From the NCBI GenBank assembly GCA_031385155.1, contig JANNBF010000085.1, positions 25,949 through 89,948 on the forward strand: a stretch of 64,000 nucleotides of DNA, in the 5' to 3' direction. This stretch comes from Rhizobacter sp. (GTDB lineage: Bacteria > Pseudomonadota > Gammaproteobacteria > Burkholderiales > Burkholderiaceae_C). Position numbers and translations under genes: made by a program. The notes beneath the pieces were generated by a model. The model did no database searches. It was not told the DNA's origin and was given only the letters and a program-made list of their open reading frames with translations. Below, piece by piece: positions 1-64,000 of this stretch (position 1 is its first letter; the number at the start of each line of letters is the position of its first letter).

Positions 1-983
1 GCGTTGGTCAACGCGTCTTCGCTGTCGTCGGCCAGCCCGCCCGCGACCCAGTAGACCGATTCGGCCGTGTCGGGCAACTGGCAGCGCCACACGGCCATCT
101 TCATGCCGTGCTCGACCACGTCACTGTTCAGCGCCACGGCCAGCGGCGCGGTGCTGGCGGGGTCGGCATCGAACGGGAATGACGCGTCGACGAACGCGCC
201 GAGCCGGCCCGCCACATCGGCATCGACCCACAGCGATGCCGACAGGTCGAGCACGCGCTCGCAATTCTCATTGTTCAGCGCCGTGCCGCGCAAGGCCTTG
301 GTCATGCCGGCCAGCGTCTTGAGCTGGCCGAGCTGGCCGCGTGCAATGGCGCGCGCGATCACACGGGCGCGCTGCGTGCCGCGCTCGGTGCTGGCGAACC
401 ACGCCACCACCTCGCCGAGCCAGTGCTCGCAGACCTGCTCCAGCGCCTGGGTGTTCTGGGTCAGCGCGATGCGGTTGGCGAGCTCGTTCTGCAGCCGGTC
501 GAGCGGCGTCACATCGGGCACGTCGATGTCCGCGAGCTTGGTCTTGACCCACGCCGCCACATCGGCCGGCAGCGTGCCGGGGGCGAAGGCCTGTTGGGCA
601 TCGAGCCCGAGCGCGTTGAACGCGGGCAGCGCCTGCACATCGGCCATGGTGGTGTCGGGCATCACGACGCAGAAGAACGGGAAGGCCGCCTTCTCGCGCG
701 CCTTGCGGTACGACAGGATGGTCGCCTCCTTGAGCACCCAGGGCCGCGTCAACGCGCGCTTCGAGAGCACCAGCACCGCCGCCTGGCACTCGGCCAGAAA
801 GTCATGCAGGATGCCCGGCCAGTCGTCGCCTGGCTTCAGGCGGGTGTCGTCGAGCAGCACCAGGTGTGCCGGCGCACCGGGCACGCCGGGCACGCCGGCA
901 GCCAACTCTCGGGCCAGCGCCCTCAGGAACGCCAGGTCGCAAGCGTCGTCCTTGTTCGTGCCATGGCTGATGAAGATGCGCAT
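1..983 (-). CDS. TIR-domain protein (TIR_2-like N-terminus), 3' end runs off the window
   Basis: Translated by hand from ATG at 983 (not in the ORF track because it is edge-truncated): MRIFISHGTNKDD...VLLDDTRLKPGDDWPGILHDFLAECQAAVLVLSKRALTRPWVLKEATIL. This is the classic bacterial TIR pattern (IFISH, PGDDW, VLVLS, WVxxE). The frame is open to position 1 with GC-rich third positions. Confidence 0.85.
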   Translation of the reverse strand, partial: MRIFISHGTNKDDACDLAFLRALARELAAGVPGVPGAPAHLVLLDDTRLKPGDDWPGILHDFLAECQAAVLVLSKRALTRPWVLKEATILSYRKAREKAAFPFFCVVMPDTTMADVQALPAFNALGLDAQQAFAPGTLPADVAAWVKTKLADIDVPDVTPLDRLQNELANRIALTQNTQALEQVCEHWLGEVVAWFASTERGTQRARVIARAIARGQLGQLKTLAGMTKALRGTALNNENCERVLDLSASLWVDADVAGRLGAFVDASFPFDADPASTAPLAVALNSDVVEHGMKMAVWRCQLPDTAESVYWVAGGLADDSEDALTN

Positions 984-1120
984 CGGTGGCTGTGGGCGTG
1001 GCCGGCCCAGTGGGGCAGGCTCGCACCACGATAGCCGATGCCGCAGGGCGCCTCAAGGGCGCTTCACGGGCGGCCATCAGCGGGCATGCCCGGGCATGCC
1101 CTGGCGGTAACGCCGATGAA

Positions 1121-1405
1121 TCAGCCGCGCACGCTGTTGATGCGGTAGCTCGCCGCCTGCGCCGCCGGTGCCTGCCGCTCGGCGCGCGTGGCCACGACGT
1201 ACCTGTCGGCTGCGTCCGTCGGGTCGAGATCGGCGCAGTACGGAAACGCGAGGATCGCGCGTTGCAGTGCGGCCTCGACCCGCATCGACGGCAGCAGCTC
1301 CAGCAAGCGAATGCAGTAGCGCGCGATCCAGGGGTGCGATGCGCGCGGCAGGGTTCGCGCCGCAACGGGTGCTGCGGTCGGTGCGCGCATGTAAACGGAA
1401 GCCAT
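1121..1405 (-). CDS. small hypothetical protein (~94 aa)
   Basis: C-terminal part of ORF 1121..1600, from ATG 1405 (MASVYMRAP...WIARYCIRLLELLPSMRVEAALQRAILAFPYCADLDPTDAADRYV). Helical, protein-like composition; co-oriented with the TIR gene. Confidence 0.55.
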   Translation of the reverse strand: MASVYMRAPTAAPVAARTLPRASHPWIARYCIRLLELLPSMRVEAALQRAILAFPYCADLDPTDAADRYVVATRAERQAPAAQAASYRINSVRG

Positions 1406-1494
1406 AACCCAGTGTCGGCCTGCAGGGGGTGCGCGGGCTGTAGGAAGGTGGCTCGACCGCACGTGGGCATGCAGCCGAAGTTGTGCAGCGTGAC

Positions 1495-1533
1495 TTGAAC
1501 GGCGAGTTGAACGGCGAGTTGAACGGCGAGTTG
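1495..1533. repeat. 12-bp tandem repeat (TTGAACGGCGAG)x3
   Basis: Three perfect copies plus TTG, in a divergent intergenic region. Confidence 0.9.
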
Positions 1534-1698
1534 CGCCGTGATGCAAGACGTGAAGCCCGGTAAGCAGCCGCGTCGCGGGGCGGTGAATTCCGACACGCAA
1601 CGCCGCCGCTGCCTTACGAAGTCAGGCTCGGCTTGACTATGGGCGCGCGGGTGTGGCACTTCTAGAGTCGTGCTCACCTTCAGCCACTCGGGACCCCC

Positions 1699-2463
1699 AT
1701 GAAACTCATTCGACCCTTCCTCGGCTTCGTTGCGTCGTCACTCGTGCTCGCGACACTCGCGGCCTGCGGTGGCAGTGACACCGCCGACCGTCTCGACCTG
1801 GCCAACCCGGCGCTGCGCCTCGTTCATGCATCACCGCTCGCGCCGAACGTGACGCTGACCCGCGCCGGCGTGGCGCAGGCCGACGAGACCAACGTGCCCT
1901 ACGGTTTTGCGTCGAACTACTTCGACATCGACACCGGCGCTGCCGACTGGGTGGTCAAAACCGCCGTGGGCGGCGTACCGGTCGGCACCTCCCCGATCGA
2001 CCCGCTGCGCGGCACCCGGTACACCATCGTCGCGCTGCCCACATCGGCCACCGAGACCGGCACGCTGCTCATTGCCGACCCGTACAACAAGCCGCTCGCC
2101 AGCGACAGCAGCCGCGTGCGCGTGGTCAACGGCTCGTACAACGCGGCGAACGTCGACGTCTACATGAATGCTGCGGGCACCGACATCACGCCCGTCGGTG
2201 TGACCCCGCTGATCTCGGCCACGGCGTTCCGAACGGCCGGGCCGGCCTCGAACAACGACTCGGTGGCCATCCCCGGCGGCGCCTACCAGCTCAGCATCAC
2301 GGCAGCGGGCACGAAGACGGTGCTGTTCCGCGGCACGCTGAGCTTCACACCGAACCGTGACGTGCTGCTGGTGACCGTGCCGAACGCGGCGCTGCCCACG
2401 GGCATCAAGGTGCTCGTGAAGATCGAAGGCACGGCCGGCCTGACCGAGGTTGCCGCGTCGTAG
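1699..2463 (+). CDS. DUF4397-family lipoprotein
   Basis: Lipobox LAAC-GG; repeated modules LRLVHASPLAPNV and RVRVVNGSYNAANVDVY typical of DUF4397. Confidence 0.8.
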   Translation: MKLIRPFLGFVASSLVLATLAACGGSDTADRLDLANPALRLVHASPLAPNVTLTRAGVAQADETNVPYGFASNYFDIDTGAADWVVKTAVGGVPVGTSPIDPLRGTRYTIVALPTSATETGTLLIADPYNKPLASDSSRVRVVNGSYNAANVDVYMNAAGTDITPVGVTPLISATAFRTAGPASNNDSVAIPGGAYQLSITAAGTKTVLFRGTLSFTPNRDVLLVTVPNAALPTGIKVLVKIEGTAGLTEVAAS

Positions 2464-2540
2464 CGGTGGCGACGGGGGCGGCAATGGCGTGACGGCGCCG
2501 CGCCAGCGGTGCGCGGTCTGGCGCGTGGGATCATCAGGAG

Positions 2541-3830
2541 ATGACCCCGCAGCAACCCCGCAGCCGCCGCAGCCGATGGCGCTTTCCGTCATTTCTGCGC
2601 CACGTCGGCCCGGGGGTGGTCACAGGCGCAGCCGATGACGACCCGTCCGGCATCGCGACCTACACCCAGGCCGGTGCGCAGTTCGGCACCGGCGTGCTAT
2701 GGACGGTGTTCCTGACGCTGCCATTCATGGTCGCGATCCAACTCGTCAGCGCGCGCATCGGGCGCCAGTCGGGCCGGGGCATCGCGGCCAACCTGAAGCG
2801 GCATGCGCCGGGCTGGTTTCTGTATGCCGTCGTGGCGCTGCTGCTCGTGGCGAACACGATCAACATCGCGGCCGACATCGCCGCCATGGGCGAGGCGCTG
2901 CAACTCATCGTCGGCGGCGGCGCGCACTTCCACGCGGTGGCGTTCGGGGTGCTGACGCTGCTGCTGCAGGTGTTCGTGCCGTACCGCCAACTCGCGCCCA
3001 TCCTGAAATGGCTCACGCTGACGCTGTTCGTCTACGTGGCAGCGGCGTTCAGCGTGAACATCCCGTGGGCGCAGGTGCTGCACGACCTGGTGGTGCCGCG
3101 CATCAAGGCCGACCCGGCGTTCTGGATGATGATCGTCGCGATCCTCGGCACCACGATCTCGCCCTACCTGTTCTTCTGGCAGGCCTCGCAGGAGGTCGAA
3201 GAGTTGCGGCTGCGCGGCCACAGCGCCGGCGTCGAGACGCGTGAGGCGCTGAAGCGCGCAAAGCGCCGAATGCGGCTCGACACCGTGATCGGCATGGTGT
3301 TCTCGAACGGCATTGCGTTCTTCGTGATGCTGATGGGCGCGGTGGTGCTGCATGCCGGTGGCGTGACCGACGTGCAAAGCGCATCTCAAGCCGCGCAGGC
3401 GCTGCGGCCGCTGGCGGGCGACTTCGCGTTCGCGCTGTTCTCGTTCGGCATCATCGCGACCGGCCTGCTGGCGGTACCGGTGCTGGCTTCGTCGGCGGCC
3501 TACGCGGTGGCCGAGGCCTTCGGCTGGGTCGACGGCCTGGAGCACCAGTGGCGCCAGGCCAAGGGCTTCTACGCGATCATCGCGGTGGCCACGGTCGTTG
3601 GCACCGGCCTGGACTTCACGCCCATCGACCCGATGAAAGCGCTCTACTGGAGTGCGGTGGTCAACGGCGTGGTGGCCGTGCCCATCATGGCCGCGATGAT
3701 GCTGCTCGCCGGCAACACTGAAGTCATGGGCGCGTTGCCGGTGCGCCGCAAGACGCGTGTGCTGGGCTGGGGCGCGGTGGTGCTGATGGCCGCTGCGGTG
3801 GCGATGATGCTGCGCGACCTGTTCCGCTGA
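2541..3830 (+). CDS. NRAMP-family divalent metal cation transporter
   Basis: GPGVVTGAADDDPSGIATYTQAGAQFG and GTTISPYLFFWQ motifs; many TM helices; AGGAG RBS upstream. Confidence 0.9.
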   Translation: MTPQQPRSRRSRWRFPSFLRHVGPGVVTGAADDDPSGIATYTQAGAQFGTGVLWTVFLTLPFMVAIQLVSARIGRQSGRGIAANLKRHAPGWFLYAVVALLLVANTINIAADIAAMGEALQLIVGGGAHFHAVAFGVLTLLLQVFVPYRQLAPILKWLTLTLFVYVAAAFSVNIPWAQVLHDLVVPRIKADPAFWMMIVAILGTTISPYLFFWQASQEVEELRLRGHSAGVETREALKRAKRRMRLDTVIGMVFSNGIAFFVMLMGAVVLHAGGVTDVQSASQAAQALRPLAGDFAFALFSFGIIATGLLAVPVLASSAAYAVAEAFGWVDGLEHQWRQAKGFYAIIAVATVVGTGLDFTPIDPMKALYWSAVVNGVVAVPIMAAMMLLAGNTEVMGALPVRRKTRVLGWGAVVLMAAAVAMMLRDLFR

Positions 3831-3963
3831 CTGCGTGGCGCTGCACGCCGCTGTAGGCGGCGGCGCACATGTGACTGGGCTTGCCTCTGGTAACACCGTC
3901 AGGCGGGCGCTGGCGTTTGCGGTGGCGTTTTATCGTCATGATGGTTGTTTTGCAGGAGGCCTC

Positions 3964-4704
3964 ATGCCCACAACCATCAATACCTCGTCTCCGTCGACTG
4001 CTGCCACCGGCCTCGGCCACGTGCCGCGCGCCGTGTGGGTGGGTGGCGGTGCGCTGGCGCTTGTCACGGCCGGCATGGCCGGCGCGCTGATCGGCAAGTC
4101 CGCACCGCCGGCCGCGAGCCTGCCCGCGCCCGTGGCGATGACGGCGCCATCGACGCCGCCGGGCCACATGGCTTACGCGCCGGTGCTCCAAGACGGCGTG
4201 CCAACCCCGACGAACACGATTGCACCCACGACACCGACGGTCGCGCCGGTGCCTGCAACGGCCAAGGCCGCAAACCCCGCCCCGGCACCTGCACGCGCCG
4301 CCACAGGCACACGCCATGCCGATGCGCGGCAGACGAGCCACGCGGCAGCATGCGTGTCATGCGGCACGGTCGAAGCAAGCGAGCCGGTGCGCGTCAAGGG
4401 CCAGGGCACGGGTCTCGGTGCGGTCGCCGGCGGCGTGCTCGGCGGCGTGGTCGGCCACCAAGTCGGCGGCGGTAACGGCAAGACCGCCATGACCGTGCTG
4501 GGCGCGCTCGGCGGCGGGCTGGCCGGCAACGAGGTCGAACGCCGCACGCGCGGCGAGACGCTCTACGACGTCCGCGTCCGCATGCAGGACGGCTCGCACC
4601 GCAGCATCCGCCAGGGGCAGGCACTGGCGGTGGGCTCTTCGGTGGTGGTCGAGGGCGGGCACGTTCGGCTGGCACGCAGCCGCACCGGTGACGGCGCCAG
4701 CTGA
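3964..4704 (+). CDS. glycine zipper 2TM domain outer-membrane protein
   Basis: ATG 3964 after CAGGAGG; CxxCG then GLGAVAGGVLGGVVGHQVGGGNGKTAMTVLGALGGGLAGNEVE. Confidence 0.85.
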   Translation: MPTTINTSSPSTAATGLGHVPRAVWVGGGALALVTAGMAGALIGKSAPPAASLPAPVAMTAPSTPPGHMAYAPVLQDGVPTPTNTIAPTTPTVAPVPATAKAANPAPAPARAATGTRHADARQTSHAAACVSCGTVEASEPVRVKGQGTGLGAVAGGVLGGVVGHQVGGGNGKTAMTVLGALGGGLAGNEVERRTRGETLYDVRVRMQDGSHRSIRQGQALAVGSSVVVEGGHVRLARSRTGDGAS

Positions 4705-4853
4705 CCGCGCGGTTTCATTGCAGGCGCGCCCGAGCGCCTCGCTGCCGGGTGATTCAATAGCGCAACCGACCCCCCGTGCACCGCGCCGGGGCGGCACCGT
4801 GCTTGCATGCAAACCGGCTCGCACGCCGCGCATGCACCTTCCGGAGGAACCCG

Positions 4854-5192
4854 ATGAACGACATCTCGATCCAGCTGGTACGGGAAACGCTCGATCTGGT
4901 CGAACCGATCGCGCCGCAGGCGACTGCGTTGTTCTATGCGAACCTGTTCGCGGCCGACCCGTCGCTGGCCACGCTCTTCAAGGGCGACATGATGGTGCAG
5001 GGCCACCGGCTGACGCAGATGCTCGCGCCGGCCGTCAGCAAGCTCGACGAGCCCGAGGTCGGTGCCGCCCTGCTCACCACGCTGGGCCAAGGCCCGGGCG
5101 TGGCCTACACGCCCGAGGTGGACGAAGCCTGGACCGAGGTCTACGGCGTGATCGCCTCGACGATGAAGGCCGCCGCGAAGCTGCCGGCGTGA
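4854..5192 (+). CDS. single-domain (flavohemoglobin-like) globin with an in-frame deletion of the F helix; possibly non-functional
   Basis: ATG 4854 after GGAGG; ALFYANLFAADPSLATLFKGDMMVQG and AWTEVYGVIASTM match Vgb-like globins. The segment that normally carries proximal His F8, between LDEPEV and GAALL, is absent. Confidence 0.75.
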   Translation: MNDISIQLVRETLDLVEPIAPQATALFYANLFAADPSLATLFKGDMMVQGHRLTQMLAPAVSKLDEPEVGAALLTTLGQGPGVAYTPEVDEAWTEVYGVIASTMKAAAKLPA

Positions 5193-5246
5193 TGCCACCC
5201 GAGACGCCGAACAAGATCGCCCGCGTGACGCAGCCGTGATGCCGAA

Positions 5247-5729
5247 CTACGCGTTGTAGGTGGCTTGAACCCGCGCCGAGCGGTTCAGGTACGCGAAGCA
5301 CACGGTGAAGAACACAAGGCCTGGCAGCAAGGTGCTCAGCAGGTCGCCGCGCAGCGCCCAGCCCGATTCCGCCACCGCCACCGGTGCCATGGCGGTGCGC
5401 ATTGCGGCCGAGACCACGTCCACCGCCAGCCCGAAGAGCAGCGCGTTCTTGGCCGCAGCCACCGCGCCGGGCCGCACCCGCCAAAGCAGCAGGCCCGCAT
5501 GCATGCCGTAGGCAACCGCCGCGCTCGTCAGCACCAAGGTACTGAAGAACCCCACCAGCACGCGCCGCGAGCCCGCGAAGTCAGGCGCTGCGGCGGCGTA
5601 TTCCCCGGCCATCAGCCATGCCGATATCACCGGGCCGACCACCGTCATCACCGCACACAGCGCCAACAACCAGCCGCGCACGCCCCGCAGCGCGGGGCTC
5701 TGAAAAGAGGTGATGGGGTTCATCGGCAT
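5247..5729 (-). CDS. DUF2569-like membrane protein
   Basis: GVRGWLL at the N-terminus, about four TM segments, YLNRSARVQATY at the C-terminus. Confidence 0.65.
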   Translation of the reverse strand: MPMNPITSFQSPALRGVRGWLLALCAVMTVVGPVISAWLMAGEYAAAAPDFAGSRRVLVGFFSTLVLTSAAVAYGMHAGLLLWRVRPGAVAAAKNALLFGLAVDVVSAAMRTAMAPVAVAESGWALRGDLLSTLLPGLVFFTVCFAYLNRSARVQATYNA

Positions 5730-5873
5730 TCCTGAGGCTGGGGCTGGGGGTGCGCCGCCAACGAAGCGCCGCTGCGCCGCAGTATGGCAAGGCCCACGGG
5801 CCGCGCAGTGGCGTTTGCGACCGGCTGCGCCGCGCGGGCGACGAACTGCGCGTCAGGACGCTGAAACAGGCGC

Positions 5874-6353
5874 TCAGGCAGGCACGAACTTCAGCGCCAC
5901 GCCGTTGTTGCAGTAACGCTTGCCGGTCGGCGCCGGGCCGTCGTCGAACACGTGGCCGTGGTGCCCGGAGCAGCGCGCGCAGTGGTATTCGGTGCGCGGC
6001 AGGATGAGCTTGTAGTCGGTGCTCGTCAGCACCGCGCCGGCAATGTGCGTGAAGAAGCTCGGCCAGCCAGTGCCGCTGTCGAACTTGGTGCTCGACTCGA
6101 ACAGCGGCAGGTCGCAGCCGACGCAATGGAAGCGGCCGCGGCGCTTCTCGTCGTTGAGCGGGCTGGTGCCGGCGCGCTCGGTGCCCTCACGGCGCAGCAC
6201 GTCGTATTGCGCCGGGGTGAGCCGCTTCTTCCATTCGGCATCGGGCAGGTTGAGCGGCACCACGGCGCCGGCCGCTGCCGGGCCCTGGGCCAGGGAAGGC
6301 TTGGGCGCGAAGCCGAGGGCCGAGAGGAACGCGAGCAGGTTGCGGCGGGTCAT
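5874..6353 (-). CDS. msrB: peptide-methionine (R)-S-oxide reductase with twin-arginine signal
   Basis: GTERAGTSPL, CVGC, KFDSGTGWPSF, RTEYHCARC, GHVFDDGPAPTGKRYCNNG; N-terminal MTRRNLL. Confidence 0.93.
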   Translation of the reverse strand: MTRRNLLAFLSALGFAPKPSLAQGPAAAGAVVPLNLPDAEWKKRLTPAQYDVLRREGTERAGTSPLNDEKRRGRFHCVGCDLPLFESSTKFDSGTGWPSFFTHIAGAVLTSTDYKLILPRTEYHCARCSGHHGHVFDDGPAPTGKRYCNNGVALKFVPA

Positions 6354-6515
6354 TGGGGCTTCTCCTTGGGGGCACGAACCGATTGGTCGCGCGAGGTGGC
6401 CGATTCTTTCGCATGGCGCCGATGCGACTAAAGTTGCCGCTCGCAAGACCCTGCGGCGCTGACGGCTCTTCGCGTCACGCCGACCATGTCACGGACCGTG
6501 CCGAAAGCCCCACCC

Positions 6516-7496
6516 ATGTTCAACGCCCTCGTGCTCGACAAGACCCCCGACTTCCAGGCCAGCGTGCGCGCGGTCGAAGATGACTTTCTGCCCGAAGGCG
6601 ACGTCACGATCCAAGTGGACTATTCCACTTTGAACTACAAGGACGGCCTGGCCATCACCAACCGCTCGCCGGTGGTGCGCAGCTGGCCGATGGTGGCCGG
6701 CATCGACGGCTCAGGCACCGTCACGGCCAGCACGCACGCGGCCTGGAACGTGGGCGACGCAGTGGTGCTGAACGGCTTCGGCGTCGGTGAAACCCACAAG
6801 GGCTGCCTGGCCCAGCGGGCGCGCCTGAAGGGCGACTGGCTGGTGCGCAGGCCGGCTGCCTTCACTGCCCGCCAAGCCATGGCCATCGGCACCGCCGGCT
6901 ACACCGCGATGCTGTGCGTGCTGGCCCTCGAGAAGCACGGCGCGAGCCCGGGCGCTGGCGACGTGCTCGTGACCGGCGCGACCGGCGGCGTGGGCTCGGT
7001 GGCTGTCGCGCTGCTCGCGAAGCTCGGCTACCGCGTGGTCGCGGCCACCGGCAAGGCAGCGGAAGCGGGCTACCTGACAGCGCTCGGCGCGGCCACGGTC
7101 ATCGACCGCGCCGAGCTCGGCGCATCCGGCAAGCCGCTGCAAAAGGAGCGCTGGGCCGCCGTCGTCGACGCGGTCGGCAGCCACACGCTCGCCAACGCCT
7201 GCGCGCAAACGCGCTACGGCGGCGCAGTGGCGGCGTGCGGGCTGGCCCAGGGCATCGACCTGCCCGCGACCGTGATGCCCTTCATCCTGCGCGGCGTGGC
7301 ATTGCTGGGTGTTGACAGCGTGATGGCACCGATGCGCCTGCGCGAACAGGCGTGGGCGCGCCTGGCCACCGACCTGGACCCTGCCCTGCTGGAAGCCATC
7401 ACCACCGAGGTGCCGCTGTCGGGCGCCATCGCGGCTGCGGCACAGCTGATGGCCGGTCAGGTTCGCGGAAGGCTGGTTGTCGACACTGGCTGCTGA
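6516..7496 (+). CDS. acuI: acryloyl-CoA reductase, YhdH/AcuI family MDR oxidoreductase
   Basis: YSTLNYKDGLA, AMAIGTAGYTAML, VTGATGGVGS, PFILRGVALLGVDSV. Confidence 0.88.
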   Translation: MFNALVLDKTPDFQASVRAVEDDFLPEGDVTIQVDYSTLNYKDGLAITNRSPVVRSWPMVAGIDGSGTVTASTHAAWNVGDAVVLNGFGVGETHKGCLAQRARLKGDWLVRRPAAFTARQAMAIGTAGYTAMLCVLALEKHGASPGAGDVLVTGATGGVGSVAVALLAKLGYRVVAATGKAAEAGYLTALGAATVIDRAELGASGKPLQKERWAAVVDAVGSHTLANACAQTRYGGAVAACGLAQGIDLPATVMPFILRGVALLGVDSVMAPMRLREQAWARLATDLDPALLEAITTEVPLSGAIAAAAQLMAGQVRGRLVVDTGC

Positions 7497-7534
7497 CCAC
7501 AACGCGCTGGGCCTACGGCGCACGGAGACTCGCC

Positions 7535-9475
7535 ATGAACCAAGCCACCCAAGTCACCCAAGTCACCCAAGTCACGCCAGCCAAAAGTTACGCCGACTTC
7601 TACCAAAGGTCGATCACCGACCGCGACGCCTTCTGGGCCGAGCAGGCGCAACTGATCGACTGGCACACGCCGTTCGAGCAGGTCTGCGACGCGAGCAACC
7701 CGCCGTTCGCGAAGTGGTTCGTCGGCGGCCGGACCAACCTGTGCCACAACGCCGTCGACCGGCATCTGGCAACTCGGCCTGAGCAACGCGCGTTGATCGC
7801 TGTCTCGACCGAGACCAACACCGAGCGCGTCTACAGCTTCGCCGAATTGCACAGCGAAGTCGTGCGCATGGCGGCCATCCTGCAAGACCTGGGCGTGAAT
7901 CAAGGCGACCGCGTGCTCGTCTACATGCCGATGATTGCGCAGGCCGTGTTCACGATGCTGGCGTGCGCGCGCATCGGTGCGATCCACTCGGTCGTGTTCG
8001 GCGGCTTCGCGAGCGTGAGCCTTGCGAACCGCATCGACGATGCCGAGCCCGCGCTGATCGTCACCGCCGATGCCGGCAGCCGGGCCGGCAAGGTGCTGGC
8101 CTACAAGCCGCTGCTCGACGAGGCCATGCGGCTGGCCACCCACAAGACGCCGAAAGTGCTGCTCGTGGACCGGGGCCTGGCGCCCGCGCCGATGCAAACC
8201 GGCCGCGACGAGCTCTATGCGCCGCTGCGCGAGAAGCACATGGATGCCGACGTGCCCTGCGTCTGGTTGGAGGCCAACACGCCGAGCTACACGCTCTACA
8301 CCAGCGGCACCACCGGCACGCCCAAGGGCCTGCAGCGCGACACCGGCGGCTACGCGGTGGCGCTGGCCGCGAGCATGAAGCACATCTTCGACGGCCGCGC
8401 CGGCGAGACCTACTTCTCGACCAGCGACATCGGCTGGGTGGTCGGCCACAGCTACATCGTCTACGGCCCGCTCATCGCCGGCATGGCGACCATCCTCTAC
8501 GAAGGCATGCCGACAAGGCCCGATGCGGCCGTGTGGTGGAGCCTGGTCGAGAAGTACCAGGTCACGGTGATGTTCAGCGCGCCGACGGCCGTGCGCGTGC
8601 TCAAGACGCAAGACCCGACTGCCTTGACGCGCCACGACCTGAGTTCGCTGCGCGCGCTCTTCCTCGCCGGCGAGCCGCTCGACGAACCCACGGCGCAGTG
8701 GATCGCACAGGCGCTCGGCAAACCCATCATCGACAACTACTGGCAAACCGAAAGCGGCTGGCCGATCCTGACCATCGCCAACGGCGTGGCGCCGCAAGCC
8801 AGCAAGTTCGGCAGCCCCGGTGTGGCGATGTACGGCTACAACGTGAAGCTGATCGACGAGGCCACGGGCGCCGAGCTGACGGGGGTGAACGAGAAGGGCC
8901 TGCTCGCCATCGAAGGCCCGCTGCCGCCGGGCTGCGCGCAGACCATCTGGCGCGACGACGCGCGCTTCGTTCGCACGTACTGGAACAGCGTGCCCGGCCG
9001 GCAGATCTACAGCACCTTCGACTGGGCCGTGCGTGATGCCGATGGCTATTACTTCATCCTCGGCCGCACCGATGACGTGATCAACGTCGCCGGCCACCGC
9101 CTGGGCACGCGCGAGATCGAAGAGAGCATTGCCAGCCACCCGAGCGTGGCCGAAGTGGCCGTGGTGGGCGTGGCCGATCAATTGCGCGGGCAGGTGGCGA
9201 TGGCCTTCGTCGTGCCGCGCAGCCCAGCGCTGGTGGCTGATGAGCCGATGCGCCTGGCGCTCGAAGGCGCGATCATGAAGCGCGTCGACGAACAGCTCGG
9301 CGCGGTGGCGCGGCCGTCGCGTGTGCGCTTTGTCAGCGTGCTGCCGAAAACGCGCTCTGGCAAGCTGCTGCGCCGCGCCATCCAGGCGGTGTGCGAGGCG
9401 CGCGACCCGGGCGACCTGACCACCATCGAAGACCCGACAGCGCTGCAGCAGATCCGCGATCTGATGGCGCGCTGA
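7535..9475 (+). CDS. prpE: propionate--CoA ligase
   Basis: YTSGTTGTPKG, SDIGWVVGHSYIVYGPL, DNYWQTESGWP, GRTDDVINVAGHRLGTREIEE, LPKTRSGKLLRR; ATG 7535 after GGAG. Confidence 0.9.
   Translation: MNQATQVTQVTQVTPAKSYADFYQRSITDRDAFWAEQAQLIDWHTPFEQVCDASNPPFAKWFVGGRTNLCHNAVDRHLATRPEQRALIAVSTETNTERVYSFAELHSEVVRMAAILQDLGVNQGDRVLVYMPMIAQAVFTMLACARIGAIHSVVFGGFASVSLANRIDDAEPALIVTADAGSRAGKVLAYKPLLDEAMRLATHKTPKVLLVDRGLAPAPMQTGRDELYAPLREKHMDADVPCVWLEANTPSYTLYTSGTTGTPKGLQRDTGGYAVALAASMKHIFDGRAGETYFSTSDIGWVVGHSYIVYGPLIAGMATILYEGMPTRPDAAVWWSLVEKYQVTVMFSAPTAVRVLKTQDPTALTRHDLSSLRALFLAGEPLDEPTAQWIAQALGKPIIDNYWQTESGWPILTIANGVAPQASKFGSPGVAMYGYNVKLIDEATGAELTGVNEKGLLAIEGPLPPGCAQTIWRDDARFVRTYWNSVPGRQIYSTFDWAVRDADGYYFILGRTDDVINVAGHRLGTREIEESIASHPSVAEVAVVGVADQLRGQVAMAFVVPRSPALVADEPMRLALEGAIMKRVDEQLGAVARPSRVRFVSVLPKTRSGKLLRRAIQAVCEARDPGDLTTIEDPTALQQIRDLMAR
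7541..7576 (+). repeat. 9-bp in-frame tandem repeat (CAAGTCACC)x~4 at the prpE N-terminus
   Basis: caagccacc caagtcacc caagtcacc caagtcacg, encoding QAT QVT QVT QVT. Confidence 0.85.
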
Positions 9476-9511
9476 CGAGCCCGAGGCCGGTATCCGCCAA
9501 GCACGAGCACG

Positions 9512-10462
9512 ATGGGCCTGTTCCTTCTGAAGCGGCTGGCCACGTTCATCGCCACGTTGTGGGTGGCGAGCCTCGTCGTCTTCGCGGTGCTCGACATCCT
9601 GCCGGGCAACGTCGCCGACGTGATGTTGGGTGAATCGGCCACGCTGGAAGCGCGCGCCGCACTCGTCGCCAAGCTCGGGCTCGACCGGCCCGCCCCGGTG
9701 CGCTACGGTCAATGGCTCGTTGGCCTCACCCATGCCGACATGGGCACGAGCGTGGCCTATGACACGCCGGTGGCCACGCTGATCAAAGAGCGGCTGCAGG
9801 TGACGCTGCCGCTGGCCGTGATGGCCATGGTGCTGGCGGCAGCCATCGCGCTGACGCTCGGCCTGTACGCTGCGTCGCGCCACAACCAGCTCGGCGATGT
9901 GGGCGTGATGGTCGCAAGCCAGATCGGCATGGCCATCCCGAACTTCTGGTTCGCCATCCTGCTGATCCTGCTGTTCGCGGTGAAGCTGCAATGGTTCTCG
10001 GCCGGCGGCTTCCCGGGCTGGGACGACGGCCTGTGGGAGCCGATCAAGGCGCTGGTGTTGCCAGCGACCGCGCTGGCCGTGGTGCAGGCCGCGATCCTGG
10101 CGCGCATCACGCGCTCGGCCGTGCTCGACGTGCTGCGCGAAGACTTCGTGCGCACCGCGCGCGCCAAAGGCCTGACCCGCCGCGCGGTGCTGTGGCGCCA
10201 CGTGCTGCGCAACGCCATGGTGCCGGTGCTGACCGTGATGGGCTTGCAGTTCGCGAACCTGCTCACCGGCACCATCGTCGTCGAGTACGTGTTCTCGCTG
10301 CCGGGCCTCGGGCGGCTGATCTTCCAGGCCATCGCGAACCGCGACCTGATCGTGGTGCGCAACGTGGTCATGCTGCTCGCCGCCGCCGTTATCGCGATCA
10401 ACTTCATCGTCGATGTGTCTTACGCGGTGATCGACCCGCGCTTGAAGGTGGGGGTGGCATGA
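9512..10462 (+). CDS. peptide/nickel ABC transporter permease (DppB/OppB family)
   Basis: LGLDRP, EDFVRTARAKGL, HVLRNAM, FSLPGLGRL, YAVIDPR. Confidence 0.92.
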   Translation: MGLFLLKRLATFIATLWVASLVVFAVLDILPGNVADVMLGESATLEARAALVAKLGLDRPAPVRYGQWLVGLTHADMGTSVAYDTPVATLIKERLQVTLPLAVMAMVLAAAIALTLGLYAASRHNQLGDVGVMVASQIGMAIPNFWFAILLILLFAVKLQWFSAGGFPGWDDGLWEPIKALVLPATALAVVQAAILARITRSAVLDVLREDFVRTARAKGLTRRAVLWRHVLRNAMVPVLTVMGLQFANLLTGTIVVEYVFSLPGLGRLIFQAIANRDLIVVRNVVMLLAAAVIAINFIVDVSYAVIDPRLKVGVA

Positions 10463-10473
10463 ATACAAATTCA

Positions 10474-10585
10474 TTCACCGCAGAGTCGCAGAGGGCGCAG
10501 AGGGACGCAGAGGTAAGAAGAAGACTTTCATTGCTCTTCTCTGCGCAACTCTGCGTCCTCTGCGTCTCTGCGTCTCTGCGGTGAA
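10474..10585. repeat. palindromic CGCAGAG/CTCTGCG repeat element (MITE/REP-like)
   Basis: Perfect 12-bp terminal inverted repeat TTCACCGCAGAG...CTCTGCGGTGAA. Four CGCAGAG units on the left arm and five CTCTGCG units on the right, around an AT-rich spacer. Confidence 0.85.
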
Positions 10586-10609
10586 GCATTTCTTTTCGCG
10601 TGCCCGACG

Positions 10610-11443
<834 letters not shown>

Positions 11444-11500
11444 GCCCCGGCGCGCCATGACGCAAGTGGTCGGGCGGCATGGGGTCGTGAGCCGTGTCGG

Positions 11501-12442
11501 CTAAGGCCGCGCCAGCTCCGCAGGCACCGCCTCCGCCAGAAAGTCGAACGCGCGCCGGATCACCCGATTCGAGCGGATCTCGCGGTGCACCGCGAGCCAG
11601 CATTGCAGCGGCGGGATCGCGAGTTGCGGCAGCAGCGCCACCACGCCGGGCAAGTGGCGCAGGTTGTACTGCGCGATGAAGCCGATGCCCGCGCCGCTGG
11701 CCACGAGCTGGCTGTACGCCACCTGGTCGTCGGTGCGCAGCGCGAAGTGGCCGCGCGCGAGCGGCAGGCCCAGGGCGGCAAAGCCGCGCTCGATGGTGTC
11801 GTCGCGGTCGTAGCCGATCAGGCGGTGCCGGGCCAGGTCGAGCGGCTTGCGCGGCGTGCCGTGGCGCGCCAGGTAAGACGCGTGCGCGGCCGCGCAGATG
11901 GCGACCTCACCGAGCTTCTTCGCGACCAGTGAGCTTTGCGCCGGGCGCAGCATGCGCACCGCGATGTCGGCCTCGCGGCGCAGCAGGTTGGTGAGCTGGT
12001 TCGACGCCACCAGTTCGATCACGATGCCCGGTATCTCGGCTTGCAGCGCTGCAATCACCGGAGGCAGCAGCCACGTGGCCGCAACCTGGCTGGCGGCGAT
12101 GCGCACCGTGCCGGTTTCAGTGCTGCGTTGCGTGGCCAGTGCGCGCTGCAAGGCCAGCGCGCCGTCTTCCATCTGGCGCGCGGCATCGGCCACGGCGAGG
12201 GCGGCCCGTGTGGGCACGACACCGCGGCCGGTGCGTTCGAAGAGTGGCGTGCCGAGCTGCGCTTCCAGCTCGGCCACGTGGCGGCCGAGCGTGGGCTGTT
12301 GCGCGCCCAGGCGCCGCGCAGCGCCCATCAGGCTGCCGGCGTCCAGCACGGCGAGGAAGCTCTTCACGAGCGCCCAGTCGAATTGGTCGATGCGGTGGGT
12401 GGCAGCGCCGATGGCGGTTGGGTTTCGAGGTGGCTTGGTCAT
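11501..12442 (-). CDS. LysR-family transcriptional regulator
   Basis: HTH: FLAVLDAGSLMGAARRLGAQQPTLGRHVAELEAQLGTPLFER; substrate domain LLRREADIAVR. Confidence 0.92.
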   Translation of the reverse strand: MTKPPRNPTAIGAATHRIDQFDWALVKSFLAVLDAGSLMGAARRLGAQQPTLGRHVAELEAQLGTPLFERTGRGVVPTRAALAVADAARQMEDGALALQRALATQRSTETGTVRIAASQVAATWLLPPVIAALQAEIPGIVIELVASNQLTNLLRREADIAVRMLRPAQSSLVAKKLGEVAICAAAHASYLARHGTPRKPLDLARHRLIGYDRDDTIERGFAALGLPLARGHFALRTDDQVAYSQLVASGAGIGFIAQYNLRHLPGVVALLPQLAIPPLQCWLAVHREIRSNRVIRRAFDFLAEAVPAELARP

Positions 12443-12455
12443 GCAAAAGTGTATG
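12440..12455. promoter_or_regulatory. putative LysR operator (CATGCA-N4-TGTATG imperfect inverted repeat)
   Basis: Dyad overlapping the LysR start, in the divergent LysR/epimerase spacer, the usual position for LTTR sites. Confidence 0.4.
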
Positions 12456-12548
12456 GCTGACATGCAGTCTCAGGCAATTGTCGGCAGCCTTCACGGCGGA
12501 CACACTGCCTTCATCGCCCACCCATGGCGCCAACCTCAGGAGCTTGCA

Positions 12549-13610
12549 GTGAACCCCACATCGACCTCGACTTCAATCGCCACCGCGCGCCGCAGCGTGC
12601 TGATCCTCGGCGCCAACGGCCGTCTCGGCTGCGCGGCGGCGCAGGCCTTCGACGCTGCGGGCTGGCGCGTTTTCGCACACGTGCGGGGCAGCGCGGCAGC
12701 CGCGTTGCCGGTGCGCGCGGTGCTTGTGCGCGCCGACCTTGCCGACACCGCAGCGCTGGTGCGCGAAGCGGCCGGTGCCAACGTCGTCGTGCATGCGGTG
12801 AACCCGGCCTACATCCGCTGGGACGCCGAGGCCCTGCCGGCGCTGCGCCATGGCGTGGCGGCGGCGGAACTGCTCGACGCACACTTCATGCTGCCCGGCA
12901 ACGTCTACAACTTCGGCGCGCACATGCCGCCCCTGCTGCGCGCCAACACGCCGCAGCGGCCGACCACGCGCAGGGGCGAGATCCGTGTTGCGATGGAGGC
13001 CGAGCTGCGCCTTCAAGCCGAACGGCACGGCCTGCGCGCCACGGTGCTGCGAGCGGGCGACTTCTTCGGTGCGGGCGCCGGCAACTGGTTCGATCAAGCC
13101 ATCGTCAAGTCACTCGCCGCGGGCAAGCTGGTGTACCCCGGCCCGCTGGACGTGGCGCATGCCTGGGCGTACCTGCCCGACCTGGCCCGGGTCTTCGTCG
13201 CGGTGGCCGAACAGCGGTTGGCAGTGCCCGGCCCGGCGGGCCTGCGCGACCTGCCGTTTGCCGGCCACACCTTGACCGGCGCGCAGCTGCTGGCGGCGAT
13301 CGAACGGGCGGCTGCGGCGCTGGGCATCGAGCCGCGCGGGGGCTTTTGCCACGGCGGCATGCCGTGGCGCGTGATCCGCGTGGCGGGCGTCGTGTACCCG
13401 CTGTGGCGCGAGCTGGCGCGCCTGGCGTACTTGTGGGAGGTGCCGCATGCGCTGGACGGCGGCGCGCTGGCCTCGATACCCGGCGTGCCGGCATCGACGC
13501 CCATCGACACCGCCTTGCGTGCCAGCCTGCTGGCGCTGGGGCACGGCCTGGCCGGTGCACCCAGGCGCCCCGGCTCGGCGGCCGGGGAATGTGTGCAAAC
13601 CAGTCAGTGA
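12549..13610 (+). CDS. NAD-dependent epimerase/dehydratase (extended SDR) family protein
   Basis: GTG 12549 after CAGGAG; ILGANGRLG, LPGNVYNFG, LRAGDFFG, HAWAYLPDLA; divergent from the LysR gene. Confidence 0.85.
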   Translation: MNPTSTSTSIATARRSVLILGANGRLGCAAAQAFDAAGWRVFAHVRGSAAAALPVRAVLVRADLADTAALVREAAGANVVVHAVNPAYIRWDAEALPALRHGVAAAELLDAHFMLPGNVYNFGAHMPPLLRANTPQRPTTRRGEIRVAMEAELRLQAERHGLRATVLRAGDFFGAGAGNWFDQAIVKSLAAGKLVYPGPLDVAHAWAYLPDLARVFVAVAEQRLAVPGPAGLRDLPFAGHTLTGAQLLAAIERAAAALGIEPRGGFCHGGMPWRVIRVAGVVYPLWRELARLAYLWEVPHALDGGALASIPGVPASTPIDTALRASLLALGHGLAGAPRRPGSAAGECVQTSQ

Positions 13611-13644
13611 GCCCGCTGGTTTGCCCGCCGAGGAACCCGCTTCT

Positions 13645-14664
13645 TCAGCGTGCCTTGCGCCGGCGAGCCACGGCAGCCACCACGCCGAGGCCGGCGAGCA
13701 TGAGCGCGTAGGTCTCGGGCTCCGGGATGTTCGGCGTCACGTTCTTGATGTCGGCCGTGATGTAGAGGCTGGCGAAGAAGATGTTGTCGTCGTTCGTCGG
13801 GTTCTGCGTGAAGATCGAGAACGAGGTGTCGCCGGTGCTCAGGAACGGCTTCAGGTCGTACAGCTCGTGGTCGTTGGCGTATGACTGGCCATTGCTCGGC
13901 GCGTCGCCCAGGCCGCCGACGGTGATCAGGCTGCCGTTGGTGGTGGAGGCACCGTCGTCCAGATTGCCCGCGTTGTTGGTCAGCAAGCTGCCGTTGATCT
14001 TGACGGTGGACTTCTGGTCGCAGCAGCTGAACGAGATGCCCAACCCCAGCTCGGCAACGAACGACGCAGCGGTCGGGTCGGTGAGAGGCGAGCCGAAGTT
14101 GACGTTCGAGGTTTCGCCGCCGGTGTTCTGGCCACCGTTCAGCAACGCGACGCTGCCCAGCGGCTTGCTCGGGTCGGAGTAGACGATGGCCAGCACCTCG
14201 CCGTCGATGGTGTTGTTGAGCCGGCCCTCCTGCACCGCCCACGAGAAGTTGGTCGTGGCGGCGCCGGTCGTCCAGGCCTGCACCAGCGCGGTGACGTCGG
14301 CCCGGCCGGTGAACCAGCGGCCCACATCGGCTCGCGGGCTGGTCGCGCCGACCAGGGTGTCGAAGAAATTGATCGCCGTGCCGTTGAGCGTGATGCCCGT
14401 GCTGTTGTAGTCGGCCAGCGACGTCGGGCTGCTGGCGCTCTGGCCCTGCGGCATGCCGGCGCTGTAGAGGTAGGCCTTCAGAATGGTGGCGCCGATCGGA
14501 ATCACGGCCTGCACATTGCCGACGGCGGCGTTGTTGCTGCCCACACCGTCGACGCTCAAGCCGACGTGGCCGGACCAGGTGCCCGCAGTGGTGAGTTGCG
14601 CGGATGCGGCGCCGCTCAGAGCGCAAAGCGCGCCAGCGGCGATCAGGTGAAGTGCGTGTTTCAT
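13645..14664 (-). CDS. PEP-CTERM sorting domain protein
   Basis: Sec signal MKHALHLIAAGALCALSGAASA; C-terminal IPEPETYALMLAGLGVVAAVARRRKAR. Confidence 0.92.
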   Translation of the reverse strand: MKHALHLIAAGALCALSGAASAQLTTAGTWSGHVGLSVDGVGSNNAAVGNVQAVIPIGATILKAYLYSAGMPQGQSASSPTSLADYNSTGITLNGTAINFFDTLVGATSPRADVGRWFTGRADVTALVQAWTTGAATTNFSWAVQEGRLNNTIDGEVLAIVYSDPSKPLGSVALLNGGQNTGGETSNVNFGSPLTDPTAASFVAELGLGISFSCCDQKSTVKINGSLLTNNAGNLDDGASTTNGSLITVGGLGDAPSNGQSYANDHELYDLKPFLSTGDTSFSIFTQNPTNDDNIFFASLYITADIKNVTPNIPEPETYALMLAGLGVVAAVARRRKAR

Positions 14665-14837
14665 GGGTTGCGTCTCCGAACGATTGTGGTGAGTCGGCGA
14701 GTGGGCGCGGAGCAGGTGCAAAGTCCTATCCCTAGACCACTCGATGACCCCTGAATCGGGGGGTGCGCGGCGCACCGCACAATCTCTTGACGCATTCCGA
14801 AACCCCCACAGCGCCCCGGGCGCCCACCGCTGCACCG

Positions 14838-15839
14838 ATGGCTCCCACACCGCTGCTCGAAGTCGACGCCTTGCGGGTCGCGCTGCCCGGCACCCGCGGC
14901 ATGGCCGCGGCGCTGCGCGGCGTCGCCTTCACCATCGCGCGCGGTGAAACCCTGGGCCTGATCGGCGAAAGCGGCTGCGGCAAGTCGATGACGGCGCTGG
15001 CGCTGATGGGCCTGCTGCCCGAGCGCGCGCAGGCGACCGGCAGCATCCGCATGCAGGGGCAGGAGCTGATCGGCCTGGACGACGCGGCGCTGTGCCGGCT
15101 GCGCGGCCACCGCATCGGCATGGTCTTCCAAGAGCCGATGACAGCGCTGAACCCGTTGCACACCATCGGCCACCAAGTGGCCGAGCCGCTGCGGCTGCAC
15201 AAGGGCCTGTCACGCAGCGCAGCGCGCGCCGAAGCGCTGCGCCTGCTCGACCGCGTGCAGCTGCCGAACCCGGCGCAGCGGCTCGACGCGCACCCGCACC
15301 AGCTGTCGGGCGGGCAGCGCCAGCGCGTGATGATCGCGATGGCGCTGGCCTGCGGCCCCGAACTGCTGATCGCCGACGAGCCGACGACAGCGCTCGACGC
15401 GACCATCCAGGCCGACATCCTCGACCTGATCAGCAAGCTGGTGCGCGAAGAGCAGATGGCGCTGCTGCTCATCAGCCACGACCTCGGCGTGATGGCGCGC
15501 ACCGTGGGCCGCGTGCTGGTGATGTACGGCGGCACGGTGGTCGAGTCGGGCCCGACCAGCGAGGTGTTCGCGCGCCTCGCTCACCCCTACACGCGCGGCC
15601 TGTTCGCAGCGCGCCCGCGCATGGGCACGCCGCGCGTGAACGGGCGCAAGCCGCTGCTCGCGACCATCCCCGGCCGCGTGCCCGAACTCTTCGAGATGCC
15701 CGCCGGCTGCCCGTTCGCCGACCGCTGCAGCTGGGTGACGGACGCCTGCCGCGCGCAGCTGCCCGCCGAGGTGCGGGTTGGGCCGGGGCACGAGGCGCGC
15801 TGCATCCGCATCGACACTGTGGCGCGCGAGGCGGCGTGA
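14838..15839 (+). CDS. peptide ABC transporter ATP-binding protein (DppD/OppD family)
   Basis: GESGCGKS, LSGGQRQR, LLIADEPTTALD, HPYT, GCPFADRC; start uncertain (ORF open from 14763). Confidence 0.92.
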   Translation: MAPTPLLEVDALRVALPGTRGMAAALRGVAFTIARGETLGLIGESGCGKSMTALALMGLLPERAQATGSIRMQGQELIGLDDAALCRLRGHRIGMVFQEPMTALNPLHTIGHQVAEPLRLHKGLSRSAARAEALRLLDRVQLPNPAQRLDAHPHQLSGGQRQRVMIAMALACGPELLIADEPTTALDATIQADILDLISKLVREEQMALLLISHDLGVMARTVGRVLVMYGGTVVESGPTSEVFARLAHPYTRGLFAARPRMGTPRVNGRKPLLATIPGRVPELFEMPAGCPFADRCSWVTDACRAQLPAEVRVGPGHEARCIRIDTVAREAA

Positions 15840-15939
15840 GCATGGCGCTGCCGACCGCGCAATTCATGCTGCCCATGACCACCACCGCGATATGGATCTG
15901 CGCCGGCGACAAGCACCCACAACCGCCGATCAACCCGAC

Positions 15940-16311
15940 ATGACCCCACCCAGCCCGCGCACCATCGTCCAGGCCCAGCTCGACGCCTACAACGCGAAAG
16001 ACATCGACGCGCTGCTGCGCACCTTCGCGCCGGATGCCGAGCAGTTCACGCTGCACGGCGAGCTGCTGGCGCGCGGGCATGCCGAGATGCGCACGCGGTT
16101 TCTTGCGCGCTTCGAAGAGGCCGACCTGCATGCAACGCTGCTTGCCCGCACGGTTGTCGGCAACATCGTGGCCGACCATGAACGCGTGACGCGCAACTTC
16201 CCCGAAGGCCTGGGCTCGGTCGAGATGCTGTGCCTGTTCGAGGTGCACGACGGCCTGATCCGCAAGGCCTCGTACGTGCTCGGCGAGAAGACGCTCGCCA
16301 CCTCGGCGTGA
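15940..16311 (+). CDS. SnoaL/NTF2-like domain protein
   Basis: VQAQLDAYNAKDIDALL...VADHERVTRNFPEG...FEVHDGLI. Confidence 0.8.
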   Translation: MTPPSPRTIVQAQLDAYNAKDIDALLRTFAPDAEQFTLHGELLARGHAEMRTRFLARFEEADLHATLLARTVVGNIVADHERVTRNFPEGLGSVEMLCLFEVHDGLIRKASYVLGEKTLATSA

Positions 16312-16315
16312 TGCG

Positions 16316-17116
<801 letters not shown>

Positions 17117-17162
17117 AGTCGCGTCGGGGCCGTTGGCCCTGCCTTCATCCAGGAGCCTACCG

Positions 17163-18725
17163 ATGACCCAGCCGATGACCACGATCCGCCACGCCGCCGC
17201 TGTTGTGATGGCCGTGGCAGCCCCCGCCATGTTTGCCATGGCAGCCCCCGCCACGTTGGCCGTGGCAGCCCTGTTGACAGCCCTGGCCCCGGCCGCGCAA
17301 GCCCAGACGCGCAAGGACAGCGCCATCCTCGGCATGGTGCTCGAACCCGCACCCGGCCTCGACCCGACCTCGGCCGCCGCCGCCGCCATCGGCGAGATCG
17401 TTCACTACAACGTGCTCGAAGGCCTGACCAAAATCAACCTCGACGGCAGCATCACGCCGCTGCTGGCCGAGAGTTGGAGCATCGACCCCGACGGCAAGAG
17501 CTACACCTTCAAGCTGAAGCGCGGCGTCAAGTTCCACGACGGTGAAGCGTTCGACGCGAGCGACGTGAAGTTCAGCTTCGAGCGCGCGAAGGCGGCCACG
17601 TCCACGAACAAGGCGAAGAAGTCGGTGTTCGACAACATCAGCCGCATCGACACGCCGGACGCCAGCACCGTGATCGTGGTGCTGAACCAGGCCGACGGCA
17701 ACTTCCTGTTCCGCATGGGCGAGAACACGGCCGTGATCCTCGACCCGAAGAGCGCCGACACCACCGCCGCCAAACCGGTGGGCACCGGGCCGTTCAGGTT
17801 CGACGCGTGGGCCAAGGGCTCGTCGATCACGCTGGTGAAGAACGACGCGTACCGCAACGCCGCTGCCGTAAAGATGAAGAAGGTCACGTACCGGTTCATC
17901 AACGACCCGGCCGCGCAAGTGGCCGCGCTGCTGGCCGGCGACATCGACGGCATGCCGCGCTTCGGCTCGATCCAAAGTTTGAAGCAGTTCCAGAGCGATG
18001 CGCGCTTCAGCGTCACGCCCGGTGGCACCGAGGGCAAGACCATCGTCAGCATCAACAACAAGAAGAAGCCCTTCGACGACGTGCGCGTGCGCCGCGCCAT
18101 CGCGATGGCCATCGACCGCAAGGCGGTGATCGACGGCTCGCAAGACGGCCTGGCCAAGCAAATCGGCAGCCACATGGTGCCCAGCGACGCCGGCTACGTG
18201 GACCTGACCGCGATGAACGCGTTCGACCCCGAGAAGGCCAAGGCGTTGTTGAAGGAAGCCGGCATCGCCACGCCGCTGAACGTGACGCTGACGCTGCCGC
18301 CACCCGAATACGCACGCAAGGGCGGCGAGATCGTGGCGGCGCAACTGGCCAAGGTCGGCATCATCGCCAAGATCGAGAACGTGGAGTGGGCGCAGTGGCT
18401 CGCCGGCCCGTTCAAGGGCAACTTCGACCTGACCATCATCAGCCACGTCGAGCCGCTCGACTTCGACCGCTACGCCGACCCCAAGTACTACTGGGGCTAC
18501 GACAGCAAGGCCTACAACGACCTGCTCGCCAAGTACAACGGCAGCGCCGACGCGAAGACGCGAACCAAGCTCCTCGGCGACATCCAGCGCCAGCTCGCGA
18601 CCGACTCGGTCAACGTTTACCTGTACCAACTGCCCCAGTTCGCGGTGGGCAACAAGAAGCTCAAGGGCATGTGGAGCAGCTCGCCGATCTTTGCGAATGA
18701 TCTGGGGGCGTTGAGTTGGCAGTGA
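17163..18725 (+). CDS. ABC transporter substrate-binding protein, family 5 (DppA/OppA-like)
   Basis: Signal peptide, LLAESW, YTFKLKRGVKFHDG, PVGTGPF, PFDDVRVRRAI; ATG 17163 after CAGGAG. Confidence 0.92.
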   Translation: MTQPMTTIRHAAAVVMAVAAPAMFAMAAPATLAVAALLTALAPAAQAQTRKDSAILGMVLEPAPGLDPTSAAAAAIGEIVHYNVLEGLTKINLDGSITPLLAESWSIDPDGKSYTFKLKRGVKFHDGEAFDASDVKFSFERAKAATSTNKAKKSVFDNISRIDTPDASTVIVVLNQADGNFLFRMGENTAVILDPKSADTTAAKPVGTGPFRFDAWAKGSSITLVKNDAYRNAAAVKMKKVTYRFINDPAAQVAALLAGDIDGMPRFGSIQSLKQFQSDARFSVTPGGTEGKTIVSINNKKKPFDDVRVRRAIAMAIDRKAVIDGSQDGLAKQIGSHMVPSDAGYVDLTAMNAFDPEKAKALLKEAGIATPLNVTLTLPPPEYARKGGEIVAAQLAKVGIIAKIENVEWAQWLAGPFKGNFDLTIISHVEPLDFDRYADPKYYWGYDSKAYNDLLAKYNGSADAKTRTKLLGDIQRQLATDSVNVYLYQLPQFAVGNKKLKGMWSSSPIFANDLGALSWQ

Positions 18726-18770
18726 GGGGGGTTGCGCGGCAAGACTTGGGCAATCACAGAGGTCAGAGAC

Positions 18771-19166
18771 GTGCTTGAGCCGAATCAATTTCAAGTCAAC
18801 GAAGCCTGGATACTGTTCAAGCTGAACGATGTGCCCGTGGCCACCGAGTCAGACGGCGACTTCAACCTCTTTGCTCTCATGGACGCAGCCAGTTGCTTCA
18901 TCCTGAGTACTTCGCCTGTCCCCGCCACCAAGGCAGAGCCGTCTCAACTGGACGTCAAGCGAATGCTGAAAGAAGCGCGAGCACACAAGCAACAGTTGCC
19001 CAAAACGCTCTTCATACCGGTAGAGCGACCTGCCAAGGTCATGGCGGCTGAGGCCGAGCGTCAAGGCATCGTCGTAGCGCGCGTGCCCGACGATCAACTT
19101 GAGCCGTTCGTCGGTGAAGCAAGAGAAGGCTTCAAAGATCGATTCGGCGGCGGGAGAACGCAGTGA
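18771..19166 (+). CDS. hypothetical protein, integron-cassette-like, lower GC
   Basis: (V)LEPNQFQVNEAWILFKLND...ALMDAASCFIL. More A/T third positions than neighbouring genes; followed by an attC-like hairpin. Start is GTG 18771 or TTG 18732. Confidence 0.7.
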   Translation: MLEPNQFQVNEAWILFKLNDVPVATESDGDFNLFALMDAASCFILSTSPVPATKAEPSQLDVKRMLKEARAHKQQLPKTLFIPVERPAKVMAAEAERQGIVVARVPDDQLEPFVGEAREGFKDRFGGGRTQ

Positions 19167-19228
19167 CGCAAGCCCTTTCGGTAGAGCGGCGTGCCAGCGG
19201 CACGCCGCTCAGGTCAACCTGTGGGCGC
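19166..19228 (+). mobile_element. degenerate attC-like site
   Basis: Perfect 12-bp stem GAGCGGCGTGCC-agc-GGCACGCCGCTC (19184-19210), with degenerate R''-like ACGCAAG and R'-like GTGGGC ends, directly after the stop. Confidence 0.45.
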
Positions 19229-19257
19229 CGCAACCAAACCGGGGGTAGTCTTTGTTC

Positions 19258-19479
19258 ATGCAAGTTGTAACAGGCACCGTGGTGAACGGCAAGATCGTGC
19301 TCGAAGGATCCTCGCTGACCGAAGGAGCCGTCGTCACCGTCGTTACTCGCGGGGCAGACGAGAGTTTCACGCTGGCGCAAGCTCAGGAAGACGAGTTGAC
19401 CGCCTCGATGGCCGAGATTGCGCGCGGCGAGTTCCTGACGCTCGAAGACCTCCTTCAGACGCTACCGACGCGCAACTGA
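19258..19479 (+). CDS. putative antitoxin
   Basis: MQVVTGTVVNGKIVLEG...QEDELTASMAEIARGEFLTLEDLL; acidic, 73 aa, immediately upstream of a ParE-like toxin. Confidence 0.75.
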   Translation: MQVVTGTVVNGKIVLEGSSLTEGAVVTVVTRGADESFTLAQAQEDELTASMAEIARGEFLTLEDLLQTLPTRN

Positions 19480-19480
19480 G

Positions 19481-19780
19481 ATGGCCCTCCGGGTCAAGAT
19501 CTCGCTCAGAGCGGCGGGGCAAGTTCGCAAAACTGCGGAGTGGTGGGCATCAAACCGCCCGGCAGCACCTGGCGCCATCGGCGCTGACTTCGGAGAAGCC
19601 GTGTCATTGCTGGCCGAACAACCGGGAATTGGAGCCAAGTACGAAGGCGCCCGCACGCCCGGGGTGCGGCGCTTGTTCTTGGGAAGAGTCGGCTACTTCG
19701 TGTACGACAAGGCCGAGGGTGAAGACCTGAACATCCTGGCGTTCTGGCACGCAAGCTGCGGCCAGCAACGGACCCTGTGA
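19481..19780 (+). CDS. RelE/ParE-family toxin
   Basis: VKISLRAAGQV...EWW..NRP...LLAEQPGIG...GVRRLFLGRVGYFVY...ILAFWHAS. Confidence 0.8.
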   Translation: MALRVKISLRAAGQVRKTAEWWASNRPAAPGAIGADFGEAVSLLAEQPGIGAKYEGARTPGVRRLFLGRVGYFVYDKAEGEDLNILAFWHASCGQQRTL

Positions 19781-19806
19781 TCGCGCGTGGCGCCCACGCT
19801 GCATCC

Positions 19807-20037
19807 ATGACCGACCTCGTCACCGATCTCACCGCCTGTGCAAACGCTTTGCCGTCCGAGGCGCAAGCGCGCCTTGCACAGGAGCTGCTTGCCACGCTCG
19901 ACCCCGGCGACGACCCTGTGGAGGTCTCGTGGGATGCCGAGATTCGCAAGCGATTGGATGAAGTCGCGAACGGCACCGTTCGGCTCATCCCTACAAATGA
20001 CGCGTTTGCGCAAGTCCGGCGCGCTCTGCGTCGGTGA
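19807..20037 (+). CDS. addiction module antitoxin component (TIGR02574-like), orphan
   Basis: LPSEAQARLAQELLATLD...SWDAEIRKRLDEVANG...AFAQVRRAL; no cognate toxin follows. Confidence 0.75.
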   Translation: MTDLVTDLTACANALPSEAQARLAQELLATLDPGDDPVEVSWDAEIRKRLDEVANGTVRLIPTNDAFAQVRRALRR

Positions 20038-20185
20038 GTTCAACGCTCGACCGTTCCAAACATGTTCACCACCGATCTCTACATCCGAATTGACGGTTGG
20101 CGCGTGGGGTCGGTGCGGGCAAGGTCGTACTCTGGGTCGGCAACGAACTCAGCGACGATGAAGCCAAAGCAAAGCTCCGAGGAGA

Positions 20186-21589
20186 ATGAACCGCGTGAAT
20201 GCACTCCATGACCTGAGCGCCGTCGAGCTGCTCGCCGCCTACCGCAGCAAAGCGCTGTCGCCGCTCGACGTGATGCGCGACGTGATTGCGCATGTGGCCG
20301 AATGGGAGCCGCACCTGCGCGCCACCTATGCGCTCGATGCCGACGCCGCGCTGGCGCAAGCCAAGGCCTCCGAAGCCCGCTGGCTCGCCGGCACACCGCA
20401 AGGCCCGCTCGACGGCGTGCCTCTGACGCTGAAGGAGAACATCGCCACGCGCGGCGTGCCCATCCCGCTCGGCAGCGCCGCCACCGAGCTGCTGCCCGCC
20501 GCACACGACGCACCGCCTGCAGCGCGAACGCGCGAGGCCGGCGCGGTGTGCTTCAGCAAGACCACGATGCCCGACTACGGCATGCTGTCATCGGGGCTGT
20601 CGAGCTTCCATGGGCTGACCCGCAACCCGTGGGACCTGCGCAAGAACCCCGGCGGCAGCAGCGCCGGTGCCGCCGCTGCAGCCGCCGCCGGCTATGGCCC
20701 GCTGCACGTGGGCACCGACATCGGCTGCTCGGTGCGCCTGCCCGCCGGCTGGTGCGGCGTGTTCGCGCTGAAGCCGAGCCTCGGCCGCATCCCCATCTTC
20801 CCGCCGTATGCCGGCCGCGTGGCCGGGCCGATGACGCGCACCGTGACTGACGCCGCCTTGCTGATGGCCACGCTGAGCCTGCCCGATGCGCGCGACACGA
20901 TGAGCCTGCCCTACCAGCCCATCGCCTGGCAGCAGCTCGACCGCGACGTGCGCGGCCTGAAGCTCGGCCTGTTGATGGACGCCGGCTGGGGTGATGCGGT
21001 CGAGCCCGAGGTGCGCGCTGCAGTGCTCGCCGCCGCGCGAGCGTTCGAAGCCGCCGGCGCGATCGTCGAGCCGATCAAGCCGTTCATGACACGCGCGATG
21101 GCCGACGGCATGGACGACTTCTGGCTCACGCGCTCGTGGCTCGACATCAGCGCGATGAGCGAGGCGCGCCGCGCCAAGGTGCTGCCGTACATCGTGGCCT
21201 GGGCGCAGGGCGGCGCGGGCCTGTCGGGCGAGCGCGTGTTCCGTGGCTACAGCCAGATGGGCGCGATGCGTGACGCTGCGGTGGCGGCGTGCGCGCCCTA
21301 TGACTTCGTGCTCTCGCCCACATCACCGATGCCGGCCTACGCGGCCGAGCTGCCGGCCCCGGCCAACGACCCGGCGCGGCCGTTCGAGCACATCGCGTTC
21401 ACGCTGCCGTACAACATGAGCGAGCAGCCCGCCGCGAGCATCAACGCGGGCTACACCGTGAGCGGCTTGCCGATCGGCCTGCAAATCATCGGCCAGCGCT
21501 TCGACGACCTCGGCGTGCTGCAGCTCGCCCGCGCCTGGGAGCAGATGCGGCCGGCGCAGCGCGCGTGGCCGGTGCCGCCGACACGCTGA
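20186..21589 (+). CDS. amidase (amidase signature family)
   Basis: LDGVPLTLKEN, TRNPW, PGGSSAGAAAA, GTDIGCSVRLPAGWCG. Confidence 0.92.
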   Translation: MNRVNALHDLSAVELLAAYRSKALSPLDVMRDVIAHVAEWEPHLRATYALDADAALAQAKASEARWLAGTPQGPLDGVPLTLKENIATRGVPIPLGSAATELLPAAHDAPPAARTREAGAVCFSKTTMPDYGMLSSGLSSFHGLTRNPWDLRKNPGGSSAGAAAAAAAGYGPLHVGTDIGCSVRLPAGWCGVFALKPSLGRIPIFPPYAGRVAGPMTRTVTDAALLMATLSLPDARDTMSLPYQPIAWQQLDRDVRGLKLGLLMDAGWGDAVEPEVRAAVLAAARAFEAAGAIVEPIKPFMTRAMADGMDDFWLTRSWLDISAMSEARRAKVLPYIVAWAQGGAGLSGERVFRGYSQMGAMRDAAVAACAPYDFVLSPTSPMPAYAAELPAPANDPARPFEHIAFTLPYNMSEQPAASINAGYTVSGLPIGLQIIGQRFDDLGVLQLARAWEQMRPAQRAWPVPPTR

Positions 21590-21608
21590 GCAACCCGCCG
21601 ACAGCGGC

Positions 21609-22577
21609 TCAGGCGGCCGCTTCGGCCCCCGTCATCAGCGCCACGAAGCGGTCGATGCCGATGTTGCCGCCCGACAGTGTCACGCCCACGCGCTGGCCGG
21701 CGAACTGGTCCTTGTGCAGCATCAACGCCGCCAGCGCGCAAGCACCCGACGGTTCGAGCACGACCTTCATGCGCTCGAAGGCAAAGCGCATCGCCTGCAC
21801 CACCAGCGGGTCGGGCACGGTGAGCACGTCGGTCACGAGGGCGCGGATCACCTCGAACGGGTGCGTGCCGATGGCCTGCGTTTGCTGGCCATCGCAGATG
21901 GTGCGCGGCACGTCGATGCTGACAATGCGGCCGGCGCGAAGCGACATCTGCATGTCGTTGCCGCGCTCGGGCTCGGCGCCATACATGCGGATAGCCGGGT
22001 TCAGGTGCTTCGCGGCCACGCTGCAGCCCGACAGAAAGCCGCCGCCGCCGGCGCAGACGATCAGCGCATCGAGCGGGCCCACGTCGTCGATCAACTCCAG
22101 CGCCGCCGTGCCCTGCCCGGCCATCACCGGCAGGTGGTCGAACGGCGGAATGAGTGCCGCGCCACGCTCGGCGACCAGTTGCTGCGCAATAGTCGCGCGG
22201 TCTTGCTTGTAGCGGTCGTAGACGATCACCTCGGCGCCGTAGCCCTTGGTCGCCGCCACCTTCTGCGCCGGCGCGTCGTGCGGCATCACGATGGTGGCTC
22301 GGCAGCCGTGCATCTGCGCGGCGAGTGCTACCGCCTGCGCGTGGTTGCCGGACGAGAACGCGACCACGCCGTGCGCGCGCTGTTCATCCGTCAGCACGTT
22401 CACCGCGTTGTAGCCACCGCGAAACTTGAACGCACCCATGCGCTGCAGGTTCTCGGCCTTCATGAACACGTTGGCACCGAGCAGCGCGTCGAGCGTGCGC
22501 GAGGTGAGCACCGGCGTGCGGTGGGCGATGCCCTTGATGCGGGCGGCGGCGGCTTCGATGTCGGTGAACTGGAGCAT
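21609..22577 (-). CDS. PLP-dependent serine/threonine dehydratase family (threo-3-hydroxyaspartate ammonia-lyase-like)
   Basis: KAENLQRMGAFKFRG, FSSGNHAQA, GQGTAALE, GGGGFLSG, LSGGN. Confidence 0.88.
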   Translation of the reverse strand: MLQFTDIEAAAARIKGIAHRTPVLTSRTLDALLGANVFMKAENLQRMGAFKFRGGYNAVNVLTDEQRAHGVVAFSSGNHAQAVALAAQMHGCRATIVMPHDAPAQKVAATKGYGAEVIVYDRYKQDRATIAQQLVAERGAALIPPFDHLPVMAGQGTAALELIDDVGPLDALIVCAGGGGFLSGCSVAAKHLNPAIRMYGAEPERGNDMQMSLRAGRIVSIDVPRTICDGQQTQAIGTHPFEVIRALVTDVLTVPDPLVVQAMRFAFERMKVVLEPSGACALAALMLHKDQFAGQRVGVTLSGGNIGIDRFVALMTGAEAAA

Positions 22578-22579
22578 GG

Positions 22580-23245
22580 TCAGAGTGGTGTCGGCGATGG
22601 GTTCGCCTCGGGCTGGGCAGGTGGTTCAGACGCTTGGGTCGCATCGATTCTGCATTGCTCGACCAGCGCCGCCCAGCCCTCGGCGCCGAGCGCATCGAGC
22701 GTGCGCAGGTTCGCGTCGACGATGGCCTCGGGCTCGGGGAAGGCCTCGACCGCGCGGTCGATGCTGTCTTCGCGCAGCAGGTGCAGCGTGGGGTAGGGCG
22801 AGCGGTTGGTGGCGTTGCTCACGTCATGCAAGTCGGTGCCCGCGAACTGGTACTGCGGGTGGAAGCTCGCGACCTGGATCTCGCCTTCCAGGCCCAGCGC
22901 GTCGACGAGGCTGTCGACGGCGTCGAGCGCCTGGTTGAAGTCGGCAAAGTCGCCGAGCACGTGCGGGTGAACCAGCAGCGTGGTCTCGGTCTCGGCCGGG
23001 TCGGCCTGCGCGAGGTGGCGCAACTCAGCGGCCAGGTGCAGCAGCAGCGCCGGCAGGTCGCGCGCGTCGCTTGCGACGATGCGCACCTGGCCCTTGACCA
23101 GCGGCGCCTTCGCGAACGGGCACAGGTTCAGGCCGACGACAGCGCGCGTGACCCAGGCGCGGGTGTGCTGGACGGCGGTGTCGGGTGTCGGCGCGAGTGT
23201 GGGCGCAGGTGGGGGCGCGGGCGGGGTCGGGGCGGTTGCACTCAT
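22580..23245 (-). CDS. DUF1415 family protein
   Basis: VVGLNLCPFAK, ETTLLVHP, IQVASFHPQYQFAG, TNRSPYPTLHLLRE. Confidence 0.88.
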   Translation of the reverse strand: MSATAPTPPAPPPAPTLAPTPDTAVQHTRAWVTRAVVGLNLCPFAKAPLVKGQVRIVASDARDLPALLLHLAAELRHLAQADPAETETTLLVHPHVLGDFADFNQALDAVDSLVDALGLEGEIQVASFHPQYQFAGTDLHDVSNATNRSPYPTLHLLREDSIDRAVEAFPEPEAIVDANLRTLDALGAEGWAALVEQCRIDATQASEPPAQPEANPSPTPL

Positions 23246-24114
23246 GCCGAATCATGCATGCGCACGAAGGTGGCGAAGCGCGGCAGCCCGGTGGACGTGA
23301 GGTCGCGGTAGCGGTAGGTGATGACGCTGCCGGTCGGTGGTGGCGAGCGGCGCTGCGCATCGCCTAGGCCGCTGCCGATGGCGAACTCGCGGCCCTCGGG
23401 GGTGCGCACCCAGAGCGCGCCGGTCTGCCCGGCGTACTTGCCCTTGCCCGGCAGGTGGGCCAGCACCTGCGCTTCGCTGTCGAGGTGCGGCTTGAGCTTG
23501 ACGAGCACGTCGCTGCGGCCGGTCTGGTAGGGCGCATCGGCGCGGTGCAGCACCAGGCCTTCACCACCTTGGGCCAGCACGCGCGCCAGGTGCGCGCGCA
23601 GCGCGGCGGGGTCGGAGACCGGGCGTTGCTCGACGGCATGCAGTTGCGGCATGGCCGCCTGCCGCACCACGTCGCGGATGCGCTCTGCGCGCTGCGCGAA
23701 GCTGCCCGCCGCGCCCGGCAGCTCGAAGACCTGGTAGTGCACTTGCTGCCACGCTGCGGCGTCGGGCACGTCGCTGCGCACCAGGCCGCTGAGCGCATCG
23801 AACCGGCCACGCGCGAGCCACAGTTCGCCGTCGAGCGGCACCGGCGGCAGCGCGGCCGTGAACGCGGCTGGCGCATGTACCGGGCGGCCGCTTCGGAATC
23901 GCAGAACCCGGCCGTCCCACAGGGCGCGCACGCCGTCGAACTTCTCGCTGGCGAGGTAGAGGCGCGGGTCGAGGTGATCGCCGTAGACGTTGGCCAGCAT
24001 CACGCCGGGCGGAAGCTCGCCGCCAATGGCCGCGTCGGGGCCCGCGAAGGCTTGTCGGGTCGGCAGCGCGAGGGCGGCCAGCGCGGTCAGAAAGGTTCTT
24101 CGCATCGTGTTCAT
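23242..24114 (-). CDS. minimal ATP-dependent DNA ligase with export signal (LigE type)
   Basis: C-terminal 290 aa of ORF 23242..27240: MNTMRRTFL signal, SEKFDGVRA (KxDG), LDGELW, GEGLVL, KLKP, and OB-fold GSGL...TYRY...GLPRF. Confidence 0.9.
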   Translation of the reverse strand: MNTMRRTFLTALAALALPTRQAFAGPDAAIGGELPPGVMLANVYGDHLDPRLYLASEKFDGVRALWDGRVLRFRSGRPVHAPAAFTAALPPVPLDGELWLARGRFDALSGLVRSDVPDAAAWQQVHYQVFELPGAAGSFAQRAERIRDVVRQAAMPQLHAVEQRPVSDPAALRAHLARVLAQGGEGLVLHRADAPYQTGRSDVLVKLKPHLDSEAQVLAHLPGKGKYAGQTGALWVRTPEGREFAIGSGLGDAQRRSPPPTGSVITYRYRDLTSTGLPRFATFVRMHDSA

Positions 24115-24222
24115 GGTGGAAGCCTGGGGTGGGGAATGGGCGCATGATGGTGCGCGCCACCCCGGGCCGTCCATCCACTGGCCGAGGGCACCCGAACGGG
24201 GGCCTGGCGCGAGGGGCGTTCC

Positions 24223-24228
24223 TATAAT
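24223..24228 (+). promoter_or_regulatory. sigma70 -10 box (TATAAT) for leuS
   Basis: Perfect TATAAT ~50 bp upstream of the leuS ATG in a GC-rich spacer. Confidence 0.55.
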
Positions 24229-24276
24229 CGATGCCACCTTGCCCGGCATCTTGCTTGGTACATCGAGCAGCACCGC

Positions 24277-26961
24277 ATGAACCCCGATTTCAAACCCGAC
24301 CAGATCGAGCGCGCCGCGCAAGCCGCGTGGGCTGCGGCCGATGCCTACCGCGTCATCGAGAACGCGCTCGATGCCAATGGCCAGCCGAAGCCGAAGTTCT
24401 ACGCCTGCTCGATGCTGCCCTACCCCAGCGGCAAGCTGCACATGGGCCACGTGCGCAACTACACCATCAACGACATGCTCACGCGCCAGCTGCGCATGAA
24501 GGGCATGAACGTGCTGATGCCGATGGGCTGGGACGCCTTCGGCCTGCCAGCCGAGAACGCGGCGATGGCCAACAACGTGCCACCGGCCGAATGGACGCGC
24601 GCGAACATCGCCGACATGAAGGCGCAGATGCAGCCGCTGAGCCTGGCGTTCGACTGGTCGCGCGAGATCGCCACCTGTGACCCGAGCTACTACAAGTGGA
24701 ACCAGTGGTTCTTCCTGAAGCTGCTCGACAAGGGCCTGGCCTACATGAAGACCCAGGTCGTCAACTGGGACCCGGTCGACCAGACCGTGCTTGCGAACGA
24801 GCAGGTGATCGACGGCCGCGGCTGGCGCAGCGACGCGCTCGTCGAGCGGCGCGAGATCCCGGGCTACTACCTCGCGATCACGAAGTACGCCGACGAACTG
24901 CTCGACAACGTGGCCGACCCCACGGCCCCCGGCTATCTGCACGGCTGGCCGGAGCGCGTGCGGCTGATGCAGGAGCACTGGATCGGCAAGAGCGAGGGCG
25001 TGCGCTTCGCCTTCCCGCACACCATTCACGGCTCCGATGGCAAGCTGGTCGGTGACGGCCGGATGTACGTGTTCACGACCCGCGCCGACACCATCATGGG
25101 CGTCACGTTCTGCGCCGTCGCACCCGAGCACCCGCTGGCGGCGCACGCGGCGCTGTCCGACCCCAAGGTCGCCGCGTTCATCGAGGCGTGCAAGGCCGGC
25201 GGCACGACCGAAGCCGAGCTCGCAACCCAAGAGAAAAAGGGTGTGGCGACCGGCCTGACCGTCGACCACCCGCTGACGCACGAACCCATCGCGGTGTGGG
25301 TCGGCAACTACGTGCTGATGAGCTACGGCGACGGCGCAGTGATGGGCGTGCCCGGCCACGACGAGCGCGACTTCGCGTTCGCGAAGAAGTACGGCATCGA
25401 CATCCTGCAGGTCATTCACGCTGACGGCGAGGCGCACTTCAGCTACGACCACTGGCAGGATTGGTACGCGCTGAAAGACACGACGGGCGAGCGCACCGTC
25501 ACGATCAACTCCGACGTGTACAGCGGCCTCACGTTCCAGGGGGCGGTCGATGCCGTGGCAAACGCGCTCGAGCACAAGCACCTCGGTGGCAAGAAGACGA
25601 CCTGGCGCCTGCGCGACTGGGGCATCAGCCGCCAACGTTACTGGGGCACGCCGATCCCGATCATTCACTGCGCCGCATGCGGCCCGGTGCCGGTGCCCGA
25701 AGAAGACCTTCCGGTCGTGCTGCCCGAAGACCTGATCCCCGACGGCAGCGGCAACCCGCTCAACAAGCACCACGCGTTCCTGAACGTGGCGTGCCCGACC
25801 TGCGGCAAACCGTCGCGGCGCGAGACCGACACGATGGACACCTTCGTCGATTCGGCCTGGTACTACATGCGCTATGCCTGCCCCGACAGCGCCGGTGCGA
25901 TGGTCGATGCGCGCAACGCCTACTGGAACCCGATGGACCAGTACATCGGCGGCATCGAACACGCCGTGCTGCACCTGCTCTACGCGCGCTTCTGGACCAA
26001 GGCGATGCGCGACCTGGGCCTGGTCGAGAACGGCGAGCCGTTCACCAAGCTCTTCACGCAGGGCATGCTGCTCAACGAGTCGTTCTACCGCGAAGACGAC
26101 GCCGGCAAGAAGCGCTGGTTCTACCCCAGCGAAGTCACGATCAGCCACGACGACAAGGGCCACCCGGTGGGCGCCGTGGCCGTCGAAGACGGGCTGCCGG
26201 TGCTGCTCGGTGGCGTCGAGAAGATGTCGAAGTCGAAGAACAACGTGGTCGAGCCGCGCGACATCATCGCCAAGTTCGGTGCCGACACGGCGCGCCTGTT
26301 CACGATGTTCGCAGCACCGCCCGACCAGAGCGCGGCCTGGTCCGACAGCGGCGCCGAAGGCTCGTTCCGCTACCTGCGCCGGCTCTGGGCGTTCGGTGTC
26401 AAGCATGCCGAGGTGATTGGCTCGGCCACGTCGACACCGACACCGAACGGCGCCGGCGCCGCAGCCAAGGAACTGCGCCGCGAAGTGCACCTGCTGCTGC
26501 GCCAGATCAGCCACGACTACGAGCGCATTCAGTACAACACCGTGGTCTCGGGCTGCATGAAACTGCTGAACGCGTTCGAGGGTGCGAAGCTCGACGCCAC
26601 GCCTGCGGATGCAGCCGTGCTGCGCGAAGGCTTCGGCATCTTGCTGCGCGCGCTGTACCCGGCCGCGCCGCACACTGCTTGGCAGTTGTGGCAAGACCTG
26701 GGCTACGAGCGCGACCACGGCGACCTGCTCGACGCACCCTGGCCGGCAGTCGACATGGCAGCGCTGGAGCAGAGCGAGATCGAACTGATGCTGCAGGTCA
26801 ACGGCAAGCTGCGCGGCAGCATCCGCGTGGCGGCAACGGCGGGCAAGCACACCATCGAAGCGGCGGCGCTGAAGAGCCCGGACTACATCAAGTTCGCCGA
26901 GGGCAAGCGCCCGAAGAAGGTGATCGTGGTGCCGGGCCGGCTCGTGAACATCGTCGTTTGA
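24277..26961 (+). CDS. leuS: leucine--tRNA ligase
   Basis: [11 protein letters not shown] (HIGH), [29 protein letters not shown]; leuS-lptE-holA synteny. Confidence 0.98.
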
Positions 26962-26986
26962 GCGTCGTTTGAGTTCAGCATTGAAC

Positions 26987-27475
26987 ATGCCGCGCCGCGC
27001 CCTGCTGCTGGCCTGCGGGGCTGTGCTGGCCGGCTGCGGCTTCGAATTGCGGCGCGCGCCGGAGTTGCGCTTTCGCACCATCCAGCTCACTGGCTTCAAG
27101 CCGCATTCGCCGCTCTTCGATGAACTGCGGCGCAGCATCGATGCGAGCACAACGACCATCGTCGTTGACGCGCTGCCGCAGGCGCAGGTGGTGCTCGAAG
27201 CCCTGACCGACGCGCGCGAGAAGGTGGTCGTCGCGAGCAACTCCGTCGGGCAGGTGACCGAACTTCAATTGCGCGCGCGCTTCGTCTTCCGCCTGCGCAG
27301 TGTGGCCGGCAAAGAGCTGATCCCACCGGCCGAGATCGTGCAGAGCCGCGACCTCAGCTACACAGAGAGCGCGGCACTCGGCAAGGAGCAGGAAGAGGCC
27401 TTCCTGTACCGAACGATGCAGAGCGACATCGTGGCGCAGGTGCTGCGCCGGCTCGCATCGGTGCGGGGCGTTTGA
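26987..27475 (+). CDS. lptE: LPS assembly lipoprotein LptE
   Basis: Lipobox LAGCGFELR; LGKEQEE...MQSDIVAQVLRRL; lies between leuS and holA. Confidence 0.92.
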   Translation: MPRRALLLACGAVLAGCGFELRRAPELRFRTIQLTGFKPHSPLFDELRRSIDASTTTIVVDALPQAQVVLEALTDAREKVVVASNSVGQVTELQLRARFVFRLRSVAGKELIPPAEIVQSRDLSYTESAALGKEQEEAFLYRTMQSDIVAQVLRRLASVRGV

Positions 27476-27494
27476 CGCCGCGCTTCTGCCCGCC

Positions 27495-28589
27495 ATGCAA
27501 GTTCGCGCCGATCAACTCAAAGCCCACCTGAGCAAGGGCGTGCGCCCGCTCTACACGGTGTGGGGCGACGAGCCGCTGCTGGCGCAGGAAGCGGGTGACG
27601 CGATCCGCGCCGCTGCGCGTGCCGCCGGCTGCAGCGAGCGCCAGGTGCACACCGTCGCCGGCAACCACTTCGACTGGAGCGGCCTGCTCGGCGCGTCGAT
27701 GGCGATGAGCCTGTTCTCGGACAAGCAGTTGATCGAGATCCGCATCCCGTCCGGCAAGCCGGGCAAGGACGGCTCGGCCGCGCTGCAGCGCTATTGCCAG
27801 CACCTGTCGGACGACGTGGTGACGCTGGTGCAATTGCCCAAGCTCGACCGCACACAGCAGACCGGCGCGTGGTTCCTGGCGCTTGATGCCGCCGGCGTGA
27901 CGGTGCGTGTCGACCCGGTCGAGCGCGCCGCGCTGCCGCTGTGGATCGCGCAACGCCTGAAGGCGCAGGGGCAACAGGTACAGGCAGGCGAGGCCGGGCA
28001 ACGCACGCTCGCGTTCTTTGCCGACCGCGTCGAGGGCAACCTGCTCGCCGCGCACCAGGAGATCCAGAAGCTCGGTCTGCTCTACCCGGCGGGCGAACTG
28101 GCGTTCGAGCAGGTCGAGGCCGCCGTGCTGAACGTGGCCCGCTACGACGTGTTCAAGCTCGGCGAGGCGGTGCTGGCGGGCCAGGTGGCGCGCGCGCTGC
28201 GCATGCTCGAAGGCCTGCGCGCCGAGGGCGAGGCCGCCGTGCTGGTGCACTGGACGCTGACCGAAGACATCCGCAACCTCAAGCGCGTGAAAGACGCGGT
28301 GAGTGCCGGCCGGCCGCTGCCGATGGCCTTGCGCGAGGTTCGCGTGTGGGGCGCCAAGGAGCGCCTGTTCGAGCGCGTGGTGCCGCTGCTCAGCGACCAC
28401 GCCGCCGCGCACTTGCTGGAGGCCGCGCAGGTGTGCGACGGGCTCGTCAAAGGCCTGAAGCACCCCGACTGGCCGCTGGAGCCGTGGGACGGCCTGAAGC
28501 GCCTCGTGCTGATGGTGTGCGAGCGCGTCGCGGCGGGGCAGGCCCGGCGAGACAGCCCTGCTGGGCCCCGACTGGCGCTGAACGCTTAG
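27495..28589 (+). CDS. holA: DNA polymerase III subunit delta
   Basis: GDEPLLAQE, MSLFSDKQLIEIRIPSGKPGKDG, VEGNLLAAHQEIQKL. Confidence 0.95.
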   Translation: MQVRADQLKAHLSKGVRPLYTVWGDEPLLAQEAGDAIRAAARAAGCSERQVHTVAGNHFDWSGLLGASMAMSLFSDKQLIEIRIPSGKPGKDGSAALQRYCQHLSDDVVTLVQLPKLDRTQQTGAWFLALDAAGVTVRVDPVERAALPLWIAQRLKAQGQQVQAGEAGQRTLAFFADRVEGNLLAAHQEIQKLGLLYPAGELAFEQVEAAVLNVARYDVFKLGEAVLAGQVARALRMLEGLRAEGEAAVLVHWTLTEDIRNLKRVKDAVSAGRPLPMALREVRVWGAKERLFERVVPLLSDHAAAHLLEAAQVCDGLVKGLKHPDWPLEPWDGLKRLVLMVCERVAAGQARRDSPAGPRLALNA

Positions 28590-28599
28590 CGTTTGGCGG

Positions 28600-29193
28600 C
28601 TAGCGTTTGGCCGCCGGGCGCTTGATTGCCGGGCTCTTGCCCAGCCGCCCGGTGCGGCGCTGCTTCGCCGCCGCGCCGTACGTCGCCGGCACTTCGTGCA
28701 CCGCCGGCCCGTGCTTTTGCGCCGGCGTGTTGAACGGGTTGACGACCCGAAGGTCCGGCCCGGCGCCGGCCGGTGATGCGTAACGCCGGCCTTCCTGCAG
28801 GTCTTCGCTGAAGAGCACCGAACAGCGCGCGTCGAGCGCGGCTTGCACGACCAGCGCGTCCCAGATCGAGAGCTGCTCGCGCTGCTGCAAGGCGACGCCA
28901 CGGAGCACCGAATCCGCACTGGCCGGCACCACCGTGTGCTCCGCCAGCCGAGCGAGCAGGCTGTGGGCCTGGGCCGGCGTCATCCAGCGCTTGCGCACGG
29001 CCACGGCATAGAACTCCTGCATGACCTGGATGCTGATGACGAGGCGGTCGGCCTTGATGGCGGCGTCCATCGTCTCTTGCGCGCGCAGCTGCTTGAACGG
29101 GTCGGCCCGGTCTTGCGCGTAGATCAGGATGTGGGTATCGAAGAACATGCCGCCGGGCTCTGGCGGCAGCACGGCGCGTGGGTTTGGGACCAT
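28600..29193 (-). CDS. PIN-domain toxin (VapC-like)
   Basis: FFDTHILIYA, SIQVMQEFY, LSIWDALVVQAA, LFSEDLQEG, VVNPF; ATG 29193 overlaps the antitoxin stop (TGATG). Confidence 0.88.
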   Translation of the reverse strand: MVPNPRAVLPPEPGGMFFDTHILIYAQDRADPFKQLRAQETMDAAIKADRLVISIQVMQEFYAVAVRKRWMTPAQAHSLLARLAEHTVVPASADSVLRGVALQQREQLSIWDALVVQAALDARCSVLFSEDLQEGRRYASPAGAGPDLRVVNPFNTPAQKHGPAVHEVPATYGAAAKQRRTGRLGKSPAIKRPAAKR

Positions 29194-29342
29194 CACCGCA
29201 ACGTCACCGAGAAGGCGCCGGCCGTGGCGAACGCCGCAATCGCCTGACGGCACACCTTGTTCACGCTGGTGCCCTGCTGCACGGCCTTGACGCGGGCGGC
29301 GTGCAGCAGGTCGTCGTCAACGGTGATGGTGAGGTTGCTCAT
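29193..29342 (-). CDS. short ribbon-helix-helix antitoxin (49 aa)
   Basis: Hand translation: MSNLTITVDDDLLHAARVKAVQQGTSVNKVCRQAIAAFATAGAFSVTLR; below the ORF-track length cut-off; coupled to the PIN gene. Confidence 0.8.
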   Translation of the reverse strand: MSNLTITVDDDLLHAARVKAVQQGTSVNKVCRQAIAAFATAGAFSVTLR

Positions 29343-29358
29343 GGGTGGCGCCCAGAAT

Positions 29359-29377
29359 TAACACCGGATCCGTGTTA
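29359..29377. promoter_or_regulatory. putative TA autorepression operator (TAACAC-N7-GTGTTA)
   Basis: Inverted repeat with internal GGATCC, ~17 bp upstream of the RHH antitoxin ATG. Confidence 0.6.
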
Positions 29378-29387
29378 GCGGGGGGAT

Positions 29388-30323
29388 TCAGTAGCCGCGA
29401 ACGCGGTCCACGCAGTGCAATACTCCCCGCCCCTCGCGCAGCGCACGCACGTTGGCCGCCGCCACCAGCGCCGCGCTGCGCGGGTCGGTGGGTGCGGCCA
29501 CATGCGGCAGAACCGTGACCTGTGGGTGCGACCAGAACACATGGTCGGCCGGCAGCGGCTCGGTGGTGAACACGTCGAGCACCGCATGCGCGATGTGGCC
29601 GCTGGCCAGCGCGGCGAGCAAGTCGGCGTCGACCACATGCGCGCCGCGCGCCAGGTTCACGAGCGCCGAGCCGCGCGGCATGAGGGCCAACGTGCCGGCG
29701 TTGAAGAGGCCGGCGGTCACGGCCGTGAGCGGCAGCAGGTTCACGACGACCTGCGCTTGCGCGAGCACCTGCGGCAACGCGGACATGCCGGCATGCGTGG
29801 TCAAGCCGTCGAGGCAGGCGCCGCGCGTGCTCCAACCGAGCACGCGATAGCCGTGCCTCGCCAGCATGAGCGCGGCGCACGAGCCCATCTGGCCGAGGCC
29901 GAGCACCGCGACGGTCACGTCACCCGCGCGCACCGGCGCGCGGGGCTGCCAGCGCCGCTCGCGCTGCTGCGCCGCATAGCCGAAGAAGCCGCGCTGCAGG
30001 CTCAACACGGCCCAGAGCGCGGTCTGTGCCATCAACAGGTTCATGGCGGGGTCGACCATGCGCGCCAGCGGCACGCCACTGGGCACGGTCGGGTCGCCGA
30101 GCAGCTTGTCGACCCCCGCCCACAGCGACTGGATCAGCTTCAGCGACGACAGGCCCTGCAACGCGCCCGTTGGCGGGTTGGCCACGAGCGCAACGTCGAT
30201 CTCATCGCTGCGGCAGCCGCTGCGGCCACGCACCAGCTGCTCACCGGGGAACGCCGCCTCCAAGCACGGCCACCAGGCAGCCCACTCGTCGACGTCAAAG
30301 TCAGCGGCAACGAGGATGGCCAT
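29388..30323 (-). CDS. ghrA: glyoxylate/hydroxypyruvate reductase A-like D-2-hydroxyacid dehydrogenase
   Basis: SLWAGVD, VLGLGQMG, NLLPLT, VNLARG, AVLDVF, EPLP, VLPHVAA. Confidence 0.82.
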   Translation of the reverse strand: MAILVAADFDVDEWAAWWPCLEAAFPGEQLVRGRSGCRSDEIDVALVANPPTGALQGLSSLKLIQSLWAGVDKLLGDPTVPSGVPLARMVDPAMNLLMAQTALWAVLSLQRGFFGYAAQQRERRWQPRAPVRAGDVTVAVLGLGQMGSCAALMLARHGYRVLGWSTRGACLDGLTTHAGMSALPQVLAQAQVVVNLLPLTAVTAGLFNAGTLALMPRGSALVNLARGAHVVDADLLAALASGHIAHAVLDVFTTEPLPADHVFWSHPQVTVLPHVAAPTDPRSAALVAAANVRALREGRGVLHCVDRVRGY

Positions 30324-30335
30324 GGGGCCGCTCCG

Positions 30336-30824
30336 TCAGGCGGGCCGCACGCTGGCCAGCAGGCGCGCCAACGCAGCGTGCACGGTCTGCTCGCGCACCG
30401 CCGCACGGTCACCGGTCAGTTGCAACAGCTCGGCGCGCGCGGCGCCACCGCTGTGCGCCAGCGCGAGCCAGACCGTGCCCACCGGCTTGGCCGGCGAGCC
30501 ACCGCCGGGCCCGGCGATGCCGGTGACTGCCACGGCCAGCTGCGCGTGTGAGCGCGCGAGCGCGCCTTCAGCCATGGCGCGCGCCACCTCGGCGCTGACA
30601 GCACCGAAGCTCGCGATCAGTGCGGCCGGCACACCGAGCAAATCAGCCTTGGCCTCGTTCGAGTAGGTCACGAAGCCACGCTCGAACCAATCGCTCGACC
30701 CGGCCACTGCCGTGCACGCCGCTGCAATCAGACCGCCGGTGCAGGACTCGGCGGTGGCGAGCTTCCAGCCGCGGGTGCGCAGCGCATCGGCCAGCGCAAA
30801 CACAGCGGGCTCGTAGCGGATCAA
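30336..30824 (-). CDS. pncC: CinA C-terminal family / NMN deamidase
   Basis: ATAESCTGGLIA, GSSDWFERGFVTYSNEAK, GAVSAEVARAMAEG, VTGIAGPGG; TTG start overlaps the pgpA stop. Confidence 0.85.
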   Translation of the reverse strand: MIRYEPAVFALADALRTRGWKLATAESCTGGLIAAACTAVAGSSDWFERGFVTYSNEAKADLLGVPAALIASFGAVSAEVARAMAEGALARSHAQLAVAVTGIAGPGGGSPAKPVGTVWLALAHSGGAARAELLQLTGDRAAVREQTVHAALARLLASVRPA

Positions 30825-31390
30825 ACGAGCCTCCACAGCGCGATGACGAGCAGCGTGCACAAGGCCGCCACGAGGTCGTCGAAGATGATGCCGAAGCCCT
30901 GCGCCCAGCCGATCGGCTGGCCGCGCTGCACCTTGAACGCGGCATCGGCCCAGGCCACCGGGCCGGGCTTGGCGGCGTCGAAGAAACGGAACAGCGCGAA
31001 GGCCCACAGCTGGGCCCAGAAGCTGGCCGGCGTGACGAGCCACAGCACGAGCCAGAACGCGAGCACTTCGTCCCACACGATGGCGCCGGGGTCGGCCACG
31101 TTCATGTGGCGCGCGGTCACCGTGCAGGCCCACCAGCCGACCAGCGCGCTGCCCGCCAGCAGCCACGCCCATTGCCCGGTCGACAGCCGTGGCTGCAACA
31201 GCGCGAACGCGACCCAGGCCCACAGCGTGCCGACGGTGCCTGGCGCCTTGGGCGCGAGGCCGCTGCCGAAGCCGAGCGCGATGGCGTGCGCCGGGTGCGA
31301 CAGCATGAAGCGCCAGGTCGCCTTGCGCGGCGCACCGGCCACGGGCGGGTGGAGTGCGGGCGCGGGTGCGGGCACAGGCGTCATGGTCAT
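30821..31390 (-). CDS. pgpA: phosphatidylglycerophosphatase A
   Basis: GFGSGLAPKAPGTVGT, DPGAIVWDEV, FRFFDAAKP, GIIFDDLVA; thiL-pgpA-cinA synteny. Confidence 0.93.
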   Translation of the reverse strand: MTMTPVPAPAPALHPPVAGAPRKATWRFMLSHPAHAIALGFGSGLAPKAPGTVGTLWAWVAFALLQPRLSTGQWAWLLAGSALVGWWACTVTARHMNVADPGAIVWDEVLAFWLVLWLVTPASFWAQLWAFALFRFFDAAKPGPVAWADAAFKVQRGQPIGWAQGFGIIFDDLVAALCTLLVIALWRLV

Positions 31391-32346
31391 GCCTTGAAGT
31401 GGTCGAAAGAGGCAAAGGTGTTCGGCACATCGCAGCCGGCTTGATCGACCAGCCGCAAGCCGGCAGCGGCGTCGATGCGGCCGATGCGCGTGACACGAAC
31501 CTGCGCCGCGCGCGCGGCCGCCGTCACCTTGTCGGCGTGCTGCGGCGGCGCGGTGAACACGAGCTCGTAGTCGTCGCCGCCCGCGAGCGTGCAGGTGTGT
31601 TGCCATGGCCGCGTCTGTTCGCGCATCACGGCGCTGCGCGGCAACGCGTCGACATCGAACGTGGCCCCCACGCCGGAGCGGCGCAGCACGTGCGCCAGGT
31701 CGCCGAGCAGGCCGTCGGACACGTCGATCGCGCTGGTGGCCACACCCCGCAGCGCCACGCCGAGCGCGACGCGCGGGGTCGGCTGCTCCATGGCGCCGCG
31801 CACTGCGTCGAACGCCGCACCCTCCAGGGCGACCGTGCCGCGAAACACCTCGAGCGCCAGGCGCGCGTCGCCGAGCGTGCCGCTGACGTAGAGGTCGTCG
31901 CCCGCTTGCGCGCCCGAACGCAGCAGCGCGGTGCCGGCCGGCAGCTCACCGAAAACAGTGATGCAGATGTTGAGCGGGCCTAGCGTGGTGTCGCCGCCGA
32001 TCAGCTCGCAGTGGTGCGCATCGGCCAGTGCGAGCAGGCCCTGCGCGAAGCCGGCGAGAAAGACCTCGTCGACGCGCGGCAAGGCGAGCGCGAGCGTGAA
32101 CGCCATCGGCATGGCGCCGCAGGCGGCGAGGTCACTCAGGTTCACGGCGAGCGCCTTGTGGCCCAGGCGCTGTGGGGCGACGGTGGGCAGGAAGTGCCGG
32201 CCCTCGACGAGCATGTCGCTCGACACCGCGAGCTGCGTGCCGATGGAGGGCGCGAACAGCGCGCAGTCGTCGCCCACGCCAAGCGCAGCGCGCGTGACGC
32301 GGCGGGTGAAGAACTTCGCGATGAGGTCGAATTCGCCGAGGGGCAT
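31387..32346 (-). CDS. thiL: thiamine-phosphate kinase
   Basis: GEFDLI, GVGDDCA, KALAVNLSDLAACGA, IGGDTT, DVSDGL, GGDDYELVFT. Confidence 0.95.
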   Translation of the reverse strand: MPLGEFDLIAKFFTRRVTRAALGVGDDCALFAPSIGTQLAVSSDMLVEGRHFLPTVAPQRLGHKALAVNLSDLAACGAMPMAFTLALALPRVDEVFLAGFAQGLLALADAHHCELIGGDTTLGPLNICITVFGELPAGTALLRSGAQAGDDLYVSGTLGDARLALEVFRGTVALEGAAFDAVRGAMEQPTPRVALGVALRGVATSAIDVSDGLLGDLAHVLRRSGVGATFDVDALPRSAVMREQTRPWQHTCTLAGGDDYELVFTAPPQHADKVTAAARAAQVRVTRIGRIDAAAGLRLVDQAGCDVPNTFASFDHFKA

Positions 32347-32515
32347 GGGGCGCGGCCGGGCCGCTGTGCAGGGCGCGGCCGGGAAGGCTGCCGGGGCATT
32401 ATCGGCCGCGTGTCGCGCAGGTGCGCGCTCCTACAATCCCGCTCCGGATGCGCCAGCGCAGACCAGAGTCCGAGCCTGCCGCGCTGCGCCGCGCGAACAA
32501 CCAGCGAGACACCCC

Positions 32516-34813
<2,298 letters not shown>

Positions 34814-35051
34814 ATCCAAACATCAAGCGCCAATGACCGGGATAACCCGAAGGCTTTGTGATGGTTCGATGACACGCCATTCCAGTGCATTTTCGATCCG
34901 GTTTGGCAGCGAGTGTTGTTGACCGAACATGATATTTAGCGAAAGCGTGCACATACTAACAAACTAAATCGCCTGCCCCAAATTGAGGCAAAGGCTTGAG
35001 GTTTTGCCGCGTTCTCGTTACCATCAGGGCATCTGATTTCAGGGATTTTCC

Positions 35052-35456
35052 GTGTTTTTCTCCGGTCGGCCACCCTGGTGGCAAGCTCTGCGCAAGACAG
35101 GGCAGGTGGTTTGTATTGCCAGTGCGCTGCTGGTCACGGGTGCAGTTCAGGCCAAGGGCCCGGTTCCTGGCACGGTGGCGCTCGGTGATTTGCCCGCCGA
35201 GGCCCAGGCGACGCACAAGTTGGTCATCGCCGGCGGCCCGTTCCCCTACCCCAAGGATGGCTCGACGTTCGGCAACCGCGAACGCGTTTTGCCCAAGCGT
35301 GCGCGCGGGTTCTACCGGGAGTACACCGTTGCGACGCCCGGCCTGCGCAACCGGGGTGCAAAACGAATCGTCTGCGGTGGCGAACAAGCCCGGCTGCCGG
35401 AGGCTTGTTACTACACCGGGGATCACTACATGACGTTTCGTCAGATTGCGCCATGA
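35052..35456 (+). CDS. guanyl-specific ribonuclease (RNase Sa/barnase, N1/T1 family), probable export signal
   Basis: GGPFPYPKDGSTFGNRE, YREYTV, RGAKRIV, YYTGDHY; hydrophobic N-terminal segment. Confidence 0.92.
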   Translation: MFFSGRPPWWQALRKTGQVVCIASALLVTGAVQAKGPVPGTVALGDLPAEAQATHKLVIAGGPFPYPKDGSTFGNRERVLPKRARGFYREYTVATPGLRNRGAKRIVCGGEQARLPEACYYTGDHYMTFRQIAP

Positions 35457-35541
35457 GCACCATGAAGGCTGCGGAGGCCATGACGGCCGCGAACGTCACC
35501 AAGCGTTGTTTTGAAGTTGTTTTCTTGATTCGAGGAGGAAC

Positions 35542-35943
35542 GTGACCATGCTGTTGCAGACAGTCCGTCCAAACATTGTTCAATCGATCCGCGCCTTTCG
35601 CGTGGAGGACCTGATGCTCGCGGCGCAAAGCGCGAGCCAGCATTTCCTCTACGTGAACTTGACGGCGGCCCAGTCCAAACAAGACGTTCTCGACGCCATT
35701 GCGCAGGCCTTCATGTTCCCTGCGCACTTCGGCAAGAACCTCGATGCGCTGTTCGACTGCATGACCGACCTCGTCCACAAGGCCGGTCAGCAGCCCGGCT
35801 TCGTGGTCGTGCTCGAGCAGTTGCCCGACAACCCGCGTTTCGACCGCGAGGCACGCGAGCAGTTGCTCGATGTGTTCCGAGACGCCGCCGACTTCTGGGG
35901 GGAACGAAAGATACCCTTCAGGTGCTTCTCTTCTTTTCAGTAG
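35542..35943 (+). CDS. barstar family ribonuclease inhibitor
   Basis: FPAHFGKNLDALFDCMTD barstar motif; GAGGAGG RBS; directly downstream of the RNase. Confidence 0.92.
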   Translation: MTMLLQTVRPNIVQSIRAFRVEDLMLAAQSASQHFLYVNLTAAQSKQDVLDAIAQAFMFPAHFGKNLDALFDCMTDLVHKAGQQPGFVVVLEQLPDNPRFDREAREQLLDVFRDAADFWGERKIPFRCFSSFQ

Positions 35944-36113
35944 CCCGCTCCCAAGAATCAGGGTCATGGGAGCGGGCTACGGATGGGGCCCCCAGCGTTG
36001 CAGACAAGCCGGCGAAGTCGGCACCGAAGACTGCCGCCAACAACACCTTCGGCATGAACATGCCGTTGATGAGCAGCGCGTTCGATACTGCCATGTGGCT
36101 GAACGCCGCCTGA
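35926..36113 (+). other. candidate programmed -1 frameshift cassette and 58-aa barstar C-terminal extension ending WLNAA
   Basis: TTC TCT TCT TTT CAG TAG, then a 14-bp perfect stem (35940-35953 / 35967-35980). The -1 frame is open to TGA 36113 with coding-like codons and no obvious RBS. Confidence 0.55.
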
Positions 36114-36133
36114 CCGGTTGACGACGCCCGCCG

Positions 36134-36178
36134 AGCGCCCGTGCGCGGGGCCTGAAAGGCCCGGCGCACGGGCGCTTT
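36134..36178. terminator. GC-rich hairpin between the convergent barstar region and rsmA
   Basis: AGCGCCCGTGCGC...GCGCACGGGCGCT 13-bp stem with an inner GGCC/TGAAA/GGCC, followed by TT. Confidence 0.6.
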
Positions 36179-36951
36179 CACGTCTGCGGCTTGATGGCAG
36201 CTGCGAGCGCCAGGTACTCGTGAACCGGCACTTCCTCGGCGCGGCGCTGAACATCGAAGGCGCCGGCATGGCGGCGCTCGTCGAGCCAGCGGCCGAGCGT
36301 GTGGCGCAACAGCTTGCGCCGCTGTGAGAACGCGACGCGCACGAGTTCTTCCAACAGCAGCGGGTCGACGGCCGGCACACCGGCCTGCGGCAACGGGAGC
36401 ATCCGCACCACGGCCGAGTCGACCCGCGGCGGCGGCTCGAACGCTTCGGGCGGCACGTCGATGATGGCCTCGATGTCATAGCGCCACTGCAGCATCACGC
36501 TCAGGCGCCCATAGGCCTTGCTGCCGGGCGCGGCGGCCATGCGTTCGACCACTTCCTTTTGCAGCATGAAGTGCTGGTCGGCCACATGCGCAACCGCGCC
36601 GAGCAGGTGGAACAGGATCGGCGTCGAGATGTTGTACGGCAGGTTGCCCACCACGCGCAGCCGTTGGCCTTGCTGAGCCGCGAGCGCGCCGAAGTCGACA
36701 TTGAGCACATCGGCCTCGATCACGCTCAGCGCCGGGCGCTGACGCAGGCGCTGCGCCAAATCTCGATCCAGCTCGATCACCGTGAGCTGCTCGCAGCGCG
36801 CGACCAGCGGGTCGGTCATCGCGCCCAGGCCGGGGCCGATCTCGACGAGGGCTTCACCGGGCTTCGGGTCGATGGCGTCGATGATTGCGTCGATCACCGA
36901 GCCATCGGTCAGGAAGTGCTGCCCGAAACGTTTGCGGGCTTGGTGTTTCAC
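36178..36951 (-). CDS. rsmA: 16S rRNA m6,2A1518/1519 dimethyltransferase
   Basis: [52 protein letters not shown]. Confidence 0.97.
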
Positions 36952-36963
36952 GGGCGGCGCCGG

Positions 36964-38325
36964 TCAGACCGGCGGCTCGCGCATCTCGACGTAGGCGCGG
37001 CCGCGCAGGTCGCGGATCCAATCAAGGTAGGCCTCTTCGAACTTCTGCTCGCGCAGCACATTGCGCGCCTGTTCGCGCTGCTGCTTGATGTCGAGCGCGA
37101 CTTGCCTGCGCTCGAGCACCTGGATCAGGTGCACACCGAAGCGCGACACCAGCGGTTCCGACAGGCCGTTGATCGGCAGCGCGTTCATCGTTTCTTCGAA
37201 CTCGGGCACGAAGGTGCCGGGCGATGCCCAGCCCAGCTCGCCGCCCTGCGCGGCAGAGCCGTCCTCGGAGTTGTCGCGCGCGAGTTGCTCGAACGTCTTG
37301 GCGCCGCTTTGAATCGCGCGCTTGAATTCGGCGAGCCGGCGTGAGGCCGCATCGGCCGACAGCTGCGGTGACACGCGCAGCAAGATGTGGCGGGCGCGCG
37401 TTTGCTGCGCCGTGAAGGCGCCGCCGCTCTGGCGCTCGATCAGCTTGAGCACGTGAAAGCCCGCGCCGCTGCGCAGCAGGGTCGGCGTGACCTCGCCGTC
37501 TTTCAGCAGCTTCACGCCTTCGACGAACAGGTCGGGCAGCCGGTCGGCGGGGCGCAGCCCGATCACGCCGCCCTGGGCCTTGTTGCCGTCTTCCGAGACC
37601 TCGCGCGCCACCGCCTCGAAGGCCTCGCCGGCCTTGACCCGTGCCAACGCGGCTTCGGCGCGCTTCTGGCGTTGCGCCACCGCCTCGATGGTCGCGCCGT
37701 CGGGCACGGTCACCAGGATCTGCGCGATGTTCAGTTGCACCGCGCTACCGGATGAAGCGCGGCGCTTGTCCAGCAAGGCATCGACCTCGTCGTTGCTGAT
37801 GCGAATGCGCGCATTGACCTCGCGCTCGCGCACGCGCTCGGTCAGCAACTGGTCGCGCACGTTGTTTCGGAAGGTGGTGTAGGCAATGCCTTGCTGCTGC
37901 AGCCGCGCACGCAGTTGCGCAAGCGTCATCTGGTTCTGCAGCGCCACGTTGCCAACCGCGCGGTCGAGCTCGGCGTCGTCGACCTTGGGGCCGTTTTCGC
38001 GTGCGTTGGTGATTTGCACGCGCTCGTCGATGAGTTGATCGAGCACCTGCTTGCGCAGCTCGGTGGTGGGCGGCAGCTGCGTCTTGGAACGCGCTGCGTC
38101 TTCACGGATGCGTGCCAGGCGCTGCTCGACCTCGGCGTTCGTCACCAGCTCCTGGTTGACGACCGCGACGATGAAGTCGGCCATGCGCGGCGGCGCGGTG
38201 CGTGCCGCCCCTTGTGCCAGCGCGGCCGGCACCTGCGCACCGAGCACGAGCGCGCACAGCGCCACCTGAAGGGATGCGCAAAGGCGGGCGTGCCGGCGGC
38301 GGGAATGCATCAAGGGATCAGTCAT
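36964..38325 (-). CDS. surA: periplasmic chaperone / peptidyl-prolyl isomerase SurA
   Basis: IVAVVNQE, two parvulin domains (RSGAGFHVLKL; ARHIL...GGELGW...SRFGVHLI); follows lptD. Confidence 0.93.
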   Translation of the reverse strand: MTDPLMHSRRRHARLCASLQVALCALVLGAQVPAALAQGAARTAPPRMADFIVAVVNQELVTNAEVEQRLARIREDAARSKTQLPPTTELRKQVLDQLIDERVQITNARENGPKVDDAELDRAVGNVALQNQMTLAQLRARLQQQGIAYTTFRNNVRDQLLTERVREREVNARIRISNDEVDALLDKRRASSGSAVQLNIAQILVTVPDGATIEAVAQRQKRAEAALARVKAGEAFEAVAREVSEDGNKAQGGVIGLRPADRLPDLFVEGVKLLKDGEVTPTLLRSGAGFHVLKLIERQSGGAFTAQQTRARHILLRVSPQLSADAASRRLAEFKRAIQSGAKTFEQLARDNSEDGSAAQGGELGWASPGTFVPEFEETMNALPINGLSEPLVSRFGVHLIQVLERRQVALDIKQQREQARNVLREQKFEEAYLDWIRDLRGRAYVEMREPPV

Positions 38326-40771
38326 AGGTGCTCAGCGGTTGGGCCGGTGCGCGGTCTTCACGCAGCAGCTTGTAGCCCGGGATATTGTCCTTCAAGACCT
38401 GCAGCGGGTTGGTGCCCAGCCTGGACAGGCCGACGAGCTCGAGTTGCAGCAGCAAGCGGGTTGTGGCCTCGCTGCGGCTGGTCGACGACCGGGTGGCCAC
38501 GACGCGCCCGATCCAGCAGCCCGCGTCGTACTCGACCCCGGCGACTGCGTCGGTGAAGCGGCTCTCCAGCGTGCTGTAGTTGACCCGGCCGACTGCGTAC
38601 CAGCTGCCGTTGCAGCTCGCGCCTGCACTGCCTTCGGTGATGCGGCGTGCGGCCTGCCCGGGCTCGGGCAGCGGCCCGTAGATCGGCCATTGCCAGGCGA
38701 GCTCGACCTGCTCGCTCAAGCCCCGTGTCGAGCGGTACGTGGCGCTGACCGTGCGGTACGGGCCGGGTGAGTAGCGCGCGCCGACCACCGATCGCGTGAG
38801 GCGCCGGATGTCCGGGCTGTATTGCAGCGCGGCATCGAGCGCCCAGCTCGGCACCAGCGTGGTCGAGCCGAGCAGCAGCAGGTCGGAGAAGCGCCGCGTC
38901 AGTGGCAAACCGTCGGGCGTGATGCGCTGGTCGCGGAACAGGTAGCGCTGCGCGAGGCCCAGGCGCAGCGCTTCGGCGCCGGTGTCGGGGTCGAGCACGC
39001 GGGTCGTGAGGCCGGCGGTGACCTGGTGCGCATCGGACACGCGGTCGACACCCGAGAACGCGTTGTCGCTGAAGATCGAGTCGACGTTGAAGTCTTTCGC
39101 CGACGCGTCGAAGTCGGGCAGCTTGCTTTGGTCGCGGAACGGCGTGTTCACGTAGAGCAGGCGCGGCTCCAGCGTCTGGCGCACGGCACGCCCGAAGAAC
39201 GCGGTGTCGCGCTCGAAGACCCAGGCGCTGTCGAGGCTGAAGCTCGGGATCACGCGCGACGGGCTGCGCGCCAGGCCTGCGGCCAGCGCGTTGCTGTCGA
39301 GCGAGTAGGCCGCAGCGTTCAGCGCGAGCTTCGGGATCACGCTCCAACCGGGCGTGACGAAGGGCCGGCTGACGCTGCCCAGCGCATGCACGCGCAGGCC
39401 GGTCGGCCGGGGCGCATAGGTGGGCACGGCGGCGCCCAGCACGAGCGGCGGGCCGCTCGGGTTCTCGGGGTTGGTGAAGCGGTTGAACTCGGTTTCAAGG
39501 TTCAGCTCGAAGCCCGAGCCGGCCCGACCTTCATAGCGCGCGCCGATCTGCGGCATGCGCTCGTAGGGTGCCTCGATGCGGGTCGTGGGGTCGGCCGTTT
39601 GCAGCACTTGCCAACGTTGCACGCGGGCGTAGCCGGCCCAGTTGCCGAAGCCGGTGTTGAACGGCCGGGTCAGTTGCAGGTCGGTCGCGAGCAGGCGCGG
39701 CGTCAGCGCCGACACATCGCGCGGGAAGTCTTTCCAGTAGTCGTCGTCGGAGACCTGCAGCGCGCGCAACTGCACGCGTGTGCCGCCTTCGAACTCGCTC
39801 TCGTGCTGGGCGTTGAGCGCGTAGCGCGTGGTGCCTGTCACGCGGTCGTAGGGCAGCACGTTGAGTTTCAGTTCGCCGGCGTGGCCCGGTTCGAGGTAGC
39901 GGAACTCACTCTCCAGGCCCGGGCCGCGCCGCGTGCTGAGCGAGGGCGTGAACGTGGCGTCGCGGTTCGGGGCGATGTTCCAGAAATAGGGCATCGAGAA
40001 CTGCAGCCCGCTCTTGGTATCGAGCGATATGTTGGGCGGCAGCCAGCCCGACTTGCGGTCATCGGTGAGCGGGAAGCTCAGGCGCGGCGCGGCGAGGATG
40101 GGCACGCCATAGAAGCGCAGCACCGCCTTTTCGGCCACGCCTTCGTTCTTCGTGAAATCGATGCTGACGCGCTCGGTCGAGAGCAGCCACACCGGCCCGT
40201 CGGGGCCGTCGTTCGGGCAACTCGTGTACGTGGCACCGAGGGCGACCGAACGCTGCTCGTCGATGAAGTCAACGCGCTTCGCCGAGCCGCCCGCGCCAGT
40301 GCGGCTGAAGTGGTAGGCCGGGTTCACGAAGAAGCCTTCGAAGCGTTGCACCTTGAGCTGCAGTTCAGGGCCGGTGTAGATGTTGCCGTCGCGGCTGATG
40401 TGCACATGGCCGAGTGCCACGGCCAGGTCGCTCGGCGGGTCATAGCTCAGCCGGTCGGCGCGGATCACCATGCCGCCGCGGCGGAACTCGGCGTTGCCCT
40501 CGGCGGCGAACTCGTGGTCGGGCCGGCCGGTGAGCGTTTGCGCGCGCAGCAAGATGGGCAGCCCGCGTGCCGCCTCGCCGCGCAGCGGCGGCTGCAGCAC
40601 CTGCGAGGGTCGCAGCACCACGCCGTCAGCGGGCGCGGCGTCCTGCGCTCGAACGGCCGCGTGCGCGCCGCACAGCAGCGCCACCGCCAGCGGGACGATG
40701 CGAAGGCGCGGCGGCGTTGGGCGAACGGGAAGCACCAGAGGAAGGGACCGAGAGCTGGGGGAGCGGCACAC
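38318..40771 (-). CDS. lptD: LPS assembly protein LptD
   Basis: RKSGWLPP, PYFWNIAPNRDAT, VSDDDYWKD, TLEPRLLY, FSGVDRVSDA, EYDAGCW, NIPGY; exact start uncertain. Confidence 0.95.
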   Translation of the reverse strand: MCRSPSSRSLPLVLPVRPTPPRLRIVPLAVALLCGAHAAVRAQDAAPADGVVLRPSQVLQPPLRGEAARGLPILLRAQTLTGRPDHEFAAEGNAEFRRGGMVIRADRLSYDPPSDLAVALGHVHISRDGNIYTGPELQLKVQRFEGFFVNPAYHFSRTGAGGSAKRVDFIDEQRSVALGATYTSCPNDGPDGPVWLLSTERVSIDFTKNEGVAEKAVLRFYGVPILAAPRLSFPLTDDRKSGWLPPNISLDTKSGLQFSMPYFWNIAPNRDATFTPSLSTRRGPGLESEFRYLEPGHAGELKLNVLPYDRVTGTTRYALNAQHESEFEGGTRVQLRALQVSDDDYWKDFPRDVSALTPRLLATDLQLTRPFNTGFGNWAGYARVQRWQVLQTADPTTRIEAPYERMPQIGARYEGRAGSGFELNLETEFNRFTNPENPSGPPLVLGAAVPTYAPRPTGLRVHALGSVSRPFVTPGWSVIPKLALNAAAYSLDSNALAAGLARSPSRVIPSFSLDSAWVFERDTAFFGRAVRQTLEPRLLYVNTPFRDQSKLPDFDASAKDFNVDSIFSDNAFSGVDRVSDAHQVTAGLTTRVLDPDTGAEALRLGLAQRYLFRDQRITPDGLPLTRRFSDLLLLGSTTLVPSWALDAALQYSPDIRRLTRSVVGARYSPGPYRTVSATYRSTRGLSEQVELAWQWPIYGPLPEPGQAARRITEGSAGASCNGSWYAVGRVNYSTLESRFTDAVAGVEYDAGCWIGRVVATRSSTSRSEATTRLLLQLELVGLSRLGTNPLQVLKDNIPGYKLLREDRAPAQPLSTYD

Positions 40772-40833
40772 TGCCGGGGCACAGAGCCGGCCGCAAGAGC
40801 GTGTCGGCGGCGGGTTGCAGGCAGTGCGGTTTG

Positions 40834-40847
40834 TAGAATCGATTATC
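40834..40847. promoter_or_regulatory. back-to-back -10 boxes for amgK (TAGAAT, +) and lptD (GATAAT, -)
   Basis: TAGAATCGATTATC, an AT-rich island in the divergent spacer. Confidence 0.5.
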
Positions 40848-40926
40848 CACGAGGCCCACGCGGCGCTGCCTCTGGCGGCGGCACCGTTTCACAGCGTCAC
40901 GCCACAGCCCCTGTCGCCGTTATTGG

Positions 40927-40980
40927 CCCTGCCGCTGCCCCTGCCCCTGCCCCTGCCCCTGCCGCTGCCGCTGCCCCTGC
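40927..40980. repeat. hexanucleotide microsatellite (C[C/G]CTGC-type unit, ~9 copies)
   Basis: ccctgccgctgcccctgcccctgcccctgcccctgccgctgccgctgcccctgc upstream of the amgK start. Confidence 0.9.
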
Positions 40981-41001
40981 ACCCGACCCGAGACACCTCG
41001 C

Positions 41002-42096
41002 TTGAACCCACCTCTCACCGCCACCCCGATCACATGGGCCGACGCCGGCCGCGAACAAGCCTTTGCCGCCTGGCTCGGCGCCATCGAAACACGCCACGCG
41101 CTGGCCCGCGACACCCTGCGCAGCGCATCGAGCGACGCGAGCTTTCGGCGCTACTTCCGCATTGATGCCACCGACGGCGCGGCGAGCGGCACGAGCTTCA
41201 TCGTGATGGACGCCCCGCCGCCACTCGAAGACGTGCGCCCGTTCGTCACCGTGGCCGGCCTGTTGCAAGCTGCCGGGCTGAACGCACCGCAGGTCGTCGA
41301 GCAAGACGCCGAGCACGGCTTCCTGCTGCTCACCGACCTGGGCTCGCACCTCTACCTCGACGCACTGAACGAGGCGGTTGCCGCCGGCCACACCGCACAG
41401 CGTGACGCGCTCATGCGCGACGCCATCCGCGCCCTCGTGCAATGGCAGCAGCGAGGGGACGCCAGCGCCCTGCCCCCGTACGACGACGCGCTGCTGCGCC
41501 GAGAGCTGGCGCTGTTTCCCGAATGGTGCGTTGTGCGCGAGCTGGGCGTGGTGTGGTCGCCCGAAGATCAGGCCACGTGGGCGGCGGCTTGCGACGCGCT
41601 GGTGGCCAGCGCACTGGCGCAGCCGACCGTCGCCGTGCACCGCGACTACATGCCGCGCAACCTGATGCTGTGCGGCGCGGGTGCAGGCGATGCGGCGAAC
41701 CCCGGCATCCTCGACTTTCAAGACGCGGTGCGCGGCCCGATCACCTACGACCTGGCCTCGCTGCTGCGTGACGCGTTCATCTCGTGGGAAGAGCCGGACG
41801 AGATCGACTGGGCGGTGCGCTACTGGCAGGCCGCGCGCACGGCCGGGCTGCCGATGCCTGATGACTTCGGCGAGTTCTGGCGCCAGGTCGAGTGGATGGG
41901 CCTGCAGCGCCACCTGAAGGTGCTGGGCATCTTCTGCCGCCTGAAACACCGCGACGGCAAGCCGAAGTACAGCGAAGACCTGCCGCGTTTCTTCGGCTAC
42001 GCGCACAAGGTGGCGGCGCGCTACAACGCGCTGCGGCCGTTGTCGCGCCTGCTGGAGCCGCTGATGGGCGCCGAGCGCGTGGAAGTGTTCGCTTAA
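41002..42096 (+). CDS. amgK: APH-like phosphotransferase, anomeric MurNAc/GlcNAc kinase
   Basis: ASSDASFRRYFR, VMDAPP, LLLTDLG, VHRDYMPRNLM, ILDFQDA, GLQRHLKVLGIF; divergent from lptD as usual. Confidence 0.85.
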   Translation: MNPPLTATPITWADAGREQAFAAWLGAIETRHALARDTLRSASSDASFRRYFRIDATDGAASGTSFIVMDAPPPLEDVRPFVTVAGLLQAAGLNAPQVVEQDAEHGFLLLTDLGSHLYLDALNEAVAAGHTAQRDALMRDAIRALVQWQQRGDASALPPYDDALLRRELALFPEWCVVRELGVVWSPEDQATWAAACDALVASALAQPTVAVHRDYMPRNLMLCGAGAGDAANPGILDFQDAVRGPITYDLASLLRDAFISWEEPDEIDWAVRYWQAARTAGLPMPDDFGEFWRQVEWMGLQRHLKVLGIFCRLKHRDGKPKYSEDLPRFFGYAHKVAARYNALRPLSRLLEPLMGAERVEVFA

Positions 42097-43094
42097 GGCG
42101 AGAACGCCAGCGTCCCCTGCCCGTTGCCACCCGCCGGCTCACGCTGGGTTTCGCAACCGGCCGCCAGCAGCCACGGGTCGCGGTCTTCGCCGCCGAAGGT
42201 GGCCACGAGAAAGTCGACGAACGCGCGGGTGCGGGCCGGCACGTGCTTGCGCGTGGGCATGCCGGCGTACAGCGTGGTGTTCAGCAGGTGCCAGTGCGGC
42301 AGCACGCGCTCGAGCGCGTGCTCCAGCAGCGCGTCTTCGGCCACGAACGACGGCAGCCCGGTGATGCCCATGCCGGCGAGTGCTGCGGCGTAGAGCGTGT
42401 CGGTGTGGGTGGTGCTCAAGGCCGGGCGCGGCGCCGAGATCGTCACGCTCTCAGCTGCGGGCTCGCTGCCCTGCGGCCAGCCGCCCTTGATGAACGTCAG
42501 CTCACGCAGGAAGTTGGGCACCATTGCCTCGTGTTTCAGCAGGTCGGTCGGGTGCTCGGGGCGGCCGTGCCGGTCCAGATACTCCGGTGACGCGCAGGCG
42601 ATGACTTCCGAGCGCGCAAGGCGCCGCGCCACGAAGCTGCCGTCGAGCGGGCGGCGGCCCTCGGTGATGATGCTCACGTCGAAGTTCTCATCCACCGTTT
42701 CCACCGGCCCGGGCACCGACAGCTCGACCGTGACCTGCGGGTACAGCGCGCGAAACTTGGGCAGGTGCTTGGCCAACTGGTGCACCGCGAAGGCCGGCGA
42801 GCACAGCACGCGCAAGTGGCCGCGCGGCTGCGCGCTGGAGGCGGTGGCCAGGGCCTCGGCCTCGTCGACCTCGGTCAGGATGTGGCGCACTCGGTCGAGG
42901 TACAGCTCGCCGGTGTCGGTCAGCGCCAGGCGCCGCGTGGTGCGGTTGATGAGCCGGGCGCCGAGGTGCTCTTCCAGGTCGGCGACCAGGCGCGTCACGA
43001 CCGCCGGCGACAGGTTCAGTTCACGCGCCGCGCGCGCGAAGCTGCCTTCGTCGATCACGCGGGTAAAGACGCGCATGGAATGCAGGCGGTCCAT
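42093..43094 (-). CDS. LysR-family regulator (CrgA/DmlR-like)
   Basis: MDRLHSMRVF...GSFARAA...LEEHLGARLINRTTRRLALT; ASPEYL; RTRAFVDFL. Confidence 0.92.
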   Translation of the reverse strand: MDRLHSMRVFTRVIDEGSFARAARELNLSPAVVTRLVADLEEHLGARLINRTTRRLALTDTGELYLDRVRHILTEVDEAEALATASSAQPRGHLRVLCSPAFAVHQLAKHLPKFRALYPQVTVELSVPGPVETVDENFDVSIITEGRRPLDGSFVARRLARSEVIACASPEYLDRHGRPEHPTDLLKHEAMVPNFLRELTFIKGGWPQGSEPAAESVTISAPRPALSTTHTDTLYAAALAGMGITGLPSFVAEDALLEHALERVLPHWHLLNTTLYAGMPTRKHVPARTRAFVDFLVATFGGEDRDPWLLAAGCETQREPAGGNGQGTLAFSP

Positions 43095-43247
43095 GTTTCA
43101 AGCCCCGGTTTGTTTCTATTTCAGCAATACGCAATTGAACCATAGCTTCTTTATTGATAGACAAGCAATGCCTACAGTTCAAGCCATCGACACGCCACCG
43201 CCTCTACCGTTTGATGCGACGTGCCGAATGAACCGAAGGAAATCACC

Positions 43248-43754
43248 ATGAATGCCAAGCTTCTTTTCGCCGCCACCGTGGCCCTGGCCATCACCAGTTC
43301 GCTCAGCTCGTTCGCCCAGGCGGCCGACGCCACCGCCCCGTTGAGCCGCGCCGACGTCAAGGCCGAGGTGCAACGCGCCATCGCCAGCGGCAGCTTGCCG
43401 GTCACCGAATACAGCCTGTCCTTCGGGGCGCGTGACGCTGCGCTGTCGAGCACCACGACCCGCTCGCAGGTGCTTGCCGATTTGCAGGCCGCGCAGCGAA
43501 CAGCCGGCTACCGCGCCGTGCTGGCCAGCGACTACAACGTCTACCCGACCGAGCAGAACCGGGCAACGAGCGTCACTCGCGCGCAGGTCAAGGCCGAAGT
43601 GGCCCAGGCCATGGCCGACGGCACGCTGCCGGTGTCGGACTATGCCGGCGACGACCAGATCATCAGAACGCACGCCAAGGCCCCGGCCGCGAACCGTGCA
43701 TCCGCGACGCTGGCCCAGCGCCTGAAGGCTGCGCTCAGTCGCGACGCGAGTTGA
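43248..43754 (+). CDS. DUF4148-repeat secreted protein
   Basis: Signal peptide, then three (L/T)(S/T)R(A/S)xVxA(E/D)xxxA repeats; AAGGA RBS; divergent from the LysR gene. Confidence 0.8.
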   Translation: MNAKLLFAATVALAITSSLSSFAQAADATAPLSRADVKAEVQRAIASGSLPVTEYSLSFGARDAALSSTTTRSQVLADLQAAQRTAGYRAVLASDYNVYPTEQNRATSVTRAQVKAEVAQAMADGTLPVSDYAGDDQIIRTHAKAPAANRASATLAQRLKAALSRDAS

Positions 43755-43811
43755 TCGGCATGGGCACGGTCGCAGCCGGCAGTTGACCGCGGACTGAACC
43801 GCTCACCACAG

Positions 43812-43836
43812 AGGCCGCCTTCGGGCGGCCTTCTCC
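43812..43836 (+). terminator. hairpin, probable terminator
   Basis: AGGCCGCC-TTCG-GGCGGCCT stem with a C(UUCG)G loop, followed by TCTCC (weak U tract). Confidence 0.6.
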
Positions 43837-43889
43837 ATGGGCCGGCGAGAATGCGGGGCTGAATTCTTCTCTCCGGATCACCGCCCCAG

Positions 43890-45739
<1,850 letters not shown>

Positions 45740-45743
<4 letters not shown>

Positions 45744-47440
45744 CAAGCACCGCACCGAGCCTGCTGCGCATCACCGACCTGCGCCTGCCGCTGGGGCATG
45801 CCGACGCGGCCTTGCGCGCGGCCATCGTCGTGCGGCTGGGCATCAGCGACGCGGCGCTGACCGGCTTCACCGTCTTCAAGCGCAGCTTCGATGCACGCAA
45901 ACGCACCGCGATCCAGCTGATCTACACGCTCGACTGCACGGTCGTCGATGTGGACGCCGTGTTCGCGCGCCTGCAAGGCGACCCGCACATCCGCCCCACG
46001 CCCGACACCGGCTACCGCTTCATCGGCCACGCACCCGCCGACTTTGCAGCGCGGCAACGCCCGCGCCCGGTCGTGGTCGGCTTCGGGCCGTGCGGCATCT
46101 TCGCGGCGCTGGTGCTCGCACAGATGGGCCTCAAGCCCATCGTGCTGGAGCGCGGCAAGGCGGTGCGCGAGCGCACGAAAGACACCTGGGACTTGTGGCG
46201 CAAGAGCGTGCTGCACCCCGAGTCGAACGTGCAGTTCGGCGAGGGCGGCGCGGGCACGTTCTCGGACGGCAAGCTGTGGAGCCAGATCAGCGACCCGAGG
46301 CACCTGACGCGCAAGGTGTTGACCGAGTTCGTGAAGGCCGGCGCGCCCGAAGAAATCCTCTTCATCGCGAAGCCGCACATCGGCACCTTCCGGCTCGTCG
46401 GCGTGGTCGAGAAGATGCGCGCGGAGATCGAGGCGCTGGGCGGCGAGGTGCGCTTCAACCAGCGTGTGACCGATGTGCTGATCGAGTCTGGCCAGGTGCG
46501 CGGCCTGACCCTGAACGGCGGTGAGCAACTGCTGGCCGACCACGTGGTCATCGCCCTCGGCCACAGCGCGCGCGACACCTTCGCGATGCTGCACGAGCGC
46601 GGCGTGTTCATGGAGGCGAAGCCGTTCTCGGTCGGCTTTCGCGTCGAGCACCCGCAGTCGATCATCGACGCGGCGCGCTTCGGCGCCAGCGCCGGCCACC
46701 CCGTCCTCGGTGCGGCTGACTACAAGCTCGTGCACCACTGCAAGAACGGTCGTTCTGTGTACAGCTTCTGCATGTGCCCGGGCGGCACGGTGGTGGCCGC
46801 CACGTCGGAGCCGGGCCGCGTGGTGACGAACGGCATGAGCCAGTACTCGCGCAACGAACGCAACGCGAATGCCGGCATCGTGGTGGGCATCACGCCGCAG
46901 GACTATCGGCAAGACGGGCTGGCTGGTGGCCCCCGCTCGGATGTCGTCAACCCACTCGACGGCATCATGTTCCAGCGCATGTGGGAATCGCGTGCGTTCG
47001 AGCTCGGCGGCGCAAGCTACGCAGCGCCGGCGCAGTTGGTCGGGGACTTCATCAAGCGCCAGCGTTCGGCCGTGCTCGGCGGCGTGGAGCCGTCGTACCA
47101 ACCCGGCGTGCAGCTCACCGACCTGGGCCAGCCACACAACAGCGCGCTGCCCGACTACGCCGTCGAGGCGATACGCGAAGCGCTGCCCGCGTTCGAGCGC
47201 CAGATCAAGGGCTTCAGCATGGCGGACGCGGTGCTGACGGGCGTGGAGACGCGCACCTCGTCACCGCTGCGCATCACGCGCGGGCGCGATCACCAGAGCC
47301 TCAACGTGCGCGGCCTGTACCCCGCCGGTGAAGGCGCGGGCTATGCGGGCGGCATCATGTCGGCGGGCGTGGACGGCATCGAAGTGGCCGAGTCGCTGGC
47401 GCGGTCGATGCTTGGCCTCGGCCTCGGCGTCGGCACCTGA
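45740..47440 (+). CDS. FAD-dependent oxidoreductase of unknown substrate
   Basis: VVGFGPCG, FGEGGAGTFSDGKL, PHIGT, FCMCPGG, ETRTSSP, YPAGEGAGYAGGIMSA. Confidence 0.88.
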
Positions 47441-48447
47441 ACCCCGCGCGCGGGGCCGGCCTGCAACCGGTCGAAGGCGCGCCGAAGCGCCCGCTGCGCC
47501 GCCGGCGGCTGCACGCTCACACGCACCCGGCCGGGCAGGCCGAAGGAGGCACAGTCGCGCAGGGCGATGCCTTCGCCGCGCAGTGCGGCCAGCGGTATGT
47601 CGCCCGGCCATCGCGCGCAAAAGAAGTTGGCAACGCTGGGCAGCGGCTCGCAACCCATCGCAGTGAACAGCCGCTGCTGCGCGCGCTTCCAGCGCCGCAG
47701 GGTCTCGCGGCTGCGTGACAGCCAGCGCTGCGTTCCGTCATCGGGCCAGGCATCGAGCATGGCCACCGCATGGGCGCCGAGTGGCCAGGACGGCGCCGCC
47801 GCGTCCAACGCCCGCAGCCACGGCCCCGCATCGGCGGGCGCGATGGCATAGGCGCCGCGAACCCCCGTCAGGCCCAGCGCCTTGTTGGGGCTGTGCAGTT
47901 GAAACACCGTGTCCAGCGCGGCGGCGGCCCGACAGCTCTCGCCTTCGAGGCGCAGCGGGGCGTATGCCAGGTCGAGCACTTGCAGCGCATTCGAGCGCCG
48001 CCCGTCGGGGGGCGCGGCCTGGCCGAGCGGGCTCGATGGGTCGCAGTGCCAGACCAGAGCGGCCCCGATCGAACCGTGAACCACGGCCAGCCCCTGCGCC
48101 AGCGCGGCGGCGGCATAGTCGCCGTAGGCATGCGCCGGTACGGCCACTGCGACCGGGCCGGCATCCGCACCAGCGCCCGCACCCGGCGCAAGACGCGCGA
48201 CGACCGCCGTGATGCGCACGATGAACTCGCTGGCGCTGCCGGCGAACACGATGCGCTGCGGCTGCACGCCGTGCCACGCGGCCAGCTTGTGCCTCAAGGC
48301 GCTGTAGTGCGGGTCCGGGTAGCGGGTCACGTCGGCGCGGCGCATGGCTTCAACGACCCCCGGGCACGGGCCGCACGCGTTGGCGTTGGTCGAGAAGTCC
48401 CACCGCGCTGCACCGTCGCTGTTCGGCCCGCCGTGAATGCGGCTCAT
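47341..48447 (-). CDS. threonine-phosphate decarboxylase-like class I/II aminotransferase (CobD/CobC)
   Basis: HGG, DFSTNAN, RYPDP, LDLAY, SPNKALGLTGVRGAY, LRDCASFGL; last gene of the cob operon. Confidence 0.8.
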   Translation of the reverse strand: MSRIHGGPNSDGAARWDFSTNANACGPCPGVVEAMRRADVTRYPDPHYSALRHKLAAWHGVQPQRIVFAGSASEFIVRITAVVARLAPGAGAGADAGPVAVAVPAHAYGDYAAAALAQGLAVVHGSIGAALVWHCDPSSPLGQAAPPDGRRSNALQVLDLAYAPLRLEGESCRAAAALDTVFQLHSPNKALGLTGVRGAYAIAPADAGPWLRALDAAAPSWPLGAHAVAMLDAWPDDGTQRWLSRSRETLRRWKRAQQRLFTAMGCEPLPSVANFFCARWPGDIPLAALRGEGIALRDCASFGLPGRVRVSVQPPAAQRALRRAFDRLQAGPARGVQVPTPRPRPSIDRASDSATSMPSTPADMMPPA

Positions 48448-49895
48448 CAAGCTTCGCGGCCACCCCAGGCGTTCTCGAACACGGCTTCCTCGATGCCGTG
48501 GCCATGCCGCCAGCCCTCGACCTCGAGCATGGGCGCGTCGTAGAACTGGGCGACGGGCCCGAGGCACAACACGGCCAGCGGCTTGGCCCCCACCGGCATG
48601 TGCAGCAGCCGGGCCAGGGCGTCGGGGTCGAACATCGACACCCAGCCCAGCCCGAGGTGCTCGACCCGCGCGGCAAGCCACAGGTTCTGCACCGCGCAGG
48701 CGAGCGAGCAGACGGCCATCTCCTGCGGCAGCGTGCGCCGGCCGAACACCGTGCCGTCGTCGGGCGCCAATGCCGCCACCCACAGCTCGGCGCAGTCGCG
48801 CACGCCTTCGACCTTGAGCCGCAGGAACTCGCCGGCGCGCTCGCCCATGGCTGCTGCGGTAGCCAGCCGCTCGGCTTCGACCAGGGCAGCGATGCCTTCA
48901 CGCAGGCCGGCATCGGTGATGCGGACGAAGCGCCACGGCTGCATCAGGCCGACCGAAGGCGCCCGGTGCGCGGCGCACAGCAGCCGCTCGATGACGGCGC
49001 TCTCGACGTGGCTGCCGGGGCTGAAGTGGCGCATGTCGCGGCGGGCTTCGACCAGCCGGTGAAAGCTGTCGCGCTCGGTGTCGGTGAAACGGTGCATGCC
49101 CGGCTGCGGCAGCCCGCTGCTCAGGGGTGCTGCGGGCGGCCGATAGTCCGCACTCAGGCGCACGGTCTCACCGATGATCAGCAGCCCGGGCTGCGGCCCG
49201 TAGGCGGGGGCCTGCCGCATCAGGTCGATCAAGCTCGTGGCAATGACCGACTGCGTGCGGCGCGTGCCGTCGCGCACGATGGCTGCCGGCGTGTCCGGCG
49301 CCAGGCCGTGCGCGATCAGTTGCTGCGCGATGTGCTCCAGGCGCTGCACACCCATGTAGAACACCCGCGTCTGGCCGGGCCGCGCCAAGGCAGCCCAGTC
49401 TTGCGCGGTGTTGCCCTCGGCCAGGTGGCCGGAGAGAAAGACGCAACTGCTCGCCAGGTCACGGTGGGTCAGCGGGATGCCCGCCGCCGCCGCGCAACCG
49501 CCCGCCGCCGTGACCCCGGGCACCACGTCGCACCCGATGCCTGCCGCCTGCAGCGCCTGCACCTCTTCGCCCCCGCGACCGAACACATACGGGTCGCCGC
49601 CCTTCAGCCGCACCACGCGGCGCCCGGCGCGGGCGTGCACGATGAGCAAGGCGTGGATCCCGTCCTGCGGCACGGCGTGGTCGCCCAGTGCCTTGCCCAC
49701 GTAGACGCGCAACGCGCCGGCCGGGATCAGCGCCAGCACCTCCGGGTCGATGAGCCGGTCGTGCACCACCACCTCGGCCTGCTGGATTCGCTGCAAGGCC
49801 CGCAGCGTCAACAGGTCGGCCGCACCCGGCCCCGCGCCGACGATGCAGACCGTGCCCGGCGCCCACCCGGCCACCGCGATCCCATCAACCGGCAT
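48447..49895 (-). CDS. cobA-bluB: fusion of uroporphyrinogen-III C-methyltransferase (CobA/SUMT) and 5,6-dimethylbenzimidazole synthase (BluB)
   Basis: N-half: VGAGPGAADLLTLRA, RLKGGDPYVFGRGGEE, GIPLTHR. C-half from Met at 49097: RRDMRHF, AHRAPSVGLMQPWRF, LKVEG, QNLWLAAR, GLGWVS. One continuous frame. Confidence 0.88.
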   Translation of the reverse strand: MPVDGIAVAGWAPGTVCIVGAGPGAADLLTLRALQRIQQAEVVVHDRLIDPEVLALIPAGALRVYVGKALGDHAVPQDGIHALLIVHARAGRRVVRLKGGDPYVFGRGGEEVQALQAAGIGCDVVPGVTAAGGCAAAAGIPLTHRDLASSCVFLSGHLAEGNTAQDWAALARPGQTRVFYMGVQRLEHIAQQLIAHGLAPDTPAAIVRDGTRRTQSVIATSLIDLMRQAPAYGPQPGLLIIGETVRLSADYRPPAAPLSSGLPQPGMHRFTDTERDSFHRLVEARRDMRHFSPGSHVESAVIERLLCAAHRAPSVGLMQPWRFVRITDAGLREGIAALVEAERLATAAAMGERAGEFLRLKVEGVRDCAELWVAALAPDDGTVFGRRTLPQEMAVCSLACAVQNLWLAARVEHLGLGWVSMFDPDALARLLHMPVGAKPLAVLCLGPVAQFYDAPMLEVEGWRHGHGIEEAVFENAWGGREA

Positions 49896-50229
49896 GGCCA
49901 GGCCCGCGATGAAACACCAGCTCTTCGACGGGCTGGCCGCCCACCAGGTGCTGCTCGATGATGCGGTCCATGTTGGCAGGCGTCACGTCGTAGTACCAAA
50001 CGCCGTCGGGCTGCACGCACATCACCGGGCCGCCCCTGCAGGCCGCGAAGCAGCTCACGCGGCTGCGCTTCACGCGCAGGTCGCCTTCATGGATACCGGC
50101 CGCCTTGAACTTGTCGCCCAGGCTGTCGAACAACACCTGCGACTGGCCGTCCTGCGTGCAGCGCGACCCGGTGCAGATGAGGATGTGGCGGCGGTAGGCG
50201 CCGATCTTGGGTTTTTCGACGTCGCTCAC
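49885..50229 (-). CDS. thioredoxin-like [2Fe-2S] ferredoxin (CbiW-like)
   Basis: HILICTGSRC...SCFAACRGGPVMCVQPDGVWY...IIEQHLVGG; GTG 50229 after AAGGAG. Confidence 0.85.
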   Translation of the reverse strand: MSDVEKPKIGAYRRHILICTGSRCTQDGQSQVLFDSLGDKFKAAGIHEGDLRVKRSRVSCFAACRGGPVMCVQPDGVWYYDVTPANMDRIIEQHLVGGQPVEELVFHRGPGHAG

Positions 50230-50254
50230 GAGCGCTCCTTCGGTGGGTCGCATG

Positions 50255-52378
50255 TCAGAAGCTCGCGCGCATTGCAATGCGCAGCGTGCGAGGCTCCAGC
50301 GGGTGGATCAATCGGCCATCGATGCCGGCACCGCCATTGCAGGCCGGGCCATCGCTGCGGGTGCAGGCACCACCCCAGTACTCGATGTCATTGGCCTTGC
50401 TGTTGAGTGCGTTCAGCAGGTCGAGCGTGACTTGCAGCGTCGGGCTGATGCGGTAGCCGAGCTTCAGGTTGGTGGTGGCGAATGCTGTGGCCATCTGCGC
50501 GCCCGTTTCTTCGAGCGCGTAGCGGCCGATGTAGCGCCAGCGCACACCACCGAACCACTTGCCGTGGTCGTCAGCGGTGATCGCCACCGAGGCCGACAGC
50601 GGGATCGCGTTGGGCACCTGCATGCCGCCATTCACCGGTTCGTTGAAACGCGCACGCGACCACGCCAGGTCGCCATCCACGAACAGCCAGTGGTTCACCT
50701 GCCAGTCGTTCGACCATTCCACGCCAGCGCGTCTCGACGCGCCTTTGGGCTCGGACACGCCCGCATCGCCGATGAACACCAGCTCCGAGGCCAGCGCCAT
50801 CTGCCACGCCGACAGGCTGGTGTTCCAACCCGGTAGGGGGTTCGCGCGCACGCCGATCTCACTGCCCCGGGCGCGCACCAGCGGTGCGACCTTGTCGATC
50901 ACGCTGCCGTCTCGCGCATTCACTGTGCTGGTGGCGCCGCGCATGTCGTTGCTGTGAAAGCCGCTGCCCCAGTTCGCGTACAGCTCGGTCTGGCCGAGCG
51001 CGCTGAACGGGCCCAGCACCCACGCGAGCTTGGGGCTCACTTGGCGGCCCTGCGCGGTGCCGCCGTTGCCCGCATTGAACACGCCGCCGGTGGGCGTAAC
51101 CGTTGCGCGCACGTGATCGAGGCGCACGCCCGCGCTGCTTCTCAACCACCGCAGCCATTGCGTCCTGGCCTCTGCGTAGACGCCGAGTGCGGTTTGCAGC
51201 GCGCGGTCTTCGCGCACGGTGTTCGTGCGCTGCCGCGCTTCGGTGTCGTAGAGGCCCAAGGTGCCGATCCGGTCCTGCCGCCACTGCGCGCCGAGCGTGG
51301 CCTCGGTCTCGCGCCACGCGGCACCGAGCACCCAGGCGTGCGCCGCCTGCCCGCCCCACACCACGCGCCGATCGGCTTGCTCGTGCTGATCGCCCTGCGG
51401 GCCGTTGATGTAGCCGGATGGGTTGGAGAACAGGTTCAGCCCGTAGCCGATCACATAGGCGCTTGCCTGCGCGTGGCCACTGCCGCTGGGTTGCGCCCAT
51501 TCGCCAGACACGCTGATGCGGTGCGTCTTCCCGCCGTCGCCCGGCACCAGCGCGCCGTAGCGGCCGATCTCACCGGTGGTGATGGCGCGCTCGGGCACAT
51601 GCTCGGTGGCCACCCACTCGGCCCGGTAGGCCATGACCGTCAGCGCATGACCATCGCGCGGCGTGCCGCTGGACAAGCGCACGATGCTGTTGAACTTGCG
51701 CAAGCGCTCGGGCTGACCCCAGGGCCCGTCGTTGGTTTGCAGGTCGACCGCGCCCAGCAACTGCACACCCGCTCCGCCCGCCTCGCGGCTGCCTGCGGCG
51801 AGCAGGCGGCGGTAGTCGTGTGCGCCAAGGCTTGCGTCGATGATCGGCGCCGGCAGGCTGCGTTGGTAGTCGATCCGCGCCGAGCCGGTGGTGGCGAAGT
51901 CGCCGTCCTCGGCAGCGTACACACCCTTCCGATAGCGCATGGCGCTCACCAACTCGGGCATCAGAAAGTTCAGGTCCATGTAGCCCTGGCCATGCGCATG
52001 GCTGGCCATGTTGACCGGCATGCCCATCACCTGAGTTGCAAAGTCGCTGCCGTGGTCGAGGTTGAAGCCGCGCAGGAAATACTGGTTCGCCTTGCCGTCG
52101 CCGGAGTGCTGCGTGACCATCAGGCCGGGCACCGTTTCCATCACCTCGGCCGGGCGCAGCAGCGGGCGGTTGGCGAGTTGCTTCGCGGTGACGATGCCTT
52201 CGGTGGCCGTGTCAGCCACGCCGATCATCTGGTTGCCGCGGCCCATCACGACCACCGTCTCGAGCGTGGAGGTTTGCTGGGCGAAGGCGGAGGAAGCCGC
52301 GAACAACACGAGGGCCCCTGTTCGGTGGTGGCGCACGCGCTGCGATGGCCGCATTCGGCGCGTTGAACGCGATCTCAT
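50255..52378 (-). CDS. TonB-dependent receptor (probable Co/Ni or corrinoid-related uptake)
   Basis: TonB box ETVVV; plug ETVPGLMVTQHSGDGKANQYFLRGFNLDHG; C-terminal F; ATG 52378 overlaps the cbiH stop. Confidence 0.88.
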   Translation of the reverse strand: MRSRSTRRMRPSQRVRHHRTGALVLFAASSAFAQQTSTLETVVVMGRGNQMIGVADTATEGIVTAKQLANRPLLRPAEVMETVPGLMVTQHSGDGKANQYFLRGFNLDHGSDFATQVMGMPVNMASHAHGQGYMDLNFLMPELVSAMRYRKGVYAAEDGDFATTGSARIDYQRSLPAPIIDASLGAHDYRRLLAAGSREAGGAGVQLLGAVDLQTNDGPWGQPERLRKFNSIVRLSSGTPRDGHALTVMAYRAEWVATEHVPERAITTGEIGRYGALVPGDGGKTHRISVSGEWAQPSGSGHAQASAYVIGYGLNLFSNPSGYINGPQGDQHEQADRRVVWGGQAAHAWVLGAAWRETEATLGAQWRQDRIGTLGLYDTEARQRTNTVREDRALQTALGVYAEARTQWLRWLRSSAGVRLDHVRATVTPTGGVFNAGNGGTAQGRQVSPKLAWVLGPFSALGQTELYANWGSGFHSNDMRGATSTVNARDGSVIDKVAPLVRARGSEIGVRANPLPGWNTSLSAWQMALASELVFIGDAGVSEPKGASRRAGVEWSNDWQVNHWLFVDGDLAWSRARFNEPVNGGMQVPNAIPLSASVAITADDHGKWFGGVRWRYIGRYALEETGAQMATAFATTNLKLGYRISPTLQVTLDLLNALNSKANDIEYWGGACTRSDGPACNGGAGIDGRLIHPLEPRTLRIAMRASF

Positions 52379-53379
52379 TCGTCGCCGGCCTCTTGCAGCG
52401 CGTCGGCCTTGGCGGCTTCCAGCGGCTCGGTCAAGGTCGACTCGATGTAGCCCGCTGGCAAGCGGTGGCGCGCGGCCAGCGTGGCAATGCTGTCGCCCGC
52501 CGCGTGCTCGGCTTGCAGCGTTTCCAGCCAGCCGTTCAGGCCGGTGGAGAGCGAGCGCCCGGGCTTCTCGCCTTCGCGCGTGCTGCCGCCGTCTTCCAGC
52601 TGGTACTTGTTGGCATAGCCACGCGGCGTGACCATCAGCCCGTCGCGCACGAAGGTGTTGCTGTTGCCGATCAGCACCGTGGTCAGCATGCCGATGTCGC
52701 ATTCGCTCATGTGGTCGAGCGTGGTGAACTCGATGCGCTCGCGCCGGCGGTAGGCGCTCTTGACCACCGCCACCGGCGTGTCGGGGCGGCGGTGGCGCAG
52801 GAACAGGCGCTGCGCCTCGACGATCTGGCGCGTGCGCCGGCCGCTCTTCGGGTTGTAGAGCGCCACCACGAAGTCGGCATAGGCCACCGCGTCGAGCCGG
52901 CGTGCGATCACCGGCCACGGCGTCAGCAGGTCGGACAGCGAGATGGCACAGAAATCATGCGTGAGCGGCGCGCCCACGCGCGCAGCGCAGGCGTTGAGCG
53001 CCGAGGCGCCCGGCACGATCTCGACCTGCACTGGGTCGTCGGGCGTCCACCCGGCCTGGAACAACACCTCGTACGTCGGCCCGGCCATGCCGTACACGCC
53101 GGCGTCGCCGGACGAGATCAGCGCGACCTTCTTGCCGGCGCGCGCGGCCGCCAGCGCACTGATGGCGCGGTCGAGCTCTTCGGTCATGCCCTTGCGCACG
53201 ATCTCCTTGCCGTCGAGCAGGTCGGCCACGAGCTTGATGTAGGTCACGTAGCCGATCACCGTGTCGGCCTCGGCAATGGCCTCGCGGGCACGCTGCGTCA
53301 TGTGGGCCACGCTGCCGGGGCCGATGCCGACGAGCATGATCTTGCCGGGCGGCATGGTGGGCTGAAGGGTGTCGTTCAT
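52375..53379 (-). CDS. cbiH: (cobalt-)precorrin-3 C17-methyltransferase
   Basis: VGIGPG, GYVTY, ISSGDAGVYGMAG, GAPLTHDF, SLSDLLTPW, LYNPKS, TPRGY. Confidence 0.92.
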   Translation of the reverse strand: MNDTLQPTMPPGKIMLVGIGPGSVAHMTQRAREAIAEADTVIGYVTYIKLVADLLDGKEIVRKGMTEELDRAISALAAARAGKKVALISSGDAGVYGMAGPTYEVLFQAGWTPDDPVQVEIVPGASALNACAARVGAPLTHDFCAISLSDLLTPWPVIARRLDAVAYADFVVALYNPKSGRRTRQIVEAQRLFLRHRRPDTPVAVVKSAYRRRERIEFTTLDHMSECDIGMLTTVLIGNSNTFVRDGLMVTPRGYANKYQLEDGGSTREGEKPGRSLSTGLNGWLETLQAEHAAGDSIATLAARHRLPAGYIESTLTEPLEAAKADALQEAGDE

Positions 53380-53771
53380 TCTGGAATCCGGGCAATCGAA
53401 ACGGTGGCGTTGCGGCCGTCCGGGCCGCGCAGCTTGTGCTTTTCAACAATGAGGTTGGCCGCGCCTGTGCCCGCCGCCAACAGCGCTGCGGCCTCGCTGA
53501 CCGAAGGCGTGCCGGTGTGCTTGCGCACGGTCTCGGACGGGTTGGGCACGGGCACGCCGGCCAGCTCGGCGGCGCTGTAGAAGCGCAGCGGCCAGCCCTG
53601 CTGCGCGGCCAGCGCGAGCAGGCCGGTCTCGTCGGCCTTGAGGTCGATGCTGGCCGCAGTGGCCACGTCGCAGAACGCGGCGTCGGCGAGCAAGAGCGCC
53701 TCGGTGGCGGCGCGTGCGAGCGTCTGCATCGGCGTGCCGCGGTCGCAGCCGAAGCCGAGTGCCACTTTCAT
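53376..53771 (-). CDS. CbiG C-terminal / CobE-like protein
   Basis: LGFGCDRG, SIDLKADE, PNPSETV, SVSEAAAL. Confidence 0.85.
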   Translation of the reverse strand: MKVALGFGCDRGTPMQTLARAATEALLLADAAFCDVATAASIDLKADETGLLALAAQQGWPLRFYSAAELAGVPVPNPSETVRKHTGTPSVSEAAALLAAGTGAANLIVEKHKLRGPDGRNATVSIARIPE

Positions 53772-53811
53772 GCGGCACCTCTGGTGCAGCAAGCACCCAT
53801 GCGGCAAGCAC

Positions 53812-54561
53812 TCATGCAGCTTGACCCAGCGGCGGGCGGTACACCACCAGGCGTTCGTGCAATTGCTGCCAGCGCGCCTCGGTCACTTCGGCGTGGGTCA
53901 CCCACAGCACCGCCTTGTAGCGGCCGAGGTCCACCTCGTCGAGGTGCGCGAAGCGCTGGATGTTGGCCGGCAGCGGCGTCGGCCGCGTCCACCAGTTCGG
54001 GCTGCCGACCTCCTGCACCACGGCGATGAGCTCGCCGTTGACGACATGCGCCGACACGCGCGTGATGTTGATCTTCGGCGCCTCGACCTTCCAGCCGAGT
54101 TCGCGGCCGAGGATGTCCACGGGAATGGTCTTGCCCACGTCCGACGCGGTCGTCAACACCGGCGTGGCGTGCAGCAGCCCGGCGATCTGCTCGGCCATCG
54201 CGTTCGCACCACCCACGTGACCCGACAGCACCGGGATCACGAACTCGCCCGCGTCGTCGATCACCACCACACCGGGGTCTTCGTCCTTGCTCTTCAGGTG
54301 CGGCGCGATCAAGCGCACCACCGCGCCGAGCGAGACGAAGAAGACGATCTGGTCGTAGCGCGTGAACAGGCCGCCGATCTCGTCCTTGAACGCGCCGCTG
54401 TAGGCGGCCAGCACGTTGGGCAGGCCGGCCATCGCGTCGGCAAACTTGGCCGCGACGCAAATGTTCGCAGCAGGCAGCTCACGCGCCAGCGTGGCGACCT
54501 GCGCCGCGCCGTGTTTGGTGATCGCCACCAGCACGATGCGGGGCGTTGTGGGTTCGGTCAT
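53812..54561 (-). CDS. cbiG: cobalt-precorrin-5A hydrolase, N-terminal and middle domains
   Basis: GAVVRLIAP, KDEDPGVVVID, VLSGHVGGAN, VLTTASD. Confidence 0.88.
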   Translation of the reverse strand: MTEPTTPRIVLVAITKHGAAQVATLARELPAANICVAAKFADAMAGLPNVLAAYSGAFKDEIGGLFTRYDQIVFFVSLGAVVRLIAPHLKSKDEDPGVVVIDDAGEFVIPVLSGHVGGANAMAEQIAGLLHATPVLTTASDVGKTIPVDILGRELGWKVEAPKINITRVSAHVVNGELIAVVQEVGSPNWWTRPTPLPANIQRFAHLDEVDLGRYKAVLWVTHAEVTEARWQQLHERLVVYRPPLGQAA

Positions 54562-55370
54562 TCGGTGTCCTCCGGGTCTTGGTTTGCGAGCACCACGCTC
54601 GTCTTTTTCTTGCAGCCCTTGACGCGTTCGCCGCGCACGCGCCCCGGGTTCTTTATCAACATCAATGAGAGGTAGTTCACTGTCGAGCCGCGCAAGCTGC
54701 GCACGTCGCGCACCACGCGCTCTTCGGGGGCGCCGGCCTTCTCGATGAAGCAGGTCTGAGCGACGAGGCCGCGTCGTTCGACCAACGCGATCAACTCGTC
54801 GAGCAGCGGCTTGACCTTCATCAGCACCAGCGTGTCGAAGTCGTCGAGCAGGCGCTCGACCATGTCGACGCCGTAGGCCGCCGGCACGATGGCGACCGTG
54901 TCGTCCTGCTCCGAGAACGGCATCTGCAGCTCGGCGCACGCCGCATGGAACGAGGTCACGCCGGGGATCACATCGATGCCGATCTCGCGGCCGACGCGCT
55001 CGTCCAGCCCGCGCAGCGTGCGTTCCAGGTGGCCGAAGGTGGCGTAGGTGCTGGCGTCGCCTTCGACGAGGAACAGCACGTCGCGCCCCGCCAGCAAGGT
55101 GGGCAACACGGCGGCGGCGGCGCGGTGCCAGTGGCGCGTGAGCTTCTCGGCGTCGTGCGTCATCGGGAACAGCAGCGGCTGGTGGTCGGCCGGCGTGGCC
55201 AGGCCGCTGCGTTCGACGATGCGCAGCGCGTAGCTCTCGCTCTTGGTGCTGCGGACCGGGCAGGTCCACAGCGCATCGGGGCGCTGCAGTTGCGCCCACG
55301 CGCGCCGCGTGATGAGTTCGGGGTCGCCGGGGCCGAGGCTGACGCCGATGAGCCGCCCGAAGCCGGTCAT
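54558..55370 (-). CDS. cbiL: (cobalt-)precorrin-2 C20-methyltransferase
   Basis: GVSLGPGDPELIT, FPMT, EGDASTYATF, IPGVTSF, LMKV, YLSLM. Confidence 0.9.
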   Translation of the reverse strand: MTGFGRLIGVSLGPGDPELITRRAWAQLQRPDALWTCPVRSTKSESYALRIVERSGLATPADHQPLLFPMTHDAEKLTRHWHRAAAAVLPTLLAGRDVLFLVEGDASTYATFGHLERTLRGLDERVGREIGIDVIPGVTSFHAACAELQMPFSEQDDTVAIVPAAYGVDMVERLLDDFDTLVLMKVKPLLDELIALVERRGLVAQTCFIEKAGAPEERVVRDVRSLRGSTVNYLSLMLIKNPGRVRGERVKGCKKKTSVVLANQDPEDTE

Positions 55371-56677
55371 GCCGAGCCCTCGGCCTGCGCGCACACGAGC
55401 CACACCGGGTTCTCGGCCGCCATGCGGTGCATGTGCAGGATCGGCTTGCTGCGCGAGGCCTGCAGTTGCAGCACGTCCCAGCTCGCACCCGCGGCCTTCA
55501 AGGCCTCGACCGCCGCGCCGAGGTTTTCGATCGTCACGAAGTTCATCACCAGCCAGCCGCCTGGCCGCAGCCGCGCGAGGATCAACGTGATCAGTTCGGC
55601 CAGCTCACCGCCCGAGCCGCCGATGAACACCGCGTTCGGGTCGGGCCACGCCTGCAGCCCGGCCGGGGCCTTGCCGTGCACCAGCGTGTGGTTGCTGATG
55701 CCCATGGCCGCGCGGTTGCGCTGGCCGATGGCCGCGTCGTCCTCGTTCTTCTCGATGGCGTACACATGCCCTTCGCTGCACAGCCGCGCCGCTTCGAGCC
55801 CGACCGAGCCGGAGCCGGCGCCGATGTCCCAGACCACGCTGTCGGCACGCAGTTGCAGCCGCGCGAGCGAGACGGCGCGCACCTCGTTCTTGGTGATCAG
55901 GCCCTTGTCGGGGTGGCGCTGCTCGAAGCTCGCATCGGGCAGGCCGAAGCGCACCGGCCGCGCGCGCGCCTGCAAGCGCCACAGCAGCAAGACGTTGGGT
56001 TCGGCGAAGGTCATGCGCGCGGCGTCAGGCACGCTCAGGTCGGCGAGCACGCGCTCTTCGGGCTGGCACAAGCGCTCGGCCACCGCCAGCGCAAACGCAT
56101 CGCCCAGGCCTTCGGCGAGCAGCATGCGGGCAACGCGGTCGGGCGTGTTGTCGGGGCTGGTCAGCACGGCCAGGCGGTCGTGCTTGCGCAGGTCTTGCAT
56201 CAGCGCGTACAGACCGTGCGAGGGCGGCGCACCAGGCGCCCACTCGCCCGCGTCGCGGCTGTGGATGGAGGCGAGCTTCATGTCTTGCCACGGCAGCCCG
56301 AGCCGCGCGCAGGCGAGCTGGATCGTCGAGACATTCGGCAGCACTTCGAGCGCCTCGATGCACAGGCGCGATGCGAGAAAGGCCGCGATGCCGTGGCACA
56401 GCGGGTCACCGGTTGCGAGCACCACGCAGCGCTGGCCGGCCTCTTGCGCGGCGCGCACCCACTCGGGCACTTTGGTGAGCGCGCCGGTCAGGTCGCGCTG
56501 CTGCGCGCCGGGCCCGATGTGGGCCGCCAGCAGTTGCAGGGTGCGCGCACCGCCGATCACCCACTCGGCCTGTGCCACGTGCCTGAGAGCGACCGCGCCG
56601 AGGCTCGCCGCCCCATCGTCGAGCACGCCGATCACGCGGCAGCGTTCCCCGATGAAGGCCCTGGAATCTTCACGCAT
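55367..56677 (-). CDS. cbiET: bifunctional precorrin-6Y C5,15-methyltransferase/decarboxylase (CbiE-CbiT, CobL)
   Basis: LATGDPLCHG, SIHSR, GLITKNEVRAVSL, WDIGAGSGSVG, AVFIGGSGG. Confidence 0.92.
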   Translation of the reverse strand: MREDSRAFIGERCRVIGVLDDGAASLGAVALRHVAQAEWVIGGARTLQLLAAHIGPGAQQRDLTGALTKVPEWVRAAQEAGQRCVVLATGDPLCHGIAAFLASRLCIEALEVLPNVSTIQLACARLGLPWQDMKLASIHSRDAGEWAPGAPPSHGLYALMQDLRKHDRLAVLTSPDNTPDRVARMLLAEGLGDAFALAVAERLCQPEERVLADLSVPDAARMTFAEPNVLLLWRLQARARPVRFGLPDASFEQRHPDKGLITKNEVRAVSLARLQLRADSVVWDIGAGSGSVGLEAARLCSEGHVYAIEKNEDDAAIGQRNRAAMGISNHTLVHGKAPAGLQAWPDPNAVFIGGSGGELAELITLILARLRPGGWLVMNFVTIENLGAAVEALKAAGASWDVLQLQASRSKPILHMHRMAAENPVWLVCAQAEGSA

Positions 56678-56704
56678 GCGCTTGCTCTTTCATGGGTTGC
56701 TCGT

Positions 56705-57805
56705 TCATGACGTGGCCTCGGCCAGCTTGCGGCCATCGAAGTCGCAGACCAGCACGGTCAACTTGAACTTGTTCGGGTAGCGGCCGATGACGGTCGCGAC
56801 CACCTTCTCGGCCAGCGCCTGATGGAATTCGAGCACCAGGCCGAGGGCCTCGACGCGCTCGCTGGCGTAGCGGGCGGTCTCGGCGTTGCGGATGTCCACG
56901 CACACCTCGGCCGGCACGCCGATACCGGCGCACAGGTCGGCGAGCAGGCCGGTGTCGACCTCGGCGCGGCCAGCGTGCGTGATGGTTTCGCCCTGCGCGA
57001 TCTTGGTCAGCTTGCCGACCATGCCGCCGATCACGACGCGCGGCAACCGGCCCTTCACGGCCGCATCGAGCGCGTACTTCAGGAAGTCGCCCATCTGCAC
57101 GTAGCAGGCCTGCGGCAGGCCGGGCAGCTCTTCCATCACGAACTTCTCGGTGCGCCCGCCGGTCGTGAGCACGACCACACCCGCGCCGGTGGTCGCGGCG
57201 ACCTGCACGCCTTGCACCACGCTGGCGCGGTAGGCGGCGGTCGAGTACGGCTTGACGATGCCGGTGGTGCCGAGGATCGAGATGCCGCCGAGGATGCCGA
57301 GCCGCGCGTTCAGCGTCTTCTTCGCCATGTCCAGGCCCTGCGGCACCGAGATGCTGACCTCGAAGCCGGCCTCGTCGAGCAGCGCGGCGCCAGCGATGCG
57401 CACGTTCGCCTCGATGTTCTTGCGCGGCACCGGGTTGATCGCCGGGCCGCCCACCGCGAGGCCCAGGCCGGGCATCGTCACGGTGCCGACGCCGAAGCCG
57501 CCGAGCAGGATCACCTGGCCCGGCACATCGCGGCGCAGCGTCACGTCGGCGGTCAGGTGGGCCTTGTCGGTGCAGTCGGGGTCGTCGCCGGCGTCCTTGA
57601 TGACCATCGCGTGGGCCGACGTGGCGTCGCACCGGCCGTTTTCGACCTTGAACGCGATGACCTGCCCGTTCGGCAGCTCGCAGTCGACCGTCTCCGGGAC
57701 TGCGCCGTGCACCAGCCCCCACACGGCGGCGCGTGCCGCTGCGGCCGAGCACGCGCCGGTGGTGAAGCCGGTGCGTGTGCCGCGCTTGACGGTCTTGTCC
57801 ATCAT
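56705..57805 (-). CDS. cbiD: cobalt-precorrin-5B C1-methyltransferase
   Basis: RTGFTTGACSAAA, IKDAGDDPD, AINPVPR, TLNARLGILGGISILGTTGIV. Confidence 0.95.
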   Translation of the reverse strand: MMDKTVKRGTRTGFTTGACSAAAARAAVWGLVHGAVPETVDCELPNGQVIAFKVENGRCDATSAHAMVIKDAGDDPDCTDKAHLTADVTLRRDVPGQVILLGGFGVGTVTMPGLGLAVGGPAINPVPRKNIEANVRIAGAALLDEAGFEVSISVPQGLDMAKKTLNARLGILGGISILGTTGIVKPYSTAAYRASVVQGVQVAATTGAGVVVLTTGGRTEKFVMEELPGLPQACYVQMGDFLKYALDAAVKGRLPRVVIGGMVGKLTKIAQGETITHAGRAEVDTGLLADLCAGIGVPAEVCVDIRNAETARYASERVEALGLVLEFHQALAEKVVATVIGRYPNKFKLTVLVCDFDGRKLAEATS

Positions 57806-57821
57806 GGCGGGGCGGCCCGCA

Positions 57822-58508
57822 TCAGGCGCTGCGCTCCAGCTCGCGCGCTTCGGCCAGGCCGAGCAAGGCGTGAATGGCGGCAACCACCAGGGTCGAGCCG
57901 CCCTTGCGGCCACGGATCACGACCCACGGCACCGCGTGCTGCGCCGCGATCAGGTCTTTCGATTCGGCGGCCGAGACAAAGCCCACCGGCATGCCCACCA
58001 CCAAGGCCGGCTGCGCGCCCTCGTCGTTCATCAGGCGCACCAGCTCGATCAACGCAGTGGGCGCGTTGCCGATGCCCACGATGGCGCCATCGATCAGCCT
58101 GTGGCGGTGGGCCTTGCGCATGGCCTGCACGGCACGCGTGGTGCCTTGCGCCTTGGCCGCCTCGATCACATCGGAGTCGCTGATGAACTGGTGCGTGGCC
58201 ATGCCGAAGTGCGCCAGGCGCGGCCGCGACAGGCCGACGCAAATCATCTCGACATCGGCCACCACGCGGGTGTTGCCGCCGAGCACCGCAGCGAGACCCG
58301 CCTCGACGGCTTGCGGGTGAAAGTCGGTCAGGCCGTTGAAGTCGAAGTCGGCGTTCGCGTGGATCATGCGGCGCACGATCGGCCACTGCTGCGCGTTGTA
58401 GGCGTGCGGGCCGACCTCGCGGTCGATCACCGCAAAGCTGTCGTGCTCGATGGCGCGGCCGGCGGCGGTGAGCTGCTCTGTCGCGACATTGCCGGCGCGT
58501 TCATGCAT
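57822..58508 (-). CDS. cbiC: (cobalt-)precorrin-8 methylmutase
   Basis: IEHDSFAVI, RRMIHANADF, IGNAPTAL, GMPVGFVSAAESK, GRKGGS. Confidence 0.93.
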   Translation of the reverse strand: MHERAGNVATEQLTAAGRAIEHDSFAVIDREVGPHAYNAQQWPIVRRMIHANADFDFNGLTDFHPQAVEAGLAAVLGGNTRVVADVEMICVGLSRPRLAHFGMATHQFISDSDVIEAAKAQGTTRAVQAMRKAHRHRLIDGAIVGIGNAPTALIELVRLMNDEGAQPALVVGMPVGFVSAAESKDLIAAQHAVPWVVIRGRKGGSTLVVAAIHALLGLAEARELERSA

Positions 58509-59364
58509 GGGCATGGGCCTGGGCGGGCTCGTCATGCGCGTGGTGACCCAGGCCGTGGTCTTCGGCAAACGCCCTGAACTTGCAGCCGTCGCAGGGGGCG
58601 AACGCGGCCGGCGTACCGTCGCGCAAGTCTTGCACCCGCTGGTCCATCAGCGCAAAGATCTCGGGCTCGAAACCGAAGTAGCTGCCGCTCTCGAAACGCA
58701 CCTGCGGGTACTGCGCCTTCAGGTGCTCGACCTGCCGCACGATGCGTTGCACCAGCGTGCCGGTGTACAGGTAGTACGGCAGCACCACCACCTGCTTCAT
58801 GCCGAGTTGCACCTGGCGCTGCACCGCCAGTTCGAGCCGTGGCCAGGTGATGCCGGTGAAGGCGAGGTCGACGAGCTCGTGGTCGGTCTCTTCCATCAAC
58901 CAACGCGCCATCTTCGCCATCTCGCCGTTGGCAGCGCGGTCCGACGAACCCCGGCCCAGCACGACCACGCCGGTGGTCTTGGGGTCGGGCATGTCGAGCC
59001 GCGTCATCGCCTTGCGCAATTGCCGCTTCAGGATGCCCAGCACCGGGTCGCATGCGGTCAGGTGCGGGGCGTAGAGAAACTGCACCGCCGGGTGCTCGGC
59101 GCGCGCCTCGGCGATGTGCTCGGGGATGTCCATCTTCACGTGGCCGGCCGCGTTCAGGATCAGCGGCACGACCAGCACGCGGGTGCTGCCGTGCGCAGCG
59201 CGGCGCATGCCGGCCTCCAGCATCACCTCGGCAAATTCGATGAAGCAGACGTCGATGCGCTGCCCCGGGCGCATGCCGCGCCATTGCGCGGCGAAGCGCT
59301 CGATCTCTTCGTTGCCCCCGGGTTCGCGCGAGCCGTGGCCGACCAGAAGAATGGTGTCGTTCAT
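58501..59364 (-). CDS. cbiX: sirohydrochlorin cobaltochelatase, long form
   Basis: LVGHGSR, AAGHVKMDIP, LGRGSSD, PYYLYTG, C-terminal CDGCK and His-rich tail. Confidence 0.92.
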   Translation of the reverse strand: MNDTILLVGHGSREPGGNEEIERFAAQWRGMRPGQRIDVCFIEFAEVMLEAGMRRAAHGSTRVLVVPLILNAAGHVKMDIPEHIAEARAEHPAVQFLYAPHLTACDPVLGILKRQLRKAMTRLDMPDPKTTGVVVLGRGSSDRAANGEMAKMARWLMEETDHELVDLAFTGITWPRLELAVQRQVQLGMKQVVVLPYYLYTGTLVQRIVRQVEHLKAQYPQVRFESGSYFGFEPEIFALMDQRVQDLRDGTPAAFAPCDGCKFRAFAEDHGLGHHAHDEPAQAHAHA

Positions 59365-60161
59365 GAAGGTTCCTTGACTTCGGTTGCCCGCCGAAAGCGG
59401 TGTGTGAAGCTCGCGTCATAGAGCTTCGATTTGGTCAATTCGGCCCAGCCGCGCGCGCCCAGCGTGGGGCTCGCAATCACCATCGACTGGCTCACGATGC
59501 CGGCGTCGCGGCATTGCTGCTTGATCGTTGCCAGCGTGCCGCGCACGATGCGTTCTTCGCCCGGCCAGCTCGCCTTGTGCACGACGAGCAGCGGCGCGTC
59601 TTCGGCCCAGCCGGCTTCGCGCAGGCCGGCCTCGACCTTGTGCAGCAGCGTGATCGACAAGAAGATGCACAGCGTGCAGTGGTGGCGCGCCAGCTCGGCG
59701 AGTGACTCGCCCTCGGGCATTGGCGTGCGGCCTTCGACGCGCGTGAAGATCACCGTCTGCGTCACCTCGGGCAGCGTGAAGCTCTCGACCGCCGCCGCCG
59801 CCGAGGCCATCGCCGACGACACGCCGGGCACCACGGCAATCGGCACACCGGCCGCGTCGAGCGGCTGCACCACCTCGATCAGCGTGCCGTAGAGCGCAGG
59901 GTCGCCGGTTTGCAGGCGGATGACCACCGCGTGCTGCGCGGCGTGCGCGATCAGCCATGCGGCCATTTGCGCCAGCGTCATCTCCTTGCTGTCGGCGATC
60001 ACGCAGCCCGGCGGTGCCCAGCGCGTGGCGGCCTCGCTCACCAGCGAGCCGGCGAACAGGATCGCCCCGGCCCGTTCGATCAGCGCGCGGCCTTTGACGG
60101 TGATGAGGTCGGGGTCACCCGGGCCGGCGCCAACGAACCACACGGTGCCGGGCAGGCTCAT
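59361..60161 (-). CDS. cbiF: (cobalt-)precorrin-4 C11-methyltransferase
   Basis: FVGAGPGDPDLITVKG, AGSLV, RLQTGDP, TLPEVTQTVI, KASWP, SKLY. Confidence 0.93.
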   Translation of the reverse strand: MSLPGTVWFVGAGPGDPDLITVKGRALIERAGAILFAGSLVSEAATRWAPPGCVIADSKEMTLAQMAAWLIAHAAQHAVVIRLQTGDPALYGTLIEVVQPLDAAGVPIAVVPGVSSAMASAAAAVESFTLPEVTQTVIFTRVEGRTPMPEGESLAELARHHCTLCIFLSITLLHKVEAGLREAGWAEDAPLLVVHKASWPGEERIVRGTLATIKQQCRDAGIVSQSMVIASPTLGARGWAELTKSKLYDASFTHRFRRATEVKEPS

Positions 60162-60811
60162 CACGCAGCCGGGTTCACGCGGGCCGCCGGCTGGAAGCAG
60201 GTGCCCAGCCAGGCCTGCTTGCGGGCCCGGCCGACCGCCCACAACACGCCCAGGGTGGCGACCGGCTCGAGCGCGACCACCGGCAGGTAGGCGGCTGCGA
60301 AGCTGGCCCAGTCGGCCAGCGCGGTGACTGTGTCGCCCAGCATGAGCCAGAAGCCGACCATCGCGACCACGCCGGCGTAGTACACGCTGTCGAGCTTCAG
60401 GATGGTCTGCACCCGGTTGACGCCGGACGCAACCAGGCGGCGGCCGAGCGTGTAATGCAGTGCCAACAGCGGCACCCCGAGCGACAGCGTGTTGACCGCC
60501 AGGTTCATCAGGTCTTGCGGCTCGAACAGCAGCCCCTGCAACAGCAGGCCGAGCGCGAAGCCGAACAAGGTGGGCACGAAGCCGAAGGCCAGGTAAATCG
60601 GCATGGCGCCGAGGAAGTGCAACTCCGACGGCCCGACCTGCATGTGAAAGGCCTGCATGAACAGCGAGAAGAACACCGCCGCCAGCGCGGTGCGCAGCAG
60701 CAGCACCGGTTGCTTGAAGAGGCGCGGCGCATAGAAGCCGAGCAGGCCGACGGCGGCGACGGCCGCAAAGGCCAGTTTGGGGGCAGCGATGAGGCCGGGT
60801 TCGATGTGCAT
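60161..60811 (-). CDS. cbiM: ECF cobalt transporter substrate component (stand-alone CbiM)
   Basis: N-terminal MHIEPG metal-binding motif, GPSELHFLG, multiple TM helices; CAGGAG RBS. Confidence 0.88.
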   Translation of the reverse strand: MHIEPGLIAAPKLAFAAVAAVGLLGFYAPRLFKQPVLLLRTALAAVFFSLFMQAFHMQVGPSELHFLGAMPIYLAFGFVPTLFGFALGLLLQGLLFEPQDLMNLAVNTLSLGVPLLALHYTLGRRLVASGVNRVQTILKLDSVYYAGVVAMVGFWLMLGDTVTALADWASFAAAYLPVVALEPVATLGVLWAVGRARKQAWLGTCFQPAARVNPAA

Positions 60812-60855
60812 GAAGGTGCTCCTGGTGGGGTTGTGGGTGAAATGCGGTGAAGAGA

Positions 60856-62190
60856 TCAAGCGGCCGGGGTCGGCAAGAACAAGCGGGCCACCGCGCCCGG
60901 GTTGGAAGGAAAGTAGGCGTGGAAGTACGAGGCCGTCAGCCGCCCGATGCGAAACACTGCCTCACCGCGCCGCCCGGCGCGCGCGGGTTGCGTGGTGCAC
61001 AGGGGCACGAGCGGCGTGGCGAGCTTCGAGTAGTGGAAGCTGTGGCCGCGCAGGCGGCCCTCGGGCAGCGCCGCCTCGTGCAAGCCGATGTTGGCCAGGC
61101 GCTGCTGCATCTGCGCATCGCCGCGCAGCAGGCCGAACATCGGCGCGTGCTGGCCGTGCACATCGGTCAGCGAATCCAGCAAGGCCAGCAGGCCGCCGCA
61201 CTCGGCCAGCAGCGGCCTGCCCGCCTCGCAATGGGCGCTCAGTGCCTGCGCCATGCGGCGGTTGCGGCCGAACGCGCCGAGGTGCAACTCGGGGTAGCCG
61301 CCGGGCAGCCAGACGGCGTCGCAGGCGGGCAGCGCTGCATCGGCCAAGGGCGAGAAGAAGTGCAGCGCGGCACCGAGTGCTTCGAGCTGTGCCAGGTTGG
61401 CCGGGTAGATGAACGAGAACGCAGCGTCGCGCGCCACCGCGATGCGGATGCCGCGCAGCGGCATGGCGGGGTCGGTTGCGGTTGCGGGTTCGGTGACGTC
61501 AGGCGCATCGAAACTGACCTGCGCCGGCAACCCGGCGGCTTCGGCCGGCAAGGCGTCGGCGGCATGGTCCAGCCGCGCATCCAGGTCGGCCAGCTCGCTG
61601 GCTTGCACCAGGCCGAGGTGGCGCTCCGGCAGGCTGATGCGCTCGTCGCGCGGCAGTGAGCCCCACCAGCGCAAGCCGTGCGGCAGGCTCTGGCGCAGCA
61701 GCTCGGCATGGCCTGCGCCTGCCACGCGGTTGGCGATCACACCCGCCATCGACAGACCTTGGCGGTAGCTTGCCAGGCCCAGCGCCAGGGCGCCGAAGGT
61801 CTGCGCCATCGCGCTGCCGTCGATCACGGCCAGCACCGGCAGGCCGAAGCGCAGCGCCAGATCGGCGCTCGACGGGTCGCCGTCATGCAAGCCCATCACA
61901 CCTTCCACCAGGATCAGGTCTGACTCGGCTGCGGCGGCGTGCAACAACGCGCGGCAATGCGCCTCGCCGCCCATCCAGAGGTCGAGCTGATGAACCGCAC
62001 GGCCGCTGGCGCGGGCCAGGATCATCGGGTCCAGAAAGTCCGGCCCGGCCTTGAACACGCTGACCGTTCGCCCCTGCCGCGTGTGCAGGCGCGCCAGTGC
62101 CGCAGTGACACTGGTCTTGCCTTGACCCGAAGCAGGCGCGGCAACAAGCAAGGCCGGGCAGCAAATGCTGCTCAGTGCGGGCAATTCCAT
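60856..62190 (-). CDS. cbiA: cobyrinate a,c-diamide synthase
   Basis: APASGQGKTS, FKAGPDFLDP, VEGVMGL, LPERHLGL, AFSFIY, LPGGYPELH, AECGG. Confidence 0.93.
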   Translation of the reverse strand: MELPALSSICCPALLVAAPASGQGKTSVTAALARLHTRQGRTVSVFKAGPDFLDPMILARASGRAVHQLDLWMGGEAHCRALLHAAAAESDLILVEGVMGLHDGDPSSADLALRFGLPVLAVIDGSAMAQTFGALALGLASYRQGLSMAGVIANRVAGAGHAELLRQSLPHGLRWWGSLPRDERISLPERHLGLVQASELADLDARLDHAADALPAEAAGLPAQVSFDAPDVTEPATATDPAMPLRGIRIAVARDAAFSFIYPANLAQLEALGAALHFFSPLADAALPACDAVWLPGGYPELHLGAFGRNRRMAQALSAHCEAGRPLLAECGGLLALLDSLTDVHGQHAPMFGLLRGDAQMQQRLANIGLHEAALPEGRLRGHSFHYSKLATPLVPLCTTQPARAGRRGEAVFRIGRLTASYFHAYFPSNPGAVARLFLPTPAA

Positions 62191-62283
62191 CGAACGGCAG
62201 GCTCACGACAGATCAACCGAGACCCTGCCTCCCCGCAGGTTCTCGTGAACAGGTGTGCTGCGTGTCATGCACGCAGCGCACCC

Positions 62284-62512
62284 ACGTCGTCGGCCGATAT
62301 CCGGGCTGGCGGATGTCCCTCGTGTGTCCTTCCCACGGGCCTTTGGAGCCTGCAGTGAACTGCTGTACACGAGGCGAAGGGTCTGGTCTCCCAGGCTCTT
62401 CATCCGCTTACCGTTGCGGGGGCAGCTCAGGTTGGAGAGGTTCCGGTGGAACGCCTCTTCCTGATTCCCGTTTAACTGCAGCGGCGCAATGACGCTGCGA
62501 GCACCAACGAAG
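62284..62512 (-). ncRNA. cobalamin riboswitch
   Basis: Minus strand contains GGTGCTC...GTTAAACGGGAATCAGG...CTGCCCCCGCAACGGTAA...CACTG...GGGAAGG...AGCCCGGATATCGGCC (B12 box), directly upstream of the cob operon. Confidence 0.93.
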
Positions 62513-62750
62513 CGTGCATCATGCCAGACGACTTGCCGGACGCAAGCTCGGCGACAGCACCGCGTGCCGGTGCGAGTTCGAGCCACGCACGCGCCGGCCG
62601 CGCCATGGCAGCGCCCGGTAGCACCGCGCTCGGTAGGACAAGGACGACACCACTTTGCGGCGTTCGCGGCACCGCATTTCGATTGCGAGTCGTAACACTT
62701 GCAGCGTGTGCACATCGCCCCCCCGCTTCAGCCCAAGCCAGCCCGTTGAT

Positions 62751-62795
62751 GCCACACCGGCCGCACCGGCCACACCGGCCGCATCGGCCGCATCG
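62751..62795 (+). repeat. 9-bp tandem repeat (GCCRCAYCG)x5 just before the ECF sigma ATG
   Basis: gccacaccg gccgcaccg gccacaccg gccgcatcg gccgcatcg, then ATG. Confidence 0.85.
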
Positions 62796-63416
62796 ATGGC
62801 GTTCGACATCGGCGAGTTGTTGACTGCCGTGGGCAACGGCAACCGCGCAGCGTTCAAGCAGGTCTACGAGTTGACGAGCGCGCGGTTACTCGGGGTGGTG
62901 CTGCGTGTGAACGCGCACCGGGGCGAAGCCGAAGAGGTGCTGCAGGAGGTGTATGTGTCGGTCTGGCACCTTGCCGGGCAGTACCGGCAGGTGCGTGGCG
63001 ACGCGCTGGCCTGGCTCGTCAGCGTGGCGCGCAACCGCGCCATCGACAGCGTGCGGCTGCGCCAGCGGCGCCCGCAAGCTGCGTGGGCGGGCGCCAGTGA
63101 CGAGAGCGCCGACGACAACGCCGATGGCCCCTATGACGGGCTGGCCTGTGGGCTCCCCGGGCCCCACGAACAGTGCTGCGCGACGGCGGATGCAGCGATG
63201 CTCTCGGCCTGCCTCGGCGGCCTGAGCGCGCCGCAGCGCCACAGCCTCGTGCTGGCCTACTGCGAAGGCCTGAGCCACGCCGAGATCGCCCAGCGCATGG
63301 GCCGCCCGGTGGGCAGCGTCAAGAGCTGGGTGCGGCGCGGGCTGATCGAACTGCGTGGACGCTTCGATGCGCACGCCGCGAACCGCGCCATCGACTCGCC
63401 AAGGCGAGCCGCCTAG
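62796..63416 (+). CDS. ECF sigma-70 factor (SigK/RpoE-like)
   Basis: Region 2 AEEVLQEVYVSVW...WLVSVARNRAID; region 4 LAYCEGLSHAEIAQRMGRPVGSVKSWVRRGL; start may be further upstream. Confidence 0.9.
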   Translation: MAFDIGELLTAVGNGNRAAFKQVYELTSARLLGVVLRVNAHRGEAEEVLQEVYVSVWHLAGQYRQVRGDALAWLVSVARNRAIDSVRLRQRRPQAAWAGASDESADDNADGPYDGLACGLPGPHEQCCATADAAMLSACLGGLSAPQRHSLVLAYCEGLSHAEIAQRMGRPVGSVKSWVRRGLIELRGRFDAHAANRAIDSPRRAA

Positions 63417-63784
63417 GCCGCAATGCGCACGCGCGCCGCGATGGCACGCGCCTCAGCTTCATAGGGGTTGCGCCAGTAGCCGCGCCTTGATGCCCACACG
63501 TAGCGCAAGAGCGTCATGCCCTGCATGAATTGCTGCACATGCACGAGCTCGTGAGCCAGCAGCTCGACCCCGGCTTCCGAACCGGCGCGGTACGCACCGG
63601 GGCGCAGGTAGACCATGCAGCCGAGTGTCACGCCGCACATGCCGGGGTGCAGCCAAAGCGGTACGCGGCCATCGACCACGCGCGCCTTCTTCAGCACCTC
63701 ATCGGTGAAGTGCGATGCGAGGCGCGCATGCTCGGCCGGCGTCAACGCACGGGCTTGAACGCGCGGCCGGGAACGCACGCTCAT
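63413..63784 (-). CDS. DUF4157-like HExxH metallopeptidase domain protein
   Basis: GVTLG...LLAHELVHVQQF...YWRNPYEAEAR. Confidence 0.75.
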   Translation of the reverse strand: MSVRSRPRVQARALTPAEHARLASHFTDEVLKKARVVDGRVPLWLHPGMCGVTLGCMVYLRPGAYRAGSEAGVELLAHELVHVQQFMQGMTLLRYVWASRRGYWRNPYEAEARAIAARVRIAA

Positions 63785-64000
63785 GGGCACGCCGCCATCA
63801 CCTGCGCAACCGCAGCCGTGAGCTTCTTCGCGTAGGGCACGTGCAGGAACTCGTTCGGGCCGTGGGCGTTGCTCTTCGGGCCGAGCACGCCGCAGACCAT
63901 CATCTGCGCGGCCGGGAAGCCCTTTTGCAACATGCTCATCAGCGGGATCGTGCCGCCCTGGCCGATGTAGCCGCAGGGCGCATCGAACTGCGCATGTGAT
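63781..64000 (-). CDS. M20/M25/M40 family metallopeptidase, C-terminal part only
   Basis: Hand translation: GYIGQGGTIPLMSML...GVLGPKSNAHGPNEFLH...VMAACP-stop; 5' part lies outside the window. Confidence 0.85.
   Translation of the reverse strand, partial: SHAQFDAPCGYIGQGGTIPLMSMLQKGFPAAQMMVCGVLGPKSNAHGPNEFLHVPYAKKLTAAVAQVMAACP

Follow-up and report, generated by a model that had tools for sequence, protein, structure and literature searches.

A candidate programmed −1 frameshift would append a conserved C-terminal tail to barstar in Rhizobacter and related bacteria

To our knowledge, programmed −1 frameshifting is known in very few non-mobile bacterial genes (dnaX, cdd, copA, csoS2). In the chromosomal dnaX gene of Escherichia coli, ribosomes slip on the canonical heptamer A_AAA_AAG, which is accompanied by an upstream Shine-Dalgarno (SD) sequence and by a stable stem-loop located about 5–6 nt after the slippery site. 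The shift occurs at a frequency of about 50% and yields two products with a common N-terminus, tau and gamma, the shifted one being the shorter. The cellular genes copA of E. coli and csoS2 of carboxysomes also use −1 slippage, giving two isoforms that differ at the C-terminus, and in both genes the shift truncates the protein. In Bacillus subtilis cdd, the −1 shift site is CGA_AAG, and in IS911 the initiation codon of the downstream frame (orfB) adjoins the shift site. The transposase genes of IS3/IS911-type mobile elements use Z_ZZN tetramers, U_UU.U among them, followed by a 3′ hairpin or pseudoknot (Sharma et al., 2014, PMC4066793). With a 3′ stimulator in place, U_UU.U ranked third in efficiency among the −1 tetramers in E. 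coli. Even with a strong pseudoknot, the tetramers that worked in this host gave just 0.26–5.6% frameshifting (PMC4066793).

The locus analyzed here lies in a stretch of 64,000 nt from Rhizobacter sp., called the window below, to which all positions refer. A secreted guanyl-specific RNase of the barnase/RNase Sa type, with a signal-like N-terminal segment (35052–35456, plus strand; PF00545, E = 3.5e-22), is the first gene of an RNase/barstar pair, and the barstar start is found 86 nt downstream. The barstar zero-frame ORF (35542–35943, plus strand; PF01337, E = 1.8e-29) encodes 133 aa and ends at TAG 35941–35943; its Pfam match reached 102 bits against a cut-off of 23.4 and its neighbor is the PF00545 RNase, as expected for a barstar. 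Translation of this ORF is preceded by a strong SD sequence, GAGGAGG, just upstream of the start, with a duplex energy of −11.8 kcal/mol. The rsmA/ksgA gene (36178–36951, minus strand) is convergent with barstar and flanks the tail region described below. This locus was compared with 24 loci of the same genus, 80 named loci and a family-wide set of about 50; among the named ones are Rhizobacter, Piscinibacter sakaiensis 201-F6, Roseateles toxinivorans DSM 16998, Ideonella, Aquincola, Methylibium and Caldimonas. The place of barstar in the genome, between maeB/RNase and rsmA, is conserved, and the RNase lies upstream of barstar in the relatives too, with 50–93% identity. Within the genus, the RNase is far more divergent (50–93% identity) than the barstar inhibitor (88–98%).

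The −1 frame is already open before the barstar stop and continues for 58 codons from TCA 35937 to the stop TGA 36111–36113 (SVARSQESGSWERATDG...FGMNMPLMSSAFDTAMWLNAA; 35937–36113, plus strand), ending in ...MSSAFDTAMWLNAA. Joined to barstar residues 1–132, this extension would give a predicted protein of 190 aa. The open frame had been pointed out by the first-pass annotation of the window, and its conservation could be followed through the relatives. It was open in 24/24 same-genus loci and in all the other loci examined in which barstar and tail are split between two frames (about 150), and in every split locus it extends without interruption from 28 nt or more upstream of the barstar stop to the conserved end. 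The tails are 55–79 codons long and always in frame, all indels being multiples of three, including an insert of +63 nt in one locus (L025), and the tail stop codon varies among TGA, TAA and TAG. The third-position entropy of the tail was 0.74 vs. 0.24 in clade 1 and 1.01 vs. 0.16–0.34 in clade 2, that is, 3–6 times that of positions 1 and 2. Judged by these alignments, the −1 frame is a coding sequence under purifying selection at the protein level, and it is continuous with the putative shift site.

The end of the tail, FGMNMPLMSSAFDTAMWLNAA (36048–36110, plus strand), is nearly invariant. The terminal W-L-x-A-A, noticed earlier in the window alone, is also conserved among the relatives, with 148 of 150 tails ending in [MY]WL[NSTA]AA; clade 1 tails end in ...NxxFGMNMPMMSSAFDTAMWLNAA and those of clade 2 in ...GEKMPTDKLVDVSPLALRMSSPFNAGYWLAAA. 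No Pfam or NCBIfam family matched the tail, and no second copy of the motif was detected in the genome searched. Gene callers annotate an ORF of 62–70 aa as a hypothetical protein in about 800 clusters. At 36048–36062, the codons for F-G-M-N-M-P form a palindrome, GGCATGAACATGCC, conserved across clade 1 and possibly a by-product of the peptide sequence.

The prediction that barstar and tail make up one protein agrees with the relatives, in which at least 279 clusters of PF01337 proteins of 186–209 aa carry the same tail in frame. The consensus of these fused proteins is ...FRCFYSF-[A/S/C]VARSQ..W[ED]R..KPAPK..NPNFGMNMPMMSSAFDTAMWLNAA; some of them, in Rhodoferax and Aquincola, are annotated as barstar family protein. 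At the DNA level, fused genes were collected from 17 genomic loci. A −1 slip after Phe132 (TTT 35935–35937) predicts the sequence ...RCF(Y/S)SF-SVARSQESGSWERAT..., which matches the fused proteins residue for residue. These single-frame orthologues of the trans-frame product are colinear with it across the junction, and two of them, L116 and L157, read FYSF-SVAR, the exact junction predicted; L157 is a fused gene with a clade-2 tail (FRCFYSF-SVARAS...). A +2 shift was discarded, as a single residue (A/S/C) separates F from V in the fused homologues, matching the −1 reading. The tail-less barstars of two outgroup loci (L024 and L026) terminate where the zero-frame product does, with the C-terminus FRCF(Y)SF-x-stop. 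In the fold prediction for a fused homologue, a confident barstar domain was obtained and residues 135–189 had a pLDDT below 50. This predicted disorder suggests that the tail is a flexible linker followed by the conserved terminal motif. No recurrent fusion of the tail to any non-barstar protein was found, which, together with the disorder, fits a tethered motif that needs covalent linkage.

Several isolated tail fusions were set aside. Three of them (P0125, P0148 and P0150) lie on indel-rich long-read contigs, and P0134, with a phasin, and P0136, with a planctomycete-type N-terminus, come from single short or low-coverage contigs; all five have the appearance of errors or chimeras, and no protein covering both parts turned up in a search for full-length phasin-tail proteins. 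On one metagenome contig (L032:724-1125), a 95-residue phage-integrase Arm DNA-binding fragment is in frame with the barstar tail beside rsmA, and this fusion may represent an integration or deletion event at the locus, or a chimera. A third variant was observed in genus g91 (L144 and L145), where barstar ends in FRVFYSFL with TAA or TGA; this variant has the slip site together with a different hairpin, and its −1 frame encodes an unrelated tail of 39 residues (...VCTPWEGAWAQLVA), without a start codon 19 nt before the stop. One fused gene, L130 (from genome G071), reads ...FYSF-Q-Y-PAQEAG..., with TAC in the place of the TAG of the split genes and the frame restored further on, and it appears to have reverted from the split form along another route. 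A tree of the barstar domain (FastTree, 118 residues) required at least 8 changes between fused and split forms and at least 29 changes of an Arg codon discussed below; this tree was poorly resolved, so no direction of evolution was drawn from it.

The barstar gene of the window ends ...AGG TGC TTC TCT TCT TTT CAG TAG, with TTTT at 35934–35937. Two sites of slippage had been suggested by the first-pass annotation, this T_TTT tract and the CGA AAG at 35905–35910, 30 nt upstream of the stop. Both were followed in the split loci, 137 distinct sites of which were aligned without gaps (alignment A2, in which column n is window position 35907 + n). The first of these is the putative shift site T_TCT_TTT (35931–35937, plus strand; A-site tetramer T_TTT, 35934–35937), and T_TCT_TTT_C (35931–35938) was invariant in 137/137 sites. 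The slippery motif UC[U_UUU] is in register, with a U preceding the zero-frame codon UUU. Because UCU to UUC in the P site is non-canonical, the heptamer amounts in practice to a tetramer. CGA_AAG was not conserved (CGA, CGG, CGC or AGG at codon 122; AAG or AAA at codon 123) and was dropped; a shift there would meet −1-frame stops downstream in L064 and L094, and its product does not match the fused proteins.

A motif of 19 nt that includes the site, TATTCTTTTCNGTRRCCCG, was found exactly once in 300/400 sampled genomes of the family (155/201 genera) and never in the reversed control. The site of the window differs from this motif by TCT for TAT alone, with the heptamer intact. This TCT (Ser) for TAT (Tyr) at 35929–35931, barstar residue 130, was seen only in this genome among about 150 split sites; it is non-synonymous in the conserved FYSF motif of barstar and silent in the −1 frame (CTA>CTC, Leu). 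The last five sense codons and the stop had zero synonymous variation in 22 species of the same genus, against an average of 0.29 in the remainder of the gene. In the fused genes, the frozen positions are free (TAC 9, TAT 7; TCC, TCG and TCT; TTC 12, TTT 3). Between the site and the conserved stem lies a spacer of 5 nt, CAGTA (35938–35942, plus strand), whose position 35939, after UUUC, is variable: A, T, C or G, giving Gln, Leu, Pro or Arg in frame 0 and always Ser in frame −1.

The 5′ foot of a perfect 14-bp stem, GTAGCCCGCTCCCA / TGGGAGCGGGCTAC (stem-loop 35940–35980, plus strand), contains the barstar TAG, and no U tract follows the stem. The window stem is composed of a conserved 11-bp core (35943–35953 / 35967–35977), three pairs at its base and two pairs inside the loop. 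Conservation does not extend to the three lowest pairs, which places the start of the conserved structure 5 nt beyond the UUU codon, the usual spacing for a −1 stimulator. In the 137-site alignment, the core was paired in 98–100% of the sequences, and overall 89.8% of the cells were paired, vs. 33–41% in controls with the 3′ arm slid. Five pairs change on both sides, and clades 1 and 2 have different stem arms (CCCGCTCCCA vs. CCCGTTCTGC) in the same register. The 3′ structure with covarying pairs that had been anticipated from the window was hence observed across the split loci. The minimum free energy of the window stem was −31.5 kcal/mol and the mean of the split sites −27.9 kcal/mol, compared with −17.5 kcal/mol for the corresponding 48 nt of the fused genes; a region of 296 nt folded at −144.7 kcal/mol (z = −4.7 vs. 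shuffles). The variation and weaker folding of the fused genes suggest that the stem was shaped out of the A-R-S-Q...W-E-R-A codons specifically where the frame is broken.

A pseudoknot between the loop GGGTC (35961–35965) and GGCCC (35987–35991) (candidate helix 35961–35991, plus strand) had also been proposed, and it held in part. This helix is paired in most clade-1 sequences and in 74% over all, and in clade 2 an equivalent 4-bp helix in a shifted register is 95.6% paired, with exchanges at one pair (AU 15, GC 12) and at another (CG 32, UA 2). A pseudoknot at the shift site is possible on these data, which are suggestive only. Further downstream, between the tail stop and the convergent rsmA/ksgA stop, a strong hairpin of about 20 bp was detected (36134–36176), common to the convergent barstar-tail and rsmA transcripts and likely the end shared by both. 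The first-pass annotation had placed a terminator-like hairpin after the second stop; the hairpin is present, but it was not called by a strict consensus terminator scan. It is followed by just UUU on the plus strand and by no T run on the minus strand, and for this reason it does not count as a canonical intrinsic terminator in that scan. A sub-threshold Rfam match to the sbcD RNA motif (RF01757; 28.1 bits vs. a gathering score of 40) covers 36011–36178, spanning the tail coding region and the distal hairpin. No match to this motif was found at E ≤ 0.01 in 20 related loci, and the identity was rejected, the match being taken as due to chance or to the hairpin.

We consider it probable, from the sequence evidence, that a programmed −1 frameshift on the U_UUU tetramer, stimulated by the 3′ hairpin or pseudoknot, gives barstars of 133 and 190 aa from this gene. 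In the comparisons made here, the slip site, the spacer and the stem are conserved or covarying across most of the family. Most ribosomes would read ...UCU UUU CAG and stop at UAG, releasing the canonical 133-aa inhibitor. A fraction of them would pause with UCU in the P site and UUU in the A site; this pause is proposed to be caused by the 11-bp G+C-rich stem, possibly a pseudoknot, that starts 5 nt downstream. The paused ribosomes would slip back one base on U_UCU_UUU, where tRNA-Phe could re-pair on UUU one base back and tRNA-Ser would move from UCU to UUC. They would then continue in the −1 frame through the stem and the variable linker, and the outcome would be the 190-aa barstar with a disordered tail of 58 residues ending in ...SSAFDTAMWLNAA. 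The slip would probably take place at a frequency of a few percent, so the long form would be a minor product.

Two observations are not accommodated well by a frameshift: tetramer sites are weak in E. coli (0.26–5.6%), and the codon usage at barstar Arg127 (35920–35922) is left without explanation. This codon is AGG in 97, CGA in 18, CGG in 12 and AGA in 6 of the split genes, against CGC in 16/16 fused genes and in 70% of the other (control) Arg codons. The rare AGG of the window overlaps a GTG in the −1 frame (35922–35924, plus strand), 19 nt before the barstar stop, which is a candidate start for a 63-aa ORF. The codon at this −19 position is GTG or ATG in about 91% of the split genomes. 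Selection for a start codon would produce this pattern, and it would be expected after a gene fission in which no frameshift occurs and the tail is made solely as a 63-aa peptide (MLLFFSVARSQ...WLNAA), probably by ribosomes that, after termination at the barstar UAG, re-initiate 19 nt upstream at GTG 35922; the hairpin would then have a different role, for instance in obstructing forward movement or in mRNA protection. The ORF of 62–70 aa called in about 800 clusters agrees with such a peptide, and the dual coding of the overlap would account for most of the frozen synonymous sites as well as a frameshift does. However, the −19 codon is CTG in 13/146 genomes, including both sampled species of each of the genera g170, g72, g43 and g120, and GGT in genus g91, with the tails intact, and no SD sequence was found before it at the 153 sites examined, where the duplex energy averaged −0.25 kcal/mol. 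Moreover, the TAT of the motif is never TAC in 300 genomes, although TAC would merely turn Phe4 of the peptide into Leu, and residue 2 of the putative peptide alternates freely between Leu and Phe. A disordered linker with a terminal motif that is found on barstar only has no obvious use once detached, and the slip site, its spacing and the covarying stem would be left as a coincidence. Production of the tail by fission alone is accordingly regarded as rather unlikely. An independent start at this GTG had been named from the outset as the scenario that would speak against recoding; the enrichment of GTG/ATG is in line with it, but the CTG of the 13/146 split genomes and the missing SD sequence are not. 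On this analysis, the GTG or ATG may add some independent initiation to the frameshift, both routes coexisting, and the rare Arg codons AGG, AGA and CGA, prevalent at codon 127 in the broken-frame genes only, may serve to start translation, to pause the ribosome or, as AGGUG, to mimic an SD sequence. Internal Met codons (ATG 36054 onward) were rejected as the sole start, as the variable linker upstream of them is kept open and in frame in all genomes.

Other explanations do not require the ribosome to change frame. The same long protein would be obtained by transcriptional slippage, with the RNA polymerase adding a U in the T4 run, as one extra T in TTTT restores the frame in some mRNAs. The known bacterial cases of transcriptional slippage require at least about 7 consecutive A or T, though, and the run here has four T and an invariant length; a conserved 3′ RNA stem at ribosomal spacing would also be unnecessary, and such slippage seems very improbable. 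Even harder to credit is a decaying remnant, left when a deletion of one base broke an ancestral fused barstar, with the tail no longer made and the hairpin serving as the transcript end. The tail-less barstars of the outgroups L024 and L026, which end at the same residue, could be read in that way, and their existence implies that the short protein is sufficient as an inhibitor. But purifying selection acts on the tail, whose frame stays open in about 150 genomes from more than 100 genera and whose indels are in frame, the slip site is invariant, and no U tract follows the stem.

If the long barstar is produced by frameshifting, the tail most likely provides a C-terminal recognition motif, for example a protease degron, connected to barstar by a flexible linker, and FGMNMPLMSSAFDTAMWLNAA may be its functional end, as a degron or as a partner-binding motif. 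An ssrA-like degron is one candidate: 148 of 150 tails end in x-A-A and are predicted to be disordered, but position −3 is N, S, T or A and not L as in the tmRNA tag of this genome, ANDQTYALAA. A predicted complex of RNase and barstar with the 63-aa tail peptide scored 0.01 and counts as evidence neither for nor against. It can be speculated that the frameshift sets a fixed or regulated ratio of stable to degron-tagged barstar, and that the tagged form, alone or with a prematurely folded RNase, is handed to an AAA+ protease, but we regard this version as unlikely. If true, the cell would have a way of clearing the almost irreversible RNase-inhibitor complex or of tuning the free inhibitor, that is, a turnover switch for an immunity protein controlled by recoding. 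The lineages with fused genes would then have the ratio set to 100%, and the tail-less outgroups to 0%.

A literature search found no paper linking barstar with frameshifting or recoding. If confirmed, the frameshift in barstar would add a new case to the programmed frameshifts of ordinary bacterial genes, and the 19-nt core of the candidate is identical in roughly three quarters of the genomes sampled from a large family of betaproteobacteria. The carriers of the motif include the cultured Piscinibacter (Ideonella) sakaiensis 201-F6, Roseateles toxinivorans and Rhizobacter sp. Root1221. The locus is currently annotated as a barstar and a separate hypothetical protein. Fused, split and tail-less genes form a natural series for studying how a frameshift signal is shaped from coding sequence, and the conserved C-terminal motif on a textbook inhibitor hints at a further function.

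Among the described systems, dnaX resembles the barstar locus in being a chromosomal, non-mobile gene with a slippery site followed at a similar distance by a stable stem-loop, in giving two products with a common N-terminus and a zero-frame or −1-frame stop near the site, and in the absence of the shift from some relatives. It differs in its canonical heptamer, where barstar has U_UCU_UUU, effectively U_UUU, and in its shifted product, which would be longer in barstar; no conserved upstream SD sequence at a stimulatory spacing was found at the barstar site. The site itself is closest to the U_UU.U tetramers with a 3′ hairpin or pseudoknot of the IS3/IS911 type, and the GTG/ATG at −19 would parallel the start codon beside the shift site of IS911; those are, however, transposase genes of mobile elements, whereas barstar is a housekeeping-type inhibitor gene conserved in place. 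The CGA AAG of the window recalls B. subtilis cdd, but in barstar it is not conserved and is not the site used. In contrast to copA and csoS2, where the protein is truncated, the shift would extend barstar with a disordered tail. Finally, the tail shares with the tmRNA (ssrA) tag an Ala-Ala end after a hydrophobic or aromatic patch (AMWLNAA here, YWLAAA in clade 2), with no similarity found beyond the last residues; the barstar tail differs in lacking the L at position −3 and in being encoded by the gene instead of added by trans-translation.
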